Shown here piece by piece: positions 1 through 64,000 of a stretch of DNA of 64,000 bases. The stretch spans positions 77,686,001-77,750,000 of the forward strand of contig OX597821.1 of NCBI GenBank assembly GCA_951406725.2. The letters run 5' to 3'. Below the pieces are notes generated by a model. It saw only the letters and a list, made by a program, of their open reading frames with translations, was not told the origin of the DNA and ran no database searches. Each line of letters starts with the position of its first letter. Position 1 is the stretch's first letter. This DNA comes from Octopus vulgaris (Eukaryota). Made by a program: the position numbers and the translations under genes.

Positions 1-1106
1 AAATAGGACGGAAAAATAATTGCATATTGGTTTGAGGAATGTTTGATAATAATCATTTAAGAATACAAGAATCTTTGATTTTCCCTGACTATATTCAACC
101 TGGTTATGTAGTCAAAACTTGCAAAACGTTTGTAAGCTTTCTTCCCAAATAATGGTTCATTTACAAGTTTTAGGAAATATTTTTCTTCAAAACATATTAA
201 ATTGGGTTGTTTAGGACTTCACACCAAGTACTCTGTAGAGTTCATTGAATTAATACTCATAGATACTTAAGTGCAGGCTGTGTGGTTAGAACTTGTAGTG
301 TGAGAAAGTATATATATTTGATAGTGTGATGTAACTCTTTGGAATAACAATGCATGCGGCTGAAGAGAGCTTTAAACTATCTTTTATAAAGCAGATGAGG
401 GCTGTTCAAATGATTATGTTTCTATTGCTTATTGTACCAACTGATGCAGATATTTTTTTATCAGTGGGAACACTTACATCTTAATGTGCAAGTGGCTGAG
501 CACTCCATAGTAGCTGTCCACCGAAGTTCCATATAATATGGGAATGAAAAAGGAAAAGGAGGAAAATACAATGTTACTAAAACAAAGACACATTCACAAG
601 TAGACAAACAAATGGTTTGATTAGGGTATAATCAATTTGGCGAGGAAACTAAAGAGAAAATATTACGACGATGACCACCACAGATCTACAATGGAAGAAT
701 TCACCACGTGTAGTTGAGGGTAAAAGAAATCGTTGAACGACAGTAAGTACGTCCAAAATTTATAAAGCAGTGACATACATACATACATAGATACTTGTAG
801 CACACATGTATATACATGCAGAGTGAAAATAAATCACACTATTTAATGTGACGGACTACACTGCAAAAAAATCAAAAATTTCATTTCTGTTTACAAACTT
901 TCTCCGTGTCTATACGCACAAATACTTTTATGTATACACACGCAATATTTAAGAAAAAAAGGAATATACACAAAAAAGAACGAAACATGTGTATATACAC
1001 ACACAATATTTAAGAACAAGGAATATACACAAAAAAGAACGAATCAAAACAAATATTTTATATTTTACTTTTATCGTATTGTTGTTTACATTTTCTGTCT
1101 CTACGG

Positions 1107-2214
1107 ATGACCAGAACCAACAGAATCGCCATGGTGAAATCCATAGCGGCGTGCGATAAGACTGGTCGCTGCTCTAAAATAGAACACTGCCCAGAAAATC
1201 ACACCTGCCACATCTGTACGGAACCCGAAAATACGTTCCGTAATCGCTGGGTCGAATGTGGGACATGTCTCATCTCTGTCTGCCTCCAATGTGCCACGGA
1301 CTTTCAGAAGATCCCAGGCCAAAAAAAGAGCCATCATAATGCTATGATGGATAGACTCTGGAAGTTGGTTCAGCTTAAATCTTGGACTTTTCAGTGTCAG
1401 GCCTGCGTGCCTCCACAACCGACGATTGTGTCTCCCCCTGCCACTCCCGTGGAGGAGGCGGAACAGCAACAGCAGCAACAACAAAATCAACCACAACCAG
1501 AGCAGCAGCAACAACAAAATCAACCACAACCAGAGCAGCAGCAACAACAACATCAACAACAAAATCAACCACAACCAGAGCAACAACAACAACACCAATT
1601 GACCAGTGCGGTTCTTGCAGAACTGCAACAATCGATCTGTGCTTTAAAAGGGGAAGTAGCAGGAATAAAAGCAACCATTCAGGTTGGACTCCACAATGAG
1701 GGGTCTTATCGGAATGCTCTGCTAAAGAACCTCCCTGTACCTGTACCTCTTGTCGCATTTAAGACCGCGGATTCTGCCACCCATGAAGTCATTGCCATTG
1801 GGGTGCCAGAAGACATGGCTGATCTTCAGGCTTTTGCTGCCAACTCAGCCAAAGACCTAGGCTGCGTTCCCCCAACGGGTGCTATCCGCCTTGGACGACC
1901 TGGCCCAAAACCTAGGCTCATCAAGTTGTCTTTTACGGACCCCACTGAGGCAACCTCTTACCATCTGGCCTCAGTTAAAGCTGGGCGGGAAAATCGGACC
2001 ACCTTCCGAACACGCCCAGGCTTACCGTCCGAAGCTACGTGTAGTGGCTTCCCTGAATAGGAACTCAGCTCTACAGGAAAGCTTCAGTCTTCGGGAAGAT
2101 GGACAAATCTGGAGATTTGTCAAGACTGCTGAAACGTGGAAGAGAGATACCAGCTGGTCTGAGTGCTCTCTACCCACAATAACTAAAAAGACTACAGCAA
2201 CTCAGGGAAACTAA
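1107..2214 (+). CDS. LINE ORF1p (PHD-like Zn finger, polyQ/QP linker, coiled coil, RRM-like region), split by a 1-nt frameshift near 2030
   Basis: CHIC..WVECGTC..C..C..FQCQAC finger and RLGRPGPKPRLIKLSF motif typical of CR1-group ORF1. ORF 1107-2060 appears to continue in the frame of 1879-2214 (LRVVASLNRN...QGN*). Confidence 0.8.
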
Positions 2215-5036
2215 GCCAGAACAACCTGCCATCCTCTACACACCATCATAAACTGCGAGCAGGGTACAAATTGTTGTCCTTAAATGCTAGCAGTTTATGC
2301 AACAAAATACATTTGTTCAACGCCTACGTCAGAAGTGTTGACCCTGACTTCATCACTGTCACGGAAACATGGGCGCATTCCTTACTCTGTGATGGGGTTT
2401 TCAACATTACGGGGTACAACCTCTTCCGTAAGGACCGCACTAACCGCCGTGGTGGTGGTGTGATGGTCTACGTTCGTTCAAATTTTTTGGTAATTCCTTG
2501 TGCCGATTTGAACGAATCACAAGAAGAAGTTTTTTTCTGTGACGTGCGTATGACCATGTCAACACTCCTGCTTGGCGTTGTTTATCGTCCCCCAAGTTAC
2601 CATCGGGACACACAGCTTTGCAATGTCCTCCGAGCTGCTGCCAGGAAAACAGCCACTTATGTGTTTATTGCAGGCGATTTCAATCATCCTGAGATCGATT
2701 GGGAGACCTTCCATTGGCCACAGAGTGCAAACGATTTTGTTGAGCTTGTGCTGGACTCAAACTGGTCACAAGTAGTCACCTCTCCAACAAGAGGCGACAA
2801 CACCTTGGACCTGCTCTTCACCACAACTCCTGAAGCAGTTATCAATTGCACTACGGAGGAACCTCTAGGTGACTCTGATCATGCTATGATCATCGCCAAT
2901 CTGGCTCTTGCGGGCAACAAAAACCTGAACCATCTCCAATCTGCTTCCTTCGATTGGAAGAGAGCAGATTGGAACCTGTACCACACTGAACTACAGCACC
3001 CAAACTGGCGTGAATTCTACAACTCTGGAGATGTGAATACTATACTCCAGAGTATCCTGGACTCAATATGGGCAGCATGTGCAGCATCAGTGCCACGTAA
3101 ACAAAAAAAGAAGAACCGCCCCAAAAGGGCAATTTGGGAAACTTCAGCGGTCCGACTTGCCAGGAGGGAACGTCGGACTGCTGAACGGGAATACAGGTTG
3201 CATAAATCAGACACCAACAGGAAGAAGCGGAATAAATCCTCCAACCATCTCAAGCAGGTGACAAAAAAGGCAGTGCTTGAATTTGAACAGTGCATAGCAG
3301 CCAATCCTGACAGCAAGGTTTTCTGGAAATATGTGCACTCAAAGCAGAGACCTCACTCTCCAGTGGGCCCTCTTCGCAACCCTCACACAAACCAGATCAC
3401 TGACGACCCCAAGGAATGCGCAGAACTCATTGCCGAGTGCTATGCAAACATATTCACTGTTGAAAGTCAAAATGTACCATCTTCACCATCACTAACAGCA
3501 AACTCCATAACAACTATGGAATTTACACCTGCAATGCTGCGACGTCACCTTCAAAATAAGCGCAACTATGCCTCCCCTGGTCTCGATGGAGTTACATACC
3601 TGCTTCTCAAACGTGGCAGGCACTTCCTTTTACACCAGCTTTCTATTTTCTTCCAGTACTGTCTCAACAATGGTGCTACTCCGGAGCAGTGGAAAACTGC
3701 CAGTGTCATTCCTCTGTTCAAAAAGGGCGACCGCACATCACCTGTCAACTATCACCCAGTCAGTCTCACTAGCTGTATTGCAAAACTGATGGAATCGTGT
3801 GTCAGAGAAACACTCTGGAACTTCTGGAGCTCTCACAGTCTCATCCGACCCTCACAATATGGATTTGTCCCTAACTCCAGCTGCAGTGACCAGCTTGTCG
3901 AGTTCCTTGAGGACATTACTCAGATTACTGACAGTGGCTCATGGGTGGATGTTGTCTACCTTGACTTTGCTAAGGCTTTCAACTCTGTGCCACACAAAAG
4001 GCTTATGGTGAAACTCTCTGCAATGGGTGTGGGGGATGACCTTTTTAACTGGTTGAAATCCTTCATCCTCAGCCGAAAGGAGGTAGTCACAGTTCTAGGA
4101 CAGCACTCTACACCATATGAGATGTCATCGGGTGTACCACAGGGATCTGTCCTTGGTCCCCTCTTGTTTGTGGCATACATTAACGACATAGATGCCAATT
4201 TAAAGAATGCCACAGTATTGAAATATGCAGACGACATCAAGCTGTACCTTGAAATCAAGAGGACAGATCCTGATGTCTACAACTCTTTCCTGCAATCAGA
4301 CCTAGACACAATGCAGCAATGGATCACAGACTGGCAACTGAAACTGGCTGTGGACAAGTGTACCACCATGCATTTTGGGAGAAAAAACCCTGCGTTCACA
4401 TACTCCCTCCACAACACTGATATCAAGAAATCCTCTTGTGAGCGTGACCTAGGCATCACTGTCAGCAGTGATTTGCGTTGGTCAAAGCATATCTCTAAGA
4501 TTGTCAGGAAGGCCGAGGGTGTCTTGGCATCACTCAGCAGGTCTTTTGTTAGCCGCTCTCCAGCCATCTATTTAAAACTGTATACAGCTATGGTACGACC
4601 ACACTTGGAATTCGCATCATCAGTTTGGAACCCCTATCTTGCACAGAACATTGACCTCCTGGAATCTGTCCAGAGACGTGCAACCAAACGCATACCCTCC
4701 ATCAGACACCTACCATATTCTGAGCGCCTTGTTTCCCTGGGCATGGATTCACTGAAGCTCCGGCGTTTGGCGACGGACTTGGTAAACACCCACAAAGTTA
4801 TCAACCACCTCACCAACAACAACACTGAACACCTTTTTGATCTCCATGTGTCTAACACACGTGGACATGCCTACAAAGTCAGAAAACAATACAGCTCCCA
4901 TGACTTTCGGAAACATTTTTTCACGCTCAGAGTTGCTGAAGCATGGAATAAACTGCCTGCGTCAGTTGTTGACTGCCATGACACTGCATCTTTTAAGGCC
5001 CTCATGCTTTCCGAAATCCGCCGAAACTACACCTGA
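2187..5036 (+). CDS. LINE ORF2p: apurinic-like endonuclease + reverse transcriptase (CR1 clade)
   Basis: APE motifs (LNASS, VTETW, GDFN, LDLL, SDH), RT motifs (QYGF, LDFAKAF, GVPQGSVLGP, YADD), CR1 C-terminus (TRGH..RKHFF..RV..WNKLP). Frame is open from 2187; ORF track starts at TTG 2271. Confidence 0.97.
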   Translation, partial: KDYSNSGKLSQNNLPSSTHHHKLRAGYKLLSLNASSLCNKIHLFNAYVRSVDPDFITVTETWAHSLLCDGVFNITGYNLFRKDRTNRRGGGVMVYVRSNFLVIPCADLNESQEEVFFCDVRMTMSTLLLGVVYRPPSYHRDTQLCNVLRAAARKTATYVFIAGDFNHPEIDWETFHWPQSANDFVELVLDSNWSQVVTSPTRGDNTLDLLFTTTPEAVINCTTEEPLGDSDHAMIIANLALAGNKNLNHLQSASFDWKRADWNLYHTELQHPNWREFYNSGDVNTILQSILDSIWAACAASVPRKQKKKNRPKRAIWETSAVRLARRERRTAEREYRLHKSDTNRKKRNKSSNHLKQVTKKAVLEFEQCIAANPDSKVFWKYVHSKQRPHSPVGPLRNPHTNQITDDPKECAELIAECYANIFTVESQNVPSSPSLTANSITTMEFTPAMLRRHLQNKRNYASPGLDGVTYLLLKRGRHFLLHQLSIFFQYCLNNGATPEQWKTASVIPLFKKGDRTSPVNYHPVSLTSCIAKLMESCVRETLWNFWSSHSLIRPSQYGFVPNSSCSDQLVEFLEDITQITDSGSWVDVVYLDFAKAFNSVPHKRLMVKLSAMGVGDDLFNWLKSFILSRKEVVTVLGQHSTPYEMSSGVPQGSVLGPLLFVAYINDIDANLKNATVLKYADDIKLYLEIKRTDPDVYNSFLQSDLDTMQQWITDWQLKLAVDKCTTMHFGRKNPAFTYSLHNTDIKKSSCERDLGITVSSDLRWSKHISKIVRKAEGVLASLSRSFVSRSPAIYLKLYTAMVRPHLEFASSVWNPYLAQNIDLLESVQRRATKRIPSIRHLPYSERLVSLGMDSLKLRRLATDLVNTHKVINHLTNNNTEHLFDLHVSNTRGHAYKVRKQYSSHDFRKHFFTLRVAEAWNKLPASVVDCHDTASFKALMLSEIRRNYT

Positions 5037-5241
5037 TTATATATACACTTTAGATGAGTTGTAGTGCACCTGAGCACTGTACACAATTATTATTATTATT
5101 ATATAACTCTGCTTCTCAACCACGTGGTTCTGAGTTCAGTCCTGCTGCATGGTATCTTAGGCAAGTGTCTTCTACTATAGCTTCAGGCTAACCAAAGCCT
5201 TCTGGGTGGATTTGGTAGGTGGAAATTAAAAGATGCCTGTT

Positions 5242-5283
<42 letters not shown>

Positions 5284-5284
<1 letters not shown>

Positions 5285-5774
5285 GATGGTGAGTTAAAAA
5301 GTAATGCCATTTTGTTTAGGACAGGTATAATTACCAACACAGGAACATGTATCATACATCAAAATGAAGCTGGTCCTCTGTGGATCACATCCCTACTTCT
5401 CAACATAGTCACCGTTTCTCTCAATAGCAATGTTCCACCTTTGAATGAGAGCATGTGTCCCTGCCCTGTAAAATTCTGTTGACTGTTCTTTGAGCTACTT
5501 CTTCACTACAGTTTTCACTTCCTCATCACCAGATTTAGCACCTTCAGACTATCATCTCTTTGGCCCCATAAAAGAGGGTTTGAGAGGCAAACATTTCAGT
5601 GATGAAGCAGTGAAAACTATTGAAATGGCTCAAAGAACGGTCAACAGAATGTTACGGGGCAGGGACACATGCTCTCATATGAAGGTGGATCCACTTTCAT
5701 GTATGATACATGTTCCTGTATTGGTAATTATACCTGTCCTAAATAAAATGGCATTACTTTTTGGCTCACCCTCG
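5284..5774 (+). mobile_element. Internally deleted mariner element with long TIRs
   Basis: ~75-bp imperfect TIRs (..ggtgagttaaaaagtaatgccatttt / aaaatggcattactttttggctcaccctcg), TA flanks, remnant SPDLAPSDYHLF motif. Confidence 0.9.
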
Positions 5775-5796
5775 TATACATACATATATATATATA

Positions 5797-6362
5797 TTGG
5801 GTTGTCCAGAAAGTTAGTGCCGATTTTTAAAGGAAAGAAAAAGGTCAATAAATACTTGCCATTACACTTTTAATCGACTAAATATGAACCATTTTGTTGC
5901 ACAATGCATCTCCATCTTTCCTTTAACTTGAAAATACCCTCTTCCCAGAATTGAGAGGGTTTCATGGCAAAGAATTCATCAAGGTATCTTTTTACATCAT
6001 CCAAGGAATTGAAATTTTTACCATTAAGACTATTCTGCAGAGACCTGAATAAGTGGAAATCCGAAGGAGCAACATCTGGTGAATATGGAGGGTGGGGTAA
6101 CACATCCCAGATGAGCTGCAGCAATTTTTGTCTGGTTCCCAAAGCATCAAGTGCTGAAAATGAACTATCTCATCTTCCATTTTAAAGGGTTACAGAATTA
6201 ACACAGGTTATAAGAACATAAACTTTCTTCCACAAAAAGATAGCTTAAACTGTGCTCTAAATGGAGGTGTAGTCAAATTCTATTTTATGGACTCAACCAT
6301 GTTCTAAAATAAGTCGAAAGGTAAGCTACTATAAATCGACACAAACTTTCCGGACAACCCAA
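5797..6362 (-). mobile_element. Non-autonomous mariner element
   Basis: TIRs ttgggttgtccagaaagtt / aactttccggacaacccaa, TA TSD; ORF 5870-6142 has WDVLPHPPYSPDVAPSDFHLF. Confidence 0.93.
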
Positions 6363-6711
6363 TATTTATAAATTGTGTCTGTGTTTGTCCCTGTTGCTGT
6401 TTGACAACTGGTGTTGGTGTGTTTACATTTGCATAACTTAGCAGTTTGACAAAAGAGAGTAAATAAGTACCAAGCTTTGAAAAAAAAAGAAAAGTACCAG
6501 GCCTGATATGTTTAACTAAAATTCTTCAAGGCAGTGCCGTAGTGTGGAATGCAGTCAAGTGACCGAAACAAGTAAAAGGTATAAGAGTATTGTTTTAACT
6601 TTCAAAAAGATGGAAGTTAAACCTGATAGGATTTGAACACAGATCAAGAAGTGAAATTAAATACTGCAGAGCATTCAGTGAGGTGCTCGACCAGCTTACC
6701 ATCCTACCAAT

Positions 6712-7025
6712 ATCATCATCATCATTTAACATCCATTGTCCATGCTGGCATGGGTTGGACGGTTTAACCAGAGCTGGAAGGCTGTGCCAAGCTCCAGTCT
6801 GATTTGGTATCGTTTCCTACAGTTGGATGCCCTTCCTAACATAAACCACTCAGAGTGTAATGGATATTTTTATGTGCCACTGGCACAGGTGCCATTTGCA
6901 TGACACTGGTATCTGCCCCAACAGCTTGGCTTGGTGGGTCTTCTCAAGCACAACATAATGCCAAAGCTCTTGGTCATTGCCTCTGTGAGGCCCAAAACTT
7001 GAAAGGAACTTGGCCACTTTGCCCC
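6712..7025 (-). mobile_element. RTE-LINE 3' end fragment (family C)
   Basis: (CAT)n-tttaac-tcc..ccatgctggcatgggttggacgg..ggatgcccttcctaa, shared with many copies. Confidence 0.75.
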
Positions 7026-7029
7026 CTTA

Positions 7030-7352
7030 ATATTTCATACACCTGTCCAAAGCATTCTCGTGAATTTGGTCCTAAACGATATGCTTGTTTTTCTCACTAA
7101 TGAACCTTTTTTGGGACCAAATAGTGACTAGTGACAAGAAATGGGTTCTCTAGAAAAATGTCAAGCATCAAAGATGGGGTACAGAAAAGAGAAACACCGG
7201 AAACCCAAGCTAAAGGTCTTTACCCACTTAAGGTGCTGTTACCTGTTGGGTGGAATATGAACGGTCTGATCCACTTTGAACTTTAAAACTCAAACCAAAC
7301 AACAGCAAGGGAGATCTACTGCGAGCAGCTTAAGTCAGCGCTAGAAGAACCT
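7030..7352 (+). pseudogene. Mariner transposase fragment
   Basis: Degenerate QIVTSDKKWV...GLIHFEL...EIYCEQL; inverted copy at 10603-10918. Confidence 0.8.
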
Positions 7353-7436
7353 TACTTTATATGTTCTGAATAATAAAGAAAAAAGCCTTCCTCTTGTAAG
7401 TCCCAAGTTACTTTGGTATTTGAAAAACATTGAGAA

Positions 7437-7910
7437 TCATCGTTGTCGTTTAACATCTGCTTTCCATGCTGGCATGGGTTGGACGGTTTAACTGAGGTCT
7501 GGCAAGCCAGGAGGCAGCACCAGGCTCCAATCTGATCTGGCAAAGTTTCTACAGCTGGATGCCCTTCCTAATGCCAACCACTCTGAGAATGTAGTGGGTG
7601 CTTTTTATGTTCCACTGGCACAAGGGCCAGTCAGGTGGTACTGGCGTTGACCATGCTCAAATGGTGCCTTTTATGTGCTACAAGCATGGGAGCCAGTCAG
7701 GTGGCACTGACATTGACCATACTTAAATGGTGCTTTTTACATGCCACTGGCATGGAACCAGTCAGGCAGCACTGGCAACGTTCACGCTTGAATAGTGCTT
7801 TTTACATGCCACCGGCACTGGTATCAGCCATGCTCAAATGGTGCTTTTTACTTCCCACCTGCACAGGAGCCAGTCAGGCGGCACTGGCAATGATCATGCT
7901 TGAATGGTGC
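7437..7910 (-). mobile_element. RTE-LINE 3' end (family C) with tandem internal subrepeats
   Basis: Family C tail plus several ~55-60 bp ggagccagtcagg..tggtgcttttta subrepeats. Confidence 0.8.
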
Positions 7911-8372
7911 GGACGCCAGGGAAATATGTCCTGTGTATTGTGTTATACTGGACAGGCAAAGGGTTAATAGTTTCAATTTGATTTAGTTGAGCTTTATTTT
8001 ATACAAATACATAAAAACTAAACTGCATTTGAACAACCTCTACATAGTTGCTGAACCCACTAGAAATAGCAGCCAATTTTCTCTCAAGTAACACCTTGTC
8101 ATATAAGAAAACGAAATATTACTAGAAGTGTTCTTGATGCTCTTAAGATAGTATGGCCATGACTGGAATGTCTTTTCTTTATGAGTTATGCTCTGAGTTG
8201 ATTGAGGCTAAACAACACATCAATCAACATGTGACTTATTTCAATGGCTCCAGAGGCAGAGAAAGGCAAAAGTAACTACAGTGAATTTTAAATACAGACA
8301 GACAGGGTTCCATCCCACTGGCATCTTGAGCAAGTTTCTCTTGTACCATAGCCCTGGACTGACTTGATGCCA

Positions 8373-8416
<44 letters not shown>

Positions 8417-8419
<3 letters not shown>

Positions 8420-8815
8420 TTTTAATCTATTACTTGTTTCAGTCATTTGACTGTGGCCATGCTGGAGCACTGACTTTAATTGAACAAATCGATCCCAGAA
8501 CTTATTCTTTGTAAGCCTAGTACTTATTCTATCGCTCTCTTTGGCCAAACCACTAAGTTACTGGGACATAAACACACCAACATCGGTTGTCAAGCGATAG
8601 TGGGGGACAAACATAGGCACACACACACACATATATATATATATATACATACGACAGGCTTCTTTCAGTTTCCATCTCACCAAATCCATTCACAAGGTTT
8701 TGGTTGGCCCAAAGCTACTGTAGAAGACACTTGCCCAAGGTGCCACGTAGTGAAACAGAACCTGGAACCATGTGGTTGGGAGGCAAGCTTCTTACCACAC
8801 AACCACTCCTGCGCC
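8417..8815 (-). mobile_element. SINE family A, full length
   Basis: Reverse complement of ggcgcaggagtgg..ggttccaggttc..gaaacaagtaa; tRNA-like A/B boxes. Confidence 0.88.
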
Positions 8816-9621
8816 TATATATATAACATTCATCTCTGTGTTTGTTCAACACTGTTACTTGACAACCAGTGCTGGTTTATTTATGTCCCTGTGACTTTGA
8901 GACTGATACCAATAAGTACCAGCTCCAGCTTGGCCATAGTCCAGTGACTGAAACGAGATATAAAGGGATGAAACCAAACCCTCAGAAATTCATCGCCTGA
9001 CTCTGCCTGCCACTCCAGCTCCTTAAATGTCATTCACAACATCAAGATCTCATCAGCTTAGAACCTAATGAATTTACTCGACCAATCAGGAGACCCTGAA
9101 ATGCTTTATGGATAAGGAGTTATCTCCCTTGCTGGAGATAGTTAACTGCCTGATAGAAACTGAGGAAAGATATAAATGCCAGCATGGAAAACCAGATGTA
9201 AAACATACAAAAGACTGCCATTGGGCAACTGTACAAAATAATCTTCTGTTGCAATGAAATGAAGAGATGCACTTAAATTGACATTTAACAAAATGGTTGT
9301 TCTCACGACGCCTATTGACTTCATCTGTAGCTTGAGTGCTTTAATGAAAGGCCATAAAAGGATTGTCTTTTCCCTCTGATACAGATGTAACACATTTTGT
9401 ACATACAGTGGTATATGTAGGGGCAGAAATGGCTGTGTGATAAGAGGTTTGGCTCCCATCCGCTTGGTCTGTGGTTAAGTCCCACTGCATGGTACCTTGG
9501 GCAAGTGTTTTCTGTTATAGCCCTGGATTGCTGAGGATTTGTGAGTAAATTTGGTAGCTGGAAACTGAAAGCAGCTTATCATGTGTGTGTGAGTGTGCCT
9601 GTGTTTCCTTGCTCTGACGTC

Positions 9622-9960
9622 CATCATCATCATCATCATCATTGTCAGCGTCGTTTAACGTCCGCTTTCCATGCTGGCATGGTTTGAATGGTTCGACTGG
9701 AGTCTGGGAAGCCAGGAGGCTGCACCAGGCTCCAGTTTGATCTGGCAGTGTTTCTACAGCCAGATACCCTTCCTAACGCCAACCACTCCATGAGTGTAGT
9801 GGGTGCTTTTTATGTGCCAGGCGAGGCTGGCAATGGCCACGATCAGTTGGTGCTTTTTACGTTCCACCAGCACAGAGGCCAGTCGAGGCAGCACTGGCAA
9901 CAGCCACGTTCGGATGGTGCTTTTTACGTGCCACCGGCACTGGTATCACAACTACAATTT
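9622..9960 (-). mobile_element. RTE-LINE 3' end (family C)
   Basis: Matches family C copies. Confidence 0.8.
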
Positions 9961-10602
9961 CCGTTGAGTAACACCATCTGCTTGCAGGGTGGTGTCCCTA
10001 AAGTTCTGTGGAAACATGTCTGGGGTCATGGGGAAATATTTCCTTATTTGGAAATAGGTGAGGATTGGCAACAAGAAGGCCATCCAACTATAGAAAAATC
10101 TACTTCAATAAACTCTTCCTGACTTATGCAAGCATGGAAAATGATGATTTTATAAACACACACACACACAGATTTAGTGACTGAGTAACAATACTTGGAG
10201 AGGAGAACACATTCATAACATTATATTTTACTCTATGTAGCCTATAATTATGTTAAAAGATAAATACCAGAATGCTTGAATTATTGACAGAACCCAGCCC
10301 TGTAACTTCTCAATATTTGCATTACTGAGAATGTCAAGGATCATGAGACTTCACTATTTCAATATTGATAACAGAACATCACTAAAATCTCTGATAATGA
10401 CATTTAACAGTCCTTAAGGTATTGCTCTCACTGTTATTACAAACCTTGTTCATATTAAGGAGTTTCATATTTATGCAAGTCATATTGTCCACTTTTTTTT
10501 AAACTACATATATGGTATGGCTTAATATAGACACCAGCAGCAGGGATATTTGCTGACTTGCAAGGGGAAGGCTTTTTTTTTTATTACTCAGAACATATAA
10601 AA

Positions 10603-10918
10603 CAAGGTTCTTCCAGCACTGACTTAAGCTGCTCGCAGTAGATCTCCCTTGCTATTGTTTGGTTTCAGTTTAAAAGTTCAAGTGGACCAGACCTTTCATA
10701 TTCAACCAAACAGGTAACAACACCTTATGTGGGTAAAGACCTTTAGCCTGGGATGCTGGTGTTTCTCCTTTCTGTACTCCGTCTTTGATACTTGACATTT
10801 TTCTGGGGAGCCCATTTCTTGTCACTAGTCATTATTTGGTCAGTGAGAAAAACAAGCATATCGTTTAGGACCAAATTCACGAGAATGCTTTGGACAGGCA
10901 GTGGGTGTATGAAATATT
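10603..10918 (-). pseudogene. Mariner transposase fragment (inverted copy of 7030-7352)
   Basis: Reverse-complement similarity over ~300 bp. Confidence 0.8.
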
Positions 10919-11142
10919 GCTTACGAATTGAACCTGTAATACTGTGTTCAGATCAAAAGCAAGCATAAACTCCTTAACAGTATTTTATCAGGAACTGATG
11001 AGATCAGCAAACAACTAACCATTCAAGTTCTTGGTAGAAACATCTAGAACTTGTTTTAATCAATAGTTAGGCTGACCAGAGGAAATACAACAAACCCAAC
11101 AGATGCTTAACTCTTGAGAATTCCAATTTTAAACAACATATT

Positions 11143-11765
11143 ATCATCATCATCATCATTTAACGTCCGCTTTCCATGCTAGCATGGGTTGGACGGTTCA
11201 ACTGGGGTCTGGGGAGCCCGAAAGCTGCACCAGTCCAGTCAGATCTGGCAGTGTTTCTACAGCTGGATGCCCTTCCTAACGCCAACCACTCCGAGAGTGT
11301 AGTGGGTGATTTTATGTGCCACCGACACAGGTGCCAGACGAGGCTGGCAAACGGCCACGCTCGGATGGTGTTTTTTATGTGCCACCGACACAGGTGCCAG
11401 ACGAGGCTGGCAGACGGCCACGCTCGGATGGTGTTTTTATGTGCCACCGACACAGGTGCCAGATGAGGCTGGCAAACGGCCACAATCGGATGGTGTTTGT
11501 TACGTGCCCACAGCACGGAGGCCAGTCGATGCGGTACTGGCTACGGCCACGTTCGGATGGTTTTCTTGTGTGCCACGTGCCACCGGCACTGGTACCACAA
11601 AGATACAAATTCCATTGATGTTCATCTATTTTGATTTGTTTTGATTTGATTTCACTTGCCTCAACAGGTCTTCACAAGTGTCACAAGAAGGAAGGTATGC
11701 ACAGGTGGACTGACTACGTCCCAGGTAGGGGCCACAGGTTATGGCCTGACTAGTCTTGCCGGGAA
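11143..11765 (-). mobile_element. RTE-LINE 3' end (family C) with ~59-bp tandem repeats
   Basis: tttatgtgccaccgacacaggtgccagacgaggctggc unit three times near-perfectly at 11311-11500, plus degenerate copies. Confidence 0.85.
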
Positions 11766-12199
11766 TGTCATTAACAATTGTGTCTTTGGTGCCTTTTCTT
11801 TGACAGACCACTTGATATATATAAATTATTTGTCTGGTGACTGACCAGTGGTCATGATACAGCTACAATCAATTAGCTGCAAGAATTTTTGCTTCTCAAT
11901 TTCAGGTATGAAACTCAACGACCTTAATCCACCATCATTGCTAATACACACAAGCTGATTTATTTCTCTTTTTGCTGTCATCATCACAATAACAGTATTT
12001 TTGTTAAAGACGAAATATAAATTTTGTATTTGAAATTTGTATTTGAATTTTGTATTTGAAATTTGTTTTCAAATGACTGAAACAAATAAGAGAATAAGAG
12101 AAGATATATATACTCTCTCTCTCTCTCTCACACACACACAATGGGTTTCTTTCAGTTTCCATCTACCACATCCACTCACAAGGCACAGAGATGGCCCAA

Positions 12200-12905
12200 G
12201 GTTATATACTAGTAAACTAGTAACATCAGTTAAAAGGCCTCCTTTAGACAAAATACACAAACGAAATTGTCTGAAATGGACAGAAGATAACACGAAGATC
12301 GACTTTTGTTTACTGACGAAACTCGTGCTACCCTTGACGGACCTGATGGTTAGAGCAAGGGATGGGTTGTAAATGGACGCCATTGAGACGCCAACAAGGG
12401 GAGGAAGCATCATGATTTGGGCAGGTATTATTAGAGGTATTATGGTTGGTCCTTGGAAAGTGCCCGAGAGTGTTAAAATGGCTGTGGATGCTAACATATC
12501 CTTTCCGAGGGAGCACTTTGAACCTTGGTTAAAAAAGCAAAGGATCGCCTTCAAGACAACCATAATATTCATGCAAGATGATGCGCCCTCACACTCAGCG
12601 AAGAAAATTACAGAGTATCTACGACAATTAAGCTTCTGTGGACCTCGGAAGATGAAGGGACCCGCCTGTTCCCCCAACATAACCCAGTAGAAAACTTGTG
12701 GAGTATTCTAAAGCGACGAGTTAATGAGAACTGACGTGAATTTAAGATCAAAGATATATAATAATAATGAAATTATTGTATACAGTGCTCAGGTGCACCA
12801 CTGTGGTATGCAATAGCAGATGTATCTCGTGGTATAACATGAGAGGAGATCCAGAAATTAGCATGTTCCATGGACCAGCGCCTCTTCCAACTTATTTTAA
12901 ACAAA
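12200..12905 (+). pseudogene. Decayed Tc1-superfamily transposase (DD37E-like spacing)
   Basis: TDETRATLDGPDG, GGSIMIWAGI, FMQDDAPSH..SP..PVENLWSILKR across frameshifts. Confidence 0.85.
12759..12801 (-). mobile_element. Extreme 5'-truncated copy of the CR1 LINE 3' tail
   Basis: Reverse complement gtggtgcacctgagcactgtatacaataatttcattattat matches 5061-5100. Confidence 0.8.
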
Positions 12906-13644
12906 GGCTCATCCTTTAACCCTTACAAAACAGCTCATCTATCAATTTTCAACGATGATTATTTGTTTATTTCTATTTATTCTATGTTTATGACTATGTA
13001 TTCATTTCAGCATGTACATCAAGCAATTGAATTGATATTTTCTTGTTTAACGAATTTCAATTACACCTCGCTCGCTAATAATTTGAAACTGGAAGTTTAC
13101 GTAAATTTGGTAAATGGCTGTAGTTTCTGTGTTGTTTTACGGAATCGCACGTTTTTTACACAACACACGCATATAACTGTTGCCATCGTTCTGTGGAAAT
13201 TTCGTTGAATTCGAACGAGTAGTTTTTCAATAAATATTTAAAAACGTGTTAATAATTTGAAACTGAGCCGTTAATTGATAAAATCTGGTAAGCCCAAGGG
13301 AGACAACCTCGAAATTATTATTACCTTTTATCTTTCCTTCGTCTTATGTTATCGGGCTGTGGCCATCCTGGGGCACCGCCTTGGCGTGTTTAGGCGAACA
13401 AATCGACTTTTGTTTTCAAAAACATTTAATATTTATTCTATTAGCCTCTTTTGCTGAGCCGCTAAGTTACGGGTATATAAACAAAGTCGTACTAGTTGTC
13501 AAGCTATGTTACACTTATGCTGAGGTTGACTTTGCCTTCGGGATCGATAAAATAGGTAGAAATCTAACACTGAAGTTGATGAAATCGATTATCCCTCTCC
13601 CCCAAAATTTCAGTCCTTGTGCCTATAGTAGAAAGGATTACCGA

Positions 13645-13920
13645 CCTTTGGCGATATATCGTGCTTGTGAAGACCTGTCAAGTCAAGTGAGATGGTAGTC
13701 ATGGCCAATGTCGCTGTCAGGTTAATGGCACCCGTGCCGCTGGCACGTAGAAAGCACTACCTACACTCAGAGTGACTGGCGTTAGGAAGAGCATCCAGCC
13801 GTAGAAACCATGCCAAATTAGACTGGAACCTAGTGCAGCTCCCCAGTTTACCAGTTTCAGTCAGACCGTCTAACCCATGCCAGCATGGAAAGCGGCCGTT
13901 AAATGATGATGATGATGAGG
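13645..13920 (+). mobile_element. RTE-LINE 3' end (family C)
   Basis: ggcgttaggaagagcatccagccgtagaaac..gttaaa(tga)n. Confidence 0.75.
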
Positions 13921-14049
13921 AGGATCATCATCATCATCTTGACTCGGGACTGGTCCTATGCCTGGTAGAATTTATTTATATGGGTAGCAGGTTACTTAGC
14001 TGTCGTCATCATAAGGCATCAAATGCTCAAAACCATTCTGATGATCTCC

Positions 14050-14640
14050 CATGTTCCTATGACGTAAACAAACTTTCTGTAGAAGCACTGCAAGACATTT
14101 CATTCCTATCTCTGTTATTCATTTATTCTATTTCTTCACACACATTCCCTCATGCACCAATTATCAAAGATACAATGTTCCAAATCCTCACATTTCAGTT
14201 TCCTGCTTTCCTTCAAATCTTCCCTGTTTTGTTATCAAAACAGTGCACTTTTCAAGCCCGAATTCCATTCCTACATCATTTGAGAAAATGCAAACATTCA
14301 TACACTAAACTTTCCAGCTGCTTCTCATTTTCTGCATCAAGCTTATTGTTATCGTTTTTATATCTAACATACAAAGACTGTTGCTGAAGCTGTCATTAAT
14401 GAACCAGCTGTTCCCTTCCTGTGAACTAAGGTGCTGTGTTCTTTTCAAGTCTCGAGGACTCTGTGGAGACTCCTTGCACTGTCGAATAATGCTGTTTTCT
14501 GGATGTGCTCCATTGCAGTCAATAAGTGGAACAGTTAAAATATGCAAGACTTTCCTCAAATTTAAAATTTCACATTGTTTTTCTTTACCTGTATTCCAGC
14601 CACAGAGCTTTGTTATCTTTGTTAGAATCTAGCTGTTTCC
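14050..14640 (-). pseudogene. Degenerate non-LTR RT fragment (R4/Dong-like)
   Basis: Minus strand AENEKQLESLV..FSNDVGMEFGLEKCTVLITKQG resembles the post-YMDD region of R4/Dong RTs; multiple frameshifts. Confidence 0.65.
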
Positions 14641-14739
14641 TCAGAGGAAGAATTTTAATGATTAAAAACAGAAGAGCTCATTCATACATAACACACATAC
14701 ATATATACATACATTTGCCATGATAGATCGCCAGACACT

Positions 14740-14900
14740 AGACATATTTTTTTCTCTCCTTGTTTCTTTCTGTGTTCCTTTTTGTGGAAGAGCATAGGCT
14801 CGAAACGTTAAAGACTTTTTTTGAATTCCTGAGCGTTATACTAATACATCTGTTTGTTTTCTACACCACCTGTCTTCATCTTTTGTTTTTTTTTTGTGAA
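14740..14900 (+). mobile_element. Penelope-like terminal repeat fragment with hammerhead-like motif
   Basis: gaagagcataggctcgaaacgttaaagac..ctaataca; copies at 26120-26330 and 28720-28875. Confidence 0.65.
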
Positions 14901-14910
14901 TTCTCACTCT

Positions 14911-15509
14911 ATATACATACATACATACATACATACATACATACATACATACATACATACATACATACATACATACATACATACATACATACATACATAC
15001 ATACATACATACATACATACATACATACATACATGCATGCATGCATGCATGCAGGCAGGCAGGCAGATAGGCATACATACATACACACATACATACATAC
15101 ATGCATGCATGCATGCATGCAGGCAGGCAGACAGGCAGGCAGATAGGCATATATACATACACACGCATACACACATACATATGTACATACATGCATGCAT
15201 ACATACATACATACATACATACATACATACATACATGCAGATAGGCATATATACATACACAAACATATGCATACATATACACATACATATGTACACACAT
15301 ACATACACACATACATATGTACACATATACATACATACATACACACACACATACATACATACATACATACATACATACACATACATATGTACACACACAC
15401 ATACATATGTACACATACAGATACACACACACACATACATACATACGTACATACATACATACACACATACATATGTACACACACACATAGATGCACACAC
15501 ATACATACA

Positions 15510-15543
<34 letters not shown>

Positions 15544-15566
15544 CATACATACATACATACATACAT
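14911..15566. repeat. Compound (TACA)n/(TGCA)n/(GGCA)n microsatellite
   Basis: Directly visible. Confidence 0.97.
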
Positions 15567-16051
15567 TTTCATATGCTTTGGAAACCATTAAAATACCGCC
15601 CACATAATCTCCAACTTTTAATGCTTTTAGACTTATAAAATATCATTTAAAATATCAAATATTTTAAGGAAGACATTTGTGGAACAGGGAAAACAATCGA
15701 AAGCCAACATTTCTTCTTAAACAAAGAGATTGAAGGTTGAACTAAGAAGGACAATGACACCCATTGTTAACAATTGCCTGAAATAGGCCTCCATGTGCTC
15801 TGACAGAAGTGGCTTTAACTTGGAATGTGTGTGACCTAGATGACTGCGAATACCTAAGGGCAGAATATATATATTAATGTATATTATTTAGTTGGTTAAT
15901 GATGTGTGAACACTTACAGAAACAGATGTGTGTGTGTGTGTGTGTCTGTGCATGTGTATATATAGGTGTATATGTCTATATGTATACATACATATACCTA
16001 AGGAAATATATAGACAGATAGGTATAGTTGCAGATATATGCACAAGCACAA

Positions 16052-16100
<49 letters not shown>

Positions 16101-16234
16101 GCGAAAGACATTCTTGATTTCCAACTAATATGGATGTTGTGTCATAACATAGAATACCGCATTATTTACCTTGAGAAAAAACTTGCATAAGGACTCTTGG
16201 TACATATAAGAACTCATAATTATAATGTCGACAG

Positions 16235-16295
<61 letters not shown>

Positions 16296-16749
16296 TGATA
16301 TAAATAGTATATATATATATATATATGCATATATACATACATATATGTACATACCTACATATATATGCGTATACACAGGCATATATGGGACGTCAAAAAA
16401 ATGTGAACAACATGAAAAACAAGAACAGGAAAAACAAAAACATGGAAAACGAAATTTTTTTTTCGAACAATGAAAGAAACAAAGAGAGAAAAGAGACAGG
16501 CAACATAAAGAACAATCCCTTCATCAGTTGTCCCCTGTTTTATGCACTCTGCATTGGTAACACTTGGGACAAGATGCGTCTTCGTTAAAACAGTTGTTCC
16601 CGCAAAACAAATTAAATTAAATTTGGGATTTGCAGAGGGTTAAACTGGTAACAAAAACAGGACAGTAAGAACAAAAACGTAAAAACAAACGGTAAGAACT
16701 GTGAAGCCATAATGAGGTGAAGTGGTGAACGCTAGAGAAGCGAACTTTG

Positions 16750-17170
16750 ACAGGAGACAGGTAAACTTTAATAGGTTTCAGCCAGTATAGGCCCAGGCCA
16801 TGTCTAACTTAATAACACCACCTGGTGAAGTCTTTTAGTCATATATGGGGCACCATGGCCCACCCTAGCAAAGAGTTATTATTGTTGGTGACATATCCAG
16901 GTATAGGAGGTTGGTCCGAGACTTTTTGAAGAAATTTGTCCAGTGATCATTTGAATTTTATGGGATCCGTTTCCATTTTGATGTATTTTGGTTTGGTATT
17001 AAAAAGAGGTGAACCGATTGAGGTAAAGTAATTGTGACATAATGTTGCTATGTGTACTGAGTTCGATTTTTGTACTGGACAGATAGCATGGGGGCCAAGT
17101 CTTAGATGGATTTTAAAATTGATGCCAACATCATTTGTGCAATATTGATGGAATATTTTCCACATCACAC
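16750..17170 (-). pseudogene. CR1/L2-group LINE ORF2 C-terminal fragment
   Basis: GSPLFNTKPKYIK..FK*SLDKFLQKVSDQPPIPGY..NSL on minus strand. Confidence 0.7.
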
Positions 17171-17289
17171 AAATGATGTAGCGTTCCCGGTGGCGTTAGA
17201 TATATATAAACTTACTTGGAAATGGATGTGTGTCGTTCAATTAAATAATAATAATAAATAATATATATATATATATATATTTATTTATT

Positions 17290-17697
17290 TACTCTTTTAC
17301 TTGTTTCAGTCATTTGACAGCAGCTATGCTGGAGCACCGCCTTTAGTTGAGCAAATCGACTCCAGAGCTTATTCTTTGTAAGCCTAGTACTTATTTTATC
17401 GGTCTCTTTTGCTGAACCGCTGAGTTACGGGGACGTAAATACACCAGCATCAATTGTCAAGCGATGTTGGGTGGGACAAGCACAGACACACAAACATATA
17501 CACACACTTACATACACATATATATACATATATGACTGGCTTCTTCCAGTTTCTGTCTACCAAATCCACTCACAAGGCTTTTGTTTGGCCCGAGGCTATC
17601 GTAGAAGACACTTGCCCAAGGTGCCGTGCAGTGGGACTGAACCTGGGACCATGTGGTTGGTAAGCAAGCTACTTACCACACAGCCACTCCTGTGCCT
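17290..17697 (-). mobile_element. SINE family A, full length
   Basis: Match to family A consensus. Confidence 0.88.
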
Positions 17698-17754
17698 ATA
17701 TATATATATACATATATATATATATTATTTCTTCTTCTTCTTATTATTATTATT

Positions 17755-18015
17755 ATTTAGGTCACTGCCTGGAATGTCCGCAGGCATATGGCTTAGAGGT
17801 TAAGATTCCAAGTTCAATTCCAGGTAGTGACCTGAATAGTAATAATAACAACAACAACAACAACAAACCCAGGTTTGAAATTTTCCCAAGACACCTGATG
17901 AAGTCTGGAGGGTATATCAGCCAAAACGTTGTGTTAACAGCAAACAAGATGAGGACAAATATCCGTCAAATGTAAATAATGTACATAATTCCTCATCTCT
18001 TAAACATAAAACTGA
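17755..18015 (+). mobile_element. tRNA-headed, hammerhead-bearing element (copy 1), with short inverted partner
   Basis: ggcatatggcttagaggttaag..gttcaattccaggtagtgacctgaat..acacctgatgaag..cagccaaaacgttgtgt..ccgtcaaatgtaaataatgta; preceded by inverted aggtcactgcctggaat. Confidence 0.8.
17891..17934 (+). ncRNA. Minimal type I hammerhead ribozyme motif (decayed, G12>A)
   Basis: acac-CTGATGA-a-gtctg..cagcc-aAAA-cg-TT-gtgt. Confidence 0.55.
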
Positions 18016-18399
18016 ACACGATTCCTTGTTTCAAGGAATATGGCACAAGATGACAAATAGACACTGAACTGAATGAGATATGAATGTTTTCCAAATTTTT
18101 ACGCTGCCCTAGAACAGGTGCTTTTTATATGGCATATAAATATTGTGGCTGATGCCATGTAAAATGCAACTGTGCTGGTTCCACATTAAAAGCAGTCATA
18201 CTGTTGCCATGTAGGAGGCACCTGTACAGGTGCCACATAAAAGGTACCCAGTACACTCTGTAAAGTAGTTGCCATTAGGAAGGGTGTCAAACTGTAGAAA
18301 CCATACTAAAATAGGAAATGGAGCCCAGCACAGCTCCCAGCCTGGCCAGCTCCTGTCAAACTGTCTGACCCATGCCAGCACGGAAAACGGACGTTAAAT

Positions 18400-18800
18400 C
18401 ATGATGATGATGATGATGATGATGATACATTGTAATAAGGAATTCACTCATTCAGAAAACTATAACCTGAAAAATGAGCATGTATATGCTTGTGTGTATG
18501 TGTATTTATGTGCGTATGTGTGTGTGTGTGTGTGCGTGTATGTGCATGAATGTGTGTGTGTTTGCATGCATATACTACATCATCATTATCATTTACGTCA
18601 TCATCATCATCATCATCTATATCATCATTATCTACATCATCATCATCATCATCATCATCATCTATATCATCATCATTATCATCATCATTGTCATCTACGT
18701 CATCATCATCATCTATATCATTATCATCATCATCATCATCATTGTCATCTACGTTATCATCAACGTCATCATCTATATCATCATCGTCATCATCATCATG
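18400..18800. repeat. (GAT)n, (TG)n and degenerate (CAT)n microsatellites
   Basis: Directly visible. Confidence 0.9.
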
Positions 18801-19267
18801 ACTGTTTTATGTCTACTTTTCTCTGGTGGCATGGATCCAGTGGTCTCTCTGTGGTAGTCTTTTACAGTCACAGATGCCCTCACATTTCACAGCTCAGAAT
18901 CTGTAAAGTGGTTGGCAAATGAGCAGAAACACTGCCAGGTCGAAAGGACTTTTTAGGCTTTCCAAGGACATCATGACCTCTCTAGTGTTGGTGCCATAAT
19001 ATGCTGCACCCTGTGCACTCTGCAAAGTGGTTGGCGTTCGAGAATAACATCCAGCAGTAGTCACCATGCTGAAGATGGAACATGTGAGCAAGACACACTC
19101 CAGTATAGCATCCAGGAGGGGGGATATTCACCACAAATAAACATATGACTCAGATCATGACTACTTGTCCAATCCATGCCAGCAAGGGAAGCAGATGTGA
19201 AAAAAAATGATGATGATGGTGATGATGGTGATGGTGGTGGTGGTTGTAGTGATGATGCAGTTGATGT

Positions 19268-19650
19268 TTGTTTGCTTGTTTGTTTGTTCATCCCAGAGCT
19301 CGCAAGATCGCGCCTTAGGATTGTCTGTAGTGGGAGAAGTCCGAAACGTGGTCCTTTGCTATTCGTAAGACCCGCAGAAGAGAAAGCAGGTCAACCCCTG
19401 ACACCGAGAGCATCGATGGATGGATGAACGCGCATCCAGGCTCAGTGGTTGCGTAGGAGGTCGGGGACAAGAAACAGGAAGAAAGAGTGAGAGAAAATTG
19501 GAGCGAAAGAGTACAACAGGGGTCGCCACTACCCCCATGGAGCTTTAGGTGTTTTCGCTCCATAAACACACACAACGCCCGGTCTGGGAATTGAAACACG
19601 CGATCCTCCAACTGCGAGTCTGCTGCCCTAACCATTGGGCCATTGCGCCT
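19268..19650 (-). mobile_element. tRNA-derived SINE (distinct family) with (AAAC)n tail
   Basis: Minus strand ggcgcaatggcccaatggttagggc..tttcaattccc head with A/B-box-like motifs, CpG-rich body, aaac repeats. Confidence 0.8.
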
Positions 19651-19654
19651 TCAC

Positions 19655-19887
19655 TGGTGTTGTTTGTGGCAGTGGTGGTGGTGGTTGTAGTGATGATGCA
19701 GTTGATGTTAATGGTAATGGTGGTGGTGGTGGTGGTGGTTGTAGTGATAGTGGTGATGGTGGTGGTGTTGATGGTAGTGATAATAACAGGGCTGGTGTCA
19801 ATGATGATGATGATGATGATGACAATGATGAAGATAGTAGTGGTGGTGTTGGTGGTGGTAGCAGTGACAGTGGTGGTAGAAGTGTTG

Positions 19888-19919
<32 letters not shown>

Positions 19920-19950
19920 GGTAATGGTGATGGCAGTGACAGTGGTGATG
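19655..19950. repeat. (GGT)n/(GAT)n/(GTT)n low-complexity tract
   Basis: Directly visible. Confidence 0.9.
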
Positions 19951-20569
19951 AATTAATGAAATTTCTTCCTGTCTTTCCAAATTTGCATCTGTGTAGCCAG
20001 GTGAGAAATCAATATATTTATATTCCATTGACTCTATGCAGCAAAAAATTAAGAAGAAATAACAATAAATAATTCACAAAAACACATACAAAACATCTAG
20101 AAAGAAACGCTTTGATGCTGATAACAGTGTTGCGAGACTTCAAATGTTTCCCTAAAACTTTGCTATCAGTAATTTTATGTTTTCTTATGTTCTTTTTATC
20201 AGTTGCAATGCAATTTATCTCTTTCCAATACCTAACAAGTCTGGCTCTGTGTTACTAATGCTCCAAGAAACTATCACTCCCAAAGTCATCATCATCATCA
20301 TCATCATCATCATCACCATCACCATCATCATTTAACATCCACTTGGAATTTTGTCGAGGCAGATTTCCTATGGTCAGGTACTGATCCTGTCACTAACTCT
20401 CACCTGTTCCCAAGCAATGTAAATATTCCACCCTCACCTCCCCACCCTCATAGCTAGAAAATCCCTCCCCCTCCCCACCCTCATAGCTAGAAAAATAATC
20501 CAGAATCCTTGTCCGGTACCAGATCGATCCCAAAATCTAATCAGTTTGTGCCAGTCACAAGGTAATAAT

Positions 20570-20690
20570 GGTTTCAAATTTTGGCACAAAGCTAGCAATT
20601 TGGAGGGGATGGGGCAGAGGTAAGTTGATTGGTCCCAGTGTTCAACTGGGATTTTATTTTATTGATCCTGGAAAAATGAAAAGCAAAGTA

Positions 20691-20723
<33 letters not shown>

Positions 20724-21000
20724 GTTTAACATCCGCTTTCCATGCTGGCATGGATTGGATGGTTTGACTGAAGACTGGCAAACCGAGAGGCTGCACTAAG
20801 CTCCAATCTTGATCTGGCAAAGTTTCTACAGCTGGATGCCCTTCCTAATGCCAACCACTCCGTGAGTGTAGTGGGTGCCTTTTACATGCTACTAGCATGG
20901 GGGCCAGTCAGGCGGTACTGGCAACTCAATGGAATTTGAACCCAGGATGTAAAGACGGATGAAATTCCGCAAAGCATTTTGCTTAAAATGTTAAGAATTC
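20570..21000 (-). mobile_element. SINE family B copy interrupted by a family C RTE tail (20695-20925)
   Basis: Family B halves flank a (CAT)n-led family C copy. Confidence 0.65.
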
Positions 21001-21635
21001 TGACAGATTACAACTTTTAGTAACATTTAAACTACTGCAAGTAGGAGATGTTAATAAATGACTAAACTAAAACCTATTTAAGAGGTGAAACAAATAATGG
21101 CTAACAACCATTTCTTTTTGCTTATACTAATTTTTCTGTGTCAGCAAGGATAGGATGGTTTTGTTGGAAATTGTTTTTACAGTAGGCTTTCATCCCTCCC
21201 AATAAATATTTAATCATGAGATGGGAGTGGAGCTCGTCATACCATTAATGAGAGCAATGTTGTCTTCTTTGCAATAGCACAGTACGATGATTGTGGAGTG
21301 GTTTGAACATGTAAACATGTAATCATATGATCTATGGTCCAACATGTTAAGCTTCCGACTTGTATGCTGAAATCAACATAATACATTGCTTTGTATATAT
21401 AGATATATATTTTTATATTTGTTTCAGTCATTAGACTGTGGCCATGCTGGGGCACAGCCCTGAAGAATTTTTAGTTGTATGAATCGAATCCTGTACCTGT
21501 GTTTTTTTTATAAGCTTGGTATTTATTTTATTGATTTCTTTTACTGTACTGCTAAGTTATGAGGATGTAAACGAACCAACACCAGTTGTCAAGCAGTGAT
21601 GGGGACAAACATAGACACAAACACATATTTGTATA

Positions 21636-21703
<68 letters not shown>

Positions 21704-21736
21704 TATGTATATATATATGTATATATATATGTATAT

Positions 21737-21782
<46 letters not shown>

Positions 21783-22089
21783 AAGGTAGAGCAGCAAGAA
21801 CACAATAACCAGAAAACATAAAAACCTAACATGCAGAAGAAAGGACGATAGCACCACAACGGCAAACAGGACAAAACAAGATACATGGATCAATCACAGC
21901 CAATTACCTCTTCAGCCAGAGGCCAGACAGTCTTTGTAGTTTTGCTAGTGGCTGTGTGGTAAGTAGCTTGCTTACCAACCACATGGCTCCGGGTTCAGTC
22001 CAACTGCGTGGCACCTTGGGCAAGGGTCTTCTGCTATAGCCTTGGGCCGACCAAAGCCTTGTGAGTGGATTTGGTTGACAGAAACTGTA

Positions 22090-22432
22090 GAAGTAGTGGG
22101 GGTGCATCATAGCCATAAGTTGAGGGGAATTGTTTGAGTTTTGGATAATTCACCTTTGGAAACATGGATGTTTTGTTTAACATCTTTAAACAACCTTTAT
22201 TCAGGGACCTTTTGAGTGGGATGGGCTACTCGACCTCAAGCAAATTCTGACTGGGCCCTACCTGCATGGTCATGTGCTGTTTATCTTGATATGAGATCAC
22301 CATGTCGCACACATATGGTTGTGATGCATGTGCCTGGTGTACCCTTATCAGACGGGCAGTCATGATGGGTATACTGGGCTTCGTATAGTTTACCCCAGTG
22401 TCACTTGGATGGCATGCACTACTCTCTCACTC

Positions 22433-22530
<98 letters not shown>

Positions 22531-22535
22531 TGATG

Positions 22536-22589
<54 letters not shown>

Positions 22590-23170
22590 GCCCTGATGCA
22601 GTACCAGGCGGAGGCTCTCATGGCTTCTGATCTTAACTGATTGGAAGTGTTATCATGTACATTGTTATGTCTTGGTATAAAAGATGGGCTACAGCAAATA
22701 TTCTGCTCAATACCACAGATTTGCTTGTCAGTTGTTTGACCTTAACCAGTTGAGCATGTCCCTTAGTGGCTGACGATATGTGCATCTCTGATCACGAGCA
22801 GAAGTAGTGGGGGAGCATCATAGCCATGTGTTGAGAGGGATTCTTTGGGGTTTGAATAATTCACCTCTGGAGACATGGGTGGATTTTTCAACATCCTTAA
22901 ACAACCCTTATTCAGGGACCGTTTGAGCGGGATGGGCTACTCAACCTGAAGAAAATTCTAACTGGGCCCCACCTGCAAGGTCATGTGCAGTTTATCTTGA
23001 TATGAGATCACCATGCCGCGCACATATGGTTGTGATGCATGTGCCTGGTGTGCCCTTATCAGATGGGTAGTCATGATAGGTATATTGGGCTTCGTATATT
23101 TTACCCCAGTGTCACTTTGATGGCATGCTCTGCTCGCTCACTCAATAATAATAATAATAACAATAATAAT
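22090..23170 (+). mobile_element. Two tandem copies of an (AAT)n-associated retroposon-like repeat
   Basis: 22090-22432 is a 5'-truncated copy of 22589-23143; both end in ctcactc(AAT)n. Confidence 0.75.
22433..22588. repeat. (AAT)n microsatellite
   Basis: Directly visible; further (AAT)n at 23144-23370 and 23600-23688. Confidence 0.97.
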
Positions 23171-23201
23171 ACCTGGTAACTAAACATGCATTAGTGTGGT
23201 G

Positions 23202-23271
<70 letters not shown>

Positions 23272-23339
23272 TAATAATACCTGGTAACTAAACATGCATT
23301 AGTGTGGTGATAATAATAATAATAATCATAATAATAATC

Positions 23340-23373
<34 letters not shown>

Positions 23374-23384
23374 CAACAACAACA

Positions 23385-23598
23385 ATGGTTTCAAATTCTG
23401 TCGCAAGGTTAGCCATTTTGTGGGAGGGGATGTGTCGATTACATCAACCCTAGTGTTCAACTGGTACTTAATTTATCGACCCTGAGAGGATAAAAGGCAA
23501 AATTGACCTTGGCAGAATTTGAACTCAGAACGTAGAGACTGGTGAAATATCACCAAGCATTTAGGCCAGCATGCAAACGAATCTGCCAGCTCGCCACC

Positions 23599-23600
<2 letters not shown>
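23385..23600 (-). mobile_element. SINE family B (MetaSINE-like core)
   Basis: actggtacttaatttatcgaccc..aaaggcaaa..gaatttgaactcagaacg. Confidence 0.8.
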
Positions 23601-23689
<89 letters not shown>

Positions 23690-24907
23690 TTTCTAATGTA
23701 GCTACAAGGTCACAAATTTGGCGGTGGTGGTGGTGGTAGGGAGTGGTTAGTTGATAAAATCTCCTTTGCATAGTTTGTATTGCTGTATATATGTACAGCT
23801 ATGCTTTGGTAGTAGTACATGTACCTCTTTGTATGGTTTGTACTTCAGCGATTGTACTACTACATTTACACTTGTTTCGAAGTTCTAAATTTGTCAATAC
23901 TTTCAAATCTTTTGTTAAGCAAACAGGAAACCATGGTGATGTCATACCATAGTCACCATCATCACCATCACCATCATCACCATCACCATCATCACCATCA
24001 TCATCATCATCATCATCATCATCACTATCATCATCATCATCATCTGATGTTTATTTTCCTCTGTTGCAAACGAGATTTTTTTACACATCAGTTCTGTGTC
24101 ATGTCATTTAAGAGAGAAAAACATTTCCTTGTCTGATCTGACATATAATTTCTCGTTATTCCAATTAATTATCATTTATTACTCGATATACTTCGACTGA
24201 CGACACCCTCCACTGCCACCTCGTACCACCTCATCGCCACCACCTTAGCATTATCTCCATGCATCACCGTCACCACTTTAAACCAATGTAGTCATTGCTC
24301 TCATTGCACAAACACTGCTATGATAAAGAATTGATGATGATGATGATGACGACAATGTTGTCGATGATGATGATGATGCTGATTGTGACGATGATGAAAT
24401 GTTGATTACAATAAAATAAAATTTGATATATTCATCCTTTCCCCACAGTCATTTCATTAGACTTGCCTCTTCCTTCTCCTCTCACTGATGTCGCAGAGAT
24501 TAAACGGATAATCACAGATACATTGTGTTACTATAGCAACTACAGAGATGTATAAAATGATGTCAACAGAAGCATTAAGTAATTGCAGCGATGGTTGATT
24601 TCCTTTCCTAAGCTGGATGCCCTTCCAAAAGTCAACCACAAAATATGGCATGAAACAATATCATTATTAATAATTTTTAACACTGTTATATTGAGAATTG
24701 TTATCAAGAAGTCATATTATTATCATCTGATATAATATGATACAATATAGTATAATATAGCATTAATATCTAATGTCTGTTTTCCATGCTGGAATGGGTT
24801 AGACCAATGCTTCTCAACCATTTTTTGCTAAAGGACCCCCTTTGGTCCCTGTTTTAGTCTACTGGACTCTTCCATAACCATTTGATGTATTCCTTTATTT
24901 TTTTAAT

Positions 24908-25323
24908 TCTTTTACTTGTTTCAGTCATTTGACTGTGGCCATGCTGGAGCACCATGTTTAGTTGAATAAATCGACTCCAGGACTTATTCTTTGTAAGCCT
25001 AGTACTTTACCCTATCGGTCTCTTTTGCTGAACTGCTAAGTTATGGGGACATGAACATACCAGCATTGGTTGTCAAGCGATGGCGCAGGTACAAACACAG
25101 ACACACAAACATATACATACACACACACACACACACATATATATATATTTATATATATACGACAGGCTTCTTTCAGTTCCCGTTTACCAAATCCACTCAC
25201 AAGGCTTTGGTCAGCCTGAGGCTATAGTAGAAGATACTTGCCCAAGGTGACACGCAGTGGGACTGAATCTGGAACCATGTGGTTGATAAGAAAGCTTCTA
25301 ACCACACAGCCACACCTGTGCCT
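24908..25323 (-). mobile_element. SINE family A, full length
   Basis: Match to consensus. Confidence 0.88.
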
Positions 25324-25361
25324 ATATATATATACATATATATATATATATGTGTGTGTGT

Positions 25362-25408
<47 letters not shown>

Positions 25409-25413
25409 CATAT

Positions 25414-25643
25414 AGGCGGTGAGCTGGCAGAAACGTTGGCACGTCGGGCGAAATGCTTCGTGGTATTTAACCTGCTGTTACGTTCTGAGTTCAAATTCCG
25501 CCGAGGTCGACTTTGCCTTTCATCCTTTCGGGGTCGATAAATTAAGTAACAGTTACGCACTGGGGTCGATGTAATCGATTTAATCCCTTTGTCTGTCCTT
25601 GTTTGTCCCCTGTATGTTTAGCCCCTTGTGGGTAATGAAGAAA
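25414..25643 (+). mobile_element. SINE family B, full length (tRNA head, MetaSINE-like core)
   Basis: ggcggtgagctggcagaa..gagttcaaattcc..gtcgactttgcctttcatcctttcggggtcgataaattaagta..aagaaata. Confidence 0.88.
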
Positions 25644-25664
25644 TATATATATACATATATATAG

Positions 25665-25930
25665 GCACTTGTGCCGGTGTGCAGGTGTCACATAAAAAAA
25701 CACGATTTTTTCGTGGGCGTTGCCAGTACTGTCTGACTGGCCCTTGTGCCGGTGGCACATAAAAGCACCCACTACACTCTTGGAGTGGTTGGTGTTAGGA
25801 AGGGTATGCTGCTGTAGAAACTGCCAGATCAAGATTGAAGTCTGGTGCAACCATCTGGTTTGCCAGTCCTCAGTCAAATCGACCAACCAATGCTAGCATG
25901 GAAAGCGGACGTTAAACAATGATGATGATG
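25665..25930 (+). mobile_element. RTE-LINE 3' end (family C)
   Basis: Match to family C. Confidence 0.8.
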
Positions 25931-25942
25931 ATTGATATACAG

Positions 25943-25978
<36 letters not shown>

Positions 25979-26359
25979 TTCTCATACACACACACTCTTA
26001 TGTTGGAGCGAGGTCATTTAACCCTATTATCTCCCCTAATTTTGCACTTGCGTCTCACGTTTGATCTTTGACTTCTGGCCGAAATCAGATCACCATGTTG
26101 ATTCACTAGCCTCTGCACGCATATTTTTTTTCTCTCCTTCTTTCTGTGTTTTTTCTCTGTGTATCTTTCTGTTGAAGAGCGTAGGCTTGAAACGTTAAAG
26201 ACTTGTTTTATTTATATTTCCTGAGCGCCATACTAATACAATTGTTTGTTTGTATTCCACCTGCCTTCGTCTTTTGTTTATTTCCGTAAAACTGCCTTCG
26301 TCTTTTGTCTATTTTCATAAAGCTTCCCGTTATATATATATATATGTATATATAATAAA

Positions 26360-26397
<38 letters not shown>

Positions 26398-26637
26398 AAA
26401 AAAACCCTCTATATTTATATAATTAAATATTATTAGGAATTGTTCAAAAACATTAAAATACTTTGTATATTGTAATAAAAATATGAGCAATTTATTGCAC
26501 ATAAATTTTAACAACAAAATCTTATATGAACCCCCCGACCAAAATTTTGGGGACCCCAGATGAGAACCACTGGGGTAGACAGCAATATTATATAATATAA
26601 TGTAATAAAATACATGTGAGTTTGTGTTTGTGTGTGC

Positions 26638-26703
<66 letters not shown>

Positions 26704-26729
26704 GCACACACAAACACGGAGTAAACACA

Positions 26730-26870
26730 TAAATGTGAAACAAGGTGGAAAAAAGAGTACTCAAATACCAGTGGTAAAGTAATATGTTTTATTTAAAGCA
26801 GCAGAAAATTCAACAAAATCTCAGAGTAACAGATTTTGTTGAATTTTCTGCTGCTTTAAATAAAGTATAT
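26730..26870. repeat. Foldback repeat (same family as 63605-63825)
   Basis: tttatttaaagcagcagaaaattcaacaaaatct / agattttgttgaattttctgctgctttaaataaa perfect inverted arms. Confidence 0.85.
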
Positions 26871-26904
26871 ATATATATATATATATATACATATTCTTTT
26901 TTTT

Positions 26905-27596
26905 CTTCTGTTATTCGTTTCAGTCATTTGGCTGCGGCCATGCTGGAGCACCGCCTTTAGTCGAACAAATCGACTTATTCTTTGTAAGCCTAGTACTTAT
27001 CCTATCAGTCTCTTTTGCTGAATCGCTAAGTTATGGGTATGTAAACACACCAACATAAGTGGTGGTGGTGGGGGGAACAAACAGAAACACTAACACACAC
27101 ATGTACAATGGGCTTCTTTCAGTTTCCGTCTACCAAATGCACTCACAAGGCTTTGGTCAGCCCAGGGTCATGTTAGAAGACACTTGCCCATGATGCCATG
27201 CAGTGGGACTGAACTCAGAATCATGTGGTTGGTAAGCAAGCTACTTACCACACAGCCACTCTTTTCATCTTTTATCTTTTACTTGTTTCAGCCATCAGAC
27301 TTTGGCCACAGTACTTTATTTTAAGCCTTGTACTTATTCTATTGATCTCTTTTGCCGAACATAAATACACCAACACCAGTTGCCAAGCAATGGGGTGGGG
27401 GACAAACACATAGACAAAGACAAACATACATACATACATACATACATACATACACACATACATATATGTACGATGGGCTTCTTTCAGTTTCCACCTACCA
27501 TTTCCATTCACAAGACTTAGATGACACTTACCCAAGGTGCCACACAGTGGGACTGAACCCAGAACCATGTAGTTGGGAAGGAAATTTCTTACCACA

Positions 27597-27598
<2 letters not shown>
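26905..27598 (-). mobile_element. Two tandem SINE family A copies
   Basis: 26905-27260 and 27275-27598. Confidence 0.8.
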
Positions 27599-27631
<33 letters not shown>

Positions 27632-28870
27632 ACGCATACACACACACACACACACCCACACATGTATATATGTTTGAGCCACACGTAAAATGCATCAAGT
27701 CCACACTGTAAAGTGGTTGGCATTAGGAAGGGCATCCAGTCTTAAAAAACTTGCCAAATCAGACATTGGAGCTCAGTGTAGTCTTTTGACTTGTCAGCTC
27801 CTGTCAAACCATCCAACCCATGCCAGCATGGAAATCATACATCAAATGAATGATGATGATAATGATGAAGAAGATGATGATGATATATATATATCATCAT
27901 CATCATTCAGTGTTTTAAATCCGGGTTTTGTCCCTGTGTACACGGGTGGCCAGATCTACCTCAATGCCATTGCAACTTAGGTAGGCAGGTGCAGCCCACC
28001 ACAACCTTTGGGCTAGGTGGTGCCCATTCTCCTTTGCTATCATAAGGCTTTTTTGGAGCTGGATTTTCTACAGGGAGCATGCCCTTGCTTATCCCCAACC
28101 TCAGTTTCTAGACATGAGTGGTCCTGAGACCAAGGCCTCTACTTAGATTTTTAAGACATGTGGTGGAAAACTAGCTCAGGAAGGCAGGGCTGCTACTCCT
28201 TGAGACCCCTTTCAGAGCCACTCCCACCACCTATATATATGTGTGTGTGTGTGTGTGTGAGTATATAATGATCGCTATCCGCTTGTGATCAAGGAATACC
28301 ATCACTGACCATTAAGAACATTGTGTTTTCAGACAAAATTATACTTTACAGCTGTTGTTCTGTTGGTGACTAATGAGCCCAGCTCTTGATAGACATATAA
28401 GTATGAAGACCCTGTAGACAAAGCTTTCCCCATTCACTAAATTGGTGGTTTTCAAAAAGCTTGCTTAAGTTCAGCATGCAAAATGCATAATTCTTCAAAT
28501 ATATCCATTCCTTCTTTAACTTGTTTCCTTTGTTGGTGGTGAGGACAACCATTGCTTTTCCAATTGGATACACACCATTAGAAGGCATGATGCTGTGGAA
28601 TTGTCTGAGATAAAATCTCTTCATAGATATGTTGTGTTAAAAATACAATAAATGTATTGGTTTCAAATTTTGGTACAAGGTCAATCATTTCAGGGGAGGG
28701 GATAAATTGATTGTATATATATTCTCTCTCTGTTTATTTCCTCGTGTTCTTTTCTGTCGAAGAGCATAGGCTTGAAATGTAAAAGAGTTCTCACCTTCCC
28801 AAGCATTAAACTAATACACTTGTTTGTTGTTTATACACTTGTCTTCATCTTTTGCTTTTCTGTAAATTCC

Positions 28871-28945
<75 letters not shown>

Positions 28946-30128
28946 TATATATATATACTCATACACACACACACATATATAGGGATGGTGCACAAAAGCT
29001 ATTTTGAACTAATACTGCTTTCAATGCTAAAACTAATTTTTATCTGTGGGCGCTGGTGCTACATTAACTTCATGCGTGTGCTGGTGCCACATAAAAAGCA
29101 CCCAGTACACTCTGTAAAGTGGTTGGTGTTAGGAAGGGCATCCAGCCGTAGAAACCATACCAAAACAGACAATTGGAGTCAGTGCAGCTCCTGTGAAGCT
29201 ACCTAACCCATGCCAGCATGGAAAATGGACATTAAATTATAATGATGATGATGATGACTACATATGATACATCCTAAAGCCCATCAAATCCTGCCAAACC
29301 CATACCATCATTGACCATGGACCAAACATAATGATGATGATGATGAATGTCGGCTTCACTGAAATCGCTTTTGATTCTCTTTATATAAAAACAATTTGCA
29401 ATATTGTTTAATGTTTTTATTCCTCTTCTTCAATTTCCTCTTTTAGTCTGTAATTAAGTATGAAGTAATTGGATCATTGTAGAATAACAGTAGCTATTTA
29501 AAACACAGATGCTATTACAGTCACCTTTGTTATATTTGTTATACCTGTCTTTCATTGCACATCCATAACCTGGTGGTTTTGATAATCTAGTAAGCAGCAA
29601 ATTTTTGTTTTTGACAGGCTGTAATTCAATTGTCCAGCTTTGTCACATTTTGCTATGTTAGAATATTACATTAAGGATACAAGATATCAAGGAATACTCA
29701 ATCATATATATATATAGGAGATTCTATAGTGTGTGTGTGTATATATATACTATAGAATCTCCCAAAACTAGACACTAATATCCAAGTCTTTCTAAGCCTA
29801 ATTAGTTTACCTAGAAAGAAAAACCAAACAGTACCAATGTAAGAGATCCCTACAAGCTATGAATCCACAAATGATTTCCACTTTACAAGAATGAAGGACA
29901 ACTGGGAATAATGAGACTAACAATCAAGCATAGCATGCATGCATTCCCATCATCAGCTGCCAAACAGATATCACTATGGTTTTGATATCTGAGCAGGACC
30001 ATTCAATCTGATGGTGTCCATGGTGTTAAAAATATAAATGCTGCCCAGGACTGCACCAAATTGTTACTATAAGTAACAAAATAAGAATAAACAAAAAGTG
30101 ATGTGTGCATGTGTGTAAATATATATAC

Positions 30129-30176
<48 letters not shown>

Positions 30177-30322
30177 CCAATGGTCGAAATGGATTCCTGC
30201 CTCCGAAAGGTGAAGAATTACATTAATCTTTGGCTTCAGAGTCTGACGATATGTCCATGGGGCTAAGCCCTTTGTAGATGCAAAACCAATGGTAACTCTA
30301 TGACCAGACATAGACATAAATA

Positions 30323-30353
<31 letters not shown>

Positions 30354-30814
30354 ATTTTATACACACACACATATATATAATGTTATGAATTCCAAGTAAA
30401 AATGACTTTCTTTGAATAGATTCTTGTTGAGTATACCGTATGATGGCCTGCACTTTTCCAATCCACTTCTTAACTTTATAACTGCCATTTTGTTATTGAA
30501 ATGGACAGGAATTAACTGCCCTGGCAACTCGTTACCAACCCCTTTATTCTTTATGTGTAAATATGGTAGTTTGGTCAATTCCCTTCTGACACCATATACT
30601 TAAATGCAAGCTGGGCATAAAAGCTGTGTATAATGTAAAGCCTGAAGATTGCTTGGAGACACACAACGCATGTTATAAAAACCTGCCTATCCACATGTAG
30701 CTCTTACTTTAGTACAGTGTACTTTGAATGATCTTTCTCTTTCATTGGATGGATTTCTTTCTTTGTTGATCTCACCTTAACAGAAGAGTAAACTATGAAT
30801 ATACAGGAGAGTCA

Positions 30815-31039
30815 TTATTCTTTTATTCTTTTATTTGTTTCAGACATTTGACTGTGACCATGCTGGAGCACCACCTTTAGTCGAGCAAATAAACCCCAGG
30901 ACTTATTCTTTGTAAGCCTAGTACTTATTCTATCGGTCTCGCTTGCTGAACCGCTAAGTGACGAGGACGTAAATACACCAGCATTGGTTGTCAAGTGATG
31001 TTGGAGGGACAAACACAGACACACAAACATATACACACA

Positions 31040-31090
<51 letters not shown>

Positions 31091-31240
31091 AGCTTCTTTC
31101 AGTTTCTGTCTACCAAATCCACTCACAAGGCTTTGGTTGGTCCGAGGCTATAGTAGAAGACACTTGCCCAAGGTTCCACGCAGTGGGGGACTGAACCTTG
31201 AACCATGTGGTTGGTAAGCAAGCTACTTACCACACAGCCA
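30815..31240 (-). mobile_element. SINE family A
   Basis: Match to consensus, central (TA)n. Confidence 0.88.
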
Positions 31241-31761
31241 CAAACACACACACACTGTTCTTCTTCATCACCATCAGCATAACTGTTGTCATCATTATTG
31301 TTATCTTCGTCATCATTGTCATTTAACATCCGTTTCCCATGCTGGGAAATGGGTTGGACATTTAACAGGAGCTACACCAGGCTCCAGTCACCTGTTTTGG
31401 CTTGGTTTCTACAGCTGGATGTCCTTCTTAATGCCAACCACTTTACAGAGTATACTGGGTGCTTTGTAAGTGGTAACAGCATGGGTGCTTTATACATGGC
31501 ACCATTGTCAATCGGTTCACTAATTAACCAATAAACTAATTGATTCATTAATTGTTAAGTCAATCTGTCAAGCAGTTAGGTTTTTGAAAGTCTTTTCATT
31601 GCCATTTGCAAACTCAATGCAATTCCCTCTGGACTCTAGGTTTGCTCAATGAAATATTTTTATTACATATTTCTTAGAAAAAGATGGAAGATCTAAAATG
31701 AGATGGGATGGGTGTTCCTGCTTTCAAGAGGGCAAAGAAACAATGCCAAGGATCCAACACC

Positions 31762-31797
<36 letters not shown>

Positions 31798-32144
31798 TCT
31801 GTATCTTGTGATGATCATCAGGTATTGAGAATGAAATTAATAGCAATGAATTACCAGCACCTCTCGCAGGAAAGACCACATCAGAGTGGGCTTTTATTAT
31901 CTTGTCCAGAACCAAAGTTAAACCATGTTATTGAAAACATTGGCACATGGGACAAAATGCTAAGCAGCATTTCCTCTGTCTTTACTTTTTGAGTTCAAAT
32001 ACCACTGGAGTCAACTTTACATCCTTTGAGGAGTCAATAAGATAAATACCCACATAGCACTGGGTTGATATAATTGACTAACTCAATTCCACAAAATTTC
32101 AGGCCTTGTGTCTCTATCAGAAAGGATTATTGTACAACCTTTGC

Positions 32145-32579
32145 CAGGGTTGGATTAACCCATTAAACAAAATAAGCATGTGCTTAGGGCATCGAGGAAA
32201 GAAGGGGGCACCACAGAAATGGTAAATGGTTTACAGCACAAAAGAAATCACTTTAAAGTTGCTCAAATAATATTTGCATAGCCTTGTCTCTACAAAGTAT
32301 AGAGGCAGAAGTTTTGCATAAAATTAATTTTAATGATATCATCGCACATTTTGTAATTAAAAAAAAAACGAAGGAGAAAACCTTTCAAATATAAATAAAG
32401 TGGAAGCATACAAAAATAAACATTATTCTCCATCTTTCTGTGAATTTTGTTTCATTTTGAAAAATAAAAAAATTATTTCCTGGGTTATTATTGTTTACAT
32501 TTTGAACCATTTATGTATACTTGAGGGCACCAAAACCTTTTAAGTGCTTAGGGCCTCTATGGGTCTCAATCCAGCCCCG
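32145..32579. mobile_element. hAT-superfamily MITE
   Basis: TIRs cagggttggatt / aatccagccccg; perfect 8-bp TSD acctttgc at 32137-32144 and 32580-32587. Confidence 0.88.
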
Positions 32580-32709
32580 ACCTTTGCCTATCTGTTGCAG
32601 TAAGCTGAACCCAGTCTTTTAGGCTATAGTTAGATCAAAGTGGGTGAGTAGAGAGAATGTTTTAGTCCTGAACAGATTACGATGCTGGTTAAGTGGATGG
32701 TGAGCTATT

Positions 32710-33474
32710 TCTCTCTTCTTTTCTATTCTAGGCACAAGAGCTGAAATTTTGGGGGAGTGGTCGATTAGATCAACCCAGTATGCAACTGGTACTTAATTTA
32801 TCAACCCTGAAAGGTAAAAGGCAATATCAACCTCCGCGGAATTTGAATTCAGAACATAAAGACAAACGGAATACCTATTTCTTTACTACCCACAAGGGGC
32901 TAAACACAGAGAGGACAAACAAGGACAGACAAATGGATTAAGTCGATTATATCGACCCCAGTGCATAACTGGTACTTATTTAATCGACCCCACCAGGATG
33001 AAAGGCAAAGTCGACCTCGGCAGAATTTGAACTCAGAATGTAGCAGTAGACGAAATACCTATTTCTTTACTACCCACAAGGGGCTACATACAGAGGGGAC
33101 AAACAAGGACGGACAAACGGATTAAGTCGATTACATCGACCCCAGTGCATAACTGGTACTTAATTTATCAACCCCAAAATGATGAAAGGCAAAGTCTACC
33201 TTGGCGGAATTTGAACTCAGAACGTAACGACAGACGAAATACCTATTTCTTTACTACTCACAAGGGGCTAAACACAGAGAAGACAAACAAGGACAGACAA
33301 ACGGATTAAGTTGATTATATGGACCTCAGTGCGTGACTGGTACTTATTTAATCGACCCCGAAAGGATGAAAACAAAGTTGACCTTGGCGGAATTTGAACT
33401 CAGAACGTAGCGGCAGACGAAATACCGCTAAGCATTTCACCTGGCGTGCTAACGTTTCTACCAGCTCACTGCCT
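32710..33474 (-). mobile_element. Tandem array of SINE family B (4 units, ~184 bp period)
   Basis: Units joined at gaaatac|ctatttctttact; only the last unit has the full head. Confidence 0.9.
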
Positions 33475-33700
33475 TAACTATTTGTCTCTTCAGTTGGTAA
33501 AGAATAAAATGGTATTTTGTTTCTGACAGAGCACAAGAGCTATTTCGAAGGTGGAAGATAGGACCACTTAAGTCAGTTACAGTATATAACTGGTACTTAT
33601 TTTGTTGACACCCCCCTCCACCCCCACCTAATGAAATGGATGGCAAAGTGAATGTCAAGCAGAGAACATGAAGGGGAAAAAACATAGCATTGACATATTC

Positions 33701-34478
33701 AGTCTGGCTCTTCACTGATGCTGTTCCACATGTGAGCCTGGTGCTTTCTCAATGCTATACTACATGCAACAGCAACATGTGTAGTCCAGTGCTTCTCCAA
33801 TGCTGTGCTACATGTGACAGCAACATATCTAGTCTGGCATTTCATTGATGCTGTTCCACATGCAATCTCTTTCCTGATGATGTGCCACATGTAACACACG
33901 CAGTCCGGCAATTTGCTGACGTTGTTCCACATGTGACAACAGCGTATCTAGTCCAGCACTTTTCCCATGCTGTATCACATGTATACTGGCACTTTCCTGA
34001 TGATCTGTCACGTGACAACAGTATATCTAATCCGGCGCTTTTCCGATGCTGTAATACATGTAATCCGACACTTTCCCAATGCTGTACCACATGTGACGGT
34101 ATCATATATAATCCGGCGCTTCCCCGATGTTGTGTCACATGTGACAACAACTTATCTAGTCCGGCGCTTCTCCGATTCTGTACCACACGTGACAGTAAGT
34201 CGTGTAATACGGTGCTCTCCCGATGCTGTGCCACATGTGACAGCAACATATGTAGTTCAGCGCTTCACCGATGCTATACCACATGTGACAGCAACATATA
34301 TAGTTCGGCGCTTCCCCGATGTTGTGTTACATGTGACAGCAACATATCTAGTCTGGCGCTTTTCCGATTCTATACCACATGTGATAGCAAGTCGCGTAAT
34401 ACGGCGCTCTCTCGATGCCGTGCCACATGTGACAGCATCATATGTAGTCCGGCGCTTCACCGATGCTGTACCACATGA
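33701..34478. repeat. 48-bp minisatellite, ~17 units, CACATGTG core
   Basis: Consensus agtccggcgcttcaccgatgctgtaccacatgtgacagcaacatatgt. Confidence 0.93.
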
Positions 34479-34499
34479 CTATTTTGACACAGTAAAGAC

Positions 34500-34770
34500 A
34501 GAATTACCTCCCCTTACTTCAAATATGGTTGCGTACTCTTCGTCTTATTATTGAACCAACTTTAAAACAATAACAACTATTCCAAACCGTTTCTTTTCCA
34601 ATCTATCGCACTCATTCCTCCACAATTACTGCTTTTTATCAAAGCTTCATCGTTATTTATTAATTCTAACTTAATTTTTACTTCCCCCTGTGATTTCCAA
34701 GTTCGTATAACGGTGGTTAACGACAACAGTCAACAAGAAAAGCAAACGGGAAAATATTTATATAAAAAAA

Positions 34771-34811
<41 letters not shown>

Positions 34812-35400
34812 TTATATATATATATATAATATATATATATAAATATATATAAAATATACACACACATATATATATATATATAATACATCACAGAAATTAC
34901 CCACCTCCAACCAAACAATTACTTTTCAACGCTTGCTGCTCGTTCTTCATATTTTACATCTTACATAAAAGAAAGGAAAAAGAACAATCTTTAAGGGGTT
35001 ACTGTGACAACGTGGCCTTGGTCCTCCTGGAATCTATTTGCCACTGACAAAACGACTCAATGCTGGTCGTTGCCACTCGTCGCTGACATTTTAATTGCAA
35101 CACACACACCGACCCATCTTCTCGCTTTTCACAACAACCGATGCTTCTGTATTTATTTAAAAGATATCCTTTAAAACAAACAGACAAATAAGCAACGGCA
35201 ACCGTAACCAAGAGGCTTGGAAATAACCAGAGTTTGGTATTTTCTTACATCAATGGACATCGAGCCGACAAGGAAGGAATATTTCTGAGTGATGGATGTT
35301 TGTTAAATTTCCTTTTCTCAGCGCTGGCTAAGAAAAAGGAAATAGTCTACACGATCCCTCCACTCGACAGGTATCTATCTTTTCTTTTCTTTCTTCTTTC
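34500..35400. promoter_or_regulatory. Candidate (possibly bidirectional) promoter / first-exon region
   Basis: Non-transposon sequence with retained CpGs; donor-like sites facing outward: + cag|gtatct at 35370, minus gag|gtgggt at 34905 and gaa|gtaagg at 34518. Confidence 0.4.
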
Positions 35401-35547
35401 AATTAAAAAACAACGAAAACATCCCCCAAAGACATTCTTCTTGAATTCCCAAGATGGTTTGATGTCATCATTTTTATGTTTCATATGCACGGATGTAAAT
35501 ATACGTTCCTATAGATAAATGGAAAATTGATATTGTAAATTATATAT

Positions 35548-35735
35548 TATTTCTTTATTGCCCACAAGGGGCTAAACATAGAGGGAACAAACAAGGACAG
35601 ACAAAGGGATTAAGTCGATTAGATCGACCCCAGTGCGTAACTGGTACTTAATTTATCGACCCCGAAAGGATGAAAGGCAAAGTCGACCTGGGCGGAATTT
35701 GAACTCAGAACGTAACGGCAGACGAAATACCGCTA
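35548..35735 (-). mobile_element. SINE family B
   Basis: Match to consensus, CpGs intact. Confidence 0.85.
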
Positions 35736-35871
35736 AGAGTATGGTAAATTATACACACACACACATATATATACATATATATATGGAGATGGACGTGCGT
35801 ATGTATATATACACACACAACTCTACGGATGTATGTATATTTCCTCTGTCTGTGTATGTAAATAAGGTGGA

Positions 35872-36287
35872 TATATAGTGTGTGTGTTTATATATTTATA
35901 TTTTGTATGATGTGTGCGTGCACTCCTATGAGGGAAATCAGTGTAAAATCCGCTGTGTTTTTCCTCTCCAGACAATATTTTCCGCAACTAATTGTTTCAC
36001 TACGTAGACTCAAGTACTTATATCTATGGAATCTATGGAAGTATGTATTGCTCAGATACAAGCATATTCCAGATCTATGCGTACATGTGTCCGAACTTAA
36101 TTCGCGCATATATATATAGAGATAGCTAGATAGATATAGTGTGTGTGTTTATATATTTATATTTTGTATGATGTGTGCGTGCACTCCTATGAGGGAAATC
36201 AGTGTAAAATCCGCTGTGTTTTTCCTCTCCAGACAATATTTTCCGCAACTAATTGTTTCACTACGTAGACTCAAGTACTTATATCTA
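35872..36287. repeat. Direct duplication of ~150 bp (261-bp offset)
   Basis: 35872-36027 and 36133-36287 appear identical. Confidence 0.9.
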
Positions 36288-36855
36288 TCTATCTATCTAT
36301 CTATCTATCTAACTATCTATCTCTCTCTTTCTCTATCTATCTATCTAAATGCTTATCAAGGCATAACTACTCAAGTGCGTCCCTATATATCTGTACACAC
36401 ACACACACACTTGGTCATCGTTTGAAGATTTAATTAAATGTTTAACGTATTTATTATCTGACAACTCATTGAAATTAATGAAAATTATTGTATAAAAAAT
36501 TGTAAAATATTGAGAAGGTACTTTCACCCCTCTAATTAGTGCTAAGGGCCTGGGAGTTTTGACCCTTAAAGTTAAACTCCCTTCAAGTCCTAATGTCTTA
36601 ATTTCTTTATAGATTTTTGTTTATTGGTTTTTAAAAAAAGATCGCTGAGATATGCTGTTTGTCTGTTGTAAGTTTTGCGGTTTTATAATGATGTCAAATG
36701 ATAAATCTGTTGTTACAGGCGAACAACGCATTTTTATAAAGAATGTTCGCGTAATTTAGTTCACATGTTTATTTCAGTGTCAGTGCGCGCACGCCTCACA
36801 CACACACACACACACACGTATGTGTGTGAGTGTATCTCGGGTGGGTCATTATGCC

Positions 36856-36908
<53 letters not shown>

Positions 36909-37088
36909 GTGTTTAGCTATCTATAAAATCTATCTACCATTCCGCCCTCTTTTGGATCCGTTTATCGTTTTTCTTTCCAATGACCTTAGAAGATGGTGTT
37001 TATTAAATTACACAGGTGTTTAATTAAAACATTTTCCATATTTAAGATTTCATATCCTATTCTTCATGTTTATCCATCTCTAAAGTGC

Positions 37089-37128
<40 letters not shown>

Positions 37129-38126
37129 TACGTATTTGACACGATGGTGGCAGTGGTAGTTATTAGCTGCAGGAACTGGACTTATAACAACAAGTATTTT
37201 ATATTTTGTGTTGATACTTAAACGATGGCCATACAGTGTTTAAATATCAAGCTATGTGAGCCGAAGAAATGGATATTTATGCCCAACTCATCAGCTGATC
37301 CTTGTAGTATTGTAACCCTAAGCTTGTATGGCGTGCGAGTGAATTGACCTGGACAAGCTAACAAAGAACCTTTATGTGGTCACTCGACTTGCTAGAAATA
37401 GCAGCTAACGGTTCTACTTCCTTAAAAAGGACGTATTAAATAATGTAGCTCTGCATACTAAATGGACAGATTGGTCACGGTTGGCAGTCTTTTAATTATA
37501 GGTTTGCTTGATCAGACAGTGGCGAAAGTAAAGAATATGTACATAGGGTGGTTAGGGTTTTTGTCACGCCGAAAACGGGTGGTGTACGTATTGTTTACCT
37601 CCGCCCAGACTGCAGCAAATATTGGATTACCAGTTCATAGGTGTTGATTAAACCTTGGTTAAATCTAAATGGTATCCGTTCGTATATCTGGAAAGTAAAG
37701 GTTGATTGTTATATGCATGTTTCCCAAGTTGTCGCGTATGCGGACCTGATACATCCGGAAATGTGAGCTGAAATTGTCACACATCCTAGCCACGGGCAGA
37801 TTTATCTCTCCTTCGCTTGGTGTTGTGAATCATGGCCATCACCATTTAACGTCCATGTTCCATGCTGGCATGTGTTGGACGGTTCGATAGGTGCTGCTGG
37901 TAAACCAGAAGGATGCACCAAACACCAGTGCCTGCTTTGACATGCTTTCTACAGCTTAATAGCTCTTCCTAACGTCAACCACTTTACAGAGTGTATTGGG
38001 TGCTTTCTACGTGATAGCTGCACCTGTGTGGTCTCCAAGTATCTTGTAAGGCAAGATCCTCTCATCTGCGCAAGGAGTTCTATTGAAGCCAAAACAAAAC
38101 AGCTCTTATGAAATAAGATTCTCATA

Positions 38127-38688
38127 TACCGTATTTTAACGTGTATAAGGAGGGTTAATTTGGAAAACGGTTTTGTAAGGGATTATAATACTATCCATTT
38201 ATAAGAAACTCCTATATTTTTTAACCTAATTTAAAAAAAAAAGGGTTCCTTATATAGGCGCAGGAGTGGCTGTGTGGTAAGTAGCTTGCTTACCAACCAC
38301 ATGGTTCTGGGTTCAGTCCCACTGTGTGGCACCTTGGGGAAGTGTCTTCTACTGTAGCCTCTGGCCGACCAAAGCCTTGTGAGTGGATCTGGTAGACAGA
38401 AACTGAAAGAAGCCCGTCGTATATATGTGTATATCTATCTATCTATATATATATTTATATGTGTGTGTGTGTGTCCCCGAAATCGCTTGACAACTGATGC
38501 TGGTGTGTTTACATACCCGTAACTTAGTAGTTCAGCAAAAGAGACCGATAGAATAAGTACTAGGCTTACAAAGAATAAGTCCTGGGGGCGATTTGCTCAG
38601 CTAAAGGTGGTGCTCCATCATGGCCGCAGTCAAATGACTGAAACAAGTAAAAGAGTAAAGAGATAGTATGCACGTTAGAATATGGTAT
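38127..38688. mobile_element. Tc1/mariner-superfamily MITE (CCGTA-type TIR) containing a full SINE A (38257-38662, +)
   Basis: ta-ccgtattttaacgtgtata ... tatgcacgttagaatatgg-ta. Confidence 0.65.
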
Positions 38689-39020
38689 ATAAACTGAGGA
38701 ATGGAATCTTGCAGTTAAATCTGACTTTTAAGGACCCTGCATGACATCCGCGTTCACATAGCTCTCTCCTGGAATACTACAGAAGTGACTCAGTAGTTTC
38801 TTAGTTTTTCTTCCACCAGACTTGGAGTTTACAGCTAGGCAGACTGAGCCATTTTGCAAGTTCAGTGTGATGCTGTTGCAAAACTGTGCCATGAATGGGA
38901 CAATAATCACAGGTTTCTTGGTTGGATTGCCATTACTCTATCCATTTGGACATTTGAATGTTTGGTCTATTTTCCTGTCAACTAATTTTCACTCACAATA
39001 TTTAAACAAACCTTTACAAA

Positions 39021-39665
39021 GGCACAGGAGTGGCTATGTGGTAAGTAGCTTGCTTTCCAACCACATGGTTCTGGGTTCAGTGTCACTGTGTGGCACCTTG
39101 GGCAAGTGTCTTCTACTATAGCCTTGGGCTGACCACAAAATCGAAATCGCTCAAAAATCAATGGAAATTGTAGTTGTGATACCAGTGCCGGTGGCACGTA
39201 AAAGAACCATCCGAACGTGGCTGTTGCCAGCGCTGCCTCGACTGGCCTGTGTCCCAGTGGCATGTAAAAAGCACCCACTACACTCATGGAGTGGTTGGCA
39301 TTAGGAAGGGCATCCAGCTGTAGAAACACTGCCAGATCAGACTGGGCCTGGTGCAGCCTCCTGGCTTCCCAGACCCCAGTCGAACCGTCCAACCCATGCT
39401 AGCATGGAAAGCAGACGTTAAACAATGATGATGATGAAACTGAAAGAATCCTGTTGTATGTGTGTGTGTGGTGTGTGTGTCTGTGTTTGTCCCTCACATT
39501 ATCGCTTGACAACTGATGTTGGTGTGTCTAATTCCCTGTAACTTAGCAGTTCGGTAAGAGAGACCGATAGAATAAGTACTAGGCTTACAAAGTATAAGTC
39601 CTGGGGTCGATTTGTTTGACTAAAAGTGGCTGCTGTCAAATGACTGAAACAAATAAAAGAATAAA
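39021..39665 (+). mobile_element. SINE A interrupted by family C RTE tail (39140-39437)
   Basis: Head 39021-39137, tail 39438-39665. Confidence 0.8.
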
Positions 39666-39740
39666 ATGCATGTGGTTGGTTAAAACATGCTGTGATGTAA
39701 CATGATATTTATTTTGTCAGTACTCTAATGAATGAAAAGT

Positions 39741-40020
39741 GAGGTCACATGGCTTAGTGGTTAGGGCATGCAGTTTATGATCGTAATGTTGTGAGTTCAA
39801 TTCCTGGCAGCATGTTGTGTCCTTGAGCAAGACACTTTATTTTGCATTGCCCCTGTCCTCTCAGTTGGGAAATATGTGTTGTAGGGGTAGTTCACAGAGC
39901 CAGCCTTGTTTATTCTGTCACACTGAATCTCCCTGAGAACTATGTTAAGGATACGTGTGTCTATGGAGTACTCAGCCACTTGTATGTTGATTTCATGAGC
40001 AAGAAACACTTGTTGTCGTA
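39741..40020 (+). mobile_element. tRNA-derived SINE (further family)
   Basis: tggcttagtggttag..gagttcaattcc..gttgtgtccttgagcaagacacttta. Confidence 0.7.
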
Positions 40021-41314
40021 ATGGATGGAGTGCCAGATTAATAAAATCCTAAGAAGTGGTAAACACAGAATTGAGAACATGAGAGCCTCATAAGTAGGAG
40101 TTGGAACAAAAATCTGACTCCATCTCTGACTCCTGTACTATTGGCACCCCTGACTCTGACTCTGACTCCTCTTTATGTAATTAAGTGATTGTGGTCTACA
40201 TATCTCATAAAGCATATGCATACACTTGTACTTCGGGTAGGCCTATATGTTATAACTGGTTTATATTAAAGAATAAAGACATTAAAAGTTGGATTCGGTA
40301 TAGTTTTACCGACTCCGACTCTAGTTACCCCACTTAATTGTTTCTGATTCTGACTCCACAGCCCTGGTTGTAAATGAGCATCATCATTGTCATCACCATC
40401 ATCATACAAGCGAGGTTGTTTGTTACCTGTCTTCCATGAAAACCATGTCTGGTCATGGGGAAACCTTGCCTCCGTCGGAAACAAGTAAGGGTTGGTGGCA
40501 GGAAAGGTAACTCGCCACAGAAACTGTGCTTTTGACAAAGTCATCTGACCCATGCGAGCATGGAAAAGTGGAAGTTAAACCAATGATTTTGATGGTGATG
40601 ATGATAATGATGTTTGTATATATATCCGACACATGAAGATCATTAGATACTTTACAGAACAAAACACAGTGTTGCTCAAAAAGCAAAAAAAAAAAAAAAA
40701 AAAAGGAAAAGAAAGTCAAACAGTCAGCTGGATGCTAATACTTGAGTACCATATCAAACACATCTCGAAAACATAGTGTGTGGTTGACATTTTAAAATTC
40801 ATTTGTTGATCGAAGGAAACGGAATGATATTATAACCGTTACTTTTGCAAGTTATGGCTGTCATCGACTGCCGTTCTCTGAATTTAAAGGTTATCTTTCA
40901 CCATTAGTGAGAAGATCCAGTTTAGCTCTGCTTCACTAGGCTTACGAGATAGATAAGATGGTCGTCTCTCGAGGAAACATTTAGAAATGACTCAGAAACA
41001 GGGCAACGAGGGGGTAGTTTGCAGCGCTGGTTATCTGTGGCCTTCTGCTTGTTTCACTCACTGGAAGGTGGCCATGCTGGGACACTGCTCTGAAGGGATT
41101 TAGTGGAACAAACGAACCACAGTATTTAGCTATTGCTTTTTTTTTTTGTTCATAAAGTCTGGTACTTATTCTATCAGTCTCTTTTGCTGAACTGCTAAAT
41201 CACAGGGACATAAACAAACTGACAGTGGTTGTGAAGCAGTGGATGAGACAAACTTAAAAGCATATATACATCATATCTGTTTCGCTCTCTTTCTCTCTCT
41301 CCCTCTCTCTCTCC

Positions 41315-41365
<51 letters not shown>

Positions 41366-41373
41366 TAAATGCA

Positions 41374-41412
<39 letters not shown>

Positions 41413-41881
41413 ATACAATCATTTCAAGCAACTCCATTTAATTGAACAATGCAACCATTACATTAATTTAAATGCAGAGCAATCCTCAGTTGCATAATGA
41501 CAGAATTACATTAAATTAAAACAGATGGACACATAAGTATAATTTTGTCTAACACCTCCAAGAAGGTAAGGAGATAGACAAAGAACATGCTGTCTTCACT
41601 TCATCTTAGAAGCTGCAAAGGTATCAAGAAGAAAGACTTCTTGAGATCTAGCTTGTCATTGTTTTTTGGGGTCAGTTTTAATTTATAGTCTTATTTATCA
41701 AATCTTTGTATATCAAAAAACCAGCGTTGGTGTGTTTATGTCCCCGTAACTTTGTGGTTTGCCAAAAGACAGTGATAGAATAAGTATTAGCCTTGCAAAG
41801 AATAAATCCTGGGGGGTTGATTTGTTTGACTAAAAGCGATGCTCCAGCATGGCTACAGTCAAATGACTGAAACAAATAAAA

Positions 41882-41919
<38 letters not shown>

Positions 41920-41920
<1 letters not shown>

Positions 41921-42285
41921 CATCATCATCAATGTCTGTTTTCCATGCTGGCATGGGTTGGACAGCTTGACAGGAACTGGTAAAGTCAGGGATCACACCA
42001 GGTCCCATAGCCTGGTTTCTACAGCTGGATGCCTTCCTAATTCCAACAACTTTACTGAGTGTATTGGGTGTGCTTTTTACATGGCACCATCACCAGTGGC
42101 ACTTTGATTTTAGGATATCAGTTCTGTTGTGGTGGATGGATCTTCTTGAGTACTGCACGGGGCCACATATCTCAGTCCTCTGTCGTCTTTCTAAGGCCTA
42201 GCGTCTTGAGATCAGCCTTCAGTACTTTGTCCCATATCTTCCTGGGTCTCCCTCTTCCCCGATTTCCTTCCACTTTAAGTGATAT
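41920..42285 (-). mobile_element. RTE LINE 3' fragment including ORF C-terminus
   Basis: Minus strand KVEGNRGRGRPRKIWDKVLKADLKTLGL..ED*DMW joined to family C tail. Confidence 0.85.
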
Positions 42286-42657
42286 ACATATGTGTATTTA
42301 TGGAGGTCCATCATCTTCCACAATAGCCCTGGTCAGCCCAGAGCTATCTTAGAAGACATTTCCCTAAGGTGCCACGTAATGGGACTGAACCTGAAACCAC
42401 AGCCTACATAATGGAGATGAATAAAAAAATTATTACTGATACACTTTATTTGGAAAGTTAAAGGAAAAAAACAGAGGAAAACTGTTTTTTATTTTGTTTT
42501 AATTGTCGTACATGTGTGTAACAAATTCACGAATAACATGCTCTTGATTGTGTTCAGACATTATTATATCTTTTGTGAGGCCTTAAATCCTCCATCCATC
42601 CATCCATCTCTACCCACTATTCCTGCGAAGTAGAGTCCTCGAGAACTTCTTCTACAG

Positions 42658-42994
42658 CAGGGGTTCTTAACCATTTTTTTTATCTATGGACCCCTTTGAT
42701 TACTGTTTTATTCTAGTGGATCCCCATAGCAATTCGATGTTTAAAAACTAGTCTTATAGAAACTTCTTTTGAAATTCCTATTTTAATTTTCACACAGATT
42801 GAATTATGTAAAATGTTAGAGAAAGAAACCCAGCTGTTTCTTGCAATACATACCAGTACATACAGCTAAAGCAAAAGTTTTTAAGGGGCCCTCAAAAAAC
42901 TGTTGAGGATTCACAAATTACTATTTTGTTGTGTGGTCCCCCAAAACTTATATAGATCCTCAGGGACTGTATGGACTCCAGTTGAGAACCACTG
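42658..42994. mobile_element. hAT Charlie-like MITE
   Basis: TIRs caggggttcttaac / gttgagaaccactg. Confidence 0.8.
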
Positions 42995-43583
42995 CTCTGT
43001 AGGGTCTTTTTGAAGCAACAATTATTACACTTTCTGGTTGGATTCAAGCATTACCATCTAGTTCTTGGTGTATCTTTAGGTCTCCTGTTGGTTGGCTCAG
43101 CTTGAAGAATCTGTCCTGTTGTTCTTTCCTGTGACATTCTAACCACATGTCCTTTGTACTGGAGCTGTGCCCTCGCAATGCCTTGAATTACATTAAAAAA
43201 AAGTAAAACTACACAGAGCACCTAAATACCTCTTAAGGGGCACCAGTGTGCCACGGTATGCTGTTTGAGAATTATTGATCCATGATTGATTGAACCTAAT
43301 TTTTATTGGGCTTTTTGCCAAAGATCTTTGCCTGTGTCATCAGTAGCTGATAGGGATGATCTTTAGTCAAGAATGAGCTTATTCAGCTCTCATAGTGTGA
43401 AATGTTGCTCATATGTTTAGCCCCGTGTCAGTGCTGACTGAGAAGACTTTTGATCAAAGGCATTCAATCCATGATCACCCAATCTTTGTTGTGTTTTTAG
43501 GACTACATTGTCTAATGTGTCTTCTGGTTTTTTTTATTTGTATTTACATTTCTTTTGAAAGATAGTAGGTATTCTTTGGGGGA

Positions 43584-43930
43584 AATGTAGCTGCTATATC
43601 TAGCCGGTCATGTGACGATGTAGAGACTCCCTCATTGGTTTACAGTGTTAAATGCAGTTGCTATTTCTAGCACTCAATGTGACTGTGATTACGTAGAGGC
43701 CCCTTCATTGGCTTATTATATTAAATGTAGCTGCTATTTCTAGCAGGTCATGTGACTATGTAGAGACTCCCTCATTGGTTTACAGTGTTAAATGCAGTTG
43801 CTATTTCTAGCACTCTGTGTGACTGTGATTACGTAGAGGCCCCTTCATTGGCTTATTATATTAAATGTAGCTGCTATTTCTAGCAGGTCGTGGGAGCCTA
43901 AAAAAGGCCTCATTATTGGTTTATAGCATT
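43584..43930. repeat. Tandem repeat with alternating ~66/73-bp monomers (~139-bp dimer)
   Basis: aaatgtagctgctatttctagcaggtcatgtgac.. and aaatgcagttgctatttctagcactc.. alternate A-B-A-B-A. Confidence 0.88.
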
Positions 43931-44614
43931 TAATAAGCCTCAGACACAGTCCTGATTAGGAAGGGTGTTTGTTTTATCTACAGATACTGATTTCACTAAT
44001 GACAAGAGGAGGGGTAGGGGTGGGGGGTGGATTCAGACTAAGTAAATGTTCAAAGTTGATGAAGCACTAATTAATATAATTATCAACCCTGTATGTGTTA
44101 TAATTAAACAATTGACAATTCTGCAGTCATACATTATACTTTAAACAAATGGTTTCTTTTTATGTTTGTTTTTTTTTTTTAATCTTCACATTCATCCATT
44201 TTTAAATGCTTCCAGGAACCGTTTTTCCATATGAGAAGAGGATTTTAATTCCTCCCTTCACTCTTCTTCATTTCTGGAGAAAGGGAAAACTGCAAGTGTC
44301 CCCTTATGACTTTTCTGACATTGCAAAACTTCTGATTCTGGGAACAAAAAAAAAAAAAGCAAGGGAGAAAGTGATTTGAGCCTTGCCTTGTACTTTAAAT
44401 GATGAGTGGACATTAAATGATGAGGATGCTGATGATGAAGGATGAAAATGAAAGTTGACCAAGCAGGGTTTGAACTCTGATCACAGAGAGCTTGAATAAA
44501 TACTAGAAGGCATTCTAGTTGATGCCCTAATAATTTTGTCAGCTGCCCCTTATAATGCATTACTATCCTTAGTGAGTCTTGAACTTACAATCTCTGTATT
44601 TCTACCAATATCTT

Positions 44615-45011
44615 CTATCTTTTACTTGCTTCAGTCATTAGACTGTGGCCATGCTGGGGCACCGCTTTGAAGAATTTTAGTTGAACGAATCGACCCCAGT
44701 ACTTATTCTTTTTAAGCCTGATGCTTATTCTATCAGTCTCTTGTGCCAAACTGTTAAGTTACAGGGATGTAAACACACCAATGCCGGTTGGCAAGCAGTG
44801 GTGCAGGACAAACACAGACACACAAAGATATATACACACATACATATGACAGGCTTCTTTCAGTTTCCATCTACCAAATCCATTTGCAAGACTTTGGTCG
44901 ACCTGAGGCTATTGTAGAAGGCACTTGCCCAAGGTGTCATGCAGTGAGACTGAACCCAGAACCATGTGGGTGGTAAGCAAGCTACTTAACACACAGCCAC
45001 TCATGCGCCTA
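44615..45011 (-). mobile_element. SINE family A
   Basis: Match to consensus. Confidence 0.85.
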
Positions 45012-45031
45012 TGTTTGCATATTATTTATAA

Positions 45032-45668
45032 CTAGCAGTATCGCCCGGCGTTGCTCGGGTTTGTAAGGGAAATAACTATATAAGCATTTTTAGAGAGTTA
45101 TAGCCAAAAAATAGCAAAAAATGCATTAAAAATGGAAAAAATATGATGGTAAATTTTTTTTTAAATCGTTGACTCATCGTAGACATTTTTAGAGAGTTAC
45201 TTCCCTTATATAATAGCGAAAAAATGCATTAAAATGGAAAAAAAACGATGGTAAATTTTTTTTTAAATCGTAGACTCATGTAGACGCTTTCTTAGCCATT
45301 TCTCTTTTGGTGTCTTGAAGCCATGAAGTCGTTGTTCTAAAAGAACACTGGTCTCCTTGACAACGCATTACGACGTTGATTTCCTTACACTCCCTTCCCC
45401 ACAGGTGCAGGTGTGAGCGTGGACGCCAACTCCGCCGCCATCGACACACGAAAAATTAGGCATTAAAATGGAATAAAAAATGATGTTAAATTATTTTTAA
45501 AATCGTAGACTCATCGTAGACGCGCGCTAATATTCAGACGGGCTCGATATGAATCACGACTATAAGCTACCCGAATTTGGTTAAACTGTACCGCAAAATG
45601 TGGGAGTAGTTAGGAATCTAAATCGAAGGGGACAGACACTCACACAACTACAGTTTTATATATATAGA
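45032..45668 (-). mobile_element. Non-autonomous Helitron-type element
   Basis: Minus strand A|TC start, subterminal hairpin cccgagcaacgccggg, CTAG|T end, no TSD. Confidence 0.8.
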
Positions 45669-45749
45669 TATACATAGCGCAGTAGTGGTGAGATATGACA
45701 GCAAAGAAAAGCATACATTCACTCTCTGCATGCAATTAGACTCGGAAAG

Positions 45750-46035
45750 TTCGTGAGGAACCCATTGACCCAATTTGCTGACTTTTCCGATAGCACACAG
45801 GTGTCAATGAATGGTTGAATGACCAAATCCAAGCTTCTCTGCTAGTTCCTCAACAGTTACGATGATATTTTGTTCCACCAGGGTTTTCAGGATGTCCTTG
45901 TCGAGTTCTACAGATCTTTCAGGATGAGGCTCGTCTTCTAGGCTGTAGTTTATGGCTCGGGATTTCTGGAACCACCATTGACACTGCCTTACGCTTATTG
46001 TCCAATCCCCATATACTGCATTAATATTTCTTGTA
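45750..46035 (-). pseudogene. Mariner transposase N-terminal (HTH) fragment
   Basis: RNINAVYG..WFQK..SLEDEP..TVEELAEKLGFGHSTIH. Confidence 0.85.
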
Positions 46036-46338
46036 CTTTGCACACATTTATATTCTGTTATTCTTTTATATGTTTCAGCCTTGAGGTTGTGGCCATGCTG
46101 GATCATGTGTGTGTGTGTGTCTATCTGTCTGTCTGTCTGTATGTATATATGTATATGTATGTGTGTGAACAATAATATTTTCAACAGATGTGTTGCAAAT
46201 GTATCTGATTGTTCTCAAGCTTCAATACTGTGTGTGTGTGTATGTGTGTGTGTGTATGTATGTATGTATATGTATGTATGTATGTATGTATATGTATGTA
46301 TGTATGTATGTATGTGTGTGTATGTATGTGTGTGTGTA

Positions 46339-46373
<35 letters not shown>

Positions 46374-47356
46374 ATGTATGTATGTATGTATGTATGTATG
46401 AGTGTATGTTTACTTTATTACTAATTACTCTCTTCCAAGAACATTTTCACTCACTCTTAGCTCTTAGCTTCCCATACATTTTACTCATGTATCTATCATC
46501 GTCATAGACAGAATACTTTCACTTTAGTCTTCCTCAAATCACTCTGTCCGCTATTTACTTTCATTTTATTCGTTGCCCACTGTGTGTGTGCGTTTGCGTG
46601 TGGTGTAAACCAGACTAAGAAAAGCATTTGACACACACACCAGAATGTGAGTTTTCTGTAAATTTTGCTTAATTGGAGTTTAAATTTTAAAAACTGGACC
46701 TGGCATGACGCGATGCATTGTACTCTTAAAAATGCCAGGTAAATTGTAATTGAAGAAATCCTATATTGTAGATTTGTATAACTCCCAAAGGGAGGCAGAT
46801 AAAATCTGCCTTTTATAATAAGAGATTTTCCAGTTTCTGTAAGAAACACTACAGTAGAAGACAAGGTGCCATGTGGTGGGACTGAACCTGGAACCATGTG
46901 GTTGGGAAGCAAGCTTCTTACCACACAGCCACGTTGGAAAAAAAAAACACAAGGACTGCACTGTGTATAAGTATGGACCAGACCTTCATTTGGAGATATT
47001 AATGAATTGTAACCTCTTTCATAGCCGGGTGGGGACGAGAAATAGAGATTTAATTATGTTTGTCTGTAACAGAGGGAAATATTGGTGATAGGAAGTGAAT
47101 CATTGACATTTCACTCAGCTGTAGACACTCTCACTTCAACTAACGGATGACTTGTGGCTTTTTCTCATCCAGAAGGTCATCTAACCATAAAATACTGCTA
47201 GAAATAACAGCCATATTTCCATTAAATCACACTTGAAAGATCTTCAAAATGATGATATATAAGACTGTATTTGATATGATATCTCAGATTACATTAGTTG
47301 ATATATCGTCATCATCATCATCATCATTTAACATTTGTTTTTCATGCTAGCATATA

Positions 47357-47742
47357 GGTGCAGGTGTAGCCGCATGGTAAGAAACTTGCTTTCCAACCAC
47401 ACGGTTCTCGGTTCAGTCCCATTGTGTGGCACCTTGGGCAAGAGTCTTTTACTGTAACCTCAGACCAACCAAAGCCTTGTGGAATGCGTTTGGTAGACGG
47501 AAACTGAAAGAAGGTTGTCGTGTGTGAGTCTATGTTTGTCCCCCCCCCCTCCACTAGAGACCTGGTGTTGGTGTGTTTATGTCCCTGTAACAATAGCGGT
47601 TCAGCAAATGAGATAACTACCAGGCTTGACAAAAAATTAGAAAAATAAATATCGGGCTTGATTCGTGTAACTAAAAATTCTTCAAGTCAGTGCTCCAGCA
47701 TGGCCACAGTCTAATGACTGAAACAAGTAAAAGATAAAAGAT
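47357..47742 (+). mobile_element. SINE family A
   Basis: Match to consensus. Confidence 0.82.
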
Positions 47743-48079
47743 ATGAGGCTTGAATGACTGTCCGGATAGTCATAGTCGGATTGCTTGAAATAGCAGTCAA
47801 ATTGCCTTTAAATCATACCATTCCATCTTAAACCGTTCCATCCATGCCAGTATGGAAAGTGGACGATAAATGATGTTGATGATGATGATGATGATGTATG
47901 ATTAAATTAACCCAGAATATTGCTTATTGTTATCCAATCTTCCATGAAAACATGTCCAGTCATGAGGAAATAACTTACCTGGAGACAAGTGAGGGTTGGC
48001 AGCTGGAATGGCATCCACCTGCTGAAATTCTTCCTAAACAAAATCCATCTGGCCCATGCAAGCATGGAAAGTGGTCGTT

Positions 48080-48111
<32 letters not shown>

Positions 48112-48254
48112 GGTGGTGATGATGTTGCTTTGGCCTTTAGTGCAAACTTTCTTTTTAGTACTTTTGGTTGTGTGCCAATATATCTATGAAGAATAATCTA
48201 CAAAGACTCAGTCTGATTTCTATATTCCATACCTCCTTTGATCTACTTCTCTCT

Positions 48255-48780
48255 TCATCATCATCATCATCATCGTTTAACGTCTGCTTTCCATGCTGGC
48301 ATGGGTTGACGGTTCGACTGGGGTCTGGGAAGCCAGGAGGCTGTACCAGGCTCCAGTCTGATCTGGCAGTGTTTCTACAGCTGGATGCCATTCCTAACAC
48401 CAACCACTCCGTGAGTGTAGTGGGTGCTTTTTACGTGCCACCAGCACAGATGCCAGGCGAGGCTGGCAATGGCTATGATCGGTTGGTGCCTTTTATGTGC
48501 CACCAGCACGGAGGCTAGTCGAGGCGGTGCTGGCAATAGCCATGTTTGGATGGTTCTTTTACGTGCCACCGGCACTGGTATCACAACTACAATTTCCATT
48601 GATTTTTGATCAGTTTCACTTGCATCAACAGGTCTTTGCAAGCAGAATTTTGTGTCCCAAGAAGGAAAGGTATGCATAAGTGGACTGGCTACATCCCTGG
48701 TAAAGGCCATGTGTTATGGTCTCACTTGTCCTACCGGGTCTTCTCACGCACAGCATATTTCCAAAGGTCTCAGTCACTAG
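48255..48780 (-). mobile_element. RTE LINE 3' fragment (family C) with ORF end
   Basis: Minus strand DLWKYAVREKTR* followed by family C UTR and (GAT)n. Confidence 0.85.
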
Positions 48781-48828
48781 TCTCTTATTTGTATATTTTC
48801 CATTACAAGTCCTCAAATATACCTCGCC

Positions 48829-48859
<31 letters not shown>

Positions 48860-48945
48860 AGTTATAGTGTCTAAAATAGCTTAGTTCTCTAACACCTACT
48901 TCTCAGGCTCAGTTACCATATTTACTAAAAAAAAAAGTGCTTCTA

Positions 48946-49188
48946 GGTGCAGGAGTGGCTGTGTGGTAAGAAGCTTCCTTCCCAACCACATGTTTGGTCA
49001 AGCTATGGCACCTTGGGCAAGTGTCTCCTACTATAGATTCAGGTCAACCAAAGCCTTGTGAGTGGATTTGGTAGATGGAAATTGAAAGAAATCTGTCGTA
49101 TTTATATATATGTATGCATGCATGTATTAATTAATAATAATAAATTGCCAACAAAAGAATGAGACCTCGATATTATGAAAATAGAGGA

Positions 49189-49220
<32 letters not shown>

Positions 49221-49425
49221 TTGTGTGATTGTGTTTGTCCTGCCAACATCACTTGAAAACTGATGCTGGTGTGTTCATGTCCCAGCATCGTAACCTAGAG
49301 GTTCGGTGAGAGAGACTAATAGAATAAGTTCTAGGCTTACAAAGAATAAGTCCTGGGGTCAGTTTGTTCGACTAAAGGTGATGCTCCAGCATGGCTGCAG
49401 TCAAATGACTGAAACAAGTAAAAGA
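48946..49425 (+). mobile_element. SINE family A with internal insertion
   Basis: Head and tail match consensus. Confidence 0.8.
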
Positions 49426-49477
49426 ATTTAGAAGGTATTTTACTTAGTAATAAAGGTGTGGATCTGAGAGGGGAATA

Positions 49478-49849
49478 TCTCTCTCTATATAAACGGCAGT
49501 TTGTCTGTGCGTTTTCTGTGTGTCTGTTTTCTCGTACCCTCACTCTGACCACGGCTTTCAACCGATTCTGATGAAACTTGACACACACATAGCCCAATGT
49601 CATAATTCAAAACTAACGCAGCGAAAATTTTGAAAAGTTCCCCCAGTTCTGAAAAAAATCGATAAATTCGACATGGGGTCGAGAATCAGAAACCCAAACC
49701 ACAGACCGTCTAGGGGGCGCAACTCCACCTTTTTTAACTCTCAAAAAAATTTACTATCATTTTTTTGCTATTTTTTGGCTATAACTCTCTAAAAATGCTT
49801 TATAGTTATTTCCCTTACAAACCTGAGCAACGCCGGGCGATACTGCTAG
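49478..49849 (+). mobile_element. Non-autonomous Helitron-type element
   Basis: A|TC start, ends cctgagcaacgccgggcgatactgCTAG|T; 3' ~100 bp shared with 45032-45130. Confidence 0.8.
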
Positions 49850-50234
49850 TCTTGAATAAAATCATGTATTTTCATTCACCCAAAACCAAAAACTTTTACC
49901 AGGCCCTCGTATATTTGGAATGGATGTAACTAGTTTAAATGTTAAGAGGTTAATTTTCATTACCTGCTGTTTCTTACTTGGAGCGGTGATGATGGAATCC
50001 TTGTAGATAACCTGTGACGTGAACACTTATCAGAACTGTGACGTCACATGACTCAAATTTGGACCTATAATAAATGTTTATTTAAATGTGGTTAATACCA
50101 TATGATGACAGACTATGAAGAAGCCAACACTTATACAAGCTTTTAACCCATTTTGTTACCATATTTTGATTCGAAACCCACTGCTTTTGTTTTAACTAAT
50201 TTCAGAAATAGTTGAGAATTTTGTAGAATAGACC

Positions 50235-50610
50235 TATTGAGTCAAGTACATCAACATCAACATAAATATCAAATGGAAATTGTAGTTATGATACCTGTGC
50301 TGGTGGCACGTAAAAAGCACCATCTGAACGTGGGCGATGCCAGCGCCGCCTCGACTGGCTTCTGTGCCAGTGGCATGTAAAAAGCACCAACCGATCATGG
50401 CTGCTGCCAGCCTCCCCTGGCACCTGTGCCAGTGGCACATAAAAAGCACCCACTACACTCACGGAGTGGTTGGCATTAGGAAGGGCATCCAGCTGTAGAA
50501 ACACTGCCAAATCAGACTGGAGCCTGGTGCAGCCTCCTGGCTTCCCAGACCCCGGTCGAACCATCCAACCCATGCTAGCAGGGAAAATGGACGTTAAATG
50601 ATGATGATGA
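50235..50610 (+). mobile_element. RTE-LINE 3' end (family C)
   Basis: Match to family C. Confidence 0.82.
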
Positions 50611-51827
50611 TTAAGCTGATGTTTGGAGTATAAAATAACATGGCATTTTGATGGACGGTTTTAATCTGTTAACATTTAAACTGACTGTTTCTGGCCCAAA
50701 TATTCTACCTGTTTTATGTTGAAACTGGCCAGGTGTGGCCTCTCACACCTATTCTACTATGTCATTCTAAAAATATACAATTATGTCAACAAAATTTCAA
50801 CGCTATGAGATAATGCATGATTAATTCAAAACAGCGTGGATGAAGAAGCATTACATTTCATGGATTAATTTGAGTGCTGAAGGGTTAATGTAGATCTCTT
50901 TAAACCTGGAGGTTTATATCATAGAACAAAGGGTTAGTCTCAGGTGGGTTGATATCAAGAGTCTTGAAACTAACTGCAATGCACACAAAACACTGATAAA
51001 AATTATTTACTCAGGTTGATGAAATGCTATCCAGTAAACCAGTAAATGGTAAATGCATGGATTCCACTGTGTGGCACCTAGGGCAATCCTTGCTACTATA
51101 GGCACAATACCTGAAAATTGGGGGAAGGGGCTAGTCGATTACATCAACCCTAGTGCTTAACTGATACTTATTTCATTGACCCCGAAAGAATAAAAGGCAA
51201 AGTTGACCTTGGTGGAATTTGAAACCAGAACATATCGATGGGTGAAATGCCACTAAGCATTTCATCTAGCGTGCTAACGATTCTGCCAGCTTGCTGCTTT
51301 AAATAATAATGATAATAATTTCTCAGGTAAATGCCAAAACAAATTTCAATATGTCAATGTATCACACTTTGGCCCCTTCTCTTACTATTCAGTGACACTT
51401 CTATTATTCCTCATGTTGGGGTGAGAGTAATAGTAGGCATAGAGATGGTGAGGGCAGTAGTAGATTGATGGTTGTGATAGTAATGGGGTTTTTGTAATAG
51501 CATGAGCTGTAGTTGTGATAGAGGCGGAGGCGATGGTGATGGTGATGGTAGTGGTAGCCAAGGCAATTAGGGATGATGGTGAAAGACACTGGTGATGATG
51601 GTGGAAGGGAAGGCAGCGAAGTTGAAGGTATTGATGGTGTTGGTGTCAGATGTTTGAATGGTGTGTGTATGGCAGTTGTAGTGACAATGGTGGTGGTACT
51701 GGTGATGGTGATGGTTGAAAACAATCAACAGAAAGAGATAGAGAGAGAGAGAAAGAAAGAGGTTGTACAGAAAGAAAAATTGTACTGACCCCTGAATGGG
51801 AAGACAAAAATTGTTGTTTATCATGTG

Positions 51828-51952
<125 letters not shown>

Positions 51953-51959
51953 ATATATA

Positions 51960-52292
51960 TACATGGTTCCAGGTTCAGTCCCACTGCGTGGTACATTGGG
52001 CAAGTGTCTCTATAGCCTCGGGCAGAACCAAAGCCTTGTGAGTGGATTTGGTAGACGGAAAGTGAAAGAATCCCATCGTATATATGTGTATATGTTTGTG
52101 TGTCTGTATTTGTCTCACCAACATCTCTTGATAACTGATGCTGGTGTGTTTATGTCCCCGCAACTTAGCGGGTCAGCAAAAGAAACTGATAGAATAAGTA
52201 CTAGGCTTACAAAGAATAAGTCCTGAGATCAATGTGGTTGACTAAAAGTGGTGCTCCAGCAAATGACTGAAACAAATAAAAGAGTAAAAGAG
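51960..52292 (+). mobile_element. SINE family A (5' truncated)
   Basis: Match to consensus. Confidence 0.82.
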
Positions 52293-53756
52293 TACATGAT
52301 ATCTAGGGAGTCTAGCATCATGCATGTCCACTTCGCTGCAGTTTACTTAGGAAAACATATGCGTTTGACATATTAGCTCTCTGTAGTGCAGTAGTATTAG
52401 GAATTTTATCTTGCCACTTCATAGAGACTCTCAGTGACATGGTGGGTCAAAGAGGAGATACAAAAATACTCTGAAAACAGGAATAATCAGAAAAACTAAC
52501 GAGTGGAGGGCTGTCACACTGGGTCCTGGTTTTGCTGTTACATGCCTCCAGTATAAGCATGGATTTTATGCAAATATCGAACTAAGCCACCTCAAGACCC
52601 ACAAGAATTCAGCTGCTAATTTGGTCATCTTCTGACACATGAAGGACAAATGTCAATGCTAGATAACAGATACATGCTTATAGCAATTTACAAAAGTGCT
52701 GTTAACCTAGGTTTTGTGGTAATTTGGATGTTTTTATTTCAGAAATATATTGCAACGGGAACCAAATTCGTGTAAACAAGTGAAAATGTGTTTGCAGGCA
52801 GGCTTGTTACGTTTGCAGAGTAGCTCTTAGATATGTTGTTGTGCGTTTGTAAGAAAGTAGTTCACGAGATAAGATATGTGTGCTATACTCAACGTTGACC
52901 GCTCTTTGATGGAAAGGTCAGCAAGTTTGTTAAGTCTAATACTACATGCTTCAATTATACAAATGATTATATCTATTTATACACACACACACATAGAGTG
53001 AGAGATACATTCATGCACACGCACACACATAGTAATGGTATATTCTGTTAAGATTGCAGTAGAGTACAGTATAAAACTCGTCCACCTCCAGATTTCACCC
53101 TGTGCTATCCAGTAGTAGTATTATATGCACTTCCAGGTTGGTGTTTGGGCTTCTGCTGTGTGTGACTAGATACTTTTTCCAGTTATAATATATATATTAC
53201 TGGTATCCTTATATATTACTCTATTTTATATCTTATATCTTATATGTAAAGAATTATATGCCATATGTATGTATGTTATTTTAATTATCAGTTTAATAAA
53301 TAAATAAGTTAAGATTTTAATGTCCAAAAGTTGATGAACCACCTATTGTTCTCCTCCATTTTCTTATTTGCGATATATACATAAATACATATATATAATC
53401 AAAATAAGCAACAAGGATATCCAAGGTAGAGTAGTACAATTGTTTCATGCTACTTAATTTTATTTAAAACTAAGTATTACATCAGTTTTAAAATGTCGAG
53501 CAATCTTCAGCCACTTATAGAATTTTTCAATTAAACGGACAATGCACATTCTTATACTTATATATATAATCATCATATCATGCATATACATCGTTACACA
53601 CACACATATGTTTATATATCTATAATTTAGTAATCTGAGTCTAAACGATCTAGGTTTCTGTAAGAAGCCCATGGAGCCAAATCTAACTGTTTTAAATGAG
53701 ACATGTAACTCCTACTAAATGCATTGAGGGCCTTTTTCTTTTGATTGTCCTCTCAC

Positions 53757-53813
<57 letters not shown>

Positions 53814-53822
53814 CATACACAT

Positions 53823-53853
<31 letters not shown>

Positions 53854-53972
53854 AGTACACACACATAACTGTTAGACACCCCAAAAAACTGAGTTAGAAA
53901 ATTTATTGACTCAGGCTGATTAAATGTTAAATCAGTGAACTTCTCCATAAATGTTAAACTCAAGGATTTGAG

Positions 53973-54340
53973 ATCATCATCATCGTTATCATCATCATTT
54001 AACGTCCGCTTTCCATGCTGGCATGGGTTGGACGGTTTGACTGAGGACTGGCAAGCCAGAAGGCTCTACTAGGCTCCAATCTGATTTGGCAATGTTTCTA
54101 CACCTAGATGCCCTTCCTAATGCCAACCACTCCGAGAGTGTAGTAGATATTTTTTACGTTTTACCATCAAGAGGGCCAGTCAGGTGGTACTGGCATCGAC
54201 CACGCTTGAATGGCGCTTTTTACATGCCATCGGCACGGGAGCCAATCAGGTGGCACTGGCATCGACAACACTGGAATGGTGCTTTTTACATGCCACCGGC
54301 ACAGGAGTTAGTCAGGCAGTGCTGGCATTGGCCATGACAA
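53973..54340 (-). mobile_element. RTE-LINE 3' end (family C)
   Basis: Match to family C. Confidence 0.8.
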
Positions 54341-54872
54341 TGACTTTGAGATGTTATTATGAATTTTACATAATTTAGAATAATTTTTTTATTGAATATA
54401 TTAAGTAAATAAGAAACATACTAATAATATCACATATTTTAGCTACTTAATGGACAGTTAGCAATTTGGAGTAAAAACAAGCATTTTACCATAGAAAGTG
54501 TTTTCAAAGTACCTGAAAGAAAAACAGAACATGAATGTTATACTATATACATACATACACACACATACATACATACATATATAAATGGATGAATGAATTA
54601 TCCTTTGATTACAGTTAACATGGAAAATTCAATAAACAGTTACCAGGCTAGCAAAATTCACGCAAGTAACAAGGATGTAGCGACCTATTCAAAGGTAGAA
54701 ACTCCGGGTTAATGTGCAGTAATTTATTTACTTATACATACATACACATATATATATCATCATTTAACGTCTGCTTTCCATGCTAGCATGGGTTATATAT
54801 ATACATATATATACACACACACACACACACATACATACATACATATATGTATATACATATGTATAGACACAT

Positions 54873-54916
<44 letters not shown>

Positions 54917-55299
54917 GCATACACACACACACACACGTGTGTATGTGGAGTATTTATTTATGCATATTGTTGCTATTATGTTAAAGTGTTGTATGTCCAA
55001 ATTTGGCCAAATGTGTTTACTTCAATATTTATTTTTGCTTGCAATAGCTGGTTCTTTTGGTCAAACTATTGTATCTCCAGCAGCTTCAGATGCCAAGATA
55101 ACAAAAATTGTCAAAGTGTAGTACAACAGTTTTGCTATGGAATGGTGAAACTGTTTTTTTTTTTTTGTTTTTTGAAAAGACAATGTTTTGAACTTACGAG
55201 ATCATTTGCATAATAGCAACGATTTACAATCGTAGAATATTAGTTATCTTCCTTCTAAATGTGAGATTAAATTTTTTGTCTTTGATTTTTCAGGAGAGG

Positions 55300-55699
55300 A
55301 TGGGTGTGAGGAAGGTCATTTTCCCATGTGACCTTCCTCACTGGAACATTGTAAGCCAGCAGCTATTACAGCTTCAGTTCTATTGCCAAAGTTCTGGTGC
55401 TACACCTCAAGGGTTAGCCCAGCTCCACCAGCAGATTTTCCTGCAGATCAGAAGCAAAGGTCCACCGACCCCATTCACCTACCATGAAGGCACCAGCAGT
55501 AGTCAACCCAAGGAGCTGTCTACAGCTGAAAGTCAACCATGTGTTTATCAAGGCCTTGTGATTTTCCTGGAACAAGTTGCTAGCATCGATGAAAAGGACT
55601 GCTTCCTGCACTTCATCTTCCCTGCCGTTATCGATATGGCCTGTAATATCAAGGAATTAATTCCGCAGGAAGGTATACCTCTCTGTCGGAAGCAGTGCA
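55300..55699 (+). CDS. PARG: PARG-like (poly(ADP-ribose) glycohydrolase family) coding exon 1
   Basis: Acceptor tttttcag|55294, ATG 55300, donor ca|gtaagt (phase 1). VIFPCDLPHW..GLVIFLE..EKDCFLHFIFPAVIDMA..IPLC resembles the PARG helical accessory domain. Probably a paralogue; upstream coding exon not excluded. Confidence 0.85.
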
Positions 55700-55856
55700 G
55701 TAAGTTGCTATTCACTTATCTTTAACGAGGTGTTTCTTTCTTTTTTTTTTTTGTTTTAGGAAACATTGGGCCCAGACGTGATTGTGTCGTTAAGAGGTTT
55801 GCTTCCCAACCATTTAATTCTGAGTTTAGTCCTGTGGACAAGTGCTTTCTACTATA

Positions 55857-56230
55857 TATTTCTTTACTACCCACAAGGGGATAAAGTCGATTACATCGAC
55901 CCCAGTGCAAAACTGGTACTTTATTTATCGACCCGAAAGGATGAAAGGCAAAGTCAACCTTGGTGGAATTTGAACTCAGAACGTAAAACAGACGAAATAC
56001 CTATTTCTTTACTACCCACAAGGTGCTAAACACTGAGGGGACAAACAAGGACAGACAAACGGATTATGTCGATTATATCGACCTGAGTGCGTAACTAATT
56101 TATTTATCGACCTCGAAAGGATGAAAGGCAAAGTTGACCTCGGCGGAATTTGAACTCAGAACATAACGGCAGACGAAATACCGCTAAGCATTTCGCCTGG
56201 CGTGCTAACAATTCTGCCAGATTACCGCCT
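55857..56230 (-). mobile_element. Tandem dimer of SINE family B
   Basis: Same gacgaaatac|ctatttct junction as 32710-33474. Confidence 0.85.
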
Positions 56231-56959
56231 AATTAACAACCAACAACAACAACAATAGTAATTAATTAATTAAGAAACACAAAAAGCCTTGTGAAATCAG
56301 CTAGCCAGGGTTTCCTGGCTGGAATGTTGAATTGTTTTTTTGCTACTGTTCAAACTGGCAAAGTCAACAAAGCAGTTTAATAACTGTTTGGTGTAATCAA
56401 AGTTTGAATAAGCACACGGCTTGAAAAAAGACAGAAACCAATCAAAGGGAGATAATTAAGTGTGCAGGAAATGCTGACATTCTTTTACAAGTGTTGAAAG
56501 TTCCAGAAACCAACATTGGAATTGGTTACCTTTAATTCTTGTGGTTTGTCTTTAATTCTTGCTAAGATGTACTTTGCAGAATGTGGACATGATGAAAACA
56601 TCTCAGTGTTTGGTATTCATATAGTCCCTGGAGGTTCTTAGGTTCTTTAAAAGATTGTTTTTGAAGCAAGCATATGGAACGTCTTTAACACAAGGTCTTG
56701 TAAAGGATCTTCCATTTGATGTAGCTGATGGTCAGATCTTTAAGTCTCTAGATTAATACTGAAAGGGTTGATGTATGTCCCCTTGGGTTGCCTAAAGCTA
56801 GAAAGATGGATGTTGTGTTTAATTTGTGTGTGTGTTTGTGCCTTCTTGCATTGACATGACATTGCATGATAGTTGTAAATGAGTGCCACTGTCATACAAG
56901 CGGTGTCCTTCATTTTCAATCTGCTATGGAAAACCTGTTTGGCTATGGGGAAATATTAC

Positions 56960-57383
56960 CATAGGAACCAGCGTCGCCTTACTGGCACTCGAGCCATGTG
57001 CTACTAGGGTATTAAGAGCACCATCCGAGCATGATCGTTGCCAGAGTGGCTATTTGGCCTCCGTGCCAGTGGCACGTAAAAGAAACCATTCGAGCGTGAT
57101 CATTACCAGCATCGCCTTACAGGCACCTGTGCCGGTGGCATGTGTAAAAGATTCGAGCAAGGTCGTTGCCAGTACCACCTGACTGGCCCCCGTGCAGGTG
57201 GGACGTAAAAGCACCCACTACACTCTCGGAGTGGTTGGCGTTAGGAAGGGCATCCAGCTGTAGAAACTCTGCCAGATCAAGATTGAAGCTTGGTGCAGTC
57301 ATCTGGTTCGCCAGCCCTCAGTCATTCGTCCAACCCATGCTAGCATGGAAAGCGGACTTTAAATGACGATGATGATGATGATG
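56960..57383 (+). mobile_element. RTE-LINE 3' end (family C)
   Basis: Match to family C. Confidence 0.8.
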
Positions 57384-57797
57384 AAACAGGTGAGTGTCAG
57401 TGACAAGAAGAGTGTCCAACCGTAGAAAAATCTGCCTCCACAGATTCTGTCTGACCCAAGCAAACCTGGAAAAGTGGACGTTAAATGACAACGATGATGA
57501 TTGATAATGTAGTTTTAGATACTCTGTGTCTGAATAGAAGTTGGCATGATTGTAGCTGAAACATCTTTAATCATAAGTCTGCTTGAATTAAGGTTGACCT
57601 GCAGTTAAAAGCAACAACTCATGTTTATTGATGCATTGAAGCACACATAAAACCGATTAGGTTCATGCAAACACACACACACACACACACACATGCAGAC
57701 ACACACACACATGCAGACGCACACACACACACATTTGTACCTCTCCATTTGTACCTCTCAGAGAAGTAATTATTGATTATCTTTTATATTTCCGCAG

Positions 57798-57939
57798 CCA
57801 AAAGCATTGCAGTCAGCCGTAACTTAATGTCAGCCATCATTTCATGTGCATTTCTGTGCCTGTTTCCAGAGAGGAAGAAAGAGAAAACATCGCGGCTAAA
57901 TAATATTAATTTCTCTAATTTCTTTCGCTACCTTCCTCT
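57798..57939 (+). CDS. PARG: PARG-like coding exon 2
   Basis: tttccgcag| .. |gtaagt, phase 1 to 2; TKSIAVSRNLMSAIISCAFLCLFP..INFSNFF matches PARG S.T.S...IASLLANAF.C.FP...INF..LF. Confidence 0.9.
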
Positions 57940-58386
57940 GTAAGTAGCTAGAATTACCATATATTTTCTTCTTCTTCTTTAGTGTTCCTTCATATACACT
58001 CATCCATTCATTGGAGAAAACACAGCAGCCACATATGAACATAGATATATATGTAAATGTAGGCGCAGGCATGGCTGTGTGGTATGAAGCTTCATTCCCA
58101 ACCACATGGTTCCAGGTTCAGTCCCACTGTTGGCCCCTTGGGTAAGTGTCTTCTACTATAGCCTGGAGCCGGTCAAAGCTTTGTTAGTGGATTTGGTAGA
58201 ATATCAGCAATATTGAGGAATATGTTGTCATGAAACGCGTGTAGTAAAGTATATAATTTGGAATAAGAATTGAAGGTATTAATTTTGATTATTTTAATAC
58301 TTAGTCCTATATGTATCTATTGTGGATAATGTCATTCAATGATGATTGGAATTGCTTGAGGGTGATTCTGTCTCTTAAACCTATCT

Positions 58387-58430
<44 letters not shown>

Positions 58431-58883
58431 ACACACTCACACACATAACAGGTTTCGTTCAGTTTCTGTCTATGAAATCCTCTCACAAAGCATTGGTCAA
58501 CATGAGGCTCTACTAGAAGACACTTACCCAAAGTGACATGCAGTGGGACTGAAATCGGAACCATGTGGTTGGGAAGCAAACTTCTTACCACACAGCCATG
58601 TCCATGCCTATTGTTTGAGTAGAAAGGGATGGGTTGATGACTTTTGTCACTCAAACGTGAGAAAAAATATCGGAACATTTAAATATTTTTATTCCTCCTG
58701 TTTCTGTAATGTTTCACCCTTTAAATGACTTTTAAATAGATGCACCATTTGATATTTTCTGATGGTGATATCTTTACCAAAACTTACTCCATCATATAAA
58801 GATCTCAGAAACCTATGAAGAAAATTAATGCCTTATTAAATATTTCTTTTAATTTTTTACTAATAATTTTTCTATTTCCTTAG

Positions 58884-58983
58884 GCAATCCCAGTGTGCCA
58901 AACTGCGTTGTATTCTTCATTATTTCCGTAGAGTTGCTTCTGCTGGCCAGTATTTCACTGGAGAAATTGAAATACAACGACAG
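58884..58983 (+). CDS. PARG: PARG-like coding exon 3
   Basis: ttccttag| .. cag|gttagc, phase 2 to 0; QSQCAKLRCILHYFRRV..GEIEIQRQ matches PARG EKL.C...YF.RV...G...F.RQ. Confidence 0.92.
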
Positions 58984-59019
58984 GTTAGCAGAAATTTTTG
59001 AAAAATATTTTCTCTTTTG

Positions 59020-59438
59020 ATTGTTGCCAGTGCTGCCTGATTGGCTCCTGTGCTGGTGGCACGTAAAAAGCACCATTCGAGTGTGGTCCTTGCCAGTACC
59101 GCTTGACTGGCTCCTGTGCTGGTGGCATGTAAAAAACACCATTTGAGCATGGTTGTTGCCAGTACCGCTTGACTGGCTCCTGTGCTTGTGGCATGTAAAA
59201 AACACCATTTGAGCGTGGTTGTTGCCAGTGCTGCCTGACTAGCTCCTGTGCCAGTGGCATGTAAAAAGTACCCACTACACTCTCGGAGTGGTTGGCATTA
59301 GGAAGGGCATCTAGCTGTTGAAACATTGCCAGATTGGATTGGAGCCTGGTGCAGCCATCTGGCTTGCCAGTACTCAGTCAAACTGTCCAACCCATACCAG
59401 CATGGAAAGCAGACATTAAACGACGATGACGATGATGA
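59020..59438 (+). mobile_element. RTE-LINE 3' end (family C) with four tandem subrepeats
   Basis: ggctcctgtgctggtggca..aaaaa.cacca units. Confidence 0.82.
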
Positions 59439-59690
59439 ACTCAGTCGGGGCTTCATATAAGGTTTTGGGGACTCCAAGCAAGCAAAACAATAAATTGGGG
59501 ATCCATGGTAGTATTTTAAGGGTCCATGAAAAAACAATTTTGCTTTAGATGTCTTTATTGCCAGAAACAGCCAGGTTTCTTTCTTCTGAGACGAATTCCT
59601 CGTTACTTCTGCTGTTTTTTTAATTGTTTGCAAAAGAAAACACTTCGTTATGTAAATTTTGATTTCTGTCAACTCTTTGTTCATTTTTAG

Positions 59691-59810
59691 GTAATGGAAC
59701 CACGAAAACGTCCAACCCTGGAAACCTGGAAGAATTGCTCTACCAGTCTCTGTCCTATTTATGTTCGAGAAAATGGTAAAACCTATGATGCCAGTAGTGC
59801 CACTTTAAAG
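59691..59810 (+). CDS. PARG: PARG-like coding exon 4
   Basis: tttttag| .. aag|gttggt, phase 0-0; VMEPRKRPTLETWKNCSTSLCPIYVRENGKTYDASSATLK. Confidence 0.88.
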
Positions 59811-60289
59811 GTTGGTAAAAATTTTTTATATTTTGTCTTTTCTCTGGAATGTAATCCTTTCTCACATGTTTGCATCAAATATTTACCTCCAAGTAATCTT
59901 CGATAATTTCATTATTATTATTATTATTATTATAATGTTACGAACTTTTGTTGGGCACAAAACATGGTGCTTTCGTACATCAAGGGAGGTTACTGTGTTA
60001 TGGACGTTCTCTCAGGAGTTTTGTATATTGAAATGACAAATCTAAAAACTGATCCTATCATTTGCCTGAAGAAATATTTGAAGATCTTCCAGGGAAACAT
60101 TTACGTTGATATATATTATATTATTTTTAATAAGCAGAGGTTACAGAGTGACTCAAGGGTTGAACGTTTCGTGAATGGCACTTTTATCTACTTGAGAAAT
60201 AGTGAAAATCACAATTCTATATTTAACATGAAGAATTATGTAGATTATTTACATTTGACGGATATTTGACCTCATCTTGTTTTTTGTTA

Positions 60290-60333
60290 ACACAACGTTT
60301 CGTCTGATATACCCACCAGCCTTCATCAGGTGC
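60290..60333 (-). ncRNA. Minimal type I hammerhead ribozyme motif (intact core)
   Basis: gcac-CTGATGA-a-ggctg..cagac-GAAA-cg-TT-gtgt; one stem II mismatch. Confidence 0.7.
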
Positions 60334-60580
60334 CTTAGGGAAGTTTCGAACCTGAGTCCTCATTCCTTGGGTATTTTTCGATTTTATTATTATTATTCAG
60401 GTCACTGCCTGGAATTGAACTTGGAATCTTGGGGTTAGTAGCATGCGCTCTTAACCATTACGCCATATGCCCACAGGTATATGGCATAGTGACCTGAATA
60501 ATAATGATATGGCAGTAACCTGAATAATAATATCGAAAAATACCTAAGGAATGAGAACTCAGGTTTGAAATTTCCCCGAG

Positions 60581-60624
60581 ACACCTGATGAAGGCTGGAG
60601 AGTATATCAGCCGAAATGTTGTCT
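60581..60624 (+). ncRNA. Minimal type I hammerhead ribozyme motif (stems III and I mutated)
   Basis: acac-CTGATGA-a-ggctg-gagagtatat-cagcc-GAAA-tg-TT-gtct. Confidence 0.6.
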
Positions 60625-60946
60625 TAACAACAAACAAGATGAGGACAAATATCCGTCAAATGTAAATAATGTAGTAAAAGCCATTATTGTCATTTTATGT
60701 CTCCATGCTTGACTGCCCTCTTGAATAGGGTAGAGGACCAGGCGTTGCTCATGCATTTCATTTAGGGTTTGGTTTCTATGACCGGATGCCCTTCTCAATA
60801 GGAACCTTTTTTTACAGAGAACACTGTGTGCATTTTATTGTAACACCAGCATTACAATGGAGGCCTATGACCTAGTAGTTTGGGTGTTGCATTCATGATC
60901 ACAAGATAATGGTTTCAACTCTTGAGCCAGACGGTATGTTGTATTA

Positions 60947-61178
60947 AGGCGTCGAGCTGGCAGAATCGTTAGCCCGCCAGGCGAAATGCATAGCTGTATT
61001 TCGTCTGCCATTATGTTGTGAGTTCAAATTCTGCTGATGTTGACTTTGCCTTTCATCCTTTTTGGGTCGATTAAATAAGTACCAGTTACACACTGGGGTA
61101 GATATAATTGACTTAATCTGTTTGTCTGTCCTTGTTTGTCCCGTCTGTGTTTAGCTCCTTGTGAGTAGTAAAGAAATA
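60947..61178 (+). mobile_element. SINE family B with 13-bp TSD, inserted in an older tRNA-SINE
   Basis: TSD ggtatgttgtatt / ggtatgatgtatt. Confidence 0.85.
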
Positions 61179-61295
61179 GGTATGATGTATTCTTGAGATA
61201 AAACTCTTCATTTTATGTGACTGCAGTTTACTCAGCTCTCAACGAATGACCCTATGATGGATTGGCGTCCTGTTCAGGAAGATTATTGTATTCTT

Positions 61296-61527
61296 ATTTC
61301 TTTATTGCCCACAAGGGGCTAAACATACAGGGGGACAGACAAGGACAGACAAAAGGATTAAGTTGATTATATCGACCCCAGTGCGTAACTGGTACTTAAT
61401 TTATCAACCCTCGAGAGGATGAAAGGCAAAGTCGACCTCGGCGAAATTTTAGGTCAGAATGTAAAGACAGATGAAATACCGCTAAGCATTTCGCCCGGTG
61501 TGCTTACGTTTCTGCCAGCTCGCCACC
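61296..61527 (-). mobile_element. SINE family B with 10-bp TSD
   Basis: TSD ttgtattctt on both sides. Confidence 0.88.
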
Positions 61528-61776
61528 TTGTATTCTTGGTAAACTCTTATGCCATGGAATCTGGTCAATGAACTCTATGAGTCCCAGGGCTCAAGACATT
61601 ACTTAGCTGCCAGCTTCAGAGAGATGGTCATGACTGGAACAAGACTAAAGGTTCTCTTTTTTTTTGTTGAGAGGTGAAAATATTTAATTTAATTTGGTAG
61701 AAGTTTTAATTGTAATGTCTAGTAATTTTATCTCTTAATTAACGTATGCATTTATTTTATTAATCTCAAATTTCAG

Positions 61777-61833
61777 ATTGGATTTGCTAACAGATTTCTT
61801 GGAGGTCACATTTTAAGTAAAGGTAGATGCCAG
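61777..61833 (+). CDS. PARG: PARG-like coding exon 5 (catalytic-loop exon); gene apparently continues past the window
   Basis: atttcag| .. cag|gtagga, phase 0-0; IGFANRFLGGHILSKGRCQ aligns to PARG [19 protein letters not shown]. Confidence 0.92.
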
Positions 61834-62219
61834 GTAGGAAACGGTTGCTTTCTATTTTATGAATTAAAAATTTTTTTTATATTTGTATTTACAAGAGACA
61901 TTTTGTTACGACTAAATTGTTGGCTTCACAGATTGAAGTGAAGATGTATATTTTTGACGTCAATCTTTTACGTGTTTCAGCCAGTGGACTGTGGTCATGC
62001 TGGGGCAACGCCTTGAGTGCTTTAGGTGAACAAATCAACCTGAGTACTTATTTATATTTTAAGTCTGGTTCTTATTCTATTTGTTGTCTTTTGGTGAACC
62101 ACTAAGTTACAGGGGTGTAAAGAAACCAACACTGGTTGTCAAGTGGTGGTGGGGGACAAACACAACACAAGCACACACACATACATAGACACATACATAT
62201 ATTCATTTGTATTTGTGCG

Positions 62220-62461
62220 TATCTATCTGTCTGTCTGTCTAGCTATCTCTCTGTCTATCTATCTATCTGTCTATCTCTGTGTCTGTCTATCTCTCTCTGT
62301 GTCTATCTGTGTCTGTCTGTCTCTCTATGTCTATCTATCTGTCTATTTATCTCTCTGTCTTGCTATCTCTTTGTCTATCTCTCTCTATGTCTATCTCTCT
62401 CTGTGTCTATCTCTCTCTCTCAGTGTCTGTCTACCTCTCTCTGTCTATCTGTCTGTCTGTC

Positions 62462-62492
<31 letters not shown>

Positions 62493-62550
62493 CTCTGTCT
62501 GTCTCTCTCTGTCTCTCTCTCTCTCTCTCTCTGTCTGTTTGTCTCTCTCT
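62220..62550. repeat. (TC)n/(TCTA)n/(TCTG)n compound microsatellite
   Basis: Directly visible. Confidence 0.95.
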
Positions 62551-62803
62551 GTATTTTTTAGAATAATAGATAAGGAAAACAGAGTAGACGGGTAAGCTTT
62601 ATTTAGTTTGCAGCACATTCTGTCTTCCCTATCAATTACAACATACTAAATGTGCACCGAAGAATTCCTTACCTAAATCCTGCGGATGACACTTGGCAGC
62701 CGTAAGTGGTAAACGTACTCTCAAGGCACACTCCCCGGGACATACCCAAAACAAAGTTGGGATATAACGTTTTAAAATCTCCTATCTAAATTTTAATTTA
62801 AAC

Positions 62804-63186
62804 AGGTGCAGGAGTGGCTGTGTGGTAGCTTGCTTTCCAACCACATGGTTCCGGGTTCAGTCCCACTGCATGGCACCTTGGGCCGACCAAAGCCTTGTGA
62901 GTGGATTTGGTAGACGGAAATTGAAAGAAACCCGTCGTATATATAGATATGTATATGTATTTGCATGTATGTGTTTGTGTGTCTGTGTTTGTCCCACTAA
63001 CATCCCTTGACAACTGATGCTGATGTGTTTATGTCCCTGTAAGTTAGTAGTTCAGCAAAAAGAGACCGGTAGAATAAGTACTAGGCTTACAAAGACTAAG
63101 TCCTGGGGGTCGATTTGCTCGACTAAAGGTGGTGCTCCAGCATGGCCACAGTCAAATGACTGAAACAAGTAAAAGAATAAAAGAAT
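62804..63186 (+). mobile_element. SINE family A, near full length
   Basis: Match to consensus. Confidence 0.88.
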
Positions 63187-63604
63187 ATATATACACACAC
63201 ACACTCACATGAACATACATGTATCAGGTTGTTCATGAATACTACTCATAACATGTAGCAACCAAACCATGTGACATGTCTGCTGCCCAACAACCTAACT
63301 ACATTCTTTTGTGAAGATGGCACACCTAATTACAAAACTCAACATGCATGATTAAACTCTAACAATTAGTACTTTAATCAAATTTAATGAACGAAAATCC
63401 TTCATACCATTTCCCCGCCATAACCTACCATACAGTATAATTACCATTCAACAGAACTCTAGTTACCATTGAAAATTTTAAACTTAACCAGGGACTATAT
63501 AACATCAAAAGCCCAATGATGGCTCAGCTGACCACAACTTCAAAGTCACTGTCAAAACTATTCTTCTTGTTAAAGATTAATAAACATTATATATATATAT
63601 ATAC

Positions 63605-63825
63605 TTCATTAAAAAGTAGTACAAATATCACAAAAACTGTTACTCAGAGTTTCACGTTCTCTTTTGTCAACAGTTTTGTTCTAAACAAAACTTTCTGATG
63701 AATAGGAACGTGAAACTCTGAGTAACAGTTTCTGTGGTATTTTTGCTGCTTTTTAATAAAGCATATTATTCTACCTTTGGTATTTGAGTACTATTTTTTT
63801 TGCCACCTTGTTCCACATTTATGTG
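63605..63825. repeat. Foldback element with hammerhead-like CTGATGA..GAAAC
   Basis: aaactgttactcagagtttcacgttc / gaacgtgaaactctgagtaacagttt perfect arms; right flank matches 26730-26800 reverse complement. Confidence 0.75.
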
Positions 63826-63829
63826 CTTA

Positions 63830-64000
63830 GAGCTCCTACTTCTGCTGGTGACAAAGGGCATCTCGCTCAGAGTAAAAGTTAGACTGTATGATGCATGTGT
63901 ACAAACTGCCATGCTACATGGCAGTGAAACATGGGCCGTAACTGCTGAGGACATGCATAAGCTTGCAAGGAATGAAGCCAGTATGCTCTGCTGGATGTCT
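63830..64000 (+). mobile_element. 5'-truncated RTE-clade LINE ORF fragment (runs off window)
   Basis: ELLLLLVTKGISLRVKVRLYDACVQTAMLHGSETWAVTAEDMHKLARNEASMLCWM. Confidence 0.85.

Follow-up and report, generated by a model that had tools for sequence, protein, structure and literature searches.

A full-length CR1-type LINE in the window

The window analysed, a 64,000-nt stretch of the Octopus vulgaris genome, contains a full-length CR1-type LINE copy with two overlapping reading frames. The features of this copy are as follows.

509..5102, plus strand: full-length CR1-type LINE copy, with 5' and 3' boundaries shared with other copies in the copy list
509..1106, plus strand: 5' UTR, from the 5' boundary to the first ORF1 ATG
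1107..2060, plus strand: ORF1, 5' part (Cys-rich PHD-like finger, polyQ repeat at 1462-1598, coiled coil, RRM), with a premature TAG at 2058-2060
2025..2031, plus strand: site of an 11-nt deletion at which the ORF1 frame is lost, in the window copy and two others
2026..2214, plus strand: ORF1, 3' part (C-terminal domain and unconserved tail, ending ...TATQGN*)
2187..5036, plus strand: ORF2 in the -1 frame, 949 codons (short leader, APE endonuclease, reverse transcriptase)
2205..2211, plus strand: slippery heptamer G_GGA_AAC, X_XXY_YYZ in zero-frame register
2212..2214, plus strand: ORF1 stop TAA, directly after the heptamer (TAG in the relative L031)
2247..2299, plus strand: predicted long hairpin, 35 nt past the heptamer
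2253..2255, plus strand: in-frame CTG (A at -3) lying ten codons upstream of the conserved Asn of the endonuclease; candidate non-AUG start under a rival reading
about 2280-2882, plus strand: APE endonuclease in ORF2 (Pfam, residues 32-232)
2463..2465, plus strand: first in-frame ATG of ORF2 (residue 93)
about 3729-4403, plus strand: reverse transcriptase in ORF2
5086..5102, plus strand: (ATT)n 3' terminal repeat

The family comprises at least 150 copies with 90-100% endonuclease identity, indicating that it is young. The 5' boundary at 509 is common to seven other loci, with four further loci running out or cut at 510-513, and the 3' boundary lies at 5102. Dispersed copies show variable 5' truncation and a common 3' end, the pattern by which APE-type LINEs are recognized. 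The CR1 label is based on the (ATT)n end, the esterase and PHD ORF1 types of relatives, and a C-terminal ORF2 motif that we take to be CR1-like. The ORF1 architecture, in which the PHD finger is putative, matches that of CR1-group LINEs with a type IIC ORF1 (PHD, coiled coil, RRM, and CTD), and these elements likewise have an APE and reverse transcriptase ORF2 and a short tandem 3' repeat. In the text of PMC4120745, type IIC elements are CR1 subgroup 5 and L2 subgroup 6, to which the octopus LINE may be likened by architecture rather than by placement in a reference tree.

L012 (392 aa) is one of the intact copies, in which the two parts of ORF1 are continuous. The N-terminus was assigned as PHD-like by eye from its Cys pattern; P0002 had no Pfam match at 0.001, and one of 44 ORF1 homologs matched PHD weakly (E 0.0067). 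Searching PDB sequences with an ORF1 profile gave nothing useful. The model of the homolog P0039 (pLDDT 91.6) had L1 ORF1p as its top 11 Foldseek matches (best E 1.7e-6), the modelled fold matching the coiled coil, RRM, and CTD of human L1 ORF1p. In the window copy, ORF1 read from ATG 1107 (a second ATG at 1131 has a better context) stops early because of the 11-nt deletion, which is found at three of 30 loci (the window copy, L002, and L003); the 11 nt are present at the other 27 and in the contigs of all four runs examined. The sequence-only reading had ORF1 end on the heptamer, which holds for the family but not for this copy: since ORF1 is broken upstream, the junction described below is that of the family, and the heptamer cannot be reached in register in the window copy.

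The Pfam matches of ORF2 (PF03372, PF14529, and PF00078) identify an APE endonuclease and a reverse transcriptase. The endonuclease profile matches the human L1 endonuclease (E 1.6e-7), and a phmmer search of PDB sequences with the endonuclease gave nothing useful. Pfam found no protease domain that could cut a fusion protein.

The ORF1-ORF2 junction and the start of ORF2

The codons CAG (2203-2205), GGA (2206-2208), AAC (2209-2211), and TAA (2212-2214) place the heptamer in the register first read for it, and ORF2 is open in the -1 frame from 2187, so that the two frames overlap by 28 nt. GGGAAAC occurs four times in the window, and canonical heptamers stand in register at three of 393 ORF1 codons, including this one. 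G_GGA_AAC is listed among the most shift-prone heptamers in the text of PMC5009743.

The first in-frame ATG of ORF2 lies, as had been claimed, inside the endonuclease, and a product started there would therefore be without the first third of the domain. It is 249 nt past the ORF1 stop, and no AUG of the ORF2 frame stands at or beside the stop as in SART1 or TURBS-type coupling. An AUG ahead of the endonuclease, which would have spoken against a fusion, is absent from all 30 family copies and from the sister-family leaders examined. In L031, the first in-frame Met falls within the first strand, two residues ahead of the conserved Asn of the endonuclease. For the closest homolog of ORF2, P0004, which is known as protein only, the gene call includes a Met 59 residues ahead of this Asn, and the leader is without G-K. 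No longer in-frame fused ORF1-ORF2 relative was found among 7411 candidates, which is weak evidence.

Ribosomes could also reach ORF2 by terminating at the TAA and reinitiating at CUG 2253, a non-AUG codon; ORF2p would then be a separate product and the heptamer incidental or a pause site. With such a start, the first endonuclease strand would be preceded by four residues; the CTG, besides its A at -3, is the same in all 20 diverged copies, has a counterpart at the matching position in the sister family, and is covered by the predicted hairpin. Reinitiation is accepted for SART1 and proposed for mammalian L1 in the texts of PMC3708506 and PMC5972666. However, the CTG is absent from L031, whose leader has no in-frame CTG, GTG, TTG, or ACG and which keeps the heptamer nonetheless; the Leu may reflect a peptide constraint, and the GGGA adjoins the stop, while a TURBS motif would lie 40-90 nt upstream. 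Together with the evidence from other loci given below, this makes reinitiation an unlikely route.

Conservation of the heptamer

The heptamer, whose lack of conservation would have spoken against the proposal, proved much better conserved than its flanks. It is present in 30 of the 30 best family copies, and in 20 more diverged copies it had no changes in 124 letters versus 51 changes in 942 leader letters and 60 in 1460 letters upstream, many of these changes being shared between copies and thus not independent. In a sister family of 75-77% nucleotide identity, GGGAAAC TAA is kept at 18 of 22 loci, and the codon before GGAAAC varies (CAG, CTG, TTG, ATG, or GTG) with its third G constant. The metagenome relative L031 has 57% endonuclease identity and is separated by 0.88 changes per site in a quick tree of 59 rows, used for distances only, from which ORF2 stretches below 330 aa other than L031 were excluded. 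Its junction reads CAG GGA AAC TAG, followed by an open -1 leader of unrelated sequence. ORF2 is thus open in the -1 frame from the heptamer in the window family, the sister family, and L031. These three lineages are those with DNA for this ORF1 clade, the codons of other homologs being deduced from peptides, and all three use GGA AAC after a G. Further loci of ORF1 homologs were absent from viral and prokaryote contigs, and a search of the octopus genome with distant queries returned the two known families only, as judged by hit coordinates and fetched loci.

An extra G at the heptamer run in 15 of 39 sister-family loci raises the alternative that ORF2 is framed at the RNA or DNA level, by polymerase or reverse transcriptase slippage in the G/A run, by splicing, or by start-creating editing. 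All 15 extra-G loci, however, belong to one RTE-CR1 chimera lineage and none of the other 24 is chimeric, so the insertion is a single event. The contigs of four runs (presumed RNA or of unspecified kind), in which rare variants are dropped, carry no indel or joint at 2205-2214, and the leader has no in-frame AUA for A-to-I editing to convert into a start codon. We regard this alternative as extremely improbable, and frameshifting at the heptamer as the better explanation. The extra-G subfamily was also considered as a hard-wired fusion and rejected, all 15 loci being the one chimera, with a stop just upstream.

A peptide footprint in ORF1 homologs

The dipeptides GN, EN, or KN are present in the tails of 91 of 94 ORF1 homologs (2000 shuffles: mean 31.6, maximum 49), lying 1-36 residues past the last conserved Trp and 0-23 residues from the stop. 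In none of 86 cases is GN or EN preceded by a residue without a G-ending codon, versus 34 of 144 at other positions of these proteins. Such a pattern could instead mark a conserved ORF1p peptide motif (a turn, cleavage site, or degron), with codon use giving rise to the heptamer as a side effect and ORF2 reached by another route. The homologs are mostly known from protein rather than DNA, and Ser (43/86) and Gln (20/86) precede GN beyond what codon endings demand; Lys and Glu are likewise scarce there despite having G-ending codons, so ancestry or a peptide role contributes. In some wider families, moreover, K-N or E-N sits within a conserved ORF1 C-terminal motif. In this ORF1 clade, however, the motif floats in a variable-length tail predicted to be disordered (model pLDDT<50), and G, E, and K alternate exactly as expected from G_GGA, G_GAA, and A_AAA. 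All three DNA lineages use GGA AAC after a G, although GGA makes up 24% of Gly codons and AAC 64% of Asn codons. With the synonymous resampling described below, these observations make a pure peptide motif very unlikely and argue for slippage at the heptamer.

The overlap at wider CR1-type loci

Among 61 CR1-type metagenome loci that have ORF1, 41 show a -1 overlap (24 without an in-frame Met before the endonuclease and 17 with one). A canonical heptamer stands in register in 14 of 23 -1 clusters, versus two and three in the other phases, and synonymous resampling gives an expectation of 4.75 of 23 (P 1.5e-6, the clusters being related); codon use under a peptide motif would leave this excess unaccounted for. 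The strict heptamer is missing from nine of the 23 clusters and even a relaxed set, picked post hoc with the data already seen, from five. One of these five clusters is truncated at the end of its contig. Among the wider loci, there are overlaps that begin at a heptamer and stay open in both frames for up to 460 nt. Reinitiation leaves unexplained these overlaps, the -1 bias, and the position of GN, EN, or KN up to 23 codons before the stop, all of which fit frameshifting.

RNA structure downstream of the heptamer

The usual -1 frameshift signal includes a downstream structure, according to the text of PMC3542737. The doubt voiced earlier about a stimulatory pseudoknot proved sound, since folding of 2212-2290 (z 0.77) and 2215-2270 (z 0.16) was no better than that of shuffles. 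By single-sequence and alignment folding of local, nested pairings, no stable or conserved structure was found 5-9 nt downstream in the window family (z -0.4) or its sister (z 0.2). With no structure found at this spacing by such folding, we do not class the family's site as a classical two-part signal. The predicted hairpin at 2247-2299 (z -2.66 for 2217-2330) was rejected as a classical stimulator, being too distant and unconserved (consensus energy -2.16, covariation term -0.02). A structure 5-9 nt downstream is present in L031 and at many wider CR1 sites, where folding directly after the heptamer gave a mean z of -0.99 (n=33, sites picked post hoc) versus -0.20 to +0.15 at ten other offsets. 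Single loci illustrate the range: L044 (U_UUU_UUA) and L092 (A_AAA_AAC) each combine a heptamer with a hairpin, and L035 has a G-run but no heptamer.

Proposed expression of ORF2 and its relation to known systems

Directly observed are the layout, the absence of any usable AUG, and the conservation of the heptamer, its register, and the open leader. From these sequence features, we consider it likely that low-level programmed -1 frameshifting at G_GGA_AAC makes an ORF1-ORF2 fusion in this LINE family, as the sequence-only reading had proposed. On intact copies, a minority of ribosomes would slip back one base at the heptamer, with tRNA-Gly and tRNA-Asn presumably slipping in tandem from GGA AAC to GGG AAA, and the product would be an ORF1-ORF2 fusion carrying the endonuclease and reverse transcriptase at a probably low ORF2:ORF1 ratio. 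Instead of a local pseudoknot, the pause may be due to the stop next to the heptamer, to pairing with a distant part of the RNA, or to basal slippage. We further lean towards the view that much of the CR1 group expresses ORF2 mainly by -1 frameshifting and has long done so. The mechanism would have survived swaps of ORF1 type (esterase, PHD, and L1-like) and of heptamer (G_GGA_AAC, G_GAA_AAC, A_AAA_AAC, U_UUA_AAC, and U_UUU_UUA), giving a Gag-Pol-like ORF1p-ORF2p fusion, in this lineage without a local RNA stimulator.

Retroviral and Ty3-gypsy gag-pol, PEG10, and viral replicases, as described in the texts of PMC3542737 and PMC5009743, likewise have a heptamer in register ending an RNA-binding ORF1, and in gag-pol-type systems the RT-encoding ORF is in the -1 frame without its own start, as in the octopus LINE. 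The latter differs in being a non-LTR element, in having no conserved structure 5-9 nt downstream, and in the absence of a detected protease domain. Bicistronic RNA and unconventional ORF2 expression are likewise known from other LINEs, namely SART1 (UAAUG coupling), mammalian L1 (AUG-independent reinitiation), and 2A-bearing CR1-group elements (PMC3708506 and PMC5972666, in part). In contrast to these, the octopus junction has no stop-start pentamer, no inter-ORF spacer with an AUG but a 28-nt overlap in -1, and no NPGP motif. The tested LINE cases, SART1 and L1, are reinitiation, and the earlier view that well-studied LINEs couple their ORFs in this way stands for SART1 and, as a proposal, for L1. 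It does not extend to the APE non-LTR elements TRE5-A and TRE3-A of Dictyostelium, for which a review states that a -1 frameshift is required for ORF2 (PMC5911963); the figure legend there gives neither heptamer nor experiment. These elements belong to another clade and another host, and their ORF2 has a C-terminal zinc finger.

A literature search, with older subscription papers and the Repbase notes on CR1, T1, and Q outside its scope, found no paper on frameshifting in CR1 among the records listed, and the words "frameshift" and "overlap" are absent from the main texts of PMC4120745 and PMC13343379. How ORF2 is translated from bicistronic LINE RNA is "not clear" in the text of PMC3708506, and CR1-group elements are the dominant retrotransposons in most vertebrates in that of PMC13343379. 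If the proposal is true, ORF2p would be produced fused to ORF1p at a fixed, low ratio like that of retroviral Gag-Pol. The fusion would then keep the enzyme attached to the ORF1p particle and to its own RNA, and the annotation of CR1 ORF2 would change. A site working without local structure would also be of interest to frameshift specialists.

The element and its ORF1/ORF2 junction

The window contains one complete element with the following features:

509-5102, + strand: full-length LINE (5' UTR, ORF1, ORF2 and an (ATT)n end)
1107, + strand: ATG start of ORF1
2187-5036, + strand: ORF2, encoding the APE endonuclease and RT

The element, probably of CR1 type, is a member of a very young family; in the 2.8-Gb genome, at least 150 copies have an endonuclease identity of 90-100%. 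The modelled fold of an ORF1 homolog (P0039) comprises a coiled coil, an RRM and a CTD, with human L1 ORF1p as the top Foldseek hits. Together with the Cys-rich N-terminus present in ORF1, this fold resembles the type IIC ORF1 of CR1/L2 elements, as outlined in PMC4120745. The polyQ/QPQPE repeat of ORF1 (1462-1598) differs in length among near-identical copies, and a 50-nt piece at 12752-12801 (- strand), 88% like the 3' end of the element, lies in the opposite orientation.

The sequence-only reading had proposed that a -1 slippery heptamer couples ORF1 to an ORF2 devoid of an early AUG. ORF1 does end in CAG GGA AAC TAA at 2203-2214, the heptamer G_GGA_AAC (2205-2211) is in X_XXY_YYZ register, ORF2 occupies the -1 frame with a 28-nt overlap, and its first in-frame ATG falls inside the endonuclease, at residue 93. 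The junction was thus read correctly, but it was overlooked that ORF1 of the window copy already stops at 2058-2060 because of an 11-nt deletion near 2025-2031. This deletion is absent from 27 of 30 loci and from the contigs of all four runs, and an intact family copy (L012) encodes an uninterrupted 392-aa ORF1 with the C-terminal end TATQGN. The window copy also has A at position 2289, where all runs compared and the diverged copies have C; with A, a conserved residue of the endonuclease motif is replaced, LNARS becoming LNASS.

Conservation of the heptamer

Alignment of copies, the check suggested for the heptamer, showed that it is kept in diverged copies, in a sister family of the same genome and in a metagenome relative (L031). 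The 30 best family copies are near-identical and so prove little about constraint. Among 20 further copies picked for lower endonuclease identity, 17 span the whole heptamer and all 17 retain it unchanged (0 of 124 letters differ, versus 51 of 942 in the leader); insertions of 6-19 nt occur in the ORF1 tail immediately upstream. The sister family, at 75-77% nucleotide identity, has GGGAAAC TAA in 18 of 22 loci, the rest being three single-letter variants and one truncated locus. The preceding codon there is CAG, CTG, TTG, ATG or GTG, with a constant third-position G. L031 (57% endonuclease identity) has CAG GGA AAC TAG, after which the leader stays open and is unrelated in sequence; its ORF1 is homologous to that of the family and is itself broken by an indel. 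A six-row alignment presents the heptamer as an island of identity, with AAT replacing AAC in one row. The ORF1/ORF2 junction is a real, conserved feature.

The main rival explanation for the ORF2 product is reinitiation at an in-frame CUG (2253-2255) ahead of the endonuclease; this codon is common to the family and the sister family, whereas L031 has no equivalent.

Sister-family copies with one additional G at the slippery run were considered as support for an ORF1-ORF2 fusion and rejected, since they derive from a single chimera event. The multi-copy chimera consists of a decayed RT stretch, at least 1.2 kb long, joined to the last ~200 nt of sister-family ORF1 and its ORF2; through the extra G, what is left of ORF1 reads in frame with ORF2, and all 15 extra-G loci are chimeric:

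G000, several contigs: L113-L115, L118, L120, L124, L127, L129, L160, L161, L163, L165, L167, L168, L172

The chimera's RT (L113:1-1249) has a Cys-rich insertion within its C-terminal half; the RT is probably RTE-like and the insertion probably PHD-like.

Frame relations across CR1-type loci

Among the best 80 of 470 confirmed metagenome loci, ORF1 was callable in 61, of which 41 overlap ORF2 in the -1 frame, 6 overlap in +1 and 14 are abutting or separated; 24 of the 41 have no in-frame Met ahead of the endonuclease. In this same best-80 sample, 26 of the 41 loci have a canonical heptamer in register within the overlap, compared with 3 and 5 loci for the other phases. After clustering at 60% identity, such a heptamer is present in 14 of 23 clusters (2 and 3 for the other phases), versus 4.75 clusters expected from synonymous resampling of the ORF1 peptide (P = 1.5e-6). 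With G_GA and A_AAA_AAG added, the relaxed set reaches 18 of 23 clusters versus 6.2 expected. A cruder test free of ORF1 calls gave a weaker signal (29, 13 and 17 by phase; 48 cluster representatives). Several overlaps of 200-460 nt begin at A_AAA_AAC with both frames open. ORF1 types include esterase and PHD, and U_UUA_AAC followed by TAG occurs in L046, L049, L055 and L077, the ORF1 of L049 being an esterase. Folding of 35 hand-picked sites revealed a dip directly 3' of the heptamer, with a mean z of -0.99 (n=33), that was absent at ten other offsets. Sites with a clear hairpin 8-12 nt downstream include L033, L044, L051, L074 and L092.

A peptide footprint in ORF1 homologs

A profile search yielded 113 representative ORF1 homologs; with the query, 94 of 114 extend to a conserved C-terminal Trp motif, where median pairwise identity is 39%. 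GN, EN or KN, the respective zero-frame readings of G_GGA_AAC, G_GAA_AAC and A_AAA_AAC, occurs in 91 of the 94 tails (first motif GN in 65, EN in 20, KN in 6), versus a mean of 31.6 and a maximum of 49 in 2000 shuffles; 41 tails hold a dipeptide in the reversed order. The distance of the motif is 1-36 residues from the last Trp and 0-23 from the stop; 22 of the 91 tails end on it, and the model of this region has a pLDDT below 50. With codons inferred from peptides only, a residue lacking any G-ending codon precedes GN or EN in 0 of 86 cases, versus 34 of 144 where these dipeptides occur at other places in the proteins. Because S and Q dominate at this position and K and E are scarce, ancestry or context shapes it as well.

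Proposed frameshifting and its precedents

On these sequence comparisons, -1 frameshifting at the junction is likely. Most ribosomes would finish ORF1p at the stop after the heptamer, and a minority would likely re-pair from GGA AAC onto GGG AAA and read on into the endonuclease, with ...QGN-LSQNN... across the junction; the predicted ORF1-ORF2 fusion has about 1,330 residues. In agreement with the sequence-only reading, which saw no confident stimulator downstream, folding found no local RNA stimulator in the family (z -0.4) or the sister family (z 0.2), and the consensus covariation was -0.02, so the shift efficiency in the family would be low. It may be aided by the adjoining stop or by distant pairing: pea enation mosaic virus is reported to need a nearby stop for its -1 shift (PMC5009743), and long-range stimulators are reported in PMC3542737.

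Frameshifting to -1 is a well-established mechanism of LTR elements and viruses, and shifting between ORF1 and ORF2 of CR1 elements is, as judged from sequence, likely a variant of it for which no paper was found in a literature search whose reach excluded older subscription literature. Among LINEs, reviews describe ORF2 translation by reinitiation in SART1 and L1 (PMC3708506, PMC5972666), state a -1 frameshift without detail for Dictyostelium TRE5-A/TRE3-A (PMC5911963) and suggest a +1 shift or readthrough for Paramecium elements.

Exceptions and other possible recoding routes

A GGG GGA run close to the point where the ORF2 frame opens is common to seven loci that lack a canonical heptamer (L035, L039, L041, L050, L059, L071 and L091) and have -1 overlaps of 79-115 nt. 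Six of them have no in-frame AUG, and L071 has one, 4 codons ahead of the endonuclease Asn; the run is a possible non-canonical shift site. In two loci G_GCA_AAY replaces the canonical heptamer, and the closest ORF2 homolog (P0004) is possibly an exception to the scheme.

At L069, L080, L075, L087 and L101, ORF2 follows directly in frame after the ORF1 stop, in leaky-looking contexts (TGA CTG twice, TAG CTA, TGA CAA and TGA CGG), and stop-codon readthrough is a candidate second recoding route in these CR1-type loci; UGAC is named as a leaky context in PMC3542737. More distant ORF2 homologs (P0010, P0013 and P0018) carry 2A-like GDxExNPGP / GDIHPHPGP motifs ahead of the endonuclease, a recoding type described in PMC3708506.
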